Notes under the pieces: model-generated | Databases searched by the model: none | The model's input: only the letters and a program-made list of their open reading frames with translations | What the model was told of the DNA's origin: nothing | Source: a virus | Lineage: Duplodnaviria; Heunggongvirae; Uroviricota; Caudoviricetes | Length of the DNA stretch: 19,577 bases | IMG/VR virus record: IMGVR_UViG_2698536387_000012 | Direction: 5' to 3' (one strand) | Translations under genes and position numbers: made by a program | Part shown: positions 1-19,577 of the stretch, piece after piece | Numbering within the stretch: position 1 is the stretch's first letter | How the letters are laid out: each line of letters opens with the position of its first letter

Positions 1-119
1 GCCCCCATGGGCACCCGCATATACTGAGCAACGGCATCAGCAACCCGCATTCGTCTCGGTGCGCGAAGGATATAACCTGAATCGGTTCGTGCTGCCTTTG
101 CGGTTTCCTGATTCAGCAT
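1..119 (-). CDS. 5' end of a gene continuing beyond the window start; by position probably the terminase large subunit
   Basis: Minus-strand ATG at 119..117 overlaps the TAA stop of the small-terminase gene by 1 nt (TAATG) and is preceded by GGAGGAG; open frame runs to position 1 (MLNQETAKAARTDSGYILRAPRR...). Identity inferred from position only. Confidence 0.4.
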   Translation of the reverse strand, partial: MLNQETAKAARTDSGYILRAPRRMRVADAVAQYMRVPMG

Positions 120-613
120 TACTCCTCCTGCTGTAATTCCTCCTCATCATCCGCACCTGCTTCAGTCACCCGCAGGGCTATCTGATCGCGCAGATCATCA
201 ATAATGGACTGAACACGGCTCACAGCGGCAGGCTGCAGACCACAGTCACGTTCCAGAATATCCGGTAATGTCTCCAGCACCTGCACGACCGCTTTTGCCC
301 AGATGGCAAACTCCCGTCTGACATCACTGGCCGGAATGAGTTGTGCCGTTTCCTGTTCGAACTTAAGACGCTCACGTTCAGACTGATACCAGGCTTTGCG
401 CTCATGTGCGTCCATTTCGCCTTCTGCAACCGGCGGTGGTAATGCCAGAAATGCCGACACAATATCAACCACCCGATAAAGCTTGAGGTTGCTTTCATGC
501 CCCCCTGCAACGGGTAGATTTTGCAGCCTTGCCGCAGCAGTCTGGCGATGTACACCTGACAGTGCCGCCAATTGACTGATATTCAGCGTCAGATTTTTTA
601 ACTCTCGATCCAT
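119..613 (-). CDS. nohA: Phage terminase small subunit (Nu1-type), 164 aa
   Basis: ORF MDRELKNLTLNISQLAALSGVHRQTAAARL... has an N-terminal HTH and overall pattern recalling lambda Nu1; GGAG 5 nt upstream of ATG at 613; cos-like site about 180 bp upstream. Symbol assigned by context, not by alignment. Confidence 0.75.
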   Translation of the reverse strand: MDRELKNLTLNISQLAALSGVHRQTAAARLQNLPVAGGHESNLKLYRVVDIVSAFLALPPPVAEGEMDAHERKAWYQSERERLKFEQETAQLIPASDVRREFAIWAKAVVQVLETLPDILERDCGLQPAAVSRVQSIIDDLRDQIALRVTEAGADDEEELQQEE

Positions 614-717
614 ACCCGCTCCAGAATGTTTTAAACATGCATCTTGCGAACGACTTTAGGCAAACGGTGTTAGTGATGAACAAAAAACAATCAAAATCGA
701 CACCACAAAAATAAAAA

Positions 718-743
718 TACTGTAATATCAATCTATTACAGTA
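718..743. repeat. Perfect 10-bp inverted repeat TACTGTAATA-N6-TATTACAGTA between the terminase gene and cos
   Basis: Read directly: tactgtaata (718-727), spacer tcaatc, tattacagta (734-743). Confidence 0.6.
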
Positions 744-775
744 GTGGTGATGACGGATGAAATTTCAAAAACTAG

Positions 776-802
776 CCTTTTTCCGCGACGCTCCCGCCCC
801 GT
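776..802 (-). other. cosN-like cohesive-end site
   Basis: Minus strand reads ACGGGGCGGGAGCGTCGCGGAAAAAGG then TTTTTGAAATTTCATCC; lambda cos as I recall it reads ACG-GGGCGGCGACCT-CGCGGGTTTTCG...TTTATGAAAATTTTCCGG. Lies at a lambda-like distance upstream of the small terminase start. Not verified by alignment. Confidence 0.5.
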
Positions 803-828
803 GGCAGGGGCCCCCACCGGGAGGACCC

Positions 829-851
829 GACAGCCTGACAGCCTGACAGCC
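829..851 (+). repeat. Tandem repeat, about 3 copies of GACAGCCT
   Basis: gacagcctgacagcctgacagcc read directly, adjacent to the cos-like site. Confidence 0.6.
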
Positions 852-987
852 GTGATGAGCATCTGATACAGCGCTTTACATAATGGCATAGGAATAATTC
901 AGAAGGACATCACAGCATGCCCACACAAATTAGTGTGAGTGTCCTGTTTCTTCCTACGCACAGGACTGACGAGCATGAGGGGAAAAT

Positions 988-1155
988 ATGCGAACCATAA
1001 ATGCCTCATCTTCAGCAATGCAACCGGCATCCGAACAGGACGATATTGTAAATTCACCTAATTACGAGGACATTGCAGTAGTTGAATTGCAGCTCTGTAT
1101 TAGCCTGACAGTGACAGAATGCGATATTGACTCTGTCACAGGTGAAATAGTTTGA
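988..1155 (+). CDS. Candidate small ORF, 55 aa (MRTINASSSAMQPASEQDDIVNSPNYEDIAVVELQLCISLTVTECDIDSVTGEIV)
   Basis: ATG at 988 preceded by GAGGGG with 5-nt spacing; below the 60-aa ORF-track cutoff. No homology evidence. Confidence 0.3.
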   Translation: MRTINASSSAMQPASEQDDIVNSPNYEDIAVVELQLCISLTVTECDIDSVTGEIV

Positions 1156-1175
1156 ATGATTAGCAGTTATGGTGC

Positions 1176-1382
1176 TCAGTCAACCACCAGGGAATAATCC
1201 TTCGAATTCTTATCGTGCTTCACCAACGCTGCCTCAATTGCCCTGAATGCTTCCAGAGACACCTGATGTTCTATACATGCAATTACAACATCCGGGTAAC
1301 TCATAGAAATGGTGCTATTAAGCATATTTTTTACACGAATCACATCCAACGAGAGTTCATCAGCAGATTGTTCTTTATTCAT
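1176..1382 (-). CDS. ynfO: Small prophage protein, YnfO/YbcW-like, 68 aa
   Basis: [23 protein letters not shown]...; ATG at 1382 with GGAG 7 nt upstream; position between nohA and ydfO matches Qin/DLP12 gene order as recalled. Confidence 0.6.
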
Positions 1383-1682
1383 TTTGTCGCTCCATGCGTT
1401 TGCTCGTCATCTAGCGGTTAAAATATTACTTCAAATCTTACTGCATAAAAGAGGAAAAGTATGAAAGTTTGAGTACATCGACCTTACATACATCTGTCGG
1501 TTGCATATCCCTCCTGGATGCCAGCAAGGCTCAATTTTGTTACGCAATCAACACTATTCATTAAAAACAGGCTTAATATTTGACATAAATCATCAACAAA
1601 ACACAAAGAGGTCAGACCAGATTGAAACAATAAACACGATAATGCTAACTACGCGCCATCGTATCACATGGAAGGTTTACCA

Positions 1683-2114
1683 ATGGCTCAGGCTGCCATT
1701 TTTAAAGAAATATTCGATCAAGTGCGTAAAGATTTAAACTGTGAATTATTTTATTCTGAGCTAAAACGTCACAATGTCTCACTTTATATTTACTATTTAG
1801 CCACAGATAATATTCACATTGTGTTAGAAAACGACAACATAGTGTTAGTAAAAGGACTCAAAAAGGTTGTAAATGTTAAATTCTCCAGAAACAAACATCT
1901 TATAGAGACCTCCTATAATAAGTTGAAATCAAAAGAAATCACATTTCAACAATACAGGGAAAATCTTGCTAAAGCAGGAGTTTTCCGATGGGTTACAAAT
2001 ATCCAGGAACACCAAAGATATTACTATGCCTTTGATAACTCATTACTATTTACTGAAAGCATCCAGAAAATTACTGAAAGCATCCAGAAAACTACACAGA
2101 TCTTACCACGCTAA
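1683..2114 (+). CDS. ydfO: YdfO-like protein (DUF1398 family as recalled), 143 aa
   Basis: ATG at 1683 preceded by GGAAGG (7-nt spacing); [30 protein letters not shown]... The track's upstream ATG at 1668 lacks an SD. Contains an in-frame 21-bp tandem duplication near the 3' end. Confidence 0.8.
2050..2091 (+). repeat. Perfect 21-bp tandem duplication (2 copies of ttactgaaagcatccagaaaa) inside ydfO
   Basis: Read directly; gives the in-frame repeat [14 protein letters not shown] in the protein. Confidence 0.9.
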
Positions 2115-2216
2115 ACCATAACGTCCGGCTTCTCTCACTCCTGAGCCGGACTGCATTGGTTTAATAAAAACCATCAACAATTGTGATTTAGATATTCGGA
2201 ACCATTCAAATATAAC

Positions 2217-2240
2217 AAAACCCCGTAAAAACGAGGTTTA
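2217..2240 (-). terminator. Weak intrinsic terminator candidate downstream of gnsB
   Basis: Minus-strand CCUCG-UUUUUA-CGGGG (one G-U wobble) followed by UUUU. Confidence 0.35.
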
Positions 2241-2265
2241 TGGATAAATTTTATTATTGAATACA

Positions 2266-2439
2266 TCAGATTAAATTAATCTTGACATCATAGCTTTCAA
2301 GACCCGTCATTTTTTCCCGTGCGGTAAACTGAATACTGGTAACTTCTTTCCCGGTCTTTTTCTTAAGTTCAATAATTTTTTTTGTTATATATTCAGAAAT
2401 ATCTGCTTCTGCTTTTGTTTTTAAGTCTTCAATATTCAT
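2266..2439 (-). CDS. gnsB: GnsB, 57 aa
   Basis: Hand translation MNIEDLKTKAEADISEYITKKIIELKKKTGKEVTSIQFTAREKMTGLESYDVKINLI; GAGG 5 nt upstream. An in-frame ATG one codon upstream (2442) is also possible. Below the ORF-track cutoff. Confidence 0.85.
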   Translation of the reverse strand: MNIEDLKTKAEADISEYITKKIIELKKKTGKEVTSIQFTAREKMTGLESYDVKINLI

Positions 2440-2610
2440 CATTTCCTCTTTTAGTCTGTTATGACTTTCCAGTTACACAGTAAGTCGATTATATGGTGCA
2501 AACGTGTAAAAGATAAGATGAAACATCGCAATAATCAACATACGATAGTCTAAATTTTACACAAACAGACAAAGAGAATTTTCCTGAATTATCAATGCAA
2601 TAGCATCAAA

Positions 2611-2766
2611 TCAACTCAAGAGCCTTATTGCTGCTTCCAGAATTTCTTCTGAAGTAACATGTCGATCCGCGGCTACATAAATGACTTTATGATCTCCGGT
2701 CAGAGATGGAAACCCTGCGGCCATTACAGTAAGGTGTGTTTTTTCGCCATTTGGATATTCACGCAT
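2611..2766 (-). CDS. ynfN: YnfN-like small protein (51 aa if started at MREYPNG...)
   Basis: Open frame extends upstream to in-frame ATGs at 2787 and 2841 and a TTG at 2883; none has a convincing SD. The 51-aa version matches the K-12 YnfN length as recalled. Start uncertain. Confidence 0.5.
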   Translation of the reverse strand: MREYPNGEKTHLTVMAAGFPSLTGDHKVIYVAADRHVTSEEILEAAIRLLS

Positions 2767-2885
2767 GATGGTGTTAACTCCAGTCATCGCTGGCACTACC
2801 ACTGCTGGTTCAGAGTTAAAAAAAACTATGATTTTTTTCATGATGTTACCGTAGTATGTGAGTATCCATCGAATAGACACCAAGC

Positions 2886-2905
2886 AAAAAAGCTCCCGAA
2901 GGAGC
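2886..2905 (-). terminator. Rho-independent terminator downstream of cspI
   Basis: Minus-strand GCUCC-UUCG-GGAGC hairpin followed by UUUUUU. Confidence 0.7.
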
Positions 2906-3112
2906 CTTCATTTTCACTTTTTTAAATCCAACGACAGACGGCTGGCATTTAAGTATTGTGAAATATTATCAAATGTAATCATCATTGATTTACAAAAGAT
3001 ACATTTTGCCCCGAAAGGATTCATGTCAGAAACATCAAAAGATGATGTTCTATACTGGGAACCATGACAACACGGGCATCTAAAGTGAATATGGTTTGTA
3101 ATATTGTCTACC

Positions 3113-3325
3113 TCAAAGCGCCACTACATGAACAGCGGCAGGACCTTTAGGTCCGTTCTCAATACCAAATTCAACTTCCTGATTCTCAGTTAATGTTTTG
3201 AAATCGTTGCTCTGAATTGCTGAGAAATGGACAAACACATCTTTGCTGCCATCTTTCGGCGTGATGAAACCAAAACCTTTTTCAGGGTTAAACCATTTCA
3301 CTAAACCAGTCATTTTGTTAGACAT
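3113..3325 (-). CDS. cspI: Cold-shock protein CspI, 70 aa
   Basis: [38 protein letters not shown]... carries the CspA-family RNP motifs (KGFGFI, VFVHF). Confidence 0.9.
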
Positions 3326-3686
3326 AATTATTACCTTTTGAAGAAATTAGCCCTTGGGCAGAATGGTCCGAAAAAAATATCAGAGAGAAAAACCAACAAG
3401 GAAATCTCAAGAGGTACAAATAATAAAATTATAACAATGACTGCTTCAGATAAATTTGTAACAAACCAGAACACCATTAACGCATGATTAACCACCCATA
3501 GCAAGGATTACTTTTGTAAAGAAAAACACAGCAATGAAAGAATAGCTTTATTTATTAATAAAACGTGTCATTCTGATTAAGACCTTTTATCTTACCCTTA
3601 AGATTTCAGGAATTTTGGCTCATGGAAGAGTCCTTTTTATTCAAATTTTACATTCCGCGATGTAAATGTTCCGATTTAATATTACC

Positions 3687-4710
<1,024 letters not shown>

Positions 4711-4714
<4 letters not shown>

Positions 4715-5022
4715 AGATATTTATGATGAGGACGCTCGTGCTTATTGGCAGGATTTTCAATCTTAAAGGAGTACTGATGCTGCAGATAAGACTCAACTTT
4801 TTCTGACAATTTTTCTGCTACTTCCAGGAAGACTTGCCGGACGCTCCTTCTGGCTGCTGCCTCATAAAACTCCAGCGCAGCTCCTTCAACACGGTCCATG
4901 GCGACATCCAGGTCAAAAATTTCACCGTCAAAGCGTTCTTTGTCCTGTAAGGCTACAGTTACCGTAACTTTATTCTCAAAATTACGGACTCCTTTCACAA
5001 CCAGTTCATAGTCTTGAGTCAT
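4711..5022 (-). CDS. ydfR: YdfR-like protein (DUF1327 as recalled), 103 aa, between holin and endolysin
   Basis: ORF MTQDYELVVKGVRNFENKVTVTVALQDKERFDGE...; AGGAG upstream; in the K-12 Qin position. Confidence 0.7.
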
Positions 5023-5026
5023 TGGA

Positions 5027-5242
5027 TTACTCTCCTCTCGCAGCCTTACGCCTGTCTTCTTTAATCTTGAAATAAAGATTTGTCAGATACGTCAGCAGGC
5101 CAAAAACCAGGCTACCCAGCACACCGATTGCAGCCCACTGTGACGGAGTTACTTTATCGAGTAACTGCAATGCCCAGAAACCAGCATTACCCGCCGATGT
5201 GCCATAGGCAACACCTGTTGTTAACTTATCCATTGATTTCAT
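5027..5242 (-). CDS. essQ: Class II holin (phage-21-type pinholin), 71 aa, with dual-start motif MKSM
   Basis: [71 protein letters not shown] closely resembles S21 as recalled; two TM segments; Met1/Met4 dual start. The track ORF extends to a TTG at 5317. Confidence 0.8.
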
Positions 5243-5461
5243 ATCCTCACCCCGATGTACACGGATGGTGCAATATGTTTGAAAAGATCGGAGTCTACGG
5301 GGTAGTTTTGACAGCACACGTTGTTCTCAACGGCGCTAAAAAAACATACACATTAAAAATGTGGGTAATTATTTTGAAAGAAAGTCATATATAAAATAAT
5401 AATACGAGAAATGTTTTCATATTTAGTGTACTGTATACGGCCATTTATACAGGAAAAGCCT

Positions 5462-5632
5462 ATGTCAGAACGTAAAAACTCAAAATCACGCCGTAATTAT
5501 CTCGTTAAATGTTCCTGCCCAAACTGCACCCAAGAGTCAGAACACAGTTTTTCAAGAGTACAAAAAGGTGCCCTTTTGATCTGCCCTCATTGCAACAAAG
5601 TATTCCAGACAAATCTTAAAGCTGTAGCCTGA
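5462..5632 (+). CDS. Small zinc-ribbon protein candidate, 56 aa
   Basis: ATG at 5462 with AGGA 7 nt upstream; MSERKNSKSRRNYLVKCSCPNCTQESEHSFSRVQKGALLICPHCNKVFQTNLKAVA has two Cys pairs (CSCPNC, CPHC). Opposite in direction to the late operon. Confidence 0.4.
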   Translation: MSERKNSKSRRNYLVKCSCPNCTQESEHSFSRVQKGALLICPHCNKVFQTNLKAVA

Positions 5633-5691
5633 TTGATTTTATTAGTAACAAGTATTTTTTATATTTTAATAATATATTTAAAGCAGATAAT

Positions 5692-5714
5692 AAAAAACCC
5701 GCCTGAGCGGGTTT
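5692..5714 (-). terminator. Intrinsic terminator (bidirectional hairpin, stronger on the minus strand)
   Basis: AAAAAA-CCCGC-CTGA-GCGGG-TTT; the minus strand has a 6-U tract after the stem. Lies downstream of cspB. Confidence 0.6.
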
Positions 5715-5995
5715 GAGATTGTGGTGCTTTTTGTGGGAGTCATCCACTTACGCACTTTGTTTTGCCATGCCAGCAGTTAGCTTCTGCTGTAAAACTATTC
5801 ATGCAGCAAACCTGCACTTCACCACAATGGTTAGCATACTTTTCCTGATTAAGATTTTGCCAAATATGCTAGCCATTGTTTCATGTATTGGACCTCCTTA
5901 TTTTTTATTAAAGAGATCCAATATTCACTACTCTGTCCGTATCTCTACTCAGGCATCAGCCTTCTTCGTTATCGTATACAGACGAGCGATGAATT

Positions 5996-6211
5996 TTAAT
6001 CAGTAATGATGACATTTGCTGCTGCAGGACCTTTAGCACCACTCTCTATAGAGAAGGTAACCTTTTGACCTTCAAATAAGGTTCGATAATTATCATTCTG
6101 AATCGCAGAAAAATGCACAAACACATCTTTACTACCATCAACAGGAGAAATAAAGCCGAAACCTTTATCAGCGTTAAACCATTTTACTAAACCAGTCATT
6201 TTATTTGACAT
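5996..6211 (-). CDS. cspB: Cold-shock protein CspB, 71 aa
   Basis: [71 protein letters not shown]; about 300-bp upstream non-coding leader typical of cspA-family genes. Confidence 0.9.
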
Positions 6212-6511
6212 TCTACATTCCTTAACTTGAGCCTTTCGGCATAAATGGTTTGCATAACAGAAACGACTTCGTACTTAATTGGAGAGACTCAAAGAAGGAA
6301 TAAGTGAATAACACCTGAAATGAGAACTGCTTTAGTAAACTACTTCGTATATCGTCTGTTCTTCAAACCGACGCAATCATTAACGCATAGTTGAACATAT
6401 GAAGCAATGTTTATTTTAGACATCCAGCCATCTTCAACCCCATCAAAAAACTATAGCTTTCTTCAGGAACGTGTGTATAGTGCGCCAAGTTATCAGTATT
6501 AAGGAATTTTT

Positions 6512-6724
6512 TTGTCCCGTAAAATGACAGGAATTGTCAAAACCTTTGACGGCAAAAGCGGCAAGGGTCTTATCACCCCATCCGATGGTCGTATCGATGT
6601 CCAGCTTCATGTTTCAGCGCTCAATCTCCGCGATGCAGAAGAAATTACCACCGGATTACGCGTGGAATTTTGCCGGATAAATGGTCTGCGTGGCCCTTCA
6701 GCTGCCAATGTTTACCTTTCATGA
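6512..6724 (+). CDS. cspF: CspA-family protein CspF-like, 70 aa
   Basis: [44 protein letters not shown]...; TTG at 6512 has AAGGAA 5 nt upstream (alternative ATG at 6524). Confidence 0.8.
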
Positions 6725-6778
6725 GCTATATTAAAGCTTTAATTTCAGGCCCCATCGGATCACACATGGAGAGTTTTT

Positions 6779-6868
6779 ATGAATAACCCCGTCTGTCTTG
6801 ATGACTGGTTGATTGGCTTTAAAAGCTTATGCTGTACTTTGGCCGTAATAGCTCTGCTAATAATATAA
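6779..6868 (+). CDS. Candidate small hydrophobic peptide, 29 aa ([29 protein letters not shown])
   Basis: ATG at 6779 with GGAGAG 5 nt upstream; one predicted TM segment. No homology evidence. Confidence 0.3.
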
Positions 6869-7016
6869 TAAGCAGACTCATTGTGTTTAGGGACATTGTA
6901 CTGGAAGAAAACATTTTAAACATCAGGCAAATAACCAAGTCACCAGCTAAATAATAAGTTAACAGACATGAGTCCCGGGATGAGATTCAACATTACCATT
7001 GCCCCATTTAAAGCAC

Positions 7017-7040
7017 AAAACCCGCTCATCAGCGGGTTTT
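7017..7040 (-). terminator. tR'-like intrinsic terminator downstream of the late promoter (bidirectional hairpin)
   Basis: AAAA-CCCGCT-CATC-AGCGGG-TTTT; about 110 nt downstream of the Q stop on the minus strand, about 300 nt downstream of cspF on the plus strand. Confidence 0.6.
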
Positions 7041-7085
7041 CTACTTTTTCTTAACGTCGGGTATACAAAGCCCATCGTTGAAAAA

Positions 7086-7114
7086 ATTTTATCCATATTT
7101 TTTGAAGAATGCAA
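7086..7114 (-). promoter_or_regulatory. PR'-like late promoter candidate (-35 TTGCAT, 17-bp spacer, -10 TAAAAT) just downstream of Q
   Basis: Minus strand reads gtTTGCATtcttcaaaaaatatggaTAAAATtttttc, about 45 nt upstream of the tR'-like hairpin. Confidence 0.4.
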
Positions 7115-7145
7115 ACATCATGTCGCCATCTTCAGCAAAAATCAT

Positions 7146-7898
7146 TTATCTCGTCACCTTCCTCAATTGCGCTTCCGCGTATGCTTCTTCCTGCCAGCAC
7201 TTTGTTACCAGTTTACCAATGACGTCCGCATACCCCTTATACCACTGATAATCGGTCAGGTCTGGTACCAGCTTCTGGACATGACGTCGTGCCAGCGTGG
7301 TCGGTAAACGACTAAACCGGTTTCCATTACAACGCCCACAAATCTTATATACCGGTACGCCATGAAACCGGGTTCTTTTTTCATCCAGAACAATCCCTTT
7401 ACCCTTACACCCTCTGCACGCTGTGCTGGCTTCGCCCTTACCATGGCAATGCTGACATAGTTCCTTCACCCATTCTTCCTTGATTACAGATTCCCCGCGT
7501 CTGTAGTGTTTCACCACTTCGCGCAATACATTATAAAATCCCGTACCTGAACAATGCTCACAGCGAGCCTTACTTGCCGCAGACCTGGAGTAATCAGCAA
7601 AGGCAAAACTCACGAGGTAAGGAATAATCTGTAACCGGATTTCTTCACTCAATTTGTTCAATGTCGGGTTATCCAGTGCCATCGCGTAATTTAGCAGGCC
7701 TTCAATCGCAAACTGAGGGTTCTGAACACCAACTTTTGCCAGAAATAAGGCCAACCCAAGTGGTGCTTTCGACTGCACCATCCCCTGCGCTGCCATTACA
7801 TCCGTAATTGTTAAACAACCGGTGCCTGTCGCTGGAGCGTCATCGCTCAATTTTGGAGATTTTGGGGAGTAATATTTTGGTAAGGCTTCAAGGTTCAT
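7146..7898 (-). CDS. quuQ: Late-gene antiterminator Q, 250 aa
   Basis: Cys/His-rich zinc-binding region (CEHCSGTG...CQHCHGKG...CRGCKGKG...CGRC); ATG at 7898 with GGAG 7 nt upstream. The track start at 7928 is a TTG. Confidence 0.85.
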   Translation of the reverse strand: MNLEALPKYYSPKSPKLSDDAPATGTGCLTITDVMAAQGMVQSKAPLGLALFLAKVGVQNPQFAIEGLLNYAMALDNPTLNKLSEEIRLQIIPYLVSFAFADYSRSAASKARCEHCSGTGFYNVLREVVKHYRRGESVIKEEWVKELCQHCHGKGEASTACRGCKGKGIVLDEKRTRFHGVPVYKICGRCNGNRFSRLPTTLARRHVQKLVPDLTDYQWYKGYADVIGKLVTKCWQEEAYAEAQLRKVTR

Positions 7899-7911
7899 GC
7901 TCGTTCTCCAC

Positions 7912-8961
7912 TTACGCCAGTACGCCAATTGCCAGCGCGCGATCGATAAAACGAAATATCAGCTCCAGTTGGGAGCCATACTTATCTTCAAATGCCACTG
8001 TATCCGTATGCAGCTCGTTGTGATGCTTTCTGCACAAAGGCAACACAAAGAGATCATGTGCTTTTGTTCCCATTCCGCCCTGCCCGTGACCAATCAGATG
8101 ATGCGGATCGTCGGCTGGCATACCGCAGCAAGCACACGGCTGTGTCTTAACCCAACGTGTGTATTTCTCCTTAACCCAGCGGCGACGTTTAGGCAGCTTC
8201 ATGAAAGATTCCGGAGACTCTGGATCAACGGTGATGCTTACCACCGTCTTTTCCTGTGGTGATTTTTGTTGCTGGTGGGCGTAAGGCAACGGTGCAAGAT
8301 TTTTTGTGCGTTGTTTCAATATGCTGGTGGCGGTCTGCTCTCCCGGTACGATGTCGCTTTCGCGGTACACCGAGCAGATTTTTTCCGCTGGTAATCCCAG
8401 CGAACGACGCGATACAGCCTCAGGTAGTGCATCCACCACCTGATTGCAGACCGCCCACCAGGATAATTCAGCCAAAGATAATTCCCGCTCCTGCGTACCG
8501 CTTATTGCGTGACGGATGACGTCAATCACCCATGCTGTCAGATTTTGTTGAGCAAGCAGCTCCAGTGATTCCGATGTCTGGTCACGCAGTTGGTTGTCGC
8601 AGTGCCAGCACAACACCATTGCGCCGGTACCATAACGGTGAATGACTGTTTCAGTGTGATGGTAATCGCCATTAGGCCACTGGCAGGATGTAACATGACG
8701 TAATAGCCAGTCGGACAATGCGCCAACGCCGCCAGCAGCACGAATCACCCGTTCGTTACTAAAAAACGGCAGCAATGTTTTGTCTTCCGCCAGCGGCTGG
8801 CGAACGGCAGGAACGACTCCGGATGGCAGATTACGCATGCTTTTTGGTTCCGGTTCCACCAGCACTCGAGGATTATGAAATATCTGTATGGATTCACGGC
8901 CCGGCTTAAGGACCACCAGCCCAAGCTCAGGCACCAGAACAGGTCTAAGTAATACCCGCAC
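7912..8961 (-). CDS. ydfU: YdfU-like protein (DUF968 as recalled), 349 aa, with C-terminal Cys/His motif
   Basis: GTG at 8961 preceded by TGGAGGT (4-nt spacing); C-terminal PCACCG...HHLIGHG...LCRKHHNELH motif. The longer track ORF starts at an upstream GTG without an SD. Confidence 0.65.
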   Translation of the reverse strand: MRVLLRPVLVPELGLVVLKPGRESIQIFHNPRVLVEPEPKSMRNLPSGVVPAVRQPLAEDKTLLPFFSNERVIRAAGGVGALSDWLLRHVTSCQWPNGDYHHTETVIHRYGTGAMVLCWHCDNQLRDQTSESLELLAQQNLTAWVIDVIRHAISGTQERELSLAELSWWAVCNQVVDALPEAVSRRSLGLPAEKICSVYRESDIVPGEQTATSILKQRTKNLAPLPYAHQQQKSPQEKTVVSITVDPESPESFMKLPKRRRWVKEKYTRWVKTQPCACCGMPADDPHHLIGHGQGGMGTKAHDLFVLPLCRKHHNELHTDTVAFEDKYGSQLELIFRFIDRALAIGVLA

Positions 8962-8962
8962 G

Positions 8963-9241
8963 TTACCTCCAGATCCGTTGCTGGAAAGTGCGGGACGCAC
9001 GTGGTGGGCGTTCGGAATAAGGCAGCCTGACAGAGATTATCCAGTGCCGATAGTCGAGACTGAGAGCTTTCTTAACCTCGAACCCGCGCCTGCGGTAAGA
9101 ATGAATCAGCCATTCGGCCTGTTCTGCAGTGCATGGAGGGTGCTGGAACCATTCAGACTTGAATGCGTGAGAATACCGCCCGTGCGTGCAGGCAAGAACG
9201 GGCGAATTATCAGAATTGTAATATTTTGCGTTGCGTGCCAT
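8963..9241 (-). CDS. Hypothetical protein, 92 aa
   Basis: ATG-initiated ORF MARNAKYYNSDNSPVLACTHGRYSHAFKSEWFQHPPC... immediately upstream of ydfU. Confidence 0.5.
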   Translation of the reverse strand: MARNAKYYNSDNSPVLACTHGRYSHAFKSEWFQHPPCTAEQAEWLIHSYRRRGFEVKKALSLDYRHWIISVRLPYSERPPRASRTFQQRIWR

Positions 9242-9307
9242 CGGTTTTCTCCGGTGGCACGGTGTTACTCAGCGGGAGTTCAGCCCCGCGCAAGATTGTA
9301 GATGAGT

Positions 9308-9559
9308 TTATTCTCCTGAAAAAGCAGAAAAGCCAGCTTTTATTCCGATCTCTTTCAATGCCTGTAATGAAGTGACAAACTCACCTTCGCGCAAGATAAA
9401 TCCGTCCGTGACCCGAGCATCCACAAAATTAATTAACGCAGCCCCATTCTTTCGCAAACACATAATGCGGTAATGACTAACAAGATTTCCATTTTCAACG
9501 CACACAGCATAGAGGCCATCTTCACAAAAAATTTTACGCAGTTCTTCGATGTTCATCAT
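9308..9559 (-). CDS. rem: Small protein, 83 aa, probably Rem
   Basis: ATG at 9559 with GGAAGGA 5 nt upstream; the length and position downstream of hokD match Rem as I recall it; sequence identity not verified. Confidence 0.55.
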   Translation of the reverse strand: MMNIEELRKIFCEDGLYAVCVENGNLVSHYRIMCLRKNGAALINFVDARVTDGFILREGEFVTSLQALKEIGIKAGFSAFSGE

Positions 9560-9680
9560 CAGAATCCTTCCGGATAATTAGCTCTCCCCTTTAAGGGACC
9601 ATCCCTCTTATCCCTGCGCGCTACTTAAGTATTTTTGATTCTATTCCGGCACCGTCCAGAACTTCAAACGCGTTGAAAAT

Positions 9681-9706
9681 AAAAACAAAAACCCGCCGAA
9701 GCGGGT
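9681..9706 (-). terminator. Rho-independent terminator of the relB-relE-hokD operon
   Basis: Minus-strand ACCCGC-UUCG-GCGGGU hairpin followed by UUUUUGUUUUUAUUUU, about 70 nt downstream of the hokD stop. Confidence 0.7.
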
Positions 9707-9775
9707 TAAGTGCGGGTGCGTTGAGGATGCCTGCCACATCAGAGGTGGCGAGGGATTTCTCCCCCGCCGGGTCTC

Positions 9776-9931
9776 TTACTCCTCAGGTTCGTAAGCTGTG
9801 AAGACAGCGACCTCCGTCTGGCCGGTTCGGATTCGTACCTCGCAGAGGTCTTTCCTCGTTACCAGTGCCGTCACTATGACGGTTAAACAGATGACGATCA
9901 GGGCGATTAACATCGCCTTTTGCTGCTTCAT
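9776..9931 (-). CDS. hokD: Hok-family type I toxin HokD (RelF), 51 aa
   Basis: Hand translation MKQQKAMLIALIVICLTVIVTALVTRKDLCEVRIRTGQTEVAVFTAYEPEE; below the ORF-track cutoff. Confidence 0.85.
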   Translation of the reverse strand: MKQQKAMLIALIVICLTVIVTALVTRKDLCEVRIRTGQTEVAVFTAYEPEE

Positions 9932-10002
9932 AGCCTGCTTCTCCTGTCAACGCAAAGCAGAAGTGTCACCTTCGGTGCGAAACAGAGATGTCATGCTTTG
10001 GT

Positions 10003-10290
10003 TCAGAGAATGCGTTTGACCGCCTCGCTATATACTTCCGAGCGTTCTCTTTTCCCAACAGAAATCACGAAAACGACAACTTTCTCGTCTATAACCTGGT
10101 ATACAAGGCGATAGCCTGAAGACCGGAGCTTAATCTTGTAACAATCAGGCATACCACGGAGCTTGTTTGCTTCAATCCGGGGTGACTCAAGTACTTCAAC
10201 CAGCTTCTTTTTCAACTGTTCACGTACCGTCGAGCCCAGCTTTCGCCATTCCTTTAGTGCCCGCTCGTCAAAATCCAGAAAATACGCCAT
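10003..10290 (-). CDS. relE: RelE mRNA-interferase toxin, 95 aa
   Basis: MAYFLDFDERALKEWRKLGSTVREQLKKKLVEVLESPRIEANKLRGMPDCYKIKLRSSGYRLVYQVIDEKVVVFVISVGKRERSEVY... Confidence 0.9.
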   Translation of the reverse strand: MAYFLDFDERALKEWRKLGSTVREQLKKKLVEVLESPRIEANKLRGMPDCYKIKLRSSGYRLVYQVIDEKVVVFVISVGKRERSEVYSEAVKRIL

Positions 10291-10529
10291 CAGAGTTCAT
10301 CCAGCGTCACACGTACTGGCTTAGGATTACGAAGCCGTTCTTTCACTATCTCCACAAGTTCAGCATCTTCATCACTCAGGAGTGTCTGTTTGAACGGCAA
10401 GCGTTCATTGTCAGCGATATACTCGAGCATGAGACGAAGCGCTTCAGAAGGAGTTACACCCATTTTTTCAAGCGCGGCGTAAGAACGCGCTTTAAGTTCA
10501 TCGTCAATACGCAGGTTAATGCTACCCAT
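10290..10529 (-). CDS. relB: RelB antitoxin, 79 aa
   Basis: MGSINLRIDDELKARSYAALEKMGVTPSEALRLMLEYIADNERLPFKQTLLSDEDAELVEIVKERLRNPKPVRVTLDEL; its stop overlaps the relE start. Confidence 0.9.
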   Translation of the reverse strand: MGSINLRIDDELKARSYAALEKMGVTPSEALRLMLEYIADNERLPFKQTLLSDEDAELVEIVKERLRNPKPVRVTLDEL

Positions 10530-10540
10530 GTCTTACACCT

Positions 10541-10593
10541 CTTGTAATTACAAATGTCATTACAAGTATCGCACTACAACATGCTTAGGGCAA
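10541..10593 (-). promoter_or_regulatory. relBE promoter (-35 TTGCCC, -10 GATACT) with relO operator palindromes
   Basis: Minus strand reads TTGCCC-N17-GATACT-TGTAATGACATTTGTAATTACAAG-AGAGGTG-N5-ATG; contains the perfect palindrome TTGTAATTACAA. Confidence 0.7.
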
Positions 10594-10859
10594 GTCACGA
10601 AGGAAGTCAGAAAGTAGTCGTAAGAACGGTGATCACTGTCCGCTTTGTGCCAGGAGCAGCCATTGCTAAGTCCATCCTGTATTGTGCAGGTCAGCTCGCT
10701 TTTAAAGAGTCCGGCCATCATCTTACTGGTACAGACACCATATACTTTGTGACGGTCAGGCTACATATGCACAACTCAACTTATTCATCTATTTTTTGCT
10801 TTAGCATGTCAGTGTTGCTTTCTCGTCGGCGGGTGAGCGGTGACCTGACCTGTCGATAA
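10554..10859 (+). CDS. ydfV: Doubtful ORF (ydfV position in K-12) overlapping the relBE operator, 101 aa
   Basis: ATG lies inside the relO palindrome; no SD; Cys/His/Ser-rich low-complexity translation. Listed only because K-12 annotates an ORF of this length here. Confidence 0.25.
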   Translation: MSLQVSHYNMLRASHEGSQKVVVRTVITVRFVPGAAIAKSILYCAGQLAFKESGHHLTGTDTIYFVTVRLHMHNSTYSSIFCFSMSVLLSRRRVSGDLTCR

Positions 10860-11011
10860 AGGAACGTAGCACGTTTTATGCAACACCCGCATGCGGCAGA
10901 AAATTATTGCCGAACGTTTACCCCTGTCAACAAGCTTTACTTTCTGAGGCGCGCCAGCCCGCGAGGAAAACAATCTGAACATCAAACAATTAATGACACA
11001 AGAAATACGAT

Positions 11012-11038
11012 TAAAGATTTTTTTGTGCATGCCGATAG
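11012..11038 (+). promoter_or_regulatory. Sigma-28 (FliA) promoter of flxA: TAAAGATT-N11-GCCGATAG
   Basis: Near-consensus match to TAAAGTTT-N11-GCCGATAA, 24 nt upstream of the flxA ATG. Confidence 0.7.
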
Positions 11039-11061
11039 TGCTTTTTTAAAAGGAGAAATCT

Positions 11062-11394
11062 ATGTCTGTCACAATTCAGGGAAATACCTCAACCGTTATT
11101 TCAAACAACTCCGCCCCGGAAGGAACATCAGAAATAGCCAAAATCACAAGACAAATTCAGGTGCTGACTGAAAAGCTTGGGAAAATCTCATCGGAAGAGG
11201 GGATGACGACACAGCAGAAAAAAGAAATGGCTGCATTGGTACAGAAGCAAATTGAAAGCCTCAGGGCTCAACTGGAGCAGTTGTTAAGGCAGCAGGCAGA
11301 GAAAAAGAATAAAGACGCGACAGTTCAGCCTGATAAAAAAGAAGAGAAAAAAGACGATACAAATACCGCTGGCACCATTGATATTTACGTCTAA
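11062..11394 (+). CDS. flxA: FlxA, 110 aa
   Basis: MSVTIQGNTSTVISNNSAPEGTSEIAKITRQIQVLTEKLGK...; AGGAG 6 nt upstream. Confidence 0.9.
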   Translation: MSVTIQGNTSTVISNNSAPEGTSEIAKITRQIQVLTEKLGKISSEEGMTTQQKKEMAALVQKQIESLRAQLEQLLRQQAEKKNKDATVQPDKKEEKKDDTNTAGTIDIYV

Positions 11395-11408
11395 GTGACA
11401 GCCGTATT

Positions 11409-11431
11409 GTGGCCCTCATCGGGCCACTTTT
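11409..11431 (+). terminator. Rho-independent terminator of flxA
   Basis: GTGGCCC-TCATC-GGGCCAC followed by TTTT. Confidence 0.7.
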
Positions 11432-11597
11432 CGCCATCAGCCTTTTCTTTAAAGACATATTATCTTTGTATCATTTCTGATAGTTAACATTACAAGATAT
11501 AAGTAATGGACGCACTCCCAATTAGTCTATTTAAATCGCCACGAGTTTAACTGACAACCCATGATCAATTATGAATTGCAACTATTTCTGTAGTCAC

Positions 11598-13230
11598 TTT
11601 TGTGGGGACAGTCCACAAAACTGCCAACTTCCGCTTCTTGCTCTTAGCGGACATTAGCATAGGCTATTTACCATAACGCCTCATTACGCGCACCGCCCAG
11701 ACTGACTCAGCGCGTTTCTGGCATATCCCCGGTAAAACAAGTAACAAACCACCCGAAAATGAACACCAGAAACGCGACTTAAGAATCTACCCTATGAATG
11801 GATATGCACTCAACCGAATCGATCTTGGTTTCAATCTATTTTATCGGGATCAGGCTTCTTTTTAGGTAACTTCGGGGGCTTAACTTGCTGATGACTTTGC
11901 GTTCGGCGCGTAAGCCAGGGATGGTCAGCTTTAGATTTAACATAGTATTTTGAGCGTAAATCAATACGGGCATTATCCACTCGTTCATGGACACTCTTTT
12001 CATCATCCAGTGGTATAGGCTCCGGGCCATCAACATACTTTTCCCAGCCCAGCGCTTTCCCGTCATACAGAACGTTAATTTCACCGTCAAAGTTCTCACA
12101 TACAGTAACAACCGAATGCCTAAGTCGATATCCCCGGCCCTCACTGCGTACCTGAAACGCACTGCTTTTGTACTGGAAAGTGAGATTTTTAGACAGAACG
12201 CGCTTCGCCTGTAGGCTGAAGATATAACCCAGTTCCTCTTCAGAATGGTGCACATCAAGATGAGCATTATCAGTAGTACGAGGCGACGTAGCGAACCGGT
12301 TGTTATAGGCTTCAATAAAGGTCGGCAACCATGCATTTGCTGTTTCAATATCACTGATATTCTGAAGCCGCATTTCTTTGACCAGCCTGTCCTGTAGTGT
12401 CTGATTGGCGCGCTCTACCCGCCCTTTTGCCTGCGGGCTGTTGGCATGGATTGGCTCGATGCCCAGTGTCTTTATCGCACGAGTGAACTGGGTCAGCTCA
12501 CCTTCCCGCTCTGGGTTATTTACCCTGAATATACTGTGTCTATCAGAGTAGAGAGCGAGCGGTACGCCATGATCATTAAGGTAACCCCGGAGGGTTTCCA
12601 TGTAAGCCCGGGTTGTTTCAGCAGGCACAAAACGCAACGCCATCAACGCACTGGTGGCATCATCAATGAAAACGATCAGTGTACATCTGGGGCCTCGATT
12701 TTCAAACCAGTCATGAGGTGAGCCATCAATCTGGATCAGTTCACCGTAAGATGGTCGTCGCATGCGGCGTTGATATATACGGGCAATTTTACGACGGCGT
12801 TCACGCCATAACCCCTCTTCTATCATCCACTTTCTGAGAGTTTCAACGGATAAAGATAAACCGTGTATCTCGCGCAATTTTTCGCACGCAAACGTAGGTC
12901 CAAAATCAGCGTAACGGCCTTTGAGGAGTGAAATTACTGTTGCTCTGAATTCAGTAGAAAAGGAATTATTAGGACGCTTTCCACGTCGGTGGGAAACCAG
13001 ACCAGAAGGCCCTTCATTTCTATACCGTTGCACCAGACGTTTAACCTGCCGAATAGAAATGCCAATGCGTGCCGCAGCTTGTTCCTGAGTAATATGTCGA
13101 TTAATTGACTCCTGAATAATCTGAAGTCGGTGGAGTTCCTTATGACTCATCGTAACAGTCTCTTTGATCATGAAAAATCCCCCAGAGAATTGTCTGGGGA
13201 CATTTTAGAATGGTTCAAAGGGGACATTAC
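11598..13230 (-). mobile_element. Insertion sequence carrying the transposase; boundaries are guesses
   Basis: I could not find terminal inverted repeats or target duplications. Bounds are bracketed by hairpins at 11598-11620 (TTTTGTGG-N7-CCACAAAA) and 13180-13199 (CCCCAGA-N6-TCTGGGG) and by repeated GGGGACA motifs. Confidence 0.25.
11831..13171 (-). CDS. DDE transposase with N-terminal HTH and rve/integrase-core domain (IS481/ISNCY-like), 446 aa
   Basis: N-terminal HTH (ITQEQAAARIGISIRQVKRLVQRY), catalytic core (IQIDGSPHDW...IVFIDDATS...LYSDRHSIF...KGRVERANQTL). The family call is approximate. Confidence 0.8.
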   Translation of the reverse strand: MIKETVTMSHKELHRLQIIQESINRHITQEQAAARIGISIRQVKRLVQRYRNEGPSGLVSHRRGKRPNNSFSTEFRATVISLLKGRYADFGPTFACEKLREIHGLSLSVETLRKWMIEEGLWRERRRKIARIYQRRMRRPSYGELIQIDGSPHDWFENRGPRCTLIVFIDDATSALMALRFVPAETTRAYMETLRGYLNDHGVPLALYSDRHSIFRVNNPEREGELTQFTRAIKTLGIEPIHANSPQAKGRVERANQTLQDRLVKEMRLQNISDIETANAWLPTFIEAYNNRFATSPRTTDNAHLDVHHSEEELGYIFSLQAKRVLSKNLTFQYKSSAFQVRSEGRGYRLRHSVVTVCENFDGEINVLYDGKALGWEKYVDGPEPIPLDDEKSVHERVDNARIDLRSKYYVKSKADHPWLTRRTQSHQQVKPPKLPKKKPDPDKID

Positions 13231-13624
13231 AGCTTGATGTTAACAATAGCCTGCTTCTCCTTGCCTTCCGGCACTCGCGACAGATTATGTTTAGACGACT
13301 GTCGTAGCGACGTATTTCTCCGTCAGGTAATGACCAGATAAGGTCCGGATCAACCACAGCAGGTTTCTTCACCTTTGCCCTCGAGAGTTTTTTGCGGGCG
13401 TTTTGCCAGTCCTTACGCGCCTGTTCAGACGGGAATAACCCGTAACCAGAGCTGTATACATCGCCACTGGCAACCAGCTCTCTGGCCAGAACGCTCATCA
13501 GATATCTTGTTGCCCCAGTTTTAGCTTCCAGTTGTCGTAACGTCTCGCGCCCACTCTGGCGTACGAGTTCCACCACCTGCCCTTTAATTTTTTCCCGCTC
13601 TTCTTGTGTAAAAACTTTTGCCAC
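13205..13624 (-). CDS. Hypothetical protein, 139 aa, downstream of the O-like gene; C-terminus possibly altered by the adjacent IS
   Basis: GTG at 13624 preceded by AGGAGG (4-nt spacing); the 3' end abuts the transposase region. Confidence 0.5.
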   Translation of the reverse strand: MAKVFTQEEREKIKGQVVELVRQSGRETLRQLEAKTGATRYLMSVLARELVASGDVYSSGYGLFPSEQARKDWQNARKKLSRAKVKKPAVVDPDLIWSLPDGEIRRYDSRLNIICRECRKARRSRLLLTSSCNVPFEPF

Positions 13625-13664
13625 AAGTCCTCCTGAACATTACTTTATACCCTAAAATCAACAC

Positions 13665-14630
13665 TTATCCCCTGAAACCAGGCGGAATTTCTGTATCCGG
13701 TTCAGAAATATGATTCACACAACGCTTTACAGGTGAACGTCCCAGGCGGATGACCAGTTCGTCCCATTTTTCGCGGAGTTTTGACGGGCTCATGATGTTT
13801 TTTACCCAGAATTGATCTCGCTGTACCCGACCAAACATTTCGCAAATTTGTCTGTGGCTTCTGCCATCCAGCATCCGCATTGTGCGCACGTCATTGGCCC
13901 AGGCTGTCCAGTTAGGCTCTTTTGGTCGCATGATCTCTCCATCGTCGCTGGCAGCCTGTTCGTAAAGGTTCACGATCCGCCCCCAAATCCACTGCGCACA
14001 CGCCAAATCCTCCCTGCTACCCCACTGGCGTTTTTTCGCACTAAACACAACCGCGTCGGGGTTCCGGGTTAAAAAATCCTGTTCAGCGGTCTGCGGGTCC
14101 GGTTGCGAAGCTTCCGGACGAAAAGTGTTTTTATTCTCTGTAGTAATCTCTGTTGTATTCTCTGTAAGATCATCAGGCCATTTTGACCCGATGACATTGG
14201 GTCGTTTTGAACCAATGGAGCGTTTCATTTTGACCTCTTCCATCGTGTCATTTTGACCTGATGGAGCGGCGCATTTTAAACCGATGGATTCGCTCAATTT
14301 GCCACCATCTAAAAGCTCGCTCCCGTAGTTGATCGTGTAGAAATTGGTCATATCGCGCTTTGATTTATTGAGCTTTTCACAACGCAAAAGCCCCAGCGTT
14401 TTCAGACTTGCAAACGCGCGCTTTAACGTTGACTCTGACCAGAATGGGAACTGTTCCAGCCATTGTTCCGTTGTGTTGTAAATCCAGCGAACACCATCAC
14501 ATTCCATGCCGGAATTGGTATCTCTCAACCAGTAATGCAACTGCTGCAACACAATGGCTTCATTTAAGCCAATCTTCATCGCAAGCTGTGTGTTTATAAC
14601 CAGTGGGCGTTCAGCAAAAAGAAGGCTCAT
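13665..14630 (-). CDS. Replication initiator, lambda-O-like / replisome-organizer type, 321 aa
   Basis: N-terminal MSLLFAERPLVINTQLAMKIGLNEAIVLQQLHYWL... resembles phage replisome-organizer N-domains; an iteron array sits inside the coding sequence as in lambda O. ATG at 14630 chosen; the track ORF begins at a TTG at 14684. Confidence 0.65.
   Translation of the reverse strand: MSLLFAERPLVINTQLAMKIGLNEAIVLQQLHYWLRDTNSGMECDGVRWIYNTTEQWLEQFPFWSESTLKRAFASLKTLGLLRCEKLNKSKRDMTNFYTINYGSELLDGGKLSESIGLKCAAPSGQNDTMEEVKMKRSIGSKRPNVIGSKWPDDLTENTTEITTENKNTFRPEASQPDPQTAEQDFLTRNPDAVVFSAKKRQWGSREDLACAQWIWGRIVNLYEQAASDDGEIMRPKEPNWTAWANDVRTMRMLDGRSHRQICEMFGRVQRDQFWVKNIMSPSKLREKWDELVIRLGRSPVKRCVNHISEPDTEIPPGFRG
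14134..14169. repeat. Three copies of a 12-bp tandem repeat (ttctctgtagta / atctctgttgta / ttctctgtaaga) flanking the iterons
   Basis: Read directly; encodes TEN/TEI-type repeats in the O-like protein. Confidence 0.6.
14179..14295. repeat. Five iterons at 22-24-bp spacing, consensus about TCATTTTGACCnGATGG; putative ori
   Basis: TTTTGACC-like cores start at 14181, 14205, 14227, 14251 and 14274, inside the O-like gene. Confidence 0.6.
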
Positions 14631-15132
14631 AATTCCATCCAGCTTTTTGTTGGTATTGCTGTCGATACGCAAGTTTGAAAGCAATTGCTTTTTCTATAAG
14701 TTCGTCAGTTTCACGATCCACTACGGCAGGATCAGCAAAAAGCAGTCCGGACTCCACCACATCGCCATATTCTTTGTTTAACCCGGCGATCATGTACGTG
14801 ATGCTTTTTCCGTCACTAATTTCACGATACAACCTGAAATCATTAATCCGAATAGCCTCCATAATTGCAGGCACTAGCGCCGTGAACTTTTCACGCTTAT
14901 CCCTGGTGTCGATAGCCTTCCAGCGTTCGAATATCTTCACTCGATTAACGCCAAGTGCTCGCTGATCAACCGCGCCACCTTCATCTGTGACACGCTGAAC
15001 ATCGATGTTCGGGCGCTCTTTCAAAGCCCAGAATGCTTCAGTGATTAATATCGTCGCCTGCTCCTGTGTCATTCCTGGTCGACATATCCAGGCATCCAGA
15101 GCCTCACGAGCCTGTTCAGGAGTGATTTTCAT
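14611..15132 (-). CDS. YdaT-like protein (cII position between Cro-like and O-like genes), 173 aa
   Basis: ORF MKITPEQAREALDAWICRPGMTQEQATILITEAF...; position mirrors ydaT of the Rac prophage; start overlaps the dicC 3' end by 17 nt; weak SD. Confidence 0.5.
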   Translation of the reverse strand: MKITPEQAREALDAWICRPGMTQEQATILITEAFWALKERPNIDVQRVTDEGGAVDQRALGVNRVKIFERWKAIDTRDKREKFTALVPAIMEAIRINDFRLYREISDGKSITYMIAGLNKEYGDVVESGLLFADPAVVDRETDELIEKAIAFKLAYRQQYQQKAGWNYEPSFC

Positions 15133-15343
15133 TGTTCAACCGCCCCGCCCGCTTCGTCTTACGATATTCGTCATAAACCTTGGGATCATACAGAAGCTCG
15201 CCGCCAGATGCCTCCTGTAGACGCATCGCGCGACCTTCAGGAACCAGCTCTTGCCATTGAGAAACAGCAGATGGGTCAACGCCAGCAGCTTTCGCTACTT
15301 TGGCTTTCGTACCGTAAAAATTAATTACGTCTGATTTAAACAT
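15116..15343 (-). CDS. dicC: DicC (Cro-like regulator), 75 aa
   Basis: ATG at 15343 preceded by GGAGGTG; C-terminus ...VPEGRAMRLQEASGGELLYDPKVYDEYRKTKRAGRLNNENHS matches DicC as recalled; divergent from dicA. Confidence 0.75.
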   Translation of the reverse strand: MFKSDVINFYGTKAKVAKAAGVDPSAVSQWQELVPEGRAMRLQEASGGELLYDPKVYDEYRKTKRAGRLNNENHS

Positions 15344-15356
15344 CGCACCTCCAATA

Positions 15357-15370
15357 TTGAGTTTTCTCAA
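15357..15370. promoter_or_regulatory. Operator-like palindrome TTGAG-TTTT-CTCAA in the dicC-dicA intergenic region
   Basis: Read directly; near-identical copies occur at 15893-15906 and, inverted, at 15927-15941. Confidence 0.5.
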
Positions 15371-15420
15371 TGCTAATCACTCAAGGAATCTCAAGTCAAG
15401 GGTTATTAAGATATCTAAAT

Positions 15421-15828
15421 ATGAACGAGAAAACTTTAGGTCAACGCATTAGAGAAAGACGTAAGCAGGTAGGCTTAAGTCAAAACGGTTTAAGCAAAGC
15501 TGCTGGCGTATCTGGCTCATCAATTTCATTATGGGAAAGTGACCATACAGCCCCGCGCGGGCAAAATTTGCATCGCCTCGCCGAGGTATTGCAATGTTCA
15601 CCAACTTGGATACTGTTTGGCGACGAGGACAAAACACCAGCTCCCCCTGTTTCACTCGATAGTGCCTTAGACTTATCGGAAGATGAGTTAGAGATGCTGC
15701 GTTTGTATCGCGCACTTCCTAAATCAGAGCAACAAGCACAACTCAGCGAACTCCGCGCCCGCGTTGAGAATTTTAATCGCCTGTTCACCGAGCTATTAGA
15801 GGCTCGCAAACGCAACAAGCATCAATAA
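15421..15828 (+). CDS. dicA: DicA-like repressor (HTH-XRE), 135 aa
   Basis: HTH region GLSQNGLSKAAGVSGSSISLWES; C-terminal half (...LQCSPTWILFGDEDK...) resembles K-12 DicA as recalled, N-terminal half diverged. ATG at 15421 gives the DicA length; the alternative ATG at 15370 lies inside the operator. Confidence 0.75.
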   Translation: MNEKTLGQRIRERRKQVGLSQNGLSKAAGVSGSSISLWESDHTAPRGQNLHRLAEVLQCSPTWILFGDEDKTPAPPVSLDSALDLSEDELEMLRLYRALPKSEQQAQLSELRARVENFNRLFTELLEARKRNKHQ

Positions 15829-15892
15829 TCATCCCTTCACAAAATTTTAAAGCCTTACATTTCAATGTATTGGCTTTATCTTGCGCCAACAC

Positions 15893-15944
15893 TTGAGTTT
15901 TCTCATCAAAAAACCTTGACGAAAAATAATGAGAAAACTAAATT
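15893..15944 (+). promoter_or_regulatory. dicB-operon promoter candidate (-35 TTGACG, -10 TAAATT) flanked and overlapped by two operator copies
   Basis: TTGAGTTTTCTCAT (15893-15906), TTGACG (15916-15921), 17-bp spacer, TAAATT (15939-15944); inverted operator copy ATGAGAAAACTAA overlaps the spacer and -10. Confidence 0.45.
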
Positions 15945-16020
15945 ACCTCCATCAAGACACCGCACGGTGTTCTCAGCAAACAGTTCCGCTACCCCGGCGT
16001 TAAGGGGAAATGAGGTCAGC

Positions 16021-16176
16021 ATGGATACTATCGATCTTGGCAACAGCGAATCTCTGGTATGTGGCGTGTTCCCCAACCAGGACGGCACGTTCACCGCGAT
16101 GACGTATACCAAAAGCAAAACGTTTAAAACCGAAAATGGTGCCCGTCGCTGGCTGGAAAGAAACTCAGGTGAGTGA
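16021..16176 (+). CDS. ydfA: YdfA, 51 aa
   Basis: MDTIDLGNSESLVCGVFPNQDGTFTAMTYTKSKTFKTENGARRWLERNSGE; GAGGT 6 nt upstream. The track's N-terminal extension has no SD. Confidence 0.85.
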   Translation: MDTIDLGNSESLVCGVFPNQDGTFTAMTYTKSKTFKTENGARRWLERNSGE

Positions 16177-16177
16177 T

Positions 16178-16753
16178 ATGGATTTCGACACAATCATGGA
16201 AAAGGCTTACGAAGAATACTTCGAAGGCCTTGCCGAAGGCGAAGAAGCTCTCAGCTTCAGTGAGTTTAAACAGGAACTCAGAATAAGAATGTGCTCTCAC
16301 AATGACGCGGAGCACAAATATGAGAAGCAAAATCAGACCGCAGAAAATTTTGTTCTGGAACCCGGAGAAACGCTTTTCAAAATTCCCGTTACGTGCCCCA
16401 TTTGCGGTTTTACATCAGAAGAACTTGACGACTCCTGTAACAATCAGGAAACAACCAAGTATGTCGAAGATGATACCGAGTGCGCACGAAGAACGATTAT
16501 ATCCACGAGTCCAAACTCCAGGACCAATAAATCTCACTATGAGAGGGTGATTAATCCACTCCCCCAAACCAATAAAAAAGATGCCGGAGGACAAAAAACC
16601 CAATGGAACAACGGGATATCTGTCAAAAAAAGACGTTCCATTAAAGACAAACAACGCAGCGCCAACAACTGTAAGAGCTTTATACCAGTAATCAATTTTC
16701 ATGTTCTTAAGCGGATTTATTGGTGGTTGCGACATTGCTTAATGAATCCTTAA
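16178..16753 (+). CDS. Hypothetical protein, 191 aa, in the ydfB/ydfC position
   Basis: ATG at 16178 with AGGTGAG upstream, 1 nt after the ydfA stop; internal CPICGF motif; the C-terminal half is low-complexity (K/N/Q/S-rich) and overlaps an antisense hydrophobic ORF (16415-16735). Confidence 0.45.
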   Translation: MDFDTIMEKAYEEYFEGLAEGEEALSFSEFKQELRIRMCSHNDAEHKYEKQNQTAENFVLEPGETLFKIPVTCPICGFTSEELDDSCNNQETTKYVEDDTECARRTIISTSPNSRTNKSHYERVINPLPQTNKKDAGGQKTQWNNGISVKKRRSIKDKQRSANNCKSFIPVINFHVLKRIYWWLRHCLMNP

Positions 16754-17012
16754 AACTGTGGTGATTTTAAGGATACCACCTCGCCTGACGTGGTTAAAAG
16801 CAGGCACACAACACGAAAGCGCACGGCGAAGTTCGTCTCACTGTACGGTGTCGTTAAATTTAATTCGACCGTGCGCTTCCGGTTGTGGCAACCCGCAAAA
16901 TGGCGCGGCGGTAAGTATGGCGGGGTTATTCCTTCCCCGTTGAGGACACCGGGTTGTCAGGTTGACCATACGCTTAAGTGACAACCCCGCTGCAACGCCC
17001 TCTGTTATCAAT

Positions 17013-17070
17013 TTTCTGGTGACGTTTGGCGGTATCAGTTTTACTCCGTGACTGCTCTGCCGCCCTTTTT
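17013..17070 (+). ncRNA. dicF: DicF small RNA (cell-division inhibitor sRNA)
   Basis: Matches DicF as I recall it: UUUCUGGUGACGUUUGGCGGUAUCAGUUUUACUCCGUGACUGCUCUGCCGCCCUUUUU; ends in a terminator-like stem plus U-tract; sits upstream of dicB. Confidence 0.85.
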
Positions 17071-17239
17071 AAAGTGAATTTTGTGATGCGGTGAATACGG
17101 CTAAGCGCACGCGGAACAGTTAAAACCAAAAACAGTGTTATGGGTGGATTCTCTGTATCCGACGTTAATTGTTAACTGGTTAACGTCACCTGGAGGCACC
17201 AGGCACTGCATCACAAAATTCATTGTTGAGGACGCGATA

Positions 17240-17428
17240 ATGAAAACGTTATTACCAAACGTTAATACGTCTGAAGGTTGTTTTGAAATTGGTGTCACTA
17301 TCAGTAACCCTGTATTTACTGAAGATGCCATTAACAAGAGAAAACAAGAACGGGAGCTATTAAATAAAATATGCATTGTTTCAATGCTGGCTCGTTTACG
17401 TCTGATGCCAAAAGGATGTGCACAATGA
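17240..17428 (+). CDS. dicB: DicB cell-division inhibitor, 62 aa
   Basis: MKTLLPNVNTSEGCFEIGVTISNPVFTEDAINKRKQERELLNKICIVSMLARLRLMPKGCAQ; GAGGA upstream. The track ORF includes an unsupported N-terminal extension. Confidence 0.9.
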   Translation: MKTLLPNVNTSEGCFEIGVTISNPVFTEDAINKRKQERELLNKICIVSMLARLRLMPKGCAQ

Positions 17429-17616
17429 ATTCAGCATTTGCGCTTGTTCTGACAGTTTTTCTTGTTTCCGGAGTGCCAGTTGATATTGCAGTCAGTGTTC
17501 ACAGGACAATGCAGGAGTGTATGACTGCAGCAACCGAACAGAAAATTCCCGGTAACTGTTACCCGGTCGATAAAGTTATTCACCAGGATAATATCGAAAT
17601 CCCGGCAGGTCTTTAA
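17425..17616 (+). CDS. ydfD: YdfD, 63 aa, membrane-associated lysis protein
   Basis: MNSAFALVLTVFLVSGVPVDIAVSVHRTMQECMTAATEQKIPGNCYPVDKVIHQDNIEIPAGL; start overlaps the dicB stop (ATGA). Confidence 0.85.
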   Translation: MNSAFALVLTVFLVSGVPVDIAVSVHRTMQECMTAATEQKIPGNCYPVDKVIHQDNIEIPAGL

Positions 17617-17709
17617 AACAGTTCCGTAATAAATATCCGGTTTCATTCTTATATGCCAGCAATGGCAGGGATTTGTTCATCCTTAAATCTGTCATGAGGT
17701 TAAAACAAA

Positions 17710-19577
17710 ATGAGTAAAGTCTTTATTTGCGCCGCTATTCCTGACGAACTGGCAACAAGGGAAGAAGGCGCTGTGGCTGTAGCCACAGCCATTGAAGCTG
17801 GCGACGAACGCCGTGCTCGAGCAAAATTTCACTGGCAGTTCCTGGAACATTATCCGGCTGCTCAGGACTGCGCTTATAAATTTATTGTCTGCGAGGATAA
17901 ACCTGGCATACCCCGCCCTGCCCTCGATTCATGGGATGCTGAATATATGCAGGAAAACCGCTGGGATGAGGGGGCTGCTTCCTTTGTCCCGGTTGAGACT
18001 GAATCAGATCCGATGAACGTCGCTTTTGACAAGCTGGCCCCTGAAGTACAGAACGCTGTCATGGTTAAGTTCGACACATGTGAAAACATCACCGTTGATA
18101 TGGTTATTAGCGCACAGGAATTGTTGCAGGAAGACATGGCAACATTCGACGGACATATCGTTGAAGCGTTGATGAAAATGCCAGAAGTTAACGCCATGTA
18201 TCCGGAGCTTAAGTTGCACGCCATTGGGTGGGTTAAGCATAAATGTATTCCTGGTGCTAAATGGCCCGAAATTCAGGCAGAGATGCGCATCTGGAAAAAA
18301 CGTCGCGAAGGTGAACGCAAGGAAACCGGAAAATACACGTCTGTTGTTGATCTCGCCCGCGCCAGAGCCAATCAACAGTACACTGAAAATTCAACAGGAA
18401 AAATCAGCCCGGTCATTGCTGCCATTCATCGCGAATACAAGCAGACATGGAAAACACTGGATGACGAACTGGCCTACGCTCTCTGGCCTGGTGATGTGGA
18501 TGCCGGAAACATTGACGGCAGCATCCATCGCTGGGCAAAAAAAGAAGTTATCGACAACGACCGCGAAGACTGGAAGCGTATCTCGGCATCAATGCGCAAA
18601 CAGCCTGATGCCCTTCGCTACGACCGCCAGACTATTTTTGGCCTTGTCCGTGAGCGTCCGATCGACATTCACAAAGATCCCGTAGCACTGAACAAATATA
18701 CCTGCGAATACCTGACGACAAAGGGCGCGTTTGAGAATGAAGAAACAGACCTGGGCACTGTTGATGTTCTCCAGTCATCAGAAACACAAACTGATGCAGT
18801 GGAAACTGAGGTATCTGATATCCCAAAAAATGAAACCGCGCCGGAAGCTGAACCATCTGTAGAGCGTGAGGGGCCGTTCTATTTCCTCTTCGCAGATAAG
18901 GACGGAGAAAAATACGGTCGCGCAAACAAACTTTCTGGTCTGGATAAGGCAAGCACATACACGGGCTTACCGCAAAATGTAGATACCGCTGAAGATTCAG
19001 AACAACCAGAGCCGATAAAAGTTACCGCTGACGAAGTAAACAAAATTATGCAGGCAGCCAATATCAGCCAGCCTGACGCCGATAAGTTGCTTGCTGCATC
19101 ACGTGGTGAATTTGTTGAAGGGATTAGTGACCCGAATGATCCGAAATGGGTTAAGGGGATCCAGACCCGCGATTCTGTGAACCAGAACCAGCATGAATCG
19201 GAACGGAACTACCAAAAAGCGGAACAAAACAGTCCAAATGCGTTACAAAACGAGCCAGAAACGAAACAGCCTGAACCAGTGGCGCAACAGGAAGTGGAAA
19301 AAGCCTGCACCGCCTGCGGTCAGACCGGCGGCGGCAACTGCCCTGATTGTGGCGCGGTGATGGGCGACGCAACATACCAAGAAACATTCGATGAAGAGTA
19401 TCAGGTTGAAGTTCAGGAAGATGATCCGGAGGAAATGGAAGGCGCTGAACATCCACACAAGGAGAACACTGGCGGCAATCAGCATCACAATAGCGATAAT
19501 GAAACTGGCGAGACGGCAGATCACCCAATTAAGGTGAACGGTCATCACGAAATCACATCCACCAGCAGGACGTGTGA
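17710..19577 (+). CDS. ydfE: YdfE-like protein, 3'-partial (more than 622 aa, open to the window end)
   Basis: Hand translation from ATG at 17710 (GAGGT 9 nt upstream) shows no stop through 19577; acidic, with a CxxC-N9-CPDC zinc-ribbon-like motif near 19306-19350. Not in the ORF track because it has no stop in the window. Confidence 0.7.
   Translation, partial: MSKVFICAAIPDELATREEGAVAVATAIEAGDERRARAKFHWQFLEHYPAAQDCAYKFIVCEDKPGIPRPALDSWDAEYMQENRWDEGAASFVPVETESDPMNVAFDKLAPEVQNAVMVKFDTCENITVDMVISAQELLQEDMATFDGHIVEALMKMPEVNAMYPELKLHAIGWVKHKCIPGAKWPEIQAEMRIWKKRREGERKETGKYTSVVDLARARANQQYTENSTGKISPVIAAIHREYKQTWKTLDDELAYALWPGDVDAGNIDGSIHRWAKKEVIDNDREDWKRISASMRKQPDALRYDRQTIFGLVRERPIDIHKDPVALNKYTCEYLTTKGAFENEETDLGTVDVLQSSETQTDAVETEVSDIPKNETAPEAEPSVEREGPFYFLFADKDGEKYGRANKLSGLDKASTYTGLPQNVDTAEDSEQPEPIKVTADEVNKIMQAANISQPDADKLLAASRGEFVEGISDPNDPKWVKGIQTRDSVNQNQHESERNYQKAEQNSPNALQNEPETKQPEPVAQQEVEKACTACGQTGGGNCPDCGAVMGDATYQETFDEEYQVEVQEDDPEEMEGAEHPHKENTGGNQHHNSDNETGETADHPIKVNGHHEITSTSRTC

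Follow-up and report, generated by a model that had tools for sequence, protein, structure and literature searches.

A probable lambda-type cos site, apparently intact, in an E. coli prophage at the Qin position with DUF1441 and gpA-type terminase genes

The minus strand of the window (the whole 19,577-bp stretch of DNA analysed here) very probably carries, from position 828 down to 668, the cos site of a lambda-like prophage. The site appears to be ordinary and intact, and it lies in a prophage at the Qin position that encodes a large terminase subunit of the gpA type (TerL) and a small subunit of the DUF1441 family (TerS). The kind of site is already known; its novelty is low, and none of its features is new in kind. 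We applied the Feiss laboratory's definition of a lambda-like cos (PMC4669245, PMC9026076) to the sequence only, and the minus strand presents the full lambda-type layout, namely: cosQ, cosN, an I2-like segment of A/T tracts, cosB and then the TerS gene (Table 1). An earlier reading of this DNA (hereafter the original prediction) had proposed that the minus strand resembles the lambda cos junction, and this is borne out: from position 802 onward the strand reads ACGGGGCGGGAGCGTCGCGG...TTTTTGAAATTTCATCC, and lambda counterparts can be aligned to cosQ, cosN, the flanking CG pairs and the I2-like segment. The distance from the first base of the predicted cohesive end (799) to the TerS ATG (613-611) is 186 nt, close to the originally estimated 180 bp upstream of the small-terminase start and to the 190 nt found in lambda. 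The evidence for this assignment consists of sequence homology, the termini of deposited records, co-variation and conservation, from which we infer protein binding, nick positions and activity in the strain.

Table 1. Features of the cos region and the adjoining terminase genes, listed in the direction of the minus strand.
Feature	Position in window	Strand	Basis and remarks
Tandem octamer GACAGCCT (minus strand: GGCTGTCA), 2.9 copies, 100% match	829-851	-	Tandem Repeats Finder
cosQ heptamer GGGTCCT, packaging-termination signal	822-828	-	Identical to lambda 48473-48479
cosN, CG/GGGCGGGAGCGT/CG	786-801	-	Record termini and comparison with lambda
I2-like spacer AAAAAGGCTAGTTTTTGAAATTTCATCC, poly-dA and poly-dT tracts	755-782	-	Aligns with lambda bp 18-45
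R3-like candidate TerS site GTCATCACCACTAC	741-754 (+46 to +59 from left end)	-	Repeat script; conserved in type A
Perfect palindrome TACTGTAATA-N6-TATTACAGTA	718-743		Inverted-repeat search
IHF core consensus TATCAATCTATTA (WATCAANNNNTTR), predicted equivalent of lambda I1	726-738	+	Sole exact match in the 19,577-bp window
A-tract AAAAATAAAAA	707-717	+	Direct reading; 8 bp upstream of the IHF core; conserved in type A
R2-like candidate TerS site GTGGTGTCGATT (reverse complement AATCGACACCAC), inverted relative to R3	695-706	-	Repeat script and conservation
R1-like candidate TerS site GTTCATCACTAACA, in the orientation of R3	668-681	-	Repeat script and conservation
TerS, 164 aa, Pfam DUF1441, N-terminal HTH	119-613	-	Pfam 2.7e-41
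TerL, first 39 codons	1-119	-	Start overlaps the TerS stop (TAATG, 119-121; 1-nt overlap)

By sequence comparison, the likeness to lambda is one of homology and not of chance; BLAST against phage records matches the region in 36 of them. Alignment of the window with lambda gives 63% identity over the stretch from cosQ to I2; the cosB sequences are unrelated, a forced alignment giving 42% identity. At a coverage of at least 80%, the 217-bp cos is found in 1,467 of 5,426 complete E. coli genomes (about a quarter); a single genome has as many as seven copies, and none of these genomes has it annotated. A scan for promoters and terminators around the cos gave nothing beyond the chance level. Both halves of the site are also found in viable phages: the cosQ side (99.4% identity) in Tritos, which makes plaques and virions (PMC9928086), and the cosN-cosB-TerS side in mEp460, phi458 and Ayreon.

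The cosQ heptamer, an element described as highly conserved by the Feiss laboratory (PMC4669245), starts 29 nt upstream of the top-strand nick, compared to 30 nt in lambda. An exact-match scan of IMG/VR with GGGGCGGGAGCGTCGCGG returned at least 120 loci. Among the matches listed that share the same cosN, cosQ is found at the same offset in 38 of 44 distinct upstream sequences and is shifted by 1 nt in most of the others, and the homology between differing upstream contexts starts precisely at the 5′ edge of GGGTCCT. The original prediction had overlooked cosQ, which is the actual conserved element beside the octamer repeat.

The octamer repeat itself adjoins cosQ without a spacer. It had been described as three copies; the repeat is real, but the third copy is incomplete, being short of its final base (GACAGCCg). 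Its contact with cosQ, the recurrence of a two-copy form at many loci and the presence of the same three copies in the viable phage Tritos could be taken to mean that GACAGCCT is a working part of the cos, such as a protein-binding array acting together with cosQ or an extension of the termination signal. We consider such a role very improbable, as the copy number ranges from 0 to 3, the same cosQ and cosN stand behind several differing upstream sequences without the octamer, and lambda has no such repeat. Of the loci with the same cosN, most have two imperfect copies, only a few have three, and several upstream contexts have none; among the matches listed, the three-copy form is confined to the window's lineage and Tritos. 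The octamer repeat behaves as a variable, slippage-prone flank that the cos would not need.

Within cosN, the predicted 12-nt 5′ cohesive end runs from window position 799 to 788, with predicted nicks at 800/799 on the minus strand and at 788/787 on the plus strand. This end shares 8 of 12 positions with that of lambda, bp 1-6 included; the differences are found solely at bp 7, 8, 9 and 11, and the CG dinucleotides bordering both predicted nicks are conserved. The two-fold symmetry of the 16-bp cosN extends to 8 of 16 positions, compared to 10 of 16 in lambda. Taken as sequence changes, the differences fit the published pattern of natural variation in the lambda-like group, where bp 7-12 vary (positions 9 and 12 in N15; 8, 9 and 11 in Gifsy-1), against a conserved cosQ and conserved flanking CG pairs (PMC4669245). 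The differences in the N15 end were reproduced by our own sequence comparison.

Two deposited phage genomes break at the predicted junction. The Tritos record (OV696610) terminates at window position 800 with ...CCTGCCACG, and the cdtI record (AB285204) starts at window position 799 with GGGCGGGAGCGTCGCGGAAAAAGGCTAGTTTTT, which is identical to the window and contains the same 12-mer; the break has the layout of lambda (...GGTTACG / GGGCGGCGACCTCGCGGG). These record ends support the predicted junction, although both may have been set by analogy with lambda. No physical end mapping of this cos allele was found in the literature searched, and none is described in the Tritos paper (PMC9928086); a literature search with the 12-mer end and its reverse complement yielded nothing relevant. 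Past cosN, AAAAAGGCTAGTTTTTGAAATTT aligns with lambda I2 from +18 to about +40/+45, in agreement with I2 as an AT-rich segment at bp ~18-50 (definition in PMC4856287).

As originally proposed, the site lies upstream of a coupled pair of terminase genes, the stop of TerS and the start of TerL being overlapped (Table 1). The partial gene downstream is indeed a large terminase of the lambda gpA family: in the 100%-identical genome NZ_CP038412 it is a full-length CDS of 700 aa with matches to GpA_ATPase (1.7e-71) and GpA_nuclease (1.5e-85). TerS belongs to PHROG 141, ‘terminase small subunit’ (7e-74), with a secondary match to phrog_57 (8e-10); lambda Nu1 is a member of phrog_57 and shows the reciprocal match to phrog_141 (6e-8). 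The only Pfam model matched by TerS is DUF1441, and not Phage_Nu1 (PF07471), which lambda Nu1 matches at 2.5e-100. When the DUF1441 alignment is compared to Nu1 using hhalign, residues 9-59 fall on the winged-helix domain, in register but weakly (probability 9%). A remote relationship between TerS and lambda Nu1 is supported by the reciprocal PHROG cross-matches. Searches with TerS gave no meaningful match among PDB sequences and no match in NCBIfam, where lambda Nu1 has none either. Phages Ayreon, phi458 and 569R4 encode a TerS with 100% identity to it, and mEp460 one with 99.4%.

Two E. coli strains, 493/89 (O157) and C3, carry a prophage with 100% identity to the window, located beside rspB, which is the Qin position. 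This source prophage encodes a full head and tail module, with TerS, TerL, a portal, a protease-capsid fusion and complete tail genes, none of them flagged as a pseudogene; its early region contains a truncated IS and a truncated ydfB. The latter damage raises the alternative that the site is an inactive relic, i.e. a cos-like sequence in a prophage as cryptic as K-12 Qin, where nothing is cut or packaged. In its favour, the prophage occupies the Qin locus, window positions 1605-12015 are 98.9% identical to K-12 Qin, and K-12 Qin shows that a sequence-perfect cos can outlast its terminase. We nevertheless think it quite unlikely that the site is a relic, given that TerS, the 700-aa TerL, the portal, the protease-capsid fusion and all the tail genes are annotated as intact. 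Compared with the cos of phi458, only 7 of ~190 positions differ, cosQ, cosN, the IHF core and the R cores being free of changes, and the identical TerS of Ayreon is that of a plaque-forming phage. An apparently intact cos is the reading that we retain.

Further insight comes from the comparison of cosB across the IMG/VR loci. Among the at least 120 matches listed, all share about 34 bp after the nick, the I2-like segment being invariant up to about +34, and then divide into three main types of cosB. Each type pairs one-to-one with a TerS N-terminal domain: type A, that of the window, at 58 of the loci listed, type B (cdtI and Tritos) at 44, and type C at 17. Between types A and C, the TerS proteins have the same C-terminal ~100 aa, and all their differences fall in the HTH domain formed by the N-terminal ~60 aa; therefore, the DNA-binding domain and cosB would travel together, while the part that faces TerL is constant. 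By analogy, this pairing is the packaging-specificity logic of lambda and 21, here with a DUF1441 TerS encoded directly downstream of a lambda-like cosN and with cosB co-varying with the TerS N-terminal domain.

The perfect 10-bp inverted repeat that had been reported at 718-743 is present as described. It is not a chance product of its AT-rich context, because a perfect inverted repeat of the same size arises with a probability of 0.0013 in shuffles of the local 200 bp, and the whole window contains three such repeats compared to 0.28 expected. On the basis of its sequence and position, the palindrome is most likely the region equivalent to I1, a predicted bending site for IHF, and not a separate novelty. 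The IHF core at its centre sits between inverted R-like repeats, at the position of I1 in lambda, and together with the A-tract it has the same geometry as the H' site of lambda attP (A-tract, 8 bp, 13-bp core), which we verified in the lambda sequence. Among the matches listed, a perfect IHF core lies at this place in 38 of the 39 distinct type-A sequences and all 21 of type B, despite the differing DNA-binding domains of their TerS proteins; type C has a one-mismatch version and no perfect core. Of the four N bases that the IHF consensus leaves unspecified, two rank among the most variable positions of type-A cosB.

The original prediction had instead implied that the palindrome is the site bound by the small terminase, which is probably wrong, the flanking R-like repeats being better candidates. 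In its fullest form, this alternative would have an HTH dimer of TerS recognize the arms of the family-level repeat, ACTGTAAT-N8-ATTACAGT, with no role for IHF. The arms are specific to cosB type A and pair solely with the type-A DNA-binding domain, each arm position is 87-100% conserved among the 39 distinct type-A sequences, the palindrome is non-random in shuffles, and the N-terminal HTH of TerS aligns in register with the winged helix of Nu1. We regard direct recognition of this kind as unlikely, in view of the perfect IHF consensus at the centre of the palindrome, with its A-tract at canonical spacing, and the same core at the same position in type B, whose TerS DNA-binding domain is different. 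Furthermore, the left arm in 569R4 is degenerate (ATTATAAT) despite a 100%-identical TerS, 1720a-02 retains the IHF core and the R-like elements but not the arms, and in lambda-like phages the TerS sites flank the IHF site and do not coincide with it (PMC9026076, PMC4669245). All 10 palindrome pairs are kept in only 5 of the 39 distinct type-A sequences among the matches listed, and the arms are best read as a lineage-specific feature of what is most likely an I1-like region. The outer ACTG/CAGT of the arms is conserved within type A beyond the needs of the IHF consensus and is unaccounted for by the IHF-site model; it may be contacted directly by TerS.

A hairpin or cruciform was also considered for the palindrome. 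Single-strand folding is strong (z = -5), and in the folded strand the R2-like site pairs with the CACCAC of R3. However, selection for pairing is rejected because the arm changes in the 39 distinct type-A sequences are all one-sided, with none being compensatory.

The likeliest binding sites for TerS are the R-like elements that flank the predicted IHF site. In lambda-like phages, cosB is ordered R3-I1-R2-R1; R3 lies near bp 50, and R2 is inverted (PMC9026076). A repeat script that recovers R3(+), R2(-) and R1(+) of lambda returned, in the window, TCATCACCAC at +47 (+), TCGACACCAC at +94 (-) and TCATCACTAA at +121 (+). This forward-inverted-forward triplet has the right order, orientation and position, but 13% of shuffles yield one; it is not significant alone and was dropped as independent evidence. 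Support for the triplet comes from its conservation and from relatives that show clearer equivalents. In Fels-1, VT1-Sakai and LLS, GTCATCATCATCATG at +45 to +47 is followed by an IHF-like core, an inverted GATGATGAT and a direct TCATCATC, and Gifsy-2 carries GTCAGCACTGAA, TTCAGTGTCGAA (inverted) and TTCGACACTGAA. An element of the form GTCATCAYCAY is present at +45 to +47 in LLS, VT1-Sakai, Fels-1, 1720a-02, mEp460 and phi458; inverted R2 counterparts are found in Fels-1, VT1-Sakai and Gifsy-2; and TTGTTCRWCAYC is conserved at the R1 position in types A and C as well as in Fels-1, VT1-Sakai, 1720a-02 and Gifsy-2.

By analogy with lambda, the site would work as follows. TerS dimers would occupy the R-like repeats of cosB (R3 at ~+46, the inverted R2 at ~+94 and R1 at ~+119), and host IHF would bend the DNA between R3 and R2, at the A-tract and the TATCAATCTATTA core that forms the centre of the palindrome. 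TerL would thereby be anchored and would nick cosN at positions 12 bp apart, generating 5′-GGGCGGGAGCGT ends. Packaging would then run toward the terminase genes and stop at the next cos, which would be recognized through cosQ (GGGTCCT) and cosN.

A more far-reaching proposal, to which we give little weight, is that types A, B and C represent three natural packaging-specificity classes built on a single cosQ-cosN-I2 core and a shared TerS C-terminal domain, such that termination and initiation could occur across prophages; the type-A palindrome could then be a composite site for TerS and IHF, a layout undescribed for lambda. As a single E. coli genome contains up to seven copies of this cos, the terminase of one prophage could start or terminate on the cos of another. 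If true, defective prophages and the adjacent chromosome could be mobilised by the terminase of a resident prophage.

The importance of the site lies mainly in annotation and housekeeping. Once located, it defines where the genomes in a large group of lambdoid phages and prophages truly end, those associated with Stx and Cdt included, and it exposes errors in deposited records, such as the interrupted cosN of Ayreon and several records that were opened at arbitrary points. In addition, the swapping of the N-terminal domains of type-A and type-C TerS together with cosB is a natural counterpart to the lambda/21 specificity, for a family that Pfam lists as being of unknown function.

Among known systems, lambda shares with the window an identical cosQ, a 12-nt 5′-GGGCGG... 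end with CG on both flanks, an I2-like A/T-tract spacer, an IHF site (predicted here) between inverted R-like repeats, a TerL of the gpA family, and overlapping TerS and TerL genes. It differs in a spacing from cosQ to the nick that is 1 bp longer, in bp 7, 8, 9 and 11 of the end, in an unrelated cosB sequence, and in having a TerS of the Phage_Nu1 family, of which the DUF1441 protein is a remote relative.

The type-B phages cdtI and Tritos have a DUF1441 TerS and are identical to the window in cosQ, cosN and the first ~34 bp past the nick, and the right end of Tritos matches the window with 99.4% identity across 161 bp, the three-copy octamer included. Beyond +34, however, their cosB diverges completely, and their TerS has a different N-terminal domain (41% identity overall). 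The type-A phages mEp460, phi458 and Ayreon share the palindrome region, the IHF core and the R-like repeats, with TerS proteins that are 99.4-100% identical. Of these, mEp460 has a G at position 12 of the end, one mismatch in the palindrome and an altered R1, whereas phi458 has another context upstream of cosQ, without the octamer. Ayreon was isolated on K-12, and its record is disrupted inside cosN, probably as an artefact of assembly.

A wider group, comprising Gifsy-2, Fels-1, VT1-Sakai, mEp213 and LLS (whose annotated 12-nt end is GGGCGGCGCGCT), also combines a DUF1441 TerS with a gpA-type TerL and has an R3-like element at ~45-47 bp from the end; behind it come an IHF-like core, then R2 in inverted and R1 in direct orientation. 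These phages differ from the window in their R types (CATCATCAT or TCGACACTG) and in the end's right half, and they have no palindrome; in Fels-1 and Gifsy-2, GGTACTC takes the place of cosQ.

Finally, K-12 Qin occupies the same chromosomal locus, but its 98.9% identity to the window starts only at position 1605. Its cos is an almost exact copy of that of lambda (GGGTCCT, GGGCGGCGACCT and the lambda R sites) and lies upstream of nohA, a remnant of the Nu1 type that runs into tail-fibre genes, TerL and the head genes being missing. The original prediction suggested that the packaging module of the window is less decayed than that of K-12 Qin. This stands as far as the genes are concerned, which are far more complete here, but the integrity of the cos makes no difference between the two, the Qin cos being intact in sequence and the modules being of differing types. 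The gene content of the Qin-position prophage suggests that, unlike K-12 Qin, it retains a usable packaging module.

TerS types A and C share an identical C-terminal region of ~100 aa, and their differences are confined to the N-terminal ~60-aa HTH domain. Between these two types, the HTH domain and cosB are exchanged together, such that the pair represents a natural domain swap useful for studies of packaging specificity. A single E. coli genome can hold as many as 7 copies of the cos seen in the window, with 2 in strain 493/89 (NZ_CP038412.1) and 3 in strain C3; packaging signals are therefore common to co-resident prophages.

In the record of phage Ayreon (MF807953; compared as L134, 44059-44708), cosN is split by ~175 bp (...CCACGGGG / insert / GTGGAAAAAGGCTAG...). 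The insert, which is annotated in the record as 'putative late gene regulator', includes a second copy of part of the TerS gene; it probably arose through misassembly at the cohesive ends. The mEp460 record (JQ182728) starts at the TerS gene and not at cos. At the end of the record, position 12 of the predicted cohesive end is G (GGGCGGGAGCGG), and the candidate R1-like element is also changed (TCGCCACTAA).

Across the whole window, there are three perfect inverted repeats whose arms measure 10 bp or more, namely the cos palindrome and the two listed below, compared with 0.28 expected from shuffling. The two cspA thermoregulator leaders and DicF are as expected for a Qin-type prophage. In addition, ydfB, located near the ISEsa1-family pseudogene, is truncated as well, and the two truncations may influence the inducibility of the prophage.

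Positions of features in the window and in compared sequences
Feature	Location	Strand	Source
TerS type A	window 122-613	-	
TerS type C	L127 (type C sequence) 1035-1523		
cspA thermoregulator leaders (two, for cspI and cspB)	window 3086-3470, 5980-6372	-, -	Rfam
Perfect inverted repeats, spacers 4 and 9 nt	window 7017 and 16746		
Truncated ISEsa1-family transposase pseudogene, prophage early region	window 12101-13171 (compared sequence L006, 32101-33171)		
DicF sRNA	window 17014-17065	+	Rfam
K-12 Qin cos: cosQ, GGGCGGCGACCT, R3-I1-R2-R1	L133 (MG1655 Qin) 6340-6600	-	

The Qin prophage of K-12 MG1655 still carries a near-exact lambda cos 5′ of nohA, despite the loss of the genes for the large terminase and the head. 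Among lambda-like phages, cosQ is highly conserved according to the Feiss lab (PMC4669245) and is reported as invariant. At this position upstream of cosN, lambda and the E. coli relatives have GGGTCCT, whereas the Salmonella phages Fels-1 (L128) and Gifsy-2 (L138) have GGTACTC.

What the first reader, a model, noticed from the sequence alone, without database searches (positions are those of the whole stretch)
9681..10593. Complete relB-relE-hokD operon with operator, promoter and terminator intact
A type II toxin-antitoxin pair and a type I Hok toxin share one transcription unit: promoter and relO palindromes at 10541-10593, overlapping relB/relE, hokD 71 nt after relE, and a strong terminator 70 nt after hokD. 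I could not identify a separate promoter for hokD or any mok/sok-like antisense elements, so how HokD is kept silent here is not evident from sequence.
Basis: partly seen in the sequence, partly recalled or inferred. Interest (0 to 1): 0.45.

Follow-up and report, generated by a model that had tools for sequence, protein, structure and literature searches.

The report
Transposon-built relB-relE-hokD toxin operon
This is the long-known relB-relE-hokD (relBEF) operon of the E. coli Qin prophage; the sequence shows it arose when a 3.3-kb insertion-sequence-derived transposon carrying relBE landed on the start of a prophage hok toxin gene and cut it off from its sok/mok control.

Summary
relB, relE, hokD, the relO operator and a terminator lie where stated, and no mok or sok is present. 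The operon itself is already known: it is the relBEF operon of the Qin prophage, 100% identical in over 1,100 E. coli genomes.

The new part is how it arose. relBE is the right-end cargo of a 3,301-bp element (13245..9945, minus strand) that also encodes an intact ISNCY/IS1202-family transposase. The element has imperfect TGT...ACA terminal inverted repeats. It is flanked by a 15-bp target duplication, GGAGAAGCAGGCTAT, which is the hokD Shine-Dalgarno through "AT" of the ATG. relBE-less prophages supply the matching empty site (284/285 identical).

The insertion moved the hok promoter, tac, mok start and sok 3.3 kb away. In 671 E. coli genomes that leader still abuts the left end. In this window it is deleted down to 29 nt.

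Related elements sit, in the same orientation, at the start of at least eight different hok genes.

HokD is probably kept silent without antisense RNA. RelB/RelE repress the only promoter. A conserved helix pairs the hok start region with the end of its ORF, and no mok translation remains to open it. This silencing mechanism is inferred, not shown.

The parts
13261..13274 (-). Last 14 nt of the original hok mRNA leader (GTGCCGGAAGGCAA; its complement holds the sok -35-like TTGCCT). It is fused to the 3' end of a DUF977 gene. The rest of the leader and sok are deleted in this window.
   Evidence: sequence; the same flank in L167/L001, whereas L160/L161/L164 have a full leader. RF01794 94-104 bits abutting IRL in those loci.
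13246..13260 (-). Left copy of the 15-bp target-site duplication GGAGAAGCAGGCTAT
   Evidence: identical 15-mers flank the element in 40 locus pairs.
13220..13245 (-). IRL, the left terminal inverted repeat TGTTAACATCAAGCTGTAATGTCCCC. A subterminal repeat of its inner part (AATGTCCCC) lies at 13221..13196.
   Evidence: 18/26 identical (ungapped) to the reverse complement of IR-R.
11831..13171 (-). Intact 446-aa DDE transposase of the ISNCY / IS1202 (ISEsa1-like) family
   Evidence: ORF. NF033594, 465.5 bits, cutoff 250. HTH_28/29/32 and rve_3. RefSeq names it 'IS1202-like element ISEsa1 family transposase'. K-12 ydfW is its last 49 codons.
11666..11694 (-). cer/dif-like XerC/XerD-type site GGTGCGCGTAA-TGAGGCG-TTATGGTAAAT inside the element, 137 nt after the transposase stop
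   Evidence: pattern match, conserved in L159-L168. Function not tested.
10554..11394 (+). Middle cargo on the opposite strand: flxA (11062..11394) and the ydfV ORF (10554..10859). ydfV starts inside relO and runs out through IR-L'.
   Evidence: In other hosts this middle segment is replaced by cytochrome b561-like and cation-efflux genes.
10628..10660 (-). IR-L', an internal left-end-like repeat (core TGGCACAAAGCGGACAGTGATCACC, 10652..10628) in the same orientation as IRL. With IR-R it brackets a ~0.7-kb relBE module.
   Evidence: local alignment with rc(IR-R) scores 31 against 11.8+/-2.3; 0 of 2,000 shuffles and 0 of 3,000 random pairs reach it..
10565..10593 (-). PrelBE: -35 TTGCCC (10593..10588), 17-nt spacer, -10 GATACT (10570..10565)
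   Evidence: Read. Anchored by the published position of relO (-10 to +17, overlapping the -10 box; PMC2812701). Not called by the consensus scan.
10542..10565 (-). relO operator: half-sites TTGTAATGACAT and TTGTAATTACAA (four [A/T]TGT[A/C]A hexads)
   Evidence: The sequences are identical to those mutagenised and footprinted in PMC2812701.
10290..10529 (-). relB antitoxin / RHH repressor
10003..10290 (-). relE mRNA-interferase toxin
9945..9970 (-). IR-R, the right terminal inverted repeat GGTGACACTTCTGCTTTGCGTTGACA. It ends in ACA, and its tip is an outward-facing TTGACA.
   Evidence: In about 25 different contexts, homology stops exactly after GTTGACA.
9964..9966 (-). ACA site matching the reported MazF cut 34 nt upstream of the hokD AUG
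   Evidence: PMC5001579; position read.
9930..9944 (-). Right copy of the target-site duplication GGAGAAGCAGGCTAT. It supplies the hokD Shine-Dalgarno (GGAG) and the first two bases of the ATG.
9776..9931 (-). hokD (relF) ORF, 51 aa. Codon 47 TAC (9793..9791) is the reported TadA A-to-I editing site (Tyr to Cys, about 6% edited).
   Evidence: The same protein accession (WP_000813254.1) is annotated in sok-linked loci. Editing: PMC12214031, PMC5630033.
9785..9944 (-). Conserved long-range helix pairing the hok translation-initiation region (9944..9914) with the 3' end of the ORF (9816..9785)
   Evidence: On 9 diverse hok genes: 84.4% of cells paired against 73.7% in shuffles (0/500); 9 pairs with compensatory changes; 21-50% when slid. 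14 of 15 pairs form in the window.
9711..9726 (-). Orphan fbi (fold-back inhibition) element CCTCAACGCACCCGCA. Its partner tac is not in the window.
   Evidence: duplex with tac of the intact locus L003 is -38.3 kcal/mol against -19.4+/-3.4 for shuffles (0/500). There is no tac-like sequence in or near the operon.
9681..9707 (-). Native hok intrinsic terminator (7-bp stem, 5 GC, plus a T-run)
   Evidence: Identical in intact L003.

Best explanation
What it is (shown). This is the relBEF operon of a Qin-type lambdoid prophage of E. coli.

How it arose (shown from sequence). A 3,301-bp transposon spans 13245..9945 on the minus strand. Its order is IRL, an ISNCY/IS1202-family transposase, a Xer-like site, flxA and ydfV, IR-L', PrelBE/relO, relB, relE, IR-R. 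It inserted into a resident sok-hokD type I toxin-antitoxin locus, between the leader and the ORF. The insertion duplicated 15 bp that run from the hokD Shine-Dalgarno to the 'AT' of the ATG.

The insertion left the hokD ORF, its SD (regenerated by the duplication), the fbi element and the terminator directly behind relE. It moved the hok promoter, tac, ucb/dcb, the mok start, the Sok target and the sok gene 3.3 kb upstream. In this window all but 29 nt of that leader was later deleted.

How it works.
(1) Shown in the literature: the only promoter feeding hokD is PrelBE. RelB2-RelE bound at relO represses it, and it is derepressed when RelB is degraded or RelE is in excess. hokD is therefore co-transcribed with relBE and the transcript ends at hok's own terminator.
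(2) Inferred: HokD is not controlled by any antisense RNA. It stays low for two reasons. The operon is normally repressed. And the hok start region is held in a conserved helix with the 3' end of the ORF. In intact loci that helix is opened by ribosomes translating mok (Thisted & Gerdes 1992, established knowledge). mok is gone here, and the relE stop lies 71 nt away.
(3) Literature: full toxicity of this Hok type also involves a second cysteine made by TadA editing of Tyr47. Only about 6% of hokD mRNA is edited.
For: Identity.

No sok/mok: with positive controls.

Transposon evidence:
- Transposase: NF033594, 465.5 bits.
- Terminal repeats: IRL and IR-R are 18/26 identical ungapped, with TGT/ACA tips. 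IR-L' against IR-R scores 31 against 11.8+/-2.3, with 0 of 5,000 controls reaching it.
- Identical 15-bp direct repeats flank the element.
- Empty site: the left flank plus the right flank minus one repeat is 284/285 identical to relBE-less prophage L003, with an exact 80-mer across the junction.
- A complete RF01794 leader abuts IRL in L160, L161 and L164. 671 E. coli genomes hold at least 80% of the 300-nt query spanning leader, target duplication and IRL.
- The same element, 99.8% identical, sits at two other sites. One has its own 15-bp duplication, CAACCTGGGGTGATA.
- Further independent insertions carry their own duplications: GGAGAAGAAGGCCAT, GGAGAAGAAGCCATG, TGGAGGGGCTATGATG.

Regulation: relO sequence and repression (PMC2812701). 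Co-transcription and promoter dependence (PMC3598666). The conserved helix over the start region. Intact but orphan fbi. Editing level.
Against: No experiment accessible here measures HokD translation from the native operon. Silence is inferred from the absence of reported killing.

Thermodynamic folding gives only intermediate occlusion. The unpaired probability of the SD is 0.2-0.5 and of the AUG 0.3-0.8, depending on which 5' end is assumed. The helix test rests on 9 related sequences.

The hokD part of the mRNA accumulates after toxin-induced cleavage, and MazF creates a short-leader hokD mRNA. Either could allow translation.

The hokD CDS is toxic when overexpressed.

One copy (L185) has only a 6-bp flanking repeat, and ISEsa1 is listed as having no detectable target duplication. 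Transposition has not been shown experimentally.
Confidence: 0.75

Rival explanations
1. hokD is a working third toxin of the operon, not a silenced relic. When relBE is derepressed by starvation, phage infection or other toxins, or when its mRNA is cleaved, HokD is made and depolarises the membrane as a second-line or abortive-infection killer.
For: The ORF and its SD are intact, and the region is 100% identical in the best-matching records among 1,162 genomes that hold at least 80% of it. The target duplication regenerates the SD. The relF part is the most abundant fragment after toxin induction. MazF cuts 34 nt upstream of the AUG. The CDS is toxic on overexpression. Every hok-linked copy has relBE reading into hok.
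Against: The hokD protein is the same as in sok-linked copies and the nucleotide sequence is 98-99.6% identical. Conservation may therefore reflect a recent insertion or exchange rather than selection in this context. In L187 an adjacent deletion removes the 5' part of hokD, in L017 an IS interrupts hok, and in L034 it is truncated. No killing by native relBEF induction is reported in the papers read. The start-region helix is intact.
Confidence: 0.2
2. The relBE-hokD junction came from an undefined 'major rearrangement' or from homologous or illegitimate recombination, not from transposition. The inverted repeats would then be incidental.
For: This is the older description of hokD as inactivated by genomic rearrangement. 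The ~0.7-kb relBE module (IR-L'..IR-R) shows no target duplication of its own in any context. Flank exchanges between copies do occur (L156/L196).
Against: There is an exact empty site. Matched 15-16-bp direct repeats of different sequence flank at least five insertions. A family-typical transposase and TGT...ACA ends are present. The identical 3,301-bp unit sits at unrelated sites.
Confidence: 0.04
3. A cryptic antisense RNA (sok-like or new), or a trans-acting Sok from another hok locus, still represses hokD.
For: E. coli genomes carry several hok/sok loci, with a median of 2 places per genome matching hok sequence. The promoter scan used is too insensitive to exclude an antisense promoter: it also misses the real hok and sok promoters in L003.
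Against: Sok acts on the mok start region of the leader, which is not part of this mRNA. There is no RF01794 or other antisense family hit on either strand at E<=10. The DNA that would encode sok lies beyond the transposon and is deleted here.
Confidence: 0.03
4. The clustering of these elements at hok starts reflects selection or survivorship rather than target-site choice by the transposase. Only insertions that disarm hok while adding relBE persist on plasmids and prophages.
For: Non-hok insertions exist: L168, L033, L185 and about ten right junctions with unrelated flanks. No obvious shared target motif was found beyond GCA(A/T) just before the duplication (by eye).
Against: The duplication ends at the 2nd or 3rd base of the start codon in 5 of the 8 hok genes, and at the 5th, 6th and 12th base after its first base in the other three. 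The orientation is always the same. Other members of the IS1202 family are known to be site- and orientation-specific.
Confidence: 0.3

Closest known systems
relBEF (relB-relE-hokD/relF) operon of E. coli K-12 cryptic prophage Qin
   Same: The same genes, relO, promoter, spacing (71 nt) and terminator. The sequence is 100% identical over relBE and its promoter region in K-12 records.
   Different: K-12 has lost the left ~1.2 kb of the transposon. Only the last 49 codons of the transposase survive there, as 'ydfW', fused next to ydfX/dicC. The transposon is therefore not recognisable in the reference strain. This window keeps IRL and an intact transposase.
hok/sok of plasmid R1 and chromosomal hokC/sokC (canonical type I TA)
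   Same: A Hok/Gef toxin ORF, its SD, the helix between the start region and the ORF 3' end, the fbi element and the terminator.
   Different: No hok promoter, tac, ucb/dcb, mok, Sok target or sok gene. Transcription comes from a type II TA promoter instead.
Intact sok-hokD loci of relBE-less lambdoid prophages (L003, L004), and hokW-sokW of Sakai prophage Sp5
   Same: L003 and L004 carry the same HokD protein (WP_000813254.1) at the same prophage position (between the replication/DUF977 genes and rem-ydfU-Q) with the same 3' UTR. hokW-sokW is a functional TA in a lambdoid prophage (PMC8621323).
   Different: Those loci are uninterrupted and have a full RF01794 leader (107-108 bits). They are the empty site of the insertion seen here. 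I did not test whether hokW itself is the same allele.
IS1202-family insertion sequences, including 'transporter IS' with passenger genes (ISKpn21, ISKpn65) and ISEsa1
   Same: A single large HTH-HTH-DDE transposase (446 aa against 394-507), 24-26-bp imperfect TIRs with TGT/ACA tips, a subterminal repeat of the inner IR, unusually long target duplications in part of the family (16-17 bp), and site- and orientation-specific insertion in one subgroup (PMC10132070, preprint 10.1101/2022.12.17.520857). The IS-like part shared by the two element types is 1,609 bp, the listed length of ISEsa1.
   Different: The functional right end lies 1.7-4.5 kb beyond that IS-like part, after relE. The cargo is a complete type II TA operon plus variable genes. 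The duplication is 15-16 bp. The preferred target is the hok start region, not a Xer site. ISEsa1 is listed with weak TIRs (15/22) and no detectable duplication, which may mean its right end was mis-assigned. I could not check ISfinder.
Toxin-antitoxin cargo on Tn3-family transposons and pdif modules of Acinetobacter plasmids
   Same: Type II TA genes travel as cargo of small mobile units bounded by inverted sites. pdif modules with TA genes are mentioned in PMC10132070. The Tn3-family cases are from my own knowledge and were not checked here.
   Different: The recombination machinery differs (a DDE ISNCY transposase with target duplications, not Xer or Tn3 resolvase systems). I tested and rejected a Xer/pdif reading of IR-L'/IR-R.

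Membership tests
Type II RelBE toxin-antitoxin operon | RelB/DinJ-family RHH antitoxin gene immediately upstream of, and overlapping, a RelE/ParE-fold toxin gene | tested here: met
   Pfam RelB 1e-32 and ParE_toxin 2e-13. NF008412 133 bits and TIGR02385 54.7 bits, both above cutoff. 1-nt overlap TGATG.
Type II RelBE toxin-antitoxin operon | Autoregulatory operator overlapping the promoter (relO: two adjacent 12-bp half-sites, four [A/T]TGT[A/C]A hexads) | tested here: met
   TTGTAATGACAT and TTGTAATTACAA at 10565..10542 are identical to the sequences characterised in PMC2812701. Binding itself was not tested here.
[quoted passage not shown] | Hok/Gef-family toxin ORF of about 50 aa | tested here: met
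   PF01848, 82.9 bits.
[quoted passage not shown] | cis-encoded Sok antisense RNA gene and its target in the hok mRNA leader | tested here: not met
   RF01794 has no hit in the window at the gathering threshold or at E<=10. It scores 94-118 bits in control loci. Only 29 nt of leader remain, at 13274..13246.
[quoted passage not shown] | Overlapping mok reading frame to which hok translation is coupled | tested here: not met
   An in-frame TGA lies 6 codons upstream of the hokD ATG, and upstream of 9945 is transposon and relE sequence.
[quoted passage not shown] | tac (5') / fbi (3') fold-back pairing of the full-length mRNA | tested here: not met
   fbi is present and fully complementary to the tac of an intact locus (-38.3 kcal/mol, 0/500 shuffles). 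tac is absent from the window, and no comparable partner exists in the relBEF mRNA (-23 kcal/mol best over 800 nt).
[quoted passage not shown] | Conserved structure sequestering the hok translation-initiation region | tested here: met
   Helix 9944..9914 with 9816..9785. Covariation on 9 hok genes. 14 of 15 pairs form in the window.
IS1202 (ISNCY) family transposable element | Single large transposase with N-terminal HTH domains and a DDE (RNase H-fold) core, 394-507 aa | tested here: met
   446-aa intact ORF at 13171..11831. NF033594 ISNCY family transposase, 465.5 bits against a cutoff of 250. HTH_28/29/32 and rve_3.
IS1202 (ISNCY) family transposable element | Imperfect 24-26-bp terminal inverted repeats with 5'-TGT ... 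ACA-3' tips | tested here: met
   IRL TGTTAACATCAAGCTGTAATGTCCCC and IR-R ...GGTGACACTTCTGCTTTGCGTTGACA: 18/26 in the window, 19/26 with the common IRL variant. Family description.
IS1202 (ISNCY) family transposable element | Direct target-site duplication flanking the element, and an uninterrupted empty site elsewhere | tested here: met
   15-bp repeats in the window and in L162, L163 and L168, and 16 bp in L156/L196. Empty site 284/285 identical. Exception: L185 has only a 6-bp repeat. L033's repeats differ at 2 of 15 positions.
IS1202 (ISNCY) family transposable element | Demonstrated transposition (circle junctions, mating-out) | not testable with these tools
   Only comparative evidence: the same 3,301-bp unit, 99.8% identical, at three unrelated sites.
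Integron gene cassette (attC) / Xer-dependent pdif module (considered for the relBE module) | Boundary inside a GTTRRRY core site (integron), or 11-6-11 XerC/XerD sites at both ends (pdif) | tested here: not met
   Homology ends after GTTGACA, not after the G. GTTGACA does not fit GTTRRRY. IR-L' and IR-R differ by a 3-nt indel and match the XerD arm at no more than 6/11 positions (read by eye).

The most novel reading that the evidence does not exclude
relBE of E. coli, the founding RelBE toxin-antitoxin system, is the cargo of an IS1202-family 'transporter IS'. Its true right end lies just downstream of relE. It makes 15-16-bp target duplications.

It inserts preferentially, and always in the same orientation, at the Shine-Dalgarno/start codon of hok genes. 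At least eight different Hok types are hit, in prophages, plasmids and chromosomes of Escherichia, Enterobacter, Klebsiella, Kluyvera, Pseudocitrobacter, Lelliottia and relatives.

Each such hit disarms a type I addiction module by severing hok from its promoter, mok and sok. It installs a type II module in its place and captures the hok ORF as a third cistron. This would also explain why ISEsa1 was reported to have weak ends and no target duplication.
Probability: 0.55. Interest if true: 0.6.

Novelty: new member of a known kind. Interest (0 to 1): 0.35.

Why it matters
The operon itself is textbook material and carries no novelty.

What the window adds is a concrete origin for it. The 'rearrangement' that orphaned hokD is a clean insertion of a relBE-carrying IS1202-family element. 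The missing sok/mok are displaced by 3.3 kb; the insertion itself did not delete them.

If the hok preference is real, it is a case of one addiction module travelling on a transposon that specifically knocks out another. That bears on conflicts between mobile elements, on plasmid-stability engineering that relies on hok/sok, and on the interpretation of relBE deletion strains (the ΔrelBE and Δ10 strains alter hokD transcription). It would also give the poorly known ISEsa1 branch of the IS1202 family defined ends, a duplication length and a target.

Tried and rejected
1. Searching for a sok-like antisense promoter with the consensus scan gave nothing on the plus strand. The same tool misses the genuine hok and sok promoters in an intact locus, so this negative is uninformative. 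I rely on the covariance model and the junction analysis instead.

2. A weak Rfam match of the hokD 3' UTR to isrK (25 bits, gathering score 50) was treated as hairpin-plus-terminator resemblance and not pursued.

3. I first read the relBE module (IR-L'..IR-R) as a self-contained mobile cassette and looked for its own target duplications in about 20 contexts. None were found.

4. Integron attC and Xer/pdif explanations for the module ends were rejected on sequence.

5. A single ancestral relBE-hok fusion followed by hok-hok homologous exchange was rejected. The distance from IR-R to the ATG varies (13, 12, 10 and 3 nt), and each insertion has its own matching left-hand duplicate.

6. No IRR-like sequence lies next to the transposase gene.

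7. The empty site for the L168 insertion was not found in E. coli genomes. That locus is from another species.

8. The full-transcript fold suggested that the hokD SD pairs with the last codons of relE. The pairing disappears with other 5' ends, so I do not rely on it.

9. Bech 1985, Gerdes 1986, Fozo 2008 and Pedersen & Gerdes 1999 are not held in the library. Their content is cited only through papers that quote them.
Full report
OBSERVATION. On the minus strand the window holds three genes.
- relB, 10529..10290 (79 aa).
- relE, 10290..10003 (95 aa), sharing one base with relB (TGATG).
- hokD, 9931..9776 (51 aa), starting 71 nt after the relE stop.

Pfam and NCBIfam assign them to RelB/DinJ, RelE/ParE and Hok/Gef, all above the curated cutoffs. 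An intrinsic terminator (stem 9707..9690 plus a T-run) begins 68 nt after the hokD stop. The two relO half-sites mutagenised and footprinted by Overgaard et al., TTGTAATGACAT and TTGTAATTACAA, are at 10565..10554 and 10553..10542 (PMC2812701). I read -35 TTGCCC (10593..10588) and -10 GATACT (10570..10565). The automatic scan did not call that promoter because its -35 matches only 3 of 6 positions.

IDENTITY: ALREADY KNOWN. The 1,101-bp stretch is 100% identical to E. coli chromosomes annotated relB, relE, hokD and ydfV. 1,162 of 5,426 complete genomes hold at least 80% of it. The window also carries DicF and cspA-type leaders and matches cryptic prophage Qin of K-12. Three points are established in the literature:
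- relB, relE and relF (= hokD) are co-transcribed from PrelBE, and deleting that promoter abolishes induction (PMC3598666; PMC5120126).
- Ramisetty and co-workers stated that integration of plasmid-derived relBE shortened an ancestral ~70-codon hokD (mokD) frame (PMC6379469).

WHAT IS MISSING AND WHAT IS KEPT OF THE hok LOCUS. The Rfam model of the sok/hok leader (RF01794) finds nothing in the window, even at E<=10. It scores 118 bits on K-12 hokC/sokC and 107-115 bits on three other hokD loci. Many E. coli prophages carry the same HokD protein (WP_000813254.1) at the same position, between the replication/DUF977 genes and rem-ydfU-Q, without relBE and with a full leader. Homology between those loci and the window starts at 9945/9944, immediately 5' of the hokD SD.

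Retained:
- The SD and the ORF.
- A conserved long-range helix between the start region (9944..9914) and the ORF's 3' end (9816..9785).
- The fbi element (9726..9711).
- The terminator.

fbi still pairs perfectly in silico with the tac of an intact locus (-38.3 kcal/mol against -19.4+/-3.4 for shuffles, 0/500). tac is not in the window.

WHERE THE REST WENT: A TRANSPOSON. RelE-encoding loci from 80 species showed that a ~0.7-kb relBE module (window 10660..9945) recurs at 83-100% identity. Its right boundary is razor-sharp, '...CTGCTTTGCGTTGACA', and completely different DNA follows it.

The module is bracketed by imperfect inverted repeats. The local alignment scores 31 against 11.8+/-2.3, and none of 2,000 shuffles or 3,000 random pairs reaches it.

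Longer contexts showed a 446-aa transposase gene upstream. A third repeat, IRL (TGTTAACA[C/T]CAAGCTGTAATGTCCCC), lies just before it. In the window:
- IRL is 13245..13220.
- The transposase ORF, 13171..11831, is intact. It is an ISNCY-family transposase (NF033594, 465.5 bits, cutoff 250), which RefSeq calls 'IS1202-like element ISEsa1 family'.
- IR-R is 9970..9945.
- IRL and the reverse complement of IR-R match at 18-19 of 26 positions and have the TGT/ACA tips described for the IS1202 family.

The 15 bases left of IRL (13260..13246) and right of IR-R (9944..9930) are identical: GGAGAAGCAGGCTAT. Joining the left flank of a related copy (L160) to its right flank, minus one repeat, reproduces the uninterrupted sok-hokD locus of L003 at 284 of 285 positions, with an exact 80-mer across the junction.

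In L160, L161 and L164 a complete RF01794 leader (94-104 bits) ends exactly at IRL. 671 E. coli genomes hold at least 80% of the 300-nt query that spans leader, target duplication and IRL. In this window only the last 29 nt of the leader survive, fused to a DUF977 gene, so sok is gone.

K-12 has lost IRL and most of the transposase. Its orphan gene ydfW is the last 49 codons of that transposase. That is presumably why the transposon has gone unremarked in the reference strain.

MOBILITY AND TARGET CHOICE. The same 3,301-bp unit (99.8% identical) sits between unrelated genes in L168 with its own 15-bp duplication, CAACCTGGGGTGATA. It also sits at a third site in L185, with only a 6-bp repeat.

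Versions of 5.8-6.1 kb carry cytochrome b561-like and cation-efflux genes instead of flxA-ydfV. They are inserted in two plasmid-type hok genes, with duplications GGAGAAGAAGGCCAT and GGAGAAGAAGCCATG. Another copy lies in a further hok gene with a 16-bp duplication, TGGAGGGGCTATGATG. There the flanks have been exchanged between two copies in one genome.

Four more Hok types abut IR-R in loci whose left ends were not retrieved (L015, L019, L030, L034). All eight adjoining ORFs hit PF01848. In every case relBE reads into hok. The duplicated segment ends at the 2nd or 3rd base of the start codon in 5 of the 8, and at the 5th, 6th and 12th base after its first base in the other three. About a dozen right junctions are not in hok.

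I infer a strong, oriented preference for the hok start region. I cannot separate target choice from selection.

The part shared by the two element types (13245..~11637) is 1,609 bp, the listed size of ISEsa1. ISEsa1 is recorded with weak TIRs (15/22) and no detectable duplication. Its right end may have been mis-assigned. I could not check ISfinder.

HOW THE OPERON WORKS.
- Shown in the literature: RelB2-RelE binds relO and represses PrelBE. Loss of RelB or excess RelE derepresses it. hokD rides on that transcript.
- Shown here: no element of antisense control remains. The hokD SD is regenerated by the target duplication. The tip of IR-R is an outward TTGACA, but no -10 follows it at a usable distance, so no hybrid promoter is evident.
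- Inferred: HokD synthesis is low because the start region is locked in a helix with the ORF's 3' end. On nine diverse hok genes, 84.4% of cells pair against 73.7% in shuffles (0/500). Nine pairs show compensatory changes. Only 21-50% pair when the partner is slid. 14 of 15 pairs form in the window. In intact loci hok is translated only by coupling to mok (established knowledge: Thisted & Gerdes 1992; summarised in PMC9841398). mok is absent and the relE stop is 71 nt away.
- A further brake from the literature: the Tyr47 codon (9793..9791) must be edited by TadA to Cys, and only about 6% of hokD mRNA is edited.

Caveats:
- Single-sequence folding gives only moderate occlusion.
- The hokD fragment accumulates after toxin-induced cleavage.
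- MazF cuts at the ACA 34 nt upstream of the AUG (9966..9964).
- The CDS is toxic when overexpressed.

A conditional role for HokD therefore remains possible, at about 0.2.

COMPARISON AND MEMBERSHIP.
- It is a full member of the RelBE type II family.
- It is not a canonical hok/sok system. sok, mok and tac were tested and are absent. It does keep the hok ORF, the start-region helix, fbi and the terminator.
- The surrounding element meets every sequence-level criterion of an IS1202-family element: transposase, TIRs with TGT/ACA tips, target duplication and empty site. It differs from described members in three ways: a TA operon as cargo, a 15-16-bp duplication, and hok rather than Xer sites as target.

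NOVELTY AND SCORE. The finding as written is already known and by itself deserves a low score. Two features were not described in anything I could read. These are the transposon anatomy (ends, duplication, empty site, displaced leader) and the recurrent oriented insertion at hok starts. The material checked includes the 2026 Hok survey preprint and the two IS1202-family papers. I therefore rate it a new member of a known kind, with overall interest 0.35. The hok-targeting reading is the novel case (probability 0.55).

LIMITS.
- No wet-lab evidence of transposition or of HokD silence.
- The older primary papers could not be read.
- The covariation test uses nine related sequences.
- Target-preference counts come from a capped sample of loci.

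Noticed in passing
window 11666..11694 (-): A cer/dif-like XerC/XerD-type site (GGTGCGCGTAA-TGAGGCG-TTATGGTAAAT) lies inside the transposon, 137 nt after the transposase stop. It is about 30 nt before the point where the E. coli-type and plasmid-type elements diverge. It is conserved in L159-L168. Members of another IS1202 subgroup target Xer sites, but the role of this site is unknown.
   Followed up: partly
window 10554..10859 (+); L007 2043..2237: The annotated gene ydfV starts inside relO, antisense to the relB promoter, and runs out of the relBE module through IR-L'. In other hosts the same start continues into unrelated sequence and gives a different C-terminus. ydfV looks like a chimeric, probably spurious ORF. 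It has no Pfam hit.
   Followed up: partly
L198 (K-12 NC_000913.3) 2775..2924; window 11831..11980: The K-12 orphan gene ydfW is the last 49 codons of the ISNCY transposase. K-12 has deleted IRL, most of the transposase, the hok leader and the DUF977/replication genes.
   Followed up: yes
window 13205..13624 (-): The DUF977 ORF is fused to the 29-nt hok-leader remnant and reads on through the target duplication and IRL. Its last ~20 codons are therefore transposon-junction sequence.
   Followed up: partly
L016 2846..3011: In Citrobacter portucalensis a complete sok/hok leader (RF01794, 94.7 bits) abuts IR-R in inverted orientation, ending at the hok ATG. No hok ORF is on the other side. This is probably an inversion or flank exchange between element copies.
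   Followed up: partly
L156 / L196 / L191 (IMG/VR genome 2534681836); L187; L017; L028: Secondary events around the element. Flanks are exchanged between two copies in different hok genes (L156, L196, L191). An adjacent deletion from IR-R runs into the hokD ORF (L187). An IS3-family insertion with an ALIL pseudoknot lies in the adjoining hok (L017). An IS1 end interrupts the relE-IR-R spacer (L028).
   Followed up: partly
L185 1345..4645: One copy of the 3,301-bp element is flanked by only a 6-bp direct repeat (CGCCTT) instead of 15-16 bp. This is unexplained.
   Followed up: no
L157 (E. coli KW21) about 1940..1975: A flxA-ydfV'-type segment without relBE still carries a diverged copy of IR-L' (CTCCTGGCACATAGCAGACCAGAGACAC) at its boundary. 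It may be a relic of a related element.
   Followed up: partly
window 9686..9767 (-): The hokD 3' UTR (hairpin, fbi, terminator) gives a sub-threshold match to the Salmonella prophage sRNA family isrK (25.1 bits, gathering score 50, E=0.005).
   Followed up: no
window 10003..10010 with 9939..9945 (-): In the fold of the whole relBEF transcript, the hokD SD (AGGAGAA) pairs with the last codons and stop of relE (UUCUCUGA) at probability 0.4-0.77. That would couple SD exposure to ribosomes finishing relE. The pairing is not seen with shorter 5' ends.
   Followed up: partly
window 9638..9667 (-): The only sigma-70-like consensus match in the region (TTGAAG, 18 nt, TAGAAT) lies just downstream of the hokD terminator, upstream of rem.
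   Followed up: no
window 17014..17065 (+); 5980..6372 (-); 3086..3470 (-): DicF sRNA and two cspA-type thermoregulator leaders (cold-shock genes of Qin) are in the same window.
   Followed up: no

Follow-up and report, generated by a model that had tools for sequence, protein, structure and literature searches.

Evidence for a complete, cargo-carrying IS1202-family transposon inserted at the type I toxin gene hokD

Results

Genes and features of the locus

The window analysed here is the whole 19,577-nt stretch of the Caudoviricetes record IMGVR_UViG_2698536387_000012. It contains an intact open reading frame on the minus strand (11831-13171) for a transposase of 446 aa, which is of the ISEsa1 type within the IS1202 family. 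Its Pfam domains (HTH_28/29/32/23 and rve_3) are arranged as HTH-HTH, RNase H (DDE) and beta-barrel, and it matches the NCBIfam ISNCY_2 transposase model with 465.5 bits against a cut-off of 250. No variation occurs among 39 homologues at D149, D210, E253, Q260 (E+7) and D170-D171, residues that include the IS1202 signature, namely Q at E+7 and a DD pair between the first two catalytic D residues. The 446-aa HTH plus rve DDE protein of the preliminary description, and its identity as a mobile-element transposase, are therefore confirmed. The best fold matches of the predicted structure are IstA, V-K CAST TnsB, MuA and Tn7 TnsB; a sequence search of the PDB returned a marginal integrase match only. 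The dN/dS values of 0.08-0.09 against relatives indicate that the gene is under purifying selection.

A hairpin followed by ATTTTTC (13179-13200, minus strand) immediately precedes the transposase ATG. It resembles a terminator and may either stop transcription that enters from outside or mask the ribosome-binding site. A simple scan detected no sigma-70 promoter for the gene. Hairpins had been noted near both flanks, and such structures are present at 11590-11628 and 13173-13206. The start of the gene at 13171 lies 33 bp from the stop (13205) of the neighbouring 139-aa ORF, in agreement with the reported proximity of the two. The approximately 400 bp of non-coding sequence were correctly recognised as well, as 436 bp without a convincing ORF separate the flxA stop (11394) from the transposase stop (11831); they are located downstream of the gene and not before it. 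Many E. coli copies have lost 27 bp in frame from the first HTH and may be inactive. PGAP labels the transposase 'IS1202-like element ISEsa1 family' and calls an identical sequence a pseudogene plus 'ydfW'; the pseudogene call stems from K-12 gene names that were carried over.

The element is ordered along the transposase gene as IRL (transposase-proximal terminal inverted repeat), transposase, cer-like Xer site, variable cargo (flxA, ydfV), relB-relE and IRR (transposase-distal repeat), with no further transposition genes between its ends. At the IRR end, a backbone module comprises the type II toxin gene relE (10003-10290, minus strand; Pfam ParE_toxin, 2e-13), which occupies the same place in 12 of the 14 delimited elements, and the antitoxin gene relB (10290-10529, minus strand; Pfam RelB, 1e-32). 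Their adjacency is that of a RelBE type II toxin-antitoxin pair, and the protein accessions of RelE (and RelB) are the same as in a K-12-like strain. The pair would stabilise the replicon that receives the element. The region upstream of relBE (10530-10653) is the innermost part of the conserved module on the IRR side (9945-10653), and homology to a 12.8-kb chr/ncr variant stops at 10653. Conservation of ydfV in other variants is limited to its first ~20 codons.

The variable cargo of this copy (10654-11625, plus strand) consists of most of ydfV (10554-10859), flxA (11062-11394) and downstream sequence. It meets the transposase-side module (11626-13245) at the junction 11625/11626, while in one locus (L002) the flxA module occurs without a transposase and ends at 11656. 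The inner edge of the transposase-side module bears a hairpin, TCCGCT-N10-AGCGGA (11630-11651), and variants with transposases 20% apart retain this structure with compensatory changes. Relatives retain the transposase end and the relBE end and exchange the cargo, with total sizes of 3.3-12.8 kb; other variants carry chrBA and ncrABCY, a cation-efflux gene with cytochrome b561, ars genes and others.

Ends and target-site duplication

The outer tips of the 3301-bp element (9945-13245) read 5'-TGT...ACA-3', with TGTCAACG... at 9945 and ...GTTAACA at 13245. The IRR (9945-9974, plus strand) reads TGTCAACGCAAAGCAGAAGTGTCACCTTCG and the IRL (13216-13245, minus strand) reads TGTTAACATCAAGCTGTAATGTCCCCTTTG; both ends form imperfect terminal inverted repeats with identities of 15/22, 18/26 and 21/30. 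Subterminal TGTC repeats are located 20 and 44/45 positions from each tip (9964 and 9989; 13226 and 13202), those of the IRL being the GGGGACA motifs on the plus strand at 13220-13226 and 13196-13202. The element is bounded by a perfect 15-bp target-site duplication, ATAGCCTGCTTCTCC, at 9930-9944 and 13246-13260. On the minus strand the left copy, GGAGAAGCAGGCTAT, represents the hokD Shine-Dalgarno sequence and the AT of the ATG. We suggest that a single TnsB/MuA/IstA-like DDE transposase would bind each end at its terminal repeat and its subterminal TGTC repeats.

TGT...ACA tips, imperfect repeats of ~22-30 bp and an extra subterminal repeat copy at each end are characteristic of the IS1202 family. 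Together with the long duplication they make the ends normal for this family, and not unusual as had been considered. The IRR end is conserved throughout the cargo variants, and simple IS relatives in Hahella and Rhabdochlamydiaceae close with the same end, ..TTGCGTTGACA.

Neither inverted repeats nor a duplication had been recognised previously, and indeed no pair of ends exists inside 11435-13330, nor does a pair adjoin the transposase gene anywhere within 11300-13700. The left end, at 9945, falls 1.5 kb beyond the region then flagged, which is why the ends escaped notice; the right end is at 13245 and the 15-bp duplication around the two is perfect. GGGGACA does occur three times on the plus strand, at 11604, 13196 and 13220 (the latter two had been given as 13195 and 13222). 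Three copies are not above chance in the window, as 31 of 200 shuffles reach this number. The copy at 11604, considered as a vestigial end, has the wrong orientation and is most likely due to chance. A 27-28-bp duplication of IS1202 type (11626-11653 versus 13246-13273) agrees at 14/28 positions and was dropped once the true left end was known. An Rfam scan of 9700-13400 gave no match.

Insertion at hokD and a later deletion

The target gene hokD (9776-9931, minus strand) encodes a type I toxin, has an intact ORF and is annotated as HokD in a 100%-identical record. The transposon-borne relBE is now its immediate upstream neighbour. The element did not insert between flxA and a replication module, as had been proposed, since flxA, ydfV, relB and relE are cargo inside it. 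An empty site is found in a Qin-like prophage without the element (L091), where hokD and its leader are uninterrupted and the 15 bp are present once. This comparison with an uninterrupted prophage, which had been put forward as a check, defines the insertion junctions. Of 5426 E. coli genomes, 3810 contain the reconstructed uninterrupted hokD with leader at a coverage of >=80%. The Rfam sok model spans the empty site and abuts the element end in a further locus (L003), which retains the full sok/hok leader beside the element.

These data show that the element entered the ribosome-binding site and start codon of the prophage gene hokD by a 15-bp staggered cut. The insertion severed hokD from its mok/sok leader, duplicated the Shine-Dalgarno sequence and placed hokD directly behind relBE. 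Sequence comparison thereby indicates that the relB-relE-hokD ('relBEF') operon of K-12 arose from the transposon insertion, leaving hokD without mok/sok and co-transcribed with relBE. Co-transcription of relBE and hokD in K-12 is known (PMC3598666). K-12 itself holds a truncated copy only, corresponding to 9945-12015. Pedersen and Gerdes are said to have described, in 1999, IS elements beside the chromosomal hok loci of K-12 and a 'rearranged' hokD/relF locus. These are likewise hok loci broken by mobile DNA, and the hokD/relF locus likewise has hokD without mok/sok after relBE. In the literature searched we found no attribution of the hokD rearrangement to a transposon that brought relBE.

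The right flank has a more complex history. The window matches L091 from 13246 to 13274 (5231-5259 in L091) and again from 13260 onward (7231 onward in L091); about 2 kb are missing at this flank because the matches jump from 5259 to 7231. Positions 13261-13274 contain the last piece of the hokD leader and the joint of a deletion, with ~10 bp of microhomology (CTTYCGGCAC) at 13265-13274. This later deletion, of ~2 kb between the 10-bp microhomologies, eliminated the remainder of the hok leader along with the 3' end of a DUF977 gene. The 139-aa ORF (13205-13624, minus strand; Pfam DUF977) is chimeric in comparison with intact DUF977 proteins; the hok leader remnant, the duplication and the IRL together supply its final ~20 codons. 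The abutment of the transposase gene on this ORF is accordingly, as judged from the alignment with L091, a product of the secondary deletion and not of the insertion.

Independent insertions and target preference

Eight hok alleles contain a fully delimited element apiece, flanked in every case by a perfect, allele-specific duplication of 13-15 bp, and many hok genes of plasmids and prophages are occupied at the same position and in the same orientation with different duplications of 13-16 bp. The 12,843-bp chr/ncr variant is found in two different hok loci, and tandem arrays of the form IRR-duplication-IRL are likewise seen at hok. Leaders of hok make up 38 of the 56 distinct IRL flanks, and roughly between a quarter and a third of distinct flanks are other DNA. 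Complete elements with duplications of 14-16 bp in non-hok DNA are represented by L016, L023, L025, L030 and L044. Lineages with transposase identities of 80-86% are likewise at hok, and a 76% relative of 1448 bp occupies an ldr toxin gene at its start codon, with the duplication CAAGGCGGCTATATG. Duplications measure 13-16 bp in the 14 delimited relatives and 15-16 bp in the Hahella copies. Multi-copy simple IS relatives are bounded by the same IRL and IRR with duplications of 15-16 bp, and the simple Hahella relatives display no obvious target preference. Near-identical copies are present in several plasmids, while the E. coli copies are mostly at the same prophage locus with a median of one copy per genome.

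Comparative genomics of this kind argues for mobility of the element. The preference for hok and ldr is likely to be a property of the transposase, and the choice of target would be guided by leader-side features of the type I toxin initiation region, in which a GCAA motif is flush with the duplication and a palindrome spans leader and start codon. Selection and the dissemination of hok-bearing plasmids and prophages could make the hok bias look stronger than it is. Transposition is probably replicative, because the element encodes no TnsA-like partner, by analogy with Mu, V-K CAST TnsB and TnsA-deficient Tn7.

The cer-like site

A cer-like XerC/XerD core site at 11666-11694 (minus strand) reads GGTGCGCGTAA-TGAGGCG-TTATGGTAAAT and has the layout of XerCD sites, with an 11-bp XerC arm, a centre of 6-8 bp and an 11-bp XerD arm. 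It is the sole cer-like match in the window, and its XerC arm faces the transposase 3' end at ~140 bp. On the XerC side, a cer-type accessory sequence (11695-11819, minus strand) is placed as in the published cer layout, and over ~150 bp this side can be aligned with cer regions from a ColE1-type plasmid (L093, CP079192) and many similar small plasmids. An ARG-box-like sequence, GTGCATATCCATTCATAG, recognised by eye only, lies ~100 bp from the core; by definition a cer site has ~200 bp of accessory sequence and an ArgR box at a constant spacing. Thirteen of the 14 elements possess one cer-like site each, in the same orientation, with conserved arms and a central region that varies between lineages (7 or 8 bp in relatives). 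In one lineage a ParE-type toxin-antitoxin pair is located between the transposase gene and the site. Another lineage has no cer-like site in the ~8 kb searched downstream of its transposase gene, a search that ended short of the distal end, and a tyrosine recombinase gene adjoins the transposase gene there. Cargo exchange mediated by Xer at two flanking sites, in the style of dif modules, was rejected, since there is one site per element and the junctions at 11625/6 and 11656 (L002) are outside the core.

The site may resolve cointegrates, which we consider a real possibility but short of probable; host XerCD, ArgR and PepA would then act on a cointegrate at the internal cer-like site. We give nearly even chances to the alternative that it is passenger DNA for plasmid maintenance without a role in transposition, either resolving multimers and benefiting the host plasmid together with relBE, or persisting as a relic of insertion beside a plasmid Xer site in the manner of ISAjo2 and ISAba32. 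The homology to cer of ColE1-type plasmids, accessory sequence included, is in line with such an origin, as are the association of other IS1202-family members with Xer sites, the toxin-antitoxin pair that separates gene and site in one lineage, and the simple IS relatives, which lack a cer-like site and transpose without one. A passenger would however not readily account for one copy in fixed orientation in elements with 20%-different transposases and unrelated cargo, nor for the replacement of the site by a tyrosine recombinase gene in another lineage. The freely drifting centre would likewise result from recombination restricted to a copy and its own duplicate. A relic of an Xer target, in particular, is at odds with an XerC arm ~140 bp from the transposase 3' end instead of 5 bp from the IRL.

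Discussion

Alternative explanations of the element

Structure, insertion history and mobility considered jointly, the transposase is very likely part of a complete 3301-bp transposon of the IS1202 family (window 9945-13245) that is mobile and inserted at hokD. The most serious alternative, which we nevertheless regard as improbable, is that the mobile unit is a short IS of ~1.6 kb (~11626-13245, as the 1609-bp ISEsa1) without duplication, and that longer units arise via a surrogate distal end as in ISEcp1. ISEsa1 is listed with 1609 bp and no duplication (PMC10132070), homology between cargo variants ends at 11626, i.e. 1620 bp from the IRL tip, and the flxA module of L002 exists without a transposase. 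Yet 11626-11700 contains neither an IRL-like sequence nor a TGT tip, and no copy is bounded at ~11626 among the about 250 loci examined for copy boundaries. All delimited enterobacterial elements end instead at the distal IRR beside relE or an equivalent toxin-antitoxin pair. This IRR is the sequence that closes the simple IS relatives and yields exactly the 15/22 quoted for ISEsa1. The plasmid 'short form' (11626-13273) is not a real IS either: the two plasmid copies concerned are the 12.8-kb variant, with the distal end 11 kb away and matching duplications of their own.

It is less probable still that the 3.3-kb block is no transposon at all, and that relBE, flxA and the transposase spread among hok loci by homologous recombination, the repeats being coincidental hok sequence. 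Conserved hok leaders and coding sequences could support such recombination, for which the single prophage locus of most E. coli copies might also speak. This is contradicted by the 15 bp, single in the empty site but present on both sides of the element, by perfect duplications that match each hok allele's own sequence, by the complete elements in non-hok DNA, and by ends shared with multi-copy simple IS relatives. A decaying remnant of an IS with lost ends, as contemplated in the preliminary description, retains an equally minute probability. Truncated copies in K-12 and many other strains and the PGAP pseudogene annotation might be read in this way, but for this window the intact catalytic residues, the low dN/dS (~0.09) and the intact ends and duplication refute it, and the full-length 446-aa ORF and the near-identical plasmid copies likewise speak against decay.

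Implications

The complete transposon invites a broader reading, which we offer tentatively. There may exist a clade of single-protein TnsB-like transposons that home in fixed orientation to the initiation regions of type I toxins (hok, ldr), each with its own type II toxin-antitoxin pair, and that resolve replicative cointegrates via host XerCD at a built-in cer-like site or via their own tyrosine recombinase, the relB-relE-hokD operon of K-12 being a by-product. The published picture of the ISEsa1 branch ('no duplication, no target') would be corrected to cargo-carrying transposons with clear ends, and start regions of type I toxins would be a second kind of site-specific targeting in the IS1202 family besides Xer sites. 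Target recognition is directly testable, because a lone transposase does the targeting. RelBE, among the most studied chromosomal toxin-antitoxin loci, is a transposon passenger. Through the same backbone, hok loci on conjugative plasmids of Enterobacter, Klebsiella, Salmonella and Phytobacter receive nickel, chromate, arsenic and cation-efflux genes, a route missed by current plasmid annotation. If the cer-like site resolves cointegrates, the transposon borrows the host Xer system instead of a resolvase; we know of no other transposon that does so.

Comparison with known mobile elements

ISEsa1 (ISfinder) is quoted with 1609 bp, terminal inverted repeats of 15/22, no duplication and a 439-aa transposase, and is placed in a third, 'no-TSD' subgroup of the IS1202 family with a separate transposase clade (Harmer & Hall 2023, PMC10132070). 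Set beside these listed values only, the present element is similar in its transposase (446 versus 439 aa) and inverted-repeat match (15/22 in both). It differs in its length of 3301 bp (relatives up to 12.8 kb), and its group has duplications of 13-16 bp, a toxin-antitoxin pair, a cer-like site, cargo and a preference for hok, whereas ISEsa1 is listed without duplication or target preference. The Cronobacter (ISfinder) copy of ISEsa1 was not found in searches of plasmids, genomes and proteins, and no 1.6-kb copy was among the fetched loci.

Elements of the ISTde1 subgroup are simple IS without target specificity and with duplications of 15-17 bp (Siguier et al., 10.1101/2022.12.17.520857). 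They resemble the present element in TGT...ACA ends, a single TnsB-like transposase and the length class of the duplication; the 15 bp found here fall into this long class, which concerns length and not transposase clade. Tn7 and V-K CAST TnsB, MuA and IstA share the best whole-protein folds, TGT/ACA tips, repeated internal end sites and targeted insertion. Tn7-like elements combine TnsB with TnsA, TnsC and a target selector; the element here encodes no TnsA, TnsC/MuB/IstB or TnsD/Cas, and its duplication is 15 bp, versus 5 bp in Tn7, CAST, Mu and IS21.

In overall composition the element recalls the Tn3 family, with a transposase, an adjoining resolution function (res in Tn3), a type II toxin-antitoxin pair, as occurs in Tn3-family elements, and passenger genes. 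Tn3-family transposons however have an unrelated transposase of ~1000 aa, 38-bp repeats, a 5-bp duplication and their own resolvase, in contrast to the 446-aa ISNCY_2-type transposase and 15-bp duplication found here, and the present element would borrow host XerCD. Similar in behaviour are ISAjo2 and ISAba32, the 'dif site hunters' of the same family, in which a lone transposase likewise inserts in a site- and orientation-specific manner and an association with XerCD exists. Their insertions produce duplications of 5-6 bp at dif or pdif sites outside the element, where 5 bp separate the IRL from the XerC arm. In the element described here the IRL is flanked by a hok leader, the target is a type I toxin gene with a 15-bp duplication, and the sole Xer site is internal, downstream of the transposase gene.

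Boundaries of the element and its empty site

The preliminary description placed a transposase gene within 11435-13330, between flxA and the replication module, without recognisable ends. Repeats and a target duplication are indeed lacking within 11300-13700, but in the wider window both ends and a 15-bp duplication are found at 9945 and 13245; the finding itself was real and the boundaries were wrong. The element, a 3301-bp IS1202-family transposon, runs from its distal end (IRR, 9945) to its transposase-proximal end (IRL, 13245). Matches of 11000-13700 to E. coli genomes fall into four classes: full matches, matches that stop at 13274 (as in locus L003, which keeps the sok/hok leader), K-12-like matches that stop at 12015, and DUF977 genes matching only from 13260. 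DNA 99.3-99.6% identical to the window is also found on plasmids of Enterobacter, Salmonella and Phytobacter, two of which (L007 and L010) match from about 9930-9940 to 13273, including relE, relB, ydfV and flxA.

The junction at 9945 reads ...hokD-CAT AGCCTGCTTCTCC / TGTCAACGC..., that at 13245 ...GTTAACA / ATAGCCTGCTTCTCC TTGCC. Because both carry the same 15 bp, ATAGCCTGCTTCTCC is a target duplication, with copies at 9930-9944 and 13246-13260. The tips have the form 5'-TGT...ACA-3', IRL and IRR match at 15/22 and 21/30 positions, and each end has TGTC repeats 20 and 44-45 nt in from its tip; such tips, imperfect repeats and TGTC repeats are hallmarks of the IS1202 family (Harmer & Hall, PMC10132070). 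Hairpins previously noticed near the flanks are real. The recurring GGGGACA motif is likewise present (11604, 13196, 13220), but three matches are within chance for the window.

Comparison with an uninterrupted homologous prophage, which the preliminary description had proposed, was possible with L091, an element-free Qin-like prophage that defines the junctions. Its gene order is rem, hokD, leader, two pseudogenes, DUF977, an O-like gene, ydaT, dicC and dicA. The Rfam sok model spans the empty site in L091 and starts exactly at the right end of the element in L003. An empty site rebuilt from the hokD side of the window and the leader side of L003, with a single copy of the 15 bp kept, was found in one uninterrupted piece with identity up to 99.2%; at least 80% of it is covered at one place in 3810 of 5426 complete E. 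coli genomes. The element is at least partly present in 1310 of the 5426, and at least 80% of it in 760, with a median of one and a maximum of three copies per genome. Sequence comparison shows it to be an insertion into the hokD locus (9776-9931, minus strand). Matches to Rfam in the window (3086-3470, 5980-6372 and 17014-17065) are two thermoregulator leaders of the cspA type (cspI, cspB) and DicF RNA, which are ordinary for a Qin-like prophage.

Only 28 bp of the hokD leader are left in the window (13246-13273). A deletion over the microhomology CTTYCGGCAC joined this remnant to the DUF977 gene, so that the last ~20 codons of the gene are foreign. K-12-type strains have an extra deletion from 12016 into ydaT, after which the transposase C-terminus survives as "ydfW" and a ydaT remnant as "ydfX". 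In L001, the RefSeq record identical to the window, PGAP splits the intact 446-aa ORF (9832-11151; window 11831-13171) into "protein YdfW" and a transposase pseudogene "missing C-terminus", apparently because gene names were taken over from K-12.

The transposase

The 446-aa HTH and rve transposase reported earlier is borne out: its ORF lies at 11831-13171 on the minus strand, encodes an rve_3 integrase core preceded by several HTH domains at the N-terminus, and scores 465 bits with the NCBIfam "ISNCY_2" transposase model (cut-off 250). RefSeq records with identical DNA label it "IS1202-like element ISEsa1 family transposase". Its AlphaFold model (pLDDT 74) has an HTH-HTH, RNase H and beta-barrel architecture, with IstA, V-K CAST TnsB, MuA and Tn7 TnsB as top fold matches. 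The catalytic and signature residues are all invariant, and the gene is under purifying selection (dN/dS 0.08-0.09). Directly 5' of its ATG lies a terminator-like hairpin, which may shield it against the hok promoter.

In many copies of the element, an in-frame deletion of 27 bp within the first HTH shortens the protein to 437 aa; the window copy is the full 446-aa form, as in the plasmid copies. The corresponding 3274-bp element (deletion at window 13094-13120; compare L210, L214 and E. coli W) is seen in many E. coli genomes and in about 20 copies on viral contigs, and is possibly inactive and inherited vertically.

A cer-like site beside the transposase gene

The non-coding stretch of about 400 bp that had been noted exists (436 bp from flxA to the ORF), but it lies downstream of the transposase gene and not before it. 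Positions 11395-11625 are the tail of the flxA cargo, and 11626-11830 are part of the conserved transposase module. The latter contains a cer-like Xer site (11666-11694; GGTGCGCGTAA-TGAGGCG-TTATGGTAAAT). On its XerC side, about 150 bp share homology with the accessory region of cer in ColE1-type plasmids, an arrangement in line with the published one for such sequences. The interval from the cargo to the XerD arm contains a hairpin, TCCGCT-N10-AGCGGA (11630-11651), kept with compensatory changes in all lineages and absent from ColE1-type cer regions. Exactly one cer-like site, in the same orientation, is present in 13 of 14 delimited elements, with conserved arms and a variable central region.

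A TnsA-less, TnsB-like transposase would be expected to form cointegrates, and the cer-like site would then resolve them. About equally tenable is a function of the site in plasmid stability. Cointegrate resolution is the role that we infer for the site.

The surroundings of the site differ between lineages. In the 80-81% lineage (L253 7001-9210, L252 4313-6500; a Kosakonia chromosome and a psiAB-region plasmid), the cer-like site is separated from the transposase gene by a ParE-type toxin-antitoxin pair, the cargo includes arsRDABC and a GnsAB toxin gene, and the insertions are at hok leaders. For a hok-leader insertion of the 86% lineage on Klebsiella contig JAXKKF010000002 (L257 7001-11956), no cer-like site was found in the ~8 kb 3' of the transposase gene, a stretch ending short of the distal end; there a 258-aa tyrosine recombinase gene adjoins the transposase gene, and the element further carries ars cargo and a toxin-antitoxin pair of the MazE/PIN kind. 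The Scandinavium element L025 (element positions 1380-3295) holds an inserted gene for a 401-aa pentapeptide/glycosyltransferase-like protein, with ~60 bp of the transposase 3' end duplicated on its two sides; this gene displaces the cer-like site to 1.65 kb from the transposase gene.

Mobility and cargo

The 3.3-kb unit of the window also occurs in two other hok genes, in L007 and L010, with duplications ATGGCCTTCTTCTCC and ATCATAGCCCCTCCA, and comparison of genomes indicates that it is mobile. An apparent "short form" in L008 and L009 proved to be a 12,843-bp variant with chromate (chrBA) and nickel (ncrABCY) genes in place of ydfV-flxA. This variant occupies two different hok loci, flanked at each by a 15-bp duplication particular to that locus. 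A scan of one genome per species yielded further variants of 4.3-9.1 kb, all with perfect duplications of 13-16 bp; among the cargo are a cation-efflux gene plus cytochrome b561, ars genes plus a ClC channel, and genes for LysR/TauE/thioesterase and for tartrate dehydrogenase. Conserved across variants are the modules at window 9945-10653 and 11626-13245. relBE adjoins IRR in 12 of 14 delimited elements, and a TacA/GNAT pair takes its place in two Scandinavium elements. Another prophage (L002 3001-3657, E. coli CP180609) carries the ydfV'-flxA module (window 10629-11656) beside tail-fibre genes, with the conserved hairpin and without Xer site or transposase gene, the breakpoint being at 11656.

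Relatives in Hahella (62% amino acid identity of the transposase, more than 10 copies) and Rhabdochlamydiaceae (50%) are simple IS of 1449-1466 bp with duplications of 15-16 bp. Their IRL (TGTTAGCC..CTGTAATGTCCCC) and IRR (..TTGCGTTGACA) are the same as those of the element, and since such distant simple IS end in the same IRR, 9945 is a genuine family end.

Target preference

An IRL search of metagenome and viral contigs, pooled with the other loci, gave 56 distinct 45-nt flanks, 38 of which are hok leaders; in all 38, IRL points towards the leader, with the cut no more than a few bases away from the hok ATG. The same position is hit by lineages with 80-86% transposase identity (among them Kosakonia copies on the chromosome, and Klebsiella copies). 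A second toxin family struck at the same kind of site is ldr: in Salmonella enterica CP019410 (L248 7927-9374), next to bcsG, a simple IS of 1448 bp, whose transposase is 76% identical (amino acids), sits exactly at the ldr start codon with the 15-bp duplication CAAGGCGGCTATATG. At non-hok sites, GCA[A/T/C] ends at the outer duplication edge in 6 of 17 (about one expected), in agreement with GGCAA before the duplication in hok leaders. Together, the hok flanks, the other lineages, the ldr case and the GCA[A/T/C] excess show that the preference is real, though not absolute.

Junctions of the type IRR-duplication-IRL record repeated insertion into the leader-proximal duplication copy, and from this the determinant of recognition can be assigned to the leader side. 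Head-to-tail tandem elements at one hok site, with only the target duplication between them, occur in L028 (11554 onward), L108 and L168; they suggest that target immunity is lacking and that the leader-side copy remains a hot spot. In the Citrobacter contig L027 (9880-9927), IRL meets the hok coding side in inverted orientation, implying an inversion or recombination between two copies.

Consequences for hokD and relation to known elements

Through the insertion, hokD lost its link to its promoter, to mok and to the Sok target, and came to lie behind relB-relE with the Shine-Dalgarno sequence duplicated. The resulting relB-relE-hokD arrangement is the relBEF operon, which is co-transcribed (PMC3598666); the element explains this classic E. 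coli locus.

In our literature search, no searchable paper tied ISEsa1 or IS1202 to hok or relBE; a 2026 Hok survey only notes that IS genes are frequent near hok. ISEsa1 has been described as 1609 bp long, with no duplication and no target (PMC10132070), and targeting has been reported in the 5-bp subgroup only (Siguier et al., preprint, 10.1101/2022.12.17.520857). The element is a new, well-delimited variant within a known IS family; neither its target preference nor its set of modules had been described before.

Follow-up and report, generated by a model that had tools for sequence, protein, structure and literature searches.

Does an array of short direct repeats in the middle of a lambda O-like gene mark the place where an Escherichia coli prophage would start its own replication, and what would the protein encoded around those repeats contribute? 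The locus lies in IMG/VR record IMGVR_UViG_2698536387_000012, a 19,577-nt stretch of Caudoviricetes DNA, the whole of which is referred to here as the window. A sequence-only reading of this DNA had likened the repeats to the origin of phage lambda. Here we consider the gene and its repeats, their distribution among related phages, and the readings other than an origin that the array might allow.

The initiator gene and its repeats

The description of the gene as O-like holds for the C-terminal domain of its product, which is homologous to that of lambda O (BLASTP of residues 147-294 against lambda O 135-270, 34% identity, E 3e-28), but not for the N-domain, which gives no BLASTP alignment with the lambda O N-domain and no match to Pfam Phage_rep_O (PF04492) even at E<=10. 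The hybrid protein consists of a predicted winged-helix N-domain, a disordered linker encoded by the repeat region, the lambda-O-type C-domain and a DnaT-like tail. It matches PHROG 391, 'replication initiation O-like', over its full length (E 1e-92; residues 17-321 on profile positions 11-298 of 298). No Pfam family was matched by the whole protein at E<=0.01 or by the N-domain alone at E<=10, and a profile of 15 homologues matched nothing among PDB sequences. NCBI names the homologues, 4267 of them, 'hypothetical protein'; a match is present in 3977 of 5426 complete E. coli genomes, with at least 80% coverage in 1746.

The AF2 model of the N-domain has the order H-H-b-b-H-H-b-b (pLDDT 60-83; 57 on average for the whole model), with a putative recognition helix at residues 66-78 (SESTLKRAFASLK). 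In a Foldseek search against the PDB, this moderate-confidence model retrieved the RepA_N initiators 4PQL, 5KBJ and 4PT7 as its top matches (E 0.04-0.09, probability 1.0, TM 0.54; none at E<=0.001), with the DnaD N-terminal domain 2V79 also among the best; Pfam RepA_N (PF06970) has no match to the N-domain even at E<=10. Linker residues 109-179 have a pLDDT of ~25. The C-domain is modelled as helical (pLDDT 73), and its fold search gave no informative match and did not retrieve DnaT. By phmmer against the PDB, the tail matches residues 159-179 of E. coli DnaT (primosomal protein i) at 16 of 21 positions, and the remainder of the two proteins does not match. In the NCBIfam search, too, the DnaT tail was the only match (NF002770, E 0.003, 17.1 bits against a cut-off of 201, residues 301-321 only), and membership of the DnaT family was rejected on these grounds. 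As the tail is the only similarity to DnaT found, it alone probably accounts for the name 'Primosomal protein I' that RAST gives in phage records.

The five repeats that had been reported at 22-24-bp spacing, each with a following GATGG-like element, are all present (Table 1). On the plus strand they are direct repeats of ~23 bp each, spanning 14171-14286, with start-to-start distances of 24, 23, 23 and 23 bp. TTTTGACC is exact in three of the five (14181, 14228 and 14251), its place being taken by TTTTGAAC (14205) and TTTTAAAC (14274) in the other two. The GATGG-like element belongs to a nested dyad, tCCATCa-GGTCAAAATG-acacGATg, of which it forms the outer arm; the inner dyad is complete in iteron 2 (GGTCA-AAA-TGAC), and the 5' flank of iteron 3 (TGGAAGA) differs from the CCATC flank of the remaining copies. 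At the position of the vestigial sixth copy, relatives (mEp460_4F5, Klebsiella, Enterobacter) have a good one. At least four dyad-symmetric direct-repeat iterons thus lie mid-gene, as in a lambda-type origin, and the five with the vestigial copy occupy nucleotides 345-460 of 966. The three 12-bp tandem repeats were likewise found where they had been placed, after the iterons in the orientation of the gene, which is on the minus strand; Tandem Repeats Finder (TRF) reports this block at 14135-14166 (period 12, 2.7 copies, 85% matches). The extent of 14134-14295 first given to the whole arrangement was close, the actual limits being 14132-14286, or 14309 with the vestigial copy.

Chance is a poor explanation for the array. 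The core GGTCAAAATG, as taken from unrelated phages, was searched at up to two mismatches for same-strand chains at 21-25 bp spacing; the window holds one chain of five, while the best chain in 1000 dinucleotide-preserving shuffles was of one match in 902, two in 97 and three in a single shuffle, and never four or five. TTTTGACC alone is not enriched across the window (33 matches against 25 expected), so that the significance rests on the phased cluster. The iterons are constrained at the DNA level and are not peptide repeats. The 23-bp period causes the same core to be translated in three frames into unrelated peptides (GQND, VKM and SK[W/C/R]), and, of the four departures from the core consensus, three abolish a TGA stop in the third frame and the other is the TTA of iteron 1. 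In the frame of iteron 1 the consensus would give TGA, and the actual codon is TGC.

Table 1. Positions of the initiator gene, its repeats and the neighbouring genes in the window.
Feature	Position	Strand	Remarks
Initiator gene, hybrid O-like	13665-14630	minus	321 aa; ATG at 14630; stop included
N-terminal DNA-binding domain (putative), aa 1-108	14307-14630	minus	predicted winged helix
Linker coding region, aa 109-179	14094-14306	minus	houses iterons and 12-mers; predicted disordered
C-terminal domain, aa 183-296	13743-14084	minus	homologous to lambda O C-domain
C-terminal tail VKRCVNHISEPDTEIPPGFRG	13668-13730	minus	near copy of last 21 residues of E. coli DnaT
Vestigial sixth iteron	14287-14309	minus	core TGGCAAATTG at 14295-14304, 3 mismatches
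Iteron 1, first in gene orientation	14264-14286	minus	core GTTTAAAATG at 14272-14281, translated G-L-K-C
Iteron 2	14241-14263	minus	perfect core GGTCAAAATG at 14249-14258, translated G-Q-N-D
Iteron 3	14218-14240	minus	perfect core at 14226-14235, translated V-K-M
Iteron 4	14195-14217	minus	core GTTCAAAACG at 14203-14212, translated S-K-R; CGA avoids TGA
Iteron 5, adjoins 12-mers	14171-14193	minus	perfect core at 14179-14188, translated S-K-W; TGG avoids TGA
Three 12-bp tandem repeats	14132-14167	minus	gene strand ACAGAGAATACA / ACAGAGATTACT / ACAGAGAATAAA; peptide TENT-TEIT-TENK
Least stable duplex of gene	14120-14171	.	12-mers and adjoining AAAAACACTTTT
Downstream gene, DUF977 / Ren-like (LygF)	13205-13624	minus	Pfam DUF977 E 3.5e-22; PHROG 142 Ren-like
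IS transposase, downstream of Ren-like gene	11831-13171
Early-right operon, upstream	14611-15399	minus	would transcribe through the origin
Promoter-like (pR-like) site	15399-15370	minus
Cro-like gene	15116-15370	minus
YdaT/CII-like gene	14611-15132	minus	overlaps initiator start by 20 nt

Iterons and 12-bp repeats among related phages

The iterons co-occur and co-vary with the N-domain. The core GGTCAAAATG is also found downstream of a homologous N-domain in a Staphylococcus phage, S. aureus phage fPfSau02, where an N-domain 50% identical to that of the window is followed by three copies of GAGGTCAAAATG at 22-23 bp. A scan of IMG/VR for two cores 11-15 bp apart returned 80 loci, 65 of them in open reading frames with the window's N-domain and the remainder mostly in other winged-helix initiator-like frames. 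An N-domain search of IMG/VR also gave 80 loci; 79 had 100% and one 99% N-domain identity, and being near-identical they were useless for comparison and were replaced by a scan of 80 species' genomes, picked through the N-domain alone with one genome per species. In these genomes, core density directly after the N-domain is ~80-fold that elsewhere (3.1 vs 0.038 per kb). An array of at least three copies with a ~23-bp period follows the N-domain at 54 of 79 loci, compared with 0 of 78 and 0 of 77 control regions, and loci without the core GGTCAAAATG have different dyad iterons in the same place (GGGCAAATTGCCC, GGACAATTTGTCC, GATCAAAATGATC, ACCCAAAATGGGT). No clear array was seen at 25 of the 79, including ~8 Bacillaceae genes that share the helix motif, so the N-domain is not invariably accompanied by in-gene iterons. 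Across 90 distinct sites, selected without reference to the flanks, A is found at -4 in 96% and T at +17 in 87%. The helix residue preceding a conserved Thr tracks base 3 of the half-site, with S-T in 17 of 18, D-G in 14 of 14, K-A in 3 of 3 and N-C in 2 of 2, as raw counts uncorrected for shared ancestry or horizontal transfer.

The 12-bp repeats, which we propose to be the DNA-unwinding or helicase-entry element, form the stability minimum of the gene, with all 11 of the least stable 40-bp windows of 13601-14740 by nearest-neighbour stability starting at 14120-14132, and a GC content of 0.35 at 14120-14179. The 12-mers themselves are only ~67% A+T. They share 97.5% identity over 40 bp with the O gene of Stx phages, which is unrelated in other respects, and 86% with Bacillus phages, and are found with at least four initiator families; in the Bacillus plasmid pBSG3 the iteron-plus-12-mer cassette is in non-coding DNA. 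Synonymous sites in the 12-mers are frozen across 39 species (Glu 96/96 GAG, Thr 198/199 AC[AT], Asn 39/40 AAT and Ile 42/42 ATT, again as raw counts not corrected for ancestry or transfer, with units defined at the peptide level), while the amino acids vary (T/P/S/A; N/I/T/S) and the DNA retains nCA and AnT. Judged by these comparisons, the block is a widely shared element that replaces lambda's A+T-rich tract and is not private to the phage of the window.

The 12-mers could nonetheless be conserved for a reason other than unwinding. They may be a patch of homology at a module boundary, through which N-domain-plus-iteron cassettes recombine with different C-domains, so that they have spread by exchange and are not kept for unwinding or loading. 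Similarity to the Klebsiella and Stx phages does start and stop exactly at the 12-mers (query 533-536), the same 12-mers stand between N-domains of at least four families and several C-domains, and for pPR9 and pSK41 a chimeric Rep has been documented in which N-domain plus ori are swapped (PMC5703833). A recombination patch would not, however, need bases frozen across Firmicutes and Proteobacteria, or an A+T-rich make-up retained in hosts of 59-63% G+C (Pseudomonas, L238; Comamonas, L248), or a constant place immediately behind the last iteron, and the non-coding copy of pBSG3 connects no protein modules. We regard this explanation of the 12-mers as unlikely, and as one that does not exclude an unwinding role.

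A candidate origin in a Qin-type prophage

The likeness to lambda that had been suggested, of iterons with an adjacent repeat block inside the initiator gene, is upheld by the homology of the C-domains, the alignment of positions and the tie between iterons and N-domain. In both phages the origin, or candidate origin, is coded between a DNA-binding N-domain and a C-domain, an A-tract lies within the dyad of the iterons (TCCCTCAAAACGAGGGA in lambda, GGTCAAAATGACC in the window), and the last iteron is followed, in the orientation of the gene, by a segment that melts easily. In the alignment the origin elements correspond in position, one by one. BLASTP sets the peptide of iteron 5 (IGSKWP) against that of lambda iterons 3/4 (LGDCYPSKQG), and the 12-mers fall over lambda's A+T-rich region, of which they are the positional counterpart. 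This lambda tract is the unwinding region, two iterons and the tract suffice for unwinding, and lambda O binds single-stranded DNA (PMC7466680). Both phages also have a Cro-CII-O early-right operon followed by a Ren-like gene. There are differences too, as lambda ori has four iterons with a period of ~20-24, and the window five to six of different sequence with a period of 23 bp; the unwinding segment of lambda is a long A-rich tract, and its counterpart here a 12-bp tandem repeat.

On the strength of these comparisons we consider it likely that vegetative replication of a Qin-like lambdoid E. coli prophage starts at the array, inside the prophage's own initiator gene, and we infer origin activity there. 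Upon derepression, the early-right operon would produce the 321-aa initiator, whose N-terminal winged-helix domains would attach as dimers to the 23-bp iterons, five in number or six with the vestigial copy. Every iteron is a GGTCA-AAA-TGACC dyad set within CCATC...GATGG. The resulting nucleoprotein complex would stress the adjoining least-stable segment so that the three 12-bp repeats melt, and the lambda-O-type C-domain and DnaT-like tail may then recruit the host helicase. Where the origin is translated, the product is a predicted disordered linker, so that cis signals can be accommodated in the DNA. The downstream open reading frame, once expected to be a P-like helicase loader, proved to be DUF977/Ren-like. 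Unlike lambda, which has a P gene, the window's module has no gene for a P-like helicase loader or a helicase, and no loader gene was found in HannyBb, mEp460_ev081, mEp460_4F5 or Klebsiella phage ST147-VIM1phi7.2. As no phage loader is encoded, the route would use host DnaB-DnaC, possibly via partners of DnaT. The tail is also absent from lambda O. A binding partner for the extreme C-terminus of DnaT is not stated in the available portions of a 2026 preprimosome paper and a 2018 review. By analogy with lambda, transcription may have a role at this origin; a promoter scan gave one site only, which is pR-like and precedes the Cro-like gene. DnaA boxes are not enriched, with none at the array.

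Whether such an origin would still act in the window's strain depends on the state of the prophage. The locus is Qin-type, adjoining rspB/ynfA and holding many K-12 Qin genes (a lead from the YdaS/YdaT-like neighbours towards the Rac prophage and oriJ was dropped for this reason). This position, and the IS transposase directly downstream, would fit a defective prophage that has lost replication, its array an intact sequence but a fossil. The initiator frame is full length, however, and only two residues from the version in phage mEp460_ev081 (eight from that of HannyBb); mEp460_ev081 also appears to have, between LygF and mokW, the same gene of IS size (449 aa, on the opposite strand), PhiR42_1 matches 85% of the window at 98.5%, and in a strain with 100% identity the region is bordered by a terminase, an integrase and an excisionase. 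Absence of the repeats from functional relatives would have spoken against an origin; they are present in the deposited phages mEp460_ev081 (100% over 541 bp), HannyBb (99.1%) and PhiR42_1 (97.4%), and the gene order initiator then DUF977/Ren-like recurs in HannyBb and mEp460_ev081. We therefore judge a fossil array to be rather improbable, and activity in the window's own strain would be expected.

The iterons need not act in initiation only. In plasmids, iterons have a part in both initiation and control (PMC3401445). The iterons here might accordingly be genuine initiator sites that serve mainly for control, whether by autoregulation, titration or handcuffing, or exclusion of related phages, with replication starting elsewhere in the prophage. 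Strand opening at the array is a prediction, and the ~8 Bacillaceae homologues work without in-gene iterons. We consider this very improbable, given that the array lies exactly at the lambda ori position in a homologous protein frame and beside the stability minimum, that the iteron-plus-12-mer cassette is kept as a unit across initiator families and stands alone in non-coding plasmid DNA, and that no further repeat cluster was seen in the module around the gene. That the repeats are peptide repeats of a flexible linker, conserved as protein and with no cis role, is already contradicted: the linker is predicted to be disordered and the 12-bp period is divisible by three, with 116 of 124 12-mer units in one frame, but the 23-bp units yield unrelated peptides, 12-mer synonymous codons are fixed (96/96 GAG vs 47% GAG outside) while amino acids vary, and the only open reading frame over the pBSG3 12-mers (63 aa) reads them in another frame as LQRL.

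Relation to other replicons

The origin proposed here shares features with several known systems. RepA_N initiators (pSK41 / pTZ2162 Rep) are reported to have a winged-helix N-terminal domain that binds Rep boxes central in rep, a central linker that is encoded by ori and dispensable as protein, and a host-specific C-terminal domain (PMC5703833). Their iterons are said to be inverted repeats that meet at a poly-A tract, and the family to be rare in Enterobacteria (PMC7145576). To this extent, RepA_N replicons (including Vibrio PLE RepA) and the window have in common a three-part protein, a central ori encoding the linker, and inverted arms converging on a poly-A tract. The N-domain model has RepA_N proteins as its best structural matches, although marginal ones with no PF06970 sequence match; the window's C-terminal domain is lambda-O-like and that of RepA_N DnaD-like, and the available RepA_N texts make no mention of such 12-mers. 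The Stx-phage 'replication protein O' LC567818 (PHROG 270) and ORF36 of Bacillus phage BtCS33, also named 'replication protein O', have the window's order of N-domain, own iterons, ACAGAGAWTACW repeats (4 and 3 copies) and C-domain, that of BtCS33 being homologous to the window's (SPSKLR.[KQ]WD.L). Their N-domains and iterons are unrelated to those here (GGGAAAC-type in the Stx phage, GAGGCTCCCACAYTRAAACG in BtCS33), and both initiators are followed by helicase or loader genes, unlike that of the window. Origins of the RK2 and R6K class and the 13-mers of E. coli oriC likewise place initiator-binding repeats beside a short tandem-repeat unwinding element, but are intergenic and have no sequence relation to the in-gene array. 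Rep proteins can bind one strand of such a repeated 13-mer element.

Full-text searches of the literature for the iteron core and the 12-mer, each on both strands, gave only primers and unrelated matches, none in a replication context, and searches on concepts found work on lambda, Stx and RepA_N systems and none on the window's initiator family. If only the ordinary reading is true, the array is one more lambda-style origin. More tentatively, and with less confidence than the origin itself, nCAGAGAWTACW might be a sequence-specific, initiator-independent origin element of many temperate phages and some plasmids of Gram-positive and Gram-negative bacteria, accompanied by a near one-residue/one-base rule (S-T, D-G, K-A, N-C) in winged-helix initiators. 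In that case nCAGAGAWTACW would be more than an A+T-rich spacer, would always stand directly after the iterons whatever the initiator family, and would be read by some factor that all of these hosts or proteins share, perhaps in single-stranded form when helicase or primase enters, while the rule would make origin specificity predictable and open to re-engineering.

The covariation of residue and base offers a handle on the evolution of origin specificity and phage incompatibility. The presence of one 12-mer in the origins of unrelated initiators, in Staphylococcus, Bacillus, Escherichia and Pseudomonas, points to a common unnamed step, in the opening of the origin or the entry of helicase/primase. 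A lambda-O-type C-domain with a DnaT tail and without a P partner suggests a route into the host helicase-loading machinery. As roughly one in three complete E. coli genomes has the initiator at a coverage of at least 80%, the origin and domain logic described here would make a common prophage replicon readable.

The repeat array and its genomic setting

Five direct repeats of about 23 bp, spaced 24, 23, 23 and 23 bp apart, lie within the initiator gene. Three of the five contain TTTTGACC exactly, and the remaining two differ from it at one or two positions. In gene orientation the unit reads tCCATCa-GGTCAAAATG-acacGATg, an inner dyad GGTCA-AAA-TGACC set within an outer dyad CCATC...GATGG, and the 'GATGG-like element' of the sequence-only reading is real, being the outer arm of this nested dyad. 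The flank positions, which played no part in site selection, are also kept in relatives: among 90 distinct sites, 96% have A at -4 and 87% have T at +17. With the core GGTCAAAATG, derived from unrelated phages and allowed up to two mismatches, a single chain of five matches, all on one strand and at 21-25 bp, was found in the window, whereas the best chain in 1000 dinucleotide-preserving shuffles was one (902), two (97) or three (1). The array is therefore real, and the three 12-bp repeats (12-mers) earlier noticed after it in gene orientation are present. Exactly where the last iteron meets the 12-mers there is a GATC (Dam) site (14167-14170; GATGATCTTACAGAG), which many enterobacterial relatives share (CGATCTTACAG, GATGATCCTACAG) and Gram-positive ones lack.

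Features of the initiator region and its surroundings
Feature	Position	Strand	Remarks
Initiator ORF	13665-14630	-	ATG at 14630; 321 aa
Initiator C-terminal tail, VKRCVNHISEPDTEIPPGFRG	13668-13730	-	16/21 identical to last 21 residues of E. coli DnaT
Three 12-bp units	14132-14167		Directly 3' of iteron array in gene orientation
Five direct repeats (iterons)	14171-14193, 14195-14217, 14218-14240, 14241-14263, 14264-14286		Read on + strand
Vestigial sixth iteron	14287-14309		
Transposase ORF	11831-13171	-	446 aa; HTH + rve_3 integrase core; directly 3' of DUF977 gene
DicF antisense sRNA	17014-17065	+	Rfam RF00039, 76.7 bits
cspA-type thermoregulator 5' leaders	5980-6372 and 3086-3470	-	RF01766, 158.8 and 114.2 bits

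On its 5' side the initiator gene has Cro-like and YdaT/CII-like genes on the same strand and a divergent CI-like repressor, and on its 3' side a DUF977/Ren-like gene and then the IS transposase. The last 20 nt of the YdaT/CII-like ORF (14611-14630) overlap the start of the initiator gene, ATG included, which suggests translational coupling of the two. The transposase is annotated in strain AR_0369 as a partial IS1202-like ISEsa1, and the insertion seems to be tolerated by the phage because a gene of equal size occupies the same place in the related phage mEp460_ev081. In a strain that has this segment at 100% identity, the element adjoins rspB/ynfA and contains many K-12 Qin prophage genes, together with a terminase, integrase and excisionase; phage PhiR42_1 covers 85% of the window at 98.5%. 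DicF next to dicB/ydfD is expected for a Qin-type prophage, and the two RF01766 leaders are those of prophage cold-shock genes, which the annotation of the identical strain names cspB and cspI.

A hybrid initiator and its iterons

The initiator matches PHROG 391 ('replication initiation O-like', E 1e-92), is without a Pfam family and is named 'hypothetical protein' by NCBI. Residues 147-294 align with residues 135-270 of lambda O (34% identity, E 3e-28), a match that makes the C-terminal half a genuine homologue of lambda O. The N-terminal 108 residues (N-domain) do not align to lambda O, and gave no match to Pfam Phage_rep_O, RepA_N or HTH_36 even at E<=10. An AlphaFold model has a winged helix at residues 10-100 (pLDDT 60-83; helix 66-78, SESTLKRAFASLK), disorder at residues 109-179 (pLDDT ~25), then a helical C-domain and a disordered tail; the iterons and 12-mers encode exactly the predicted disordered stretch 109-179. 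Against PDB, the fold of the modelled N-domain matched best, at marginal statistics (E 0.04-0.09, TM 0.54), the RepA_N initiators 4PQL, 5KBJ (a Rep-DNA complex) and 4PT7, followed by DnaD-NTD. Passages on RepA_N plasmids describe an N-terminal domain that binds Rep boxes located centrally in rep, an ori encoding a central domain that is a dispensable linker, and a host-specific C-terminal domain (PMC5703833), while a further passage describes iterons as inverted repeats coming together at a poly-A tract (PMC7145576). This layout of Rep protein and ori, and this iteron design, are the same as in the window.

Because 23 bp is not divisible by three, copies of the core fall in different frames and are translated as G-Q-N-D, V-K-M or S-K-[W/C/R]. 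A consensus core in the last of these frames would give TGA, and the three copies there have TGC, CGA and TGG; such TGA-avoiding changes make up three of the four departures from the consensus, the fourth being the TTA of iteron 1. When each species was represented by one genome, a search with the N-domain yielded 80 loci, spread over Enterobacterales, Pseudomonas, Acinetobacter, Comamonas, Bacillaceae, Lactobacillaceae, Staphylococcus and Tissierellia, and in these the exact core is ~80-fold denser immediately 3' of the N-domain than elsewhere. An array (at least three copies, ~23-bp period) follows the N-domain in 54 of 79 loci, against 0/78 and 0/77 in controls; S. aureus phage fPfSau02, for example, has a 50% identical N-domain and then three GAGGTCAAAATG units at 22-23 bp. 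Conversely, when IMG/VR was scanned for core pairs 11-15 bp apart, the pair lay inside an ORF with this N-domain in 65 of 80 loci, the other 15 being mostly different winged-helix, initiator-like ORFs with an S-x-S-T-[VL]-K-R helix motif. Where a locus lacks this core, other dyads occupy the position (GGGCAAATTGCCC/GTGCAAATTGCAC, GGACAATTTGTCC, GATCAAAATGATC, ACCCAAAATGGGT), and the helix residue before the conserved Thr covaries with half-site base 3 (Ser-T 17/18, Asp-G 14/14, Lys-A 3/3, Asn-C 2/2; chi-square p ~1e-13, uncorrected for phylogeny). By sequence, the iterons are elements of the DNA, linked to the N-domain.

No clear array was seen at 25 of the 79 loci, about eight of them Bacillaceae genes that share the helix motif. 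Bacillus/Neobacillus homologues with the helix motif FWSESTIKR (L249, L252, L258, L260, L266, L282) have neither iterons nor 12-mers in the gene or within 1.5 kb, and either would have their origin elsewhere or would not be initiators. The identical GGTCAAAATGAC core, in 3-6 copies, also accompanies very different winged-helix initiator-like proteins (loci L119, IMGVR 3300036790_000208; L120; L149; L155; L166), one of them from a high-G+C host, and the core is more conserved than its presumed reader proteins. Tandem repeats with GGTCAAAATGAC in a zinc-finger-like ORF (repeated peptide KMTMEGCQNDKPLV) on a giant-virus contig (L116, IMGVR GVMAG-S-ERX556119-27, 13800-13960) are probably unrelated to initiators.

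The 12-mers as a putative unwinding segment

The 12-mers (GC 0.35) are the least stable duplex in the initiator gene, and all 11 least stable 40-bp segments of 13601-14740 begin at 14120-14132. In alignment with lambda, the last iteron (IGSKWP) falls over lambda iterons 3/4 and TENTTEITTENK over DTKDTITKEKRKD, the A+T-rich tract adjoining lambda iteron 4. In lambda this tract is the unwinding site, and the tract plus two iterons is enough for unwinding (PMC7466680).

The 12-mers also recur in other settings. An otherwise unrelated Stx-phage O gene has four copies (97.5% identical over 40 bp), Bacillus phage BtCS33 has three after different iterons, and of 102 IMG/VR loci that carry two perfect units, 99 fall within ORFs of 150 aa or more, the N-domains of these 12-mer ORFs belonging to at least four families. 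In 39 species, with the units defined by their peptides, Glu codons were GAG in 96/96 cases, versus 47% outside the units, and Thr was AC[AT] in 198/199, Asn AAT in 39/40, Ile ATT in 42/42 and Lys AAG in 8/8; synonymous sites within the 12-mers are frozen. The encoded residues vary at spots where the DNA retains nCA and AnT. The Rep_1 rolling-circle plasmid pBSG3 of Bacillus amyloliquefaciens (NC_014104, L291 745-845) carries three CCTACAGGGAAAG repeats ~22-23 bp apart and then three TTACAGAGATTAC 12-mers, in non-coding DNA ~370 bp upstream of dso. It encodes no winged-helix initiator matching this cassette, which could be a second origin fired in trans by a phage initiator, or a piece of the single-strand origin. 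Because synonymous sites are frozen, residues vary and a non-coding copy exists in pBSG3, the 12-mer block is a DNA element. A recombination patch at a module boundary, a role compatible with unwinding, fits the similarity to Klebsiella and Stx phages, which stops exactly at the 12-mers, but leaves their frozen bases unexplained. We read the 12-mers as a putative unwinding and helicase-entry segment.

Helicase loading, prevalence and the relation to lambda

No P-like loader or helicase gene was found 3' of the initiator in the window, HannyBb, mEp460_ev081, mEp460_4F5 or one Klebsiella relative. The initiator resembles DnaT in its C-terminal tail, with no resemblance found in the rest of the protein. 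Tails of relatives are similar (...IPAGFRG / VPAGFRS), and other initiator families (phrog_18526, 3729, 1701) match the initiator at the tail only; the tail looks like a portable docking peptide. We conjecture that the initiator would engage host DnaB-DnaC, perhaps via a partner of the DnaT tail. DnaA boxes are not enriched here.

Among 5426 complete E. coli genomes, 3977 have some match to the initiator gene, and in 1746 the match covers at least 80% of it. The repeats are present in phages mEp460_ev081, HannyBb and PhiR42_1, with respective identities of 100%, 99.1% and 97.4% over a 541-bp stretch that includes the array, and the protein differs by 2 residues from that of mEp460_ev081 and by 8 from that of HannyBb. 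E. coli, Klebsiella and Enterobacter also have the same origin type on circular records of ~40 kb labelled 'plasmid', and the sequence offers no reason to call this putative origin dead.

Descriptions of the iteron core or 12-mer were not found in the searchable literature, a scope outside which older subscription papers fall. The proposal of a lambda-style intragenic origin is supported by the homology of the C-domain to lambda O and by the alignment of iterons and 12-mers with lambda ori elements. A conserved 12-bp repeat stands in place of the A-rich tract of lambda, the P gene is absent in the window and its initiator bears a DnaT-like tail. The initiator itself joins a lambda-O C-domain to a winged-helix domain, RepA_N-like and unclassified, that has an iteron family of its own.

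Follow-up and report, generated by a model that had tools for sequence, protein, structure and literature searches.

Does one repressor control both its own switch and a division-inhibitor operon by reading the same short operator at both places? The question is raised by a motif that recurs around the divergent dicC/dicA region and the dicB promoter in the stretch of viral DNA analysed here (19,577 nucleotides, about 19.6 kb; hereafter the window). The window is a Qin-like E. coli prophage, the tested kilobase of which is 100% identical to E. coli DSM 103246, and besides the genes considered below it carries cspB/cspF, ydfT, rem, hokD, relBE, a ydaT-like gene, and exonuclease and integrase genes. 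The first-pass annotation had described a 77-bp divergent dicC/dicA region, a TTGACG-N17-TAAATT promoter upstream of ydfA and an operon running from ydfA through dicF and dicB to ydfD, and all of these elements were recovered: the 77-bp gap between the dicC-like and dicA-like genes spans 15344-15420, the promoter was found by promoter scan, dicF was identified by Rfam, and dicB and ydfD follow in the annotation. The relevant features are:

15116-15343, minus strand: dicC-like gene, Cro-type regulator of 75 aa, WP_000476993.1, annotated as Cro/CI family (Pfam P22_Cro, E 3e-16)
15370-15399, minus strand: dicC-like promoter, TTGACT (15399-15394), 18-nt spacer, TAGCAT (15375-15370), from the promoter scan
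15421-15828, plus strand: dicA-like repressor gene, 135 aa, WP_001003381.1, from the annotation, with an N-terminal P22 C2-type HTH
15848-15878, plus strand: hairpin 3' of the dicA-like stop codon (-11.3 kcal/mol, z -3.1)
15916-15944, plus strand: dicBp, TTGACG (15916-15921), 17-nt spacer, TAAATT (15939-15944), from the promoter scan, 9/12 matches
16021-17616, plus strand: controlled operon ydfA, truncated ydfB, dicF, dicB, ydfD
16021-16176, plus strand: ydfA, from the annotation of the identical record (Pfam DUF1391)
within 16021-17616, plus strand: truncated ydfB, from the annotation
17014-17065, plus strand: dicF (Rfam DicF, 76.7 bits)
17240-17428, plus strand: dicB, from the annotation
17425-17616, plus strand: ydfD, from the annotation

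For the dicA promoter, only a weak -10-like hexamer was found. The hairpin at 15848-15878 is likely the dicA terminator, and was not called by the terminator scan because its T-run is weak. A consensus RNA structure for the conserved dicBF leader showed no covariation.

The motif, TTGAGTTTTCTCA, had been reported as a 14-bp operator present in three copies. Scanning the 19.6-kb window, we found it twice as an exact match on the plus strand (15357-15369 and 15893-15905) and once as an inverted copy with one mismatch, TTTAGTTTTCTCA, on the minus strand at 15930-15942. The count of three and the inversion of the third copy therefore stand; the motif as spelled out is 13 letters long instead of 14, and the coordinates of the third copy are 15929/30-15942 rather than 15927-15941. 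There are no further matches to TTGAGTTTTCTCA in the window at up to two mismatches, and a candidate site in the 5' coding region of dicA (15426-15438, three mismatches) was rejected on its very poor dyad score. A search of the searchable literature for the motif returned a single match, an unrelated Drosophila paper. Dyad inspection revealed a 7-4-7 site format with a TTTT centre, all three copies being near-palindromes of 16-18 bp of the form ATTGAG-TTTT-CTCAAT:

15356-15371, no strand assigned: O1, ATTGAG TTTT CTCAAT, a perfect 6-4-6 palindrome
15892-15907, no strand assigned: O2, CTTGAG TTTT CTCATC
15928-15943, no strand assigned: O3, AATGAG AAAA CTAAAT

O1 has the highest dyad score in the window and overlaps the final 2 nt of the dicC-like promoter -10 together with the start region; its TGAGTTTTCTCAA is invariant among 17 distinct upstream sequences, two Buttiauxella species included. 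O2 (third-best dyad score) ends 8 bp upstream of the dicBp -35 and is kept in 43 distinct downstream sequences, a few singleton changes excepted. O3 (second-best dyad score) overlies the spacer and -10 of dicBp, and its core TGAGAAAACTAA is kept in Buttiauxella. The right half of O3 is weak (CTAAAT versus CTCAAT) because it doubles as the dicBp -10 (TAAATT): with a consensus half-site in this place, the -10 would lose the A at its second position. Single changes in O2 or O3 occur in a few prophage copies, and the TTTT centre, invariant in O1, is altered in one singleton O2 copy only (L090, CTTT). O2 and O3 are 36 bp apart, a non-integral number of helical turns, so cooperative binding to the two is not implied.

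Could such repeats have arisen by coincidence in AT-rich intergenic DNA? With 13 families in the window, exact 13-mer repeats are not unusual, and at three mismatches the TTGAGTTTTCTCA pattern is at background level. Because one exact pair is thus not significant window-wide, we used region-restricted shuffles and comparative data. A 13-nt word common to the 77-bp and 192-bp intergenic regions that flank the repressor gene was reached in 2 of 5,000 dinucleotide shuffles; this figure takes no account of the third copy, the dyad symmetry or the conservation. As a negative control we took 80 unrelated viral contigs containing TGAGTTTTCTCAAT from a 14-mer reverse search, nearly all matches of which arise by chance, so that it was of use in this role only. 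No DicA-like gene and at most two scattered core copies were present in 76 of the 80, and the other four had at least three copies in the same 536/36-bp layout and all encode the same DicA-like protein. In the window, moreover, the copies are dyads that stand in register with promoter elements to within a nucleotide or two, and their cores are identical in another genus. Together with the covariation described below, this conservation refutes coincidence for practical purposes, and we assign it a negligible probability.

The inverted arrangement of O2 and O3 also allows them to be read as the arms of a hairpin in RNA or DNA, for example a terminator or processing signal for read-through from dicA, rather than as protein sites. 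Across a 22-nt loop the 14-nt arms are 93% complementary, and the RNA fold (-11.2 kcal/mol, z -4.7) is in keeping with this proposal. However, the same sequence stands alone at O1 in the divergent region, and every copy has a dyad symmetry of its own, a feature superfluous for a long-range hairpin. The loop would hold the -35 of dicBp, the singleton changes in O2 and O3 are never compensated, no T-run follows, the terminator scan was negative, and a separate terminator-like hairpin is already present upstream at 15848-15878. A terminator formed by O2 and O3 was rejected on these grounds, and we consider the hairpin interpretation as a whole highly improbable.

For the K-12 Qin prophage, the dicA/dicC locus, Oc and the dicBp operators have been described (Bejar et al. 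1988, as relayed in PMC10448788; Yun et al. 2012, PMC3441716). Oc (TTGTTAGTCATAACTAACAA) is the DicA site in vivo, where a single base change abolishes DicA action, and it alone is bound, Om and Oa being unbound by DicA in vivo (PMC3441716). K-12 dicBp is strongly repressed by DicA (PMC10448788). A paper on DicC of O157:H7 holds no operator or binding data. Set side by side, the wiring of the K-12 and window loci is equal within a nucleotide or two and the recognition sequence is different. Both have the gene order ydaT/ydfX, dicC, dicA, ydfA...dicF, dicB, ydfD with divergent promoters, a short repressor without a cleavage domain, and the rem antirepressor gene. Both have a dyad at the dicCp -10/+1, O1 occupying the position of Oc, which in the K-12-type locus likewise begins at the end of the dicC -10. 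Finally, dicBp lies in the same place as K-12 dicBp, its -35 flanked in both loci by two dyads: in the K-12-type dicBp (TTGACC-17-TAATCT), the related dyads ATGTTAGCTATAGCATACA and ATGTTAGTCATGGCTAATC occupy the DNA upstream of the -35 and the spacer/-10 segment, 35 bp apart versus 36 bp here. The operator itself reads ATTGAG-TTTT-CTCAAT in the window and TTGTTAGT-CATA-ACTAACAA in K-12. The K-12 operator TTGTTAGTCATAACTAACAA is absent from the window at up to three mismatches, and the window motif is absent from the K-12-type locus.

The proteins differ accordingly in the parts that read DNA. Compared with K-12, identity is only 57% for the repressor (to DicA) and 70% for the Cro-like protein (to DicC), and the differences concentrate in the N-terminal DNA-reading parts (the HTH in the DicC-like protein), including the recognition helices. 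With VSGSSISLWE here versus ISHVSVSQWE in K-12, the repressor falls outside the K-12 specificity group. Since the operators do not cross-match in either direction and the helices are changed, the K-12 and window loci are predicted to be heteroimmune. Sliding identity to the K-12-type locus delimits the exchanged segment:

15245-15950 (about 700 bp), no strand assigned: immunity cassette differing from K-12 Qin, extending from within the dicC-like gene, at its HTH-coding part, as far as about +1 of dicBp

Identity is 95-100% outside this segment and drops to 17-85% (mostly 30-65%) within it. The segment contains all three motif copies, and its right edge falls just past O3 at the predicted dicBp start. 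Judged by this profile, the segment is a swapped immunity cassette of the classical type, and we read it as a heteroimmune swap of the K-12 dicA/dicC module, which is a known system and no new kind of element. The first-pass annotation had taken K-12 operators of unrelated sequence as grounds against its model. The K-12 operators are in the same places and differ in sequence, which is what a swapped cassette predicts, so that this expectation was mis-set; the proposal of one repressor acting at both places itself agrees with the published K-12 model (PMC3441716, PMC10448788).

What kind of protein would read these sites? Residues 1-68 of the repressor align without gaps to the N-terminal domain of P22 C2 (1adr, 2r1j, 3jxb; E about 1e-15), and no S24 peptidase domain was found in its 135 aa, Pfam reporting HTH_3 only. 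The P22 C2 dimer binds 18-bp dyads and contacts positions 2-7 and 12-17; the central 4 bp are uncontacted and must adopt a narrow-groove B' form, for which A-tracts are most favourable (PMC4267663). The near-invariant TTTT centre fits this type of indirect readout. With a homologous HTH, 6-7 contacted bases per half (the contacts being taken from P22) and an A/T-rich 4-bp centre, the window repressor and its sites appear to share the P22 C2-type geometry. As in P22, the half-sites end in AG (TTTAAG in P22, ATTGAG here), and a site at 15405-15420 (ATTAAGATATCTAAAT), to which we return below, is almost a P22 operator. Helix residues 32, 33, 34 and 37 are N, V, A and Q in P22 and G, S, S and L here, differences that are consistent with a different half-site. 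Glu42, Glu44 and Glu48 of P22 are replaced by His, Ala and Gln, and the C-terminal part is short and, unlike that of P22 C2, has no RecA-cleavable peptidase domain. The lack of this domain groups the repressor with the antirepressor-released DicA/Gifsy subclass and not with lambda CI or P22 C2. The Gifsy repressors GfoR and GfhR are controlled by antirepressors (as cited in PMC10448788), and, as far as that citation describes them, resemble the window system in a short repressor without the Ala-Gly cleavage site; here, the antirepressor gene rem lies on the prophage. In K-12, Rem is the antirepressor that releases DicA (PMC10448788).

If the motif is read by the repressor, operator and recognition helix should change together among relatives. 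We assembled 13 genomic loci and 80 viral contigs encoding relatives of the repressor and grouped them by recognition helix. Twelve loci fell into five helix classes, and each class has a dyad of its own both at the switch and at dicBp:

VS[GD]SSISLWE, in E. coli and, at 74-76% protein identity, in Buttiauxella ferragutiae and B. gaviniae: TGAGTTTTCTCA(A) both at the switch and 5' of the -35, with TGAGAAAACTAA overlying the -10, in the same orientation
ISHVSVSQWE, in K-12 and Citrobacter sp. NCU1: TGTTAG[TC]-[CT]AT[AG]-type dyads
VSHVTISQWE or VAHVTISQWE, in Yersinia, Rosenbergiella and Symbiopectobacterium: TGTTAGA-TTTT-type dyads
ISHATISLWE, in Citrobacter braakii: TGTTGAG-TTTN dyads
[RK]SSVSVFKWE, in E. 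whittamii and an enterobacterium: TAAC-N4-GTTA dyads

In a cross-matrix of 14-mers, mismatches numbered 0-1 within the VS[GD]SSISLWE class and 3-5 to the K-12-, Yersinia- and TAAC-type classes, with L007, the C. braakii locus, in between at 1-3, its helix having ISLWE in common; the matrix is clean for classes A and E only and noisy for the middle classes. We relied on positional homology because the AT-rich background gives 2-3 mismatches elsewhere in the matrix. In seven loci that together represent all five classes, the distance from the start of the O1-type dyad to the dicA ATG is 65-68 nt, and the dicC -35 lies 20-23 nt before the ATG in most loci, typically at -22/-23 across the classes. 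In locus L010 these distances are 74 and 29 nt, since the chosen start codon is 6 nt further downstream. Within the VS[GD]SSISLWE class, the intergenic DNA around the dyads has diverged, and the Buttiauxella loci, which have the same helix, keep all three 12-bp cores identical to E. coli between diverged flanks. When E. coli was compared with each Buttiauxella species, 41 of 48 operator columns (85%) were identical versus 97-99 of 151 other intergenic columns (64-66%; Fisher p = 0.007-0.01, with the additional site Oa discussed below excluded).

The recognition helix of the Cro-type protein also changes in line with the operator class ([VI]DPSAVSQW in the VS[GD]SSISLWE class versus IRLASLYSW in K-12), and this bears on a different assignment, in which the reader of the sites is chiefly or exclusively the Cro-like DicC homologue, or else a host nucleoid protein with a preference for AT-rich DNA, and not the DicA-like repressor. 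Cro does bind the same operators in lambdoid switches, and the K-12 switch is influenced by H-NS/Cnu (PMC3441716). Yet in K-12 it is DicA, not DicC, that acts at Oc and represses dicBp, and the covariation with the DicA-like helix is equally strict. A host protein cannot account for the fact that, within a single host species, corresponding positions carry different dyads. We regard this assignment as improbable, if somewhat less so than the hairpin.

Position, palindromes, conservation and helix covariation thus support the first-pass proposal that one repressor could serve both its own switch and the dicB operon. We hold with good confidence that the three copies serve a Qin-like prophage as the operators of its lambdoid/P22-type immunity switch, and the motif very probably marks the binding sites of a DicA relative that shuts off the rival regulator and the division-inhibitor operon.

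The 77-bp switch region may contain further sites. A symmetric half-site matrix was derived from O1, O2 and O3 as they occur in four loci; scanned across the window, it brought out two candidates:

15405-15420, no strand assigned: Oa candidate, ATTAAG ATAT CTAAAT, abutting the dicA-like ATG
15380-15395, no strand assigned: Om candidate, CTCAAG GAAT CTCAAG

The Oa candidate ranks fourth of 19,562 positions with a matrix untrained on it, and does not vary in any class-A locus or in L007. With Oa counted, the contrast between operator and other intergenic columns sharpens to p = 2e-5 to 5e-5, and we consider it probably a fourth operator site. The Om candidate has one good half-site only, overlaps the -35 of the dicC-like promoter, ranks 19th of 19,562 by dyad score and is partly conserved, which makes it a weak candidate for a middle site. 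The centres of O1, Om and Oa are spaced 24 and 25 bp. As K-12 Om and Oa are unbound by DicA in vivo, their counterparts here may be weak or preferred by the Cro-type protein.

With up to three switch sites at centres 24-25 bp apart, like OR1-3, the locus resembles lambda, with which it also shares a divergent repressor and cro pair, a leftward early promoter with an operator cluster of its own and possibly a leaderless repressor mRNA. It differs from lambda in that its Cro belongs to another fold class (the P22_Cro family), in having two clear sites only at the PL-like promoter, and in lacking an SOS-cleavable domain. Of the features that characterize lambdoid switches, the window has divergent repressor and Cro-type genes across a short gap (the dicC promoter being predicted), repeated dyads over core promoter elements at the switch and at the early-left promoter, and an operator sequence that covaries with the recognition helices among heteroimmune relatives; a RecA-stimulated self-cleavage domain in the repressor is absent.

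From the layout, conservation and covariation observed here we infer binding, repression and site preference by the protein as follows. A dimer of the DicA-like repressor would sit on each 16-18 bp dyad, reading the half-site ATTGAG, leaving the 4-bp A-tract centre uncontacted and reading the mirrored half-site. At O1 it would cover the end of the dicC-like -10 and the start, keeping the Cro-like gene and the ydaT/replication genes off, and by analogy with K-12 it may stimulate its own transcription from there. At O3 it would cover the spacer and -10 of dicBp and at O2 it would be placed just upstream of the -35, where it probably contributes; occupancy of O2 and O3 would exclude RNA polymerase and silence ydfA-dicF-dicB-ydfD. 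Most likely these sites are also read by the Cro-like DicC homologue, which, once made, would shut off dicA, most plausibly from Oa, the best candidate site for this step. Because the repressor has no peptidase domain, release is expected through an antirepressor, rem being present, and not through RecA-mediated cleavage.

Two further readings go beyond this scheme, and taken jointly we consider them doubtful. Oligomers of the DicA-like protein might connect the two operator clusters across the 536-572 bp that separate them, in which case a small loop would enclose the repressor gene. Such a loop would resemble the lambda OL-OR arrangement and couple repression of the division inhibitor to autoregulation, with Oa, on a leaderless dicA start, as the feedback site. 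In addition, helix position 37, which is Q, L or K with half-sites TTAG, TGAG or TAAC, could amount to a simple recognition code for DicA/P22 C2-type proteins.

The switch opens no new mechanism and would not surprise a specialist. The DicA site at K-12 dicB has a low-evidence rating and its location is listed as unknown (PMC7567609), so the comparative map has some practical value, and it offers independent comparative support for the place of DicA action at dicBp. The helix classes provide a natural small series for how P22 C2-type helices shift specificity. Knowing the operators would also guide the design of reporters for dicB and dicF induction and allow prediction of which Qin-like prophages are immune to which phages. 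The cassette is present in about 797 of 5,426 complete E. coli genomes, and the same cassette, 99.4-99.6% identical, occurs in at least two deposited phage genomes, mEp460_ev081 and HannyBb, the former being a functional temperate phage (PMC10448788).

In none of the 12 loci compared did we find a Shine-Dalgarno sequence upstream of the ATG of the dicA-like repressor gene (15421 in the window). A -10-like hexamer ends 8-9 nt 5' of this start codon, reading TAAGAT in the window, with TAGCAT at the equivalent position in K-12 and TAGAAT in the Yersinia-type loci. Together, these two features suggest that the repressor mRNA may be leaderless, as is that of lambda cI when transcribed from PRM. The operator-like dyad ATTAAGATATCTAAAT lies at precisely this place (region 15405-15423), and is also retained in Citrobacter braakii, a locus of a different recognition-helix class.

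Downstream of the same gene, a hairpin that is partially conserved in Buttiauxella is probably a weak terminator between dicA and the dicB-operon promoter, dicBp:
15848-15878, 3' of the dicA-like stop codon, hairpin AAAGCC...GGCTTT, -11.3 kcal/mol

We also observed a perfect 14-nt inverted repeat (15279-15292 / 15496-15509; ACGCCAGCAGCTTT / AAAGCTGCTGGCGT), with one copy in the helix-turn-helix region of the dicC-like gene and the other in that of the divergent dicA-like gene, each specifying Lys-Ala-Ala-Gly-Val; it could reflect either common ancestry or coincidence.

The leader of the dicB operon (15951-16020; CATCAA...CACCGCACGGTG...GTTCCGCTACCCCGGCGTTAAGGGG) is kept across genera and immunity classes and begins where the swapped cassette, the immunity segment differing from K-12 Qin, ends on its right. 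RNAalifold gave no covariation support for an RNA structure within 15951-16020. In the Yersinia-type loci, hairpins similar to lambda boxB are found at the leader position. Further downstream, the interval from the dicF terminator to the start of dicB contains a perfect 15-nt inverted repeat (17075-17089 / 17208-17222; TGAATTTTGTGATGC / GCATCACAAAATTCA), whose two arms might pair over a long range as a stem within the polycistronic transcript.

Within the operon, ydfB is truncated and unrelated DNA replaces the K-12 ydfC region (16280-17000). This segment is a second mosaic piece, present in ~794 complete E. coli genomes, and contains an unannotated reading frame:
16415-16735, minus strand, hydrophobic ORF of 106 aa

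The window also encodes an antirepressor:
9308-9559, minus strand, rem, WP_000980994.1
The same Rem accession is common to the window's strain type and a K-12-type strain, whereas the DicA proteins of these strain types are just 57% identical. Either the target of Rem is the C-terminal portion of DicA, which is conserved, or this antirepressor has no effect on the window's repressor.

The remaining features lie elsewhere in the prophage:
3086-3470, minus strand, Rfam cspA thermoregulator match, leader of a prophage cold-shock gene
5980-6372, minus strand, Rfam cspA thermoregulator match, leader of a prophage cold-shock gene
12101-13150, minus strand, ISEsa1 transposase fragment (IS1202-like), annotated in the identical E. 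coli record
The two thermoregulator matches score 114 and 159 bits, respectively, and such leaders are ordinary for Qin. The ISEsa1 fragment adjoins the replication genes and signals prophage decay.

Follow-up and report, generated by a model that had tools for sequence, protein, structure and literature searches.

The locus examined here raises the question of which DNA strand carries the gene. Within a 19,577-nucleotide stretch of a Caudoviricetes genome (IMG/VR record IMGVR_UViG_2698536387_000012, hereafter the window), a 191-aa ORF on the plus strand and a 106-aa ORF on the minus strand share the same DNA, and the initial annotation, made from the sequence alone, left the coding strand unresolved. 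That question is now largely settled in favour of both: the two strands appear to code, unequally. Its conserved family and strong purifying selection leave no doubt that the minus-strand ORF is a gene, and the plus-strand ORF is a fusion of YdfB residues 1–34 to a frame that reads antisense to that gene. On comparative grounds the pair is a well-supported candidate for the rare antisense overlapping genes. The features discussed below are collected in Table 1.

Table 1. Features of the two-strand module and its surroundings (window coordinates)
Feature	Position	Strand	Details and basis
Sigma-70-like promoter match	15916..15944	+	TTGACG-17-TAAATT; consensus scan only; upstream of ydfA, where the DicA-repressed dicBF promoter sits
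ydfA (DUF1391), first gene of dicBF-type early operon	16021..16176	+	Pfam PF07151, E = 8.8e-28; PGAP call on identical sequence
Chimeric plus ORF, 191 aa (YdfB N-terminus and conserved partner ORF, in frame)	16178..16753	+	ORF list, PHROGs, K-12 alignment, homologues
ydfB-derived segment, codons 1–34	16178..16279	+	Identical to K-12 YdfB through ~codon 33; PGAP "protein YdfB, incomplete, missing C-terminus"
Partner-ORF segment outside overlap	16280..16414	+	Internal ATG 16289; PG 16361–16366; IPVTCPICGF 16382–16411
Overlapped tail of plus ORF	16415..16753	+	Codon-aligned antisense (position 2 opposite position 2), stop-free; runs 18 nt beyond the minus start codon
106-aa three-helix membrane protein gene	16415..16735	-	ATG 16735–16733, stop 16417–16415; homologues, motifs, dN/dS, AlphaFold2
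Three adenine runs	16574..16631		A6 16574–79, A6 16593–98, A7 16625–31; Phe-Phe/Phe-Leu codons of minus gene (GFLSSGIFFIG, SFFD)
Shine-Dalgarno-like AAGGA	16747..16751	-	11 nt upstream of minus ATG; overlaps plus ORF stop codon; read from sequence
Promoter-like element	16770..16807	-	-35 TTAACC 16797–16792, 16-nt spacer, TG 16778–16777, -10 TATCCT 16775–16770
DicF sRNA, further down the same plus-strand operon	17014..17065	+	Rfam RF00039, 76.7 bits, E = 1.4e-16

The locus is a two-strand module within the early, DicA-repressed operon of a Qin/Rac-like lambdoid prophage, an operon of the dicBF type (PMC5069750). The gene order in the window is a dicA-like gene, ydfA, the three-helix gene on the opposite strand, DicF and dicB. 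The 191-aa ORF had been assigned to the ydfB/ydfC slot, and alignment with the Qin prophage of E. coli K-12, the check suggested at the time, places it there. As far as ydfB codon ~33–35 (window ~16276–16282), starting with the ydfA leader, the two sequences are near-identical; they are then unrelated up to ~16800–16850, and near-identical again through DicF. The same operon, the ydfA-coupled start, the first ~33 codons of ydfB and the DicF, dicB and ydfD that come next are shared with K-12; in the window, however, a module made of the partner ORF, the membrane gene and its promoter element (16277 to ~16800) replaces the C-terminus of ydfB and all of ydfC. Full-length 42-aa YdfB (b1572) with its native C-terminus and stop is absent, the sequence departing after codon 33–35, and the K-12 ydfC interval (b1573, 72 aa) has no counterpart in the window in this alignment. 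Sequence resembling ydfC was found only in other loci, where it is fused downstream of the partner ORF (P0067–P0070). The Rfam search returned no RNA family near the ORF pair besides DicF. The sigma-70-like match upstream of ydfA would drive plus-strand transcription across both ORFs.

The description first given of the plus ORF held up throughout. It opens with the ATG at 16178 and closes at 16751–16753, and a longer form of 205 aa begins at 16136. The ORF is coupled to ydfA, whose TGA (16174–16176) is separated from the ATG by a single T, and the K-12 ydfA/ydfB junction has the same arrangement. Comparison with K-12 b1572 identified both this ydfA-coupled start and the YdfB-type N-terminus, MDFDTIMEKAYEEYFEGLAEGEEALSFSEFKQ, in the window. 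The N-terminus is acidic (11 D/E versus 2 K/R in residues 1–34), the CPICGF motif occupies residues 73–78 (16394–16411), and the low-complexity C-terminal part is hydrophilic and basic (34 S/T/N/Q and 20 K/R in residues 81–191). PHROG 35040 covers the whole ORF and PHROG 2061 residues 1–34 only. AlphaFold2 gave a pLDDT of 48 overall and below 50 for residues 80–171, with a tail predicted to be disordered; this model was too poor for a fold search and was left out of it.

The plus ORF is a chimera, which we take to be a recombinant: YdfB codons 1–34 continue in frame into a conserved partner ORF. This partner comprises ~35–45 codons (PG...IPxxCPxCGF) lying just 3′ of the membrane gene stop and ~110 more antisense to the gene. 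In most lineages its ATG is found 34–45 codons upstream of the overlap, in some of them with a ydfA-type leader, while in the window it has no start of its own and relies on the ydfB ATG or on the internal ATG at 16289. The plus ORF has been called by gene callers and phage annotators (HannyBb, mEp390 gp39, P0231–P0233). Sub-threshold matches were obtained over its CPxCG (Pfam RUBY_RBDX, E = 0.023, and Zn_ribbon_Com, E = 0.24; a Lar-like PHROG, E = 0.35). A zinc-ribbon or rubredoxin-like identity was rejected, as two knuckles are required and a single CPxCG is conserved.

On the opposite strand, the 106-aa ORF with three hydrophobic segments was recovered as described, and AlphaFold2 predicted three helices for its product (residues 17–32, 42–62 and 85–105; mean pLDDT 84.4), the second and third being joined by a short hairpin of strands 65–71 and 74–79. 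Sixty full-length homologues were collected at 34–99% identity, and a profile search extended the family to 487 cluster representatives at E ≤ 1e-3 (213 at E ≤ 1e-10), mostly of 100–115 aa. Two motifs, DYWYKA and GLGEWINHP(L) (G-x-GEW-x-NHP), are invariant in the family alignment, with Y16, W17, Y18, K19 and A20 in the first and G56, G58, E59, W60, N62, H63 and P64 in the second. This motif pair is carried by stand-alone proteins of ~100–110 aa, to which the window protein conforms. The family is uncharacterised and without a Pfam or NCBIfam model, and neither product of the locus matched a family or defence system in Pfam, NCBIfam or PADLOC. The membrane-protein model had no significant fold match in PDB or BFVD, a sequence profile search of PDB found nothing, and the Yersinia protein used as a query against viral contigs gave no match.

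Codon-position conservation across homologues, for which an analysis of both strands had been recommended, bears directly on which frame is read. Substitutions concentrate at the third codon positions of the minus frame (for example 8/10/23 and 11/7/34 at positions 1/2/3), dN/dS was 0.12–0.19 in the eight of ten pairwise comparisons in which dS was unsaturated, and pN was far below pS in all ten. Conservation is therefore not confined to the plus frame, nor does the slot hold only short ydfB/ydfC-like ORFs. These values have to be set against the annotation of HannyBb, PHROG 35040 and mEp390 gp39, according to which only the plus strand would code and the minus ORF would be an artefact. It is true that gene callers often settle on the plus ORF, the longer of the two (1798 members in cluster P0061), and that HannyBb and mEp390 annotate that strand alone. 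Nevertheless, full-length homologues of the minus protein span many phyla, with 3–17 stops in the antisense frames there, its motifs are invariant, its structure is modelled confidently as that of a membrane protein, and the plus ORF family was limited to Escherichia and Yersinia in the sequence search. We regard the plus-only explanation as effectively refuted.

The membrane gene is located in the immunity region, adjoining the prophage repressor and antisense to the early operon. In loci L112–L122 and L006 it stands tail-to-tail with the repressor gene; in L254, L279 and phage mEp390 it lies between cro and cII. The A/G-rich block at its Shine-Dalgarno-like site is kept across lineages, as is the promoter-like element upstream of it, in lineages whose synonymous sites are saturated. 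In phages mEp460 and phiES15 the same promoter-like element stands ahead of different cargo genes on the minus strand. With a score of 8/12, this element is not reported by the consensus promoter scan. An intrinsic terminator for the minus gene was not found, the sole terminator-like match being weak and situated in the head of ydfB.

Counting against the plus ORF, codon-aligned antisense is the frame relation likeliest to give chance "shadow" ORFs. Only the minus strand might code, and the plus ORF might be a fragment of ydfB that happens to run through a stop-poor antisense frame; among control ORFs, 7.5% of 106-codon windows were stop-free by chance, with a mean of 4.1 stop-making codons. 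For the window gene, a shuffle of its own third bases gave P = 0.009 for a stop-free codon-aligned antisense frame. In four independent lineages, the window among them, the zero-stop shuffle gave P = 0.0088, 0.0145, 0.0076 and 0.0135, which combine by Fisher's method to 1.5e-5, or to 1.5e-4 once the ascertained window is left out. A stop-free antisense frame recurs in ~15 lineages that diverged independently and range from E. coli, Yersinia and Pantoea to Roseateles, at moderate GC (GC3 0.36–0.57) and with per-gene shuffle P of 0.001–0.08. When a wider set was considered, 24 of 30 alleles of subfamily A (GC3 0.36–0.6) had zero antisense stops, whereas subfamily B has 3–17 with a roughly uniform shuffle P and serves as a roughly calibrated control, the split between the two subfamilies of the membrane family resting on a crude pattern and many of the supporting loci being metagenomic contigs.

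The antisense stops of subfamily B, together with the 2–7 found in other cargo of the slot (seven in Rac sieB; also mEp460 and phiES15), would be in keeping with a chance origin of the open frame. The composition of the minus gene points the other way. The codons TTA, CTA and TCA, precisely those that would yield stops in the antisense frame, are absent from it in the window, in L121, L122, L112 and L118 and in Pantoea L006, at a pS of ~0.7, and the avoidance is limited to these three: ATA, CCA, GCA and similar codons are in use, and a general avoidance of TA dinucleotides or of A at third positions was rejected on this basis. The open plus frame moreover continues for 32–107 codons past the membrane gene, on the upstream side only. 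That both ORFs are open together is beyond chance expectation, in the window and likewise in independently diverged relatives.

Within the overlap, plus-frame pN/pS is 0.5–1.6 with minus-synonymous sites near saturation, which set beside the dN/dS of the minus frame would again suit a chance ORF; the test has little power in this frame relation, because nearly every change that is synonymous on the minus strand is nonsynonymous on the plus strand. The amino-acid sequence of the plus tail shows no constraint of its own in these comparisons and would be free to vary, and the predicted disorder of the tail fits a non-coding origin as well. Furthermore, PGAP has no full-length plus gene, and the plus ORF is broken in several loci whose minus gene is whole: L121 has a TGA within CPVC*F, L119 is without an in-frame start, and L111, L128 and L130/131 have one overlap stop each.

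Evidence of a different kind was obtained from the segment outside the overlap. Plus frame 0 has the lowest pN/pS among the six frames there in most pairs. Right ahead of the overlap, the motif PG-x(11–13)-CPxCG stands in frame in E. coli, Yersinia, Roseateles aquae and metagenomic loci whose membrane proteins share 39–46% identity; the motif varies mainly synonymously, at third codon positions. In each form, PG...CPxCG or PG...GW, it ends one to two codons ahead of the overlap. The Pantoea string "CCECG", which falls within the overlap, was not taken as a positional homologue of CPxCG. This conserved in-frame motif, the recurrence of zero stops with subfamily B as a control, the restricted codon avoidance and the one-sided extension all argue against a shadow ORF, which we therefore consider unlikely. 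The explanation that we believe to be probably correct combines a self-promoted membrane gene on the minus strand with a selected and translated recombinant partner ORF on the plus strand, in the early operon.

Selection on the plus frame could also act without regard to its product. The frame might be open only to provide ribosome cover against Rho-dependent termination or against base pairing with the minus-strand mRNA, with a peptide that has no function of its own. A tail that is disordered by prediction and in which no amino-acid constraint was seen agrees with such a role, as do N-termini that differ among lineages and the position of the ORF in early operons ahead of needed genes (dicF/dicB, kilR, cII, replication genes). 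Against this, the cargo of Rac (sieB), mEp460 and phiES15 holds antisense stops, so that read-through is not generally required, and we have given a general anti-polarity reading less weight for this reason. A long untranslated stretch precedes DicF regardless, and the conserved PG...CPxCG suggests a functional N-terminal protein element at least. We judge ribosome cover as the sole function to be rather improbable.

It had also been suggested that A6 to A7 runs in the overlap could shift frames. Three such runs are indeed present within 58 nt, but a frame-shifting role did not find support: the runs are TTT-TTT or TTT-TTG codons on the minus strand, and the 106-aa frame is kept in ~27 alleles. 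A programmed frameshift site was rejected, the shifted plus frames being only 36 and 82 aa long with no conserved continuing ORF. The runs might still make the plus ORF or the minus gene switch between frames, by programmed frameshifting or by phase variation, and database variants that change frame around them do exist (P0063, P0076, P0081 and P0058). These variants disrupt both ORFs, however, and are rare single clusters that fit homopolymer sequencing errors or decay. The runs encode the Phe-Phe and Phe-Leu of conserved transmembrane segments, and among the loci examined all of the ~27 distinct alleles of the E. coli/Yersinia clade hold 106 codons, with no run-length polymorphism. Switching at these runs is very improbable.

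Returning to the two-gene explanation, we propose that the minus gene is a self-promoted accessory gene that lies antisense in the early operon, with the DUF1391 gene directly on one side and the sRNA and division inhibitor on the other. Its position suggests that its own promoter would drive it in the lysogen, at a time when the early operon is under repression. The three-helix protein, presumably of the inner membrane, would probably have a role of the lysogenic-conversion or superinfection-exclusion type, exclusion being read from position alone. If, as we propose, selection holds the antisense frame stop-free, the partner ORF would most likely be translated, together with the early operon upon derepression.

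A similar arrangement is known from the K-12 Rac prophage, in the order racR, ydaG, ydaF (DUF1391), sieB on the opposite strand, kilS sRNA and kilR. Here too an opposite-strand membrane gene stands between a DUF1391 gene and an sRNA and division inhibitor. The SieB protein of Rac, lambda and P22 is a membrane protein that the prophage expresses for exclusion, its expression being modulated by an antisense RNA (PMC12197685). The sieB gene is accompanied by the antisense RNA sas and an internal product, Esc. Unlike the 106-aa protein of the window, SieB has 162 aa, and no sequence relationship between them was found (no Pfam, NCBIfam, PHROG or PADLOC match). The antisense frame of Rac sieB contains stops, as given above, and sieB is therefore without an antisense partner ORF.

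Pseudomonas phage Fc02 offers a second comparison: its olg1 and gene 10 overlap in antisense in the lysis-lysogeny region, and both are translated and both exclude phages (PMC9936078). In Fc02 a small, lysogen-expressed olg1 lies against gene 10, which follows a cro/ner-like gene of the early lytic operon, just as the partner ORF follows cro in L254, L279 and mEp390. The likeness is one of arrangement with no evident homology, as Fc02 belongs to the B3-like transposable phages, and the two systems may differ in which strand bears the membrane-associated product. For Fc02 there is experimental support, whereas the module of the window is known from comparative evidence. Antisense overlapping genes have also been described from E. 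coli O157:H7 and P. aeruginosa (pop/ompA, ano, asa and laoB; olg1/olg2). As in the window, they are given as long ORFs lying antisense inside a recognised gene and dropped by annotation pipelines. Most of them are young and confined to few taxa, and the case for them is built chiefly on RNA-seq, Ribo-seq and phenotypes. The present pair differs in that the smaller and older gene lies wholly inside the younger ORF, and in that its evidence, a depletion of stops together with a motif kept in frame, spans Beta- and Gammaproteobacteria.

A more speculative and rather doubtful extension is that the overlapping ORFs form one unit, in which a lysogen-expressed membrane effector of exclusion or abortive infection would be neutralised or regulated by its antisense partner. 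The partner, with its PG...CPxCG head and disordered basic tail, would be made only when the early operon fires. An induced phage would thereby gain self-immunity, convergent transcription would also silence the effector gene, and physical overlap would guarantee the joint inheritance of effector and antidote. Such a unit would explain why the cassette moves whole, being found after ydfA/ydfB, after cro and next to cI, and why it persists from Enterobacterales to Burkholderiales.

In bacteria, antisense overlapping genes of any length are rare and contested, in large part because a single strain usually supplies the evidence for the long ones. The present case is comparative and independent of expression data, drawing on stop-codon avoidance, on a motif outside the overlap and on a sister subfamily as an internal negative control. 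Located at the lysis-lysogeny switch, in the slot that holds sieB in Rac, the module provides a testable model for an accessory gene and an early lytic operon that share DNA. A stop can be placed in one frame through substitutions that leave the product of the other unchanged, which allows a clean experimental separation of the two. The locus also reveals a conserved membrane gene that reference annotation has overlooked. For the identical O157:H7 sequence, the RefSeq record has no more than a ydfB pseudogene fragment and ~960 bp without any feature; neither the minus-strand membrane gene nor the 191-aa plus ORF is annotated there, and phage records annotate the plus strand instead. The region is present in ~790 complete E. 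coli genomes.

The locus falls in the immunity and early-left region of a lambdoid prophage of Qin/Rac type; its features are collected in the table. The sequence was found at 100% identity across 1,251 bases in E. coli O157:H7 strain 493/89, and coverage of the queried stretch is 80% or more in approximately 789 of 5,426 complete E. coli genomes. In the PGAP annotation of the identical sequence the sole feature between ydfA and dicB is 'ydfB, incomplete, missing C-terminus', and approximately 960 bp are feature-free in RefSeq, where DicF is absent despite exceeding its gathering score. In Rfam, STnc100 (RF02076) gives a hit below threshold that spans the whole model and reaches from the dicF–dicB spacer into the beginning of dicB. 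The longest ORFs at the dicA-like gene and at ydfA start ahead of the annotated genes; the 103-aa ORF formed by ydfA and a 52-codon leader is annotated as a CDS in phage HannyBb.

Features of the region and of homologous loci (window positions unless a locus, L, is named)
Feature	Position	Strand	Remark
ydaT-like gene, cro-like gene		-	first in gene order
dicA-like repressor gene	15421-15828	+	135 aa in PGAP
dicA-like ORF from first ATG	15370-15828		152 aa
ydfA	16021-16176		DUF1391; after dicA-like gene
ydfA plus leader	15865-16176		103 aa
Plus ORF	16178-16753	+	191 aa; after ydfA
PGAP incomplete ydfB	16178-16279		
Feature-free in RefSeq	16280-17239		NZ_CP038412.1 2983082-2984041
Membrane gene	16735-16415	-	106 aa
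A6 run	16574-79		
A6 run	16593-98		
A7 run	16625-31		
Frame-shifted stretch in protein P0063	16574-16631		
38-nt block	16770-16807		
38-nt block, mEp460	L203 2501-2540		
38-nt block, phiES15	L205 ~2196-2240		
38-nt block, K-12	L002 ~3170-3200		
DicF	17014-17065		76.7 bits (gathering score 48)
STnc100 match	17063-17272		34.6 bits (gathering score 47), E=3e-5
dicB	17240-17428		then ydfD
kilS, Rac	L286 1906-2003		sRNA
Bcep176 gp33	L288 1666-2130		membrane-protein strand
mEp390 gp39	L287 1756-2211		partner-ORF strand

Every element of the initial annotation's description of the plus ORF and its antisense three-TM ORF was confirmed by sequence and model checks. The coding strand, which it had left open, now appears to be both: the minus frame is strongly constrained, and the plus frame is stop-protected with a conserved head. 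The minus-strand ORF is almost certainly a real gene; it is conserved, under selection and preceded by a conserved element. Its product has 60 database relatives, mostly full-length (100-111 aa) and extending to Yersinia (51% identity), Herminiimonas (43%) and Reinekea (41%), and the motifs Y-W-Y-K-A and G-x-G-E-W-x-N-H-P were invariant in a 30-member alignment. At E<=1e-3 the family profile matched 487 clusters among 1.84 billion representatives, of which 213 reached E<=1e-10, and no covering model was found in Pfam, NCBIfam, PHROG or PADLOC. AlphaFold2 confidently modelled three helices and a short hairpin (pLDDT 84, pTM 0.71), with no significant resemblance in PDB or BFVD. In a gap-free alignment of five enterobacterial lineages, minus-frame substitutions piled up at third codon positions (e.g. 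8/10/23 and 11/7/34), and dN/dS was 0.12-0.19 in eight of ten pairs, synonymous sites being saturated and dS not estimable in the other two. The Arcobacter sp. Pygsuia-1 chromosome carries three identical copies of a locus with a family member adjoining an S24-type repressor (L014, L015, L016), implying that a prophage or mobile element is present in several copies.

The frames of the two strands are codon-aligned: second positions face each other and third positions face first ones, so that plus-strand stops correspond to TTA, CTA and TCA codons of the membrane gene. These codons are absent from it in the window, L121, L122, L112, Yersinia (L118) and Pantoea (L006); raw synonymous divergence among the main lineages is approximately 0.7, yet they are still missing, and A-ending codons of other families, including ATA, CCA and GCA, are used at 15-27% of four-fold sites. 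When each gene's own third bases were shuffled, the probability of zero stops in four independent lineages was 0.0088, 0.0145, 0.0076 and 0.0135 (Fisher combination 1.5e-5, or 1.5e-4 with the ascertained window left out). Control 106-codon windows from 70 ORFs of the same prophages held a mean of 4.1 such codons, and 7.5% held none. More than 50 further distinct homologues came from scans of genomes and metagenomes and form two subfamilies. In subfamily B (LKIDYWYKAVLV...SLTV) the antisense frame is interrupted by 3-17 stops; GC3 reaches 0.57, and shuffle P values are roughly uniform. Subfamily A (PLSKLALDYWYxVL...GAG...FP), which takes in the enterobacterial clade, has zero antisense stops in 24 of 30 alleles, with GC3 of 0.36-0.6 and shuffle P mostly 0.001-0.08; its plus frame stays open 32-107 codons past the 3' end of the membrane gene and closes 15-45 nt beyond that gene's start codon. 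Stop-free antisense frames also occur in the subfamily-B or outlying loci L012 (Nitrosomonadales MAG), L022 (Kushneria) and L028 (Desulfobulbaceae MAG), with shuffle P of 0.007-0.009 and no recognisable PG...CPxCG head; these may reflect GC content or an independent partner ORF.

The plus frame of subfamily A carries a conserved peptide ending one to two codons ahead of the overlap (16415-16735): LEPGETLFKIPVTCPICGFT in the window, GEDICFIPTECPICGFV in L112, NEEIFSIPIECPICGFR in Yersinia, PPGFKFTPLHVKCPRCGCD in L251, PPGFKFVPFHKTCPQCGCD in L258, PTGWKFTPLHKNCPQCGFD in L260 and PPGATITPFYFNCPKCGHR in Roseateles aquae. A second head type, PGSV...V.L.GW, is found in Pantoea, mEp390, L252/L254 and L279/L280. 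The conserved residues are kept over third-position variation in the DNA (I as ATT/ATC/ATA, P as CCC/CCG/CCA/CCT, C as TGC/TGT, G as GGT/GGA, F as TTT/TTC), and in most pairs none of the other five frames has a pN/pS as low as that of plus frame 0. The minus ORF does not reach this region, so the minus gene cannot be the source of the signal. The plus ORF has a head conserved as protein and a frame protected from stops.

Within the overlap, no separate constraint on the plus-frame amino acids is seen (pN/pS 0.5-1.6), and the tail of the plus ORF is predicted to be disordered. The minus gene is kept where the plus ORF is broken by a TGA (L121), has lost its start (L119) or carries a single stop (L111, L128, L130/131). 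The operon does not in general require read-through, since other minus-strand cargo genes of the slot carry antisense stops (sieB 7, mEp460 cargo 2, phiES15 cargo 5); read-through is thus specific to the subfamily A membrane gene. Of the two, the minus gene, under strong constraint, is the older; the plus ORF is a younger overprinted partner, here fused to a ydfB fragment. The plus frame is probably kept by selection and translated.

The plus ORF is a chimera. K-12 Qin and the window are essentially identical from the ydfA leader to approximately ydfB codon 33-35, so that residues 1-34 are YdfB and the remainder is partner ORF; the two sequences are then unrelated until ~16800-16850 and identical from there through DicF, and this alignment placed no ydfC in the window. 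In other phages the partner ORF has its own start 34-45 codons upstream of the overlap, and a ydfA-type leader with ATG serves as its start in L122, L124, L126 and proteins P0067-P0070. Searches with the window ORF and a five-lineage profile matched it only in Escherichia and Yersinia. In the record of phage mEp390 the partner ORF, gp39, is called 'similar to Bcep176 gp33'; in Burkholderia phage Bcep176, gp33 is read from the strand of the membrane protein and has 45 extra N-terminal codons. The two records therefore annotate opposite strands of homologous loci.

The suggestion that the A-runs are frameshift-prone was not borne out. The runs fall on TTT-TTT and TTT-TTG codons in conserved membrane segments, and 106 codons are kept by each of the ~27 distinct E. 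coli/Yersinia-clade alleles in the set of loci examined. Shifted plus frames are short, and frame-switch database variants are rare and break both ORFs. Programmed frameshifting thus finds no support. In P0063 (NCBI, 4 members) the plus frame is shifted between the first and third runs and later restored, so that the membrane protein would have other residues in place of its GFLSSGIFF segment; either two homopolymer errors or genuine decay of the allele could account for this.

In enterobacterial prophages the membrane gene lies in the immunity region, adjoining the repressor gene and opposite to the early operon: between the repressor (HTH_3 with or without Peptidase_S24) and early-left genes in L112-L122 and Pantoea, and between cro and cII in L254, L279 and the isolated phage mEp390. 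The equivalent slot in K-12 Rac (racR, ydaG, ydaF (DUF1391), sieB on the opposite strand, kilS, kilR) is occupied by sieB. Upstream of the membrane gene, a 38-nt block is kept between lineages with saturated synonymous sites; read on the minus strand as TTAACC, a 16-nt spacer and TGgTATCCT, it is a plausible extended -10 promoter, and a simple consensus promoter scan did not report it. At 92-100% identity it also stands ahead of unrelated genes on the minus strand of mEp460 (66 aa) and Cronobacter phage phiES15 (95 aa), so the slot works like a site for antisense cargo with a common promoter, suggesting a reusable site between ydfA/B and dicF/kil. The block is partly deleted in K-12 Qin. The element is common, again at 92-100% identity, to many lambdoid phages, including Stx2a-converting, Klebsiella and Salmonella phages.

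The locus is read as a prophage accessory gene in the sieB slot together with an antisense overlapping ORF that has comparative support. In the lysogen, where DicA would keep the plus-strand operon (described in PMC5069750) repressed, the membrane gene would be expressed from a promoter of its own; upon derepression, convergent transcription and partner-ORF translation would run through it. Confidence in any particular function for the products is low; by positional analogy with sieB (PMC12197685) the membrane product might act at the membrane in lysogenic conversion or exclusion. Among published systems the nearest is Pseudomonas phage Fc02, in which the lysogen-expressed small gene olg1 overlaps early-operon gene 10 in antisense and both exclude phages (PMC9936078). 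An sRNA gene, kilS in Rac and DicF in Qin-type operons, lies at a matching position, past the antisense cargo slot and ahead of the division inhibitor (kilR/dicB).
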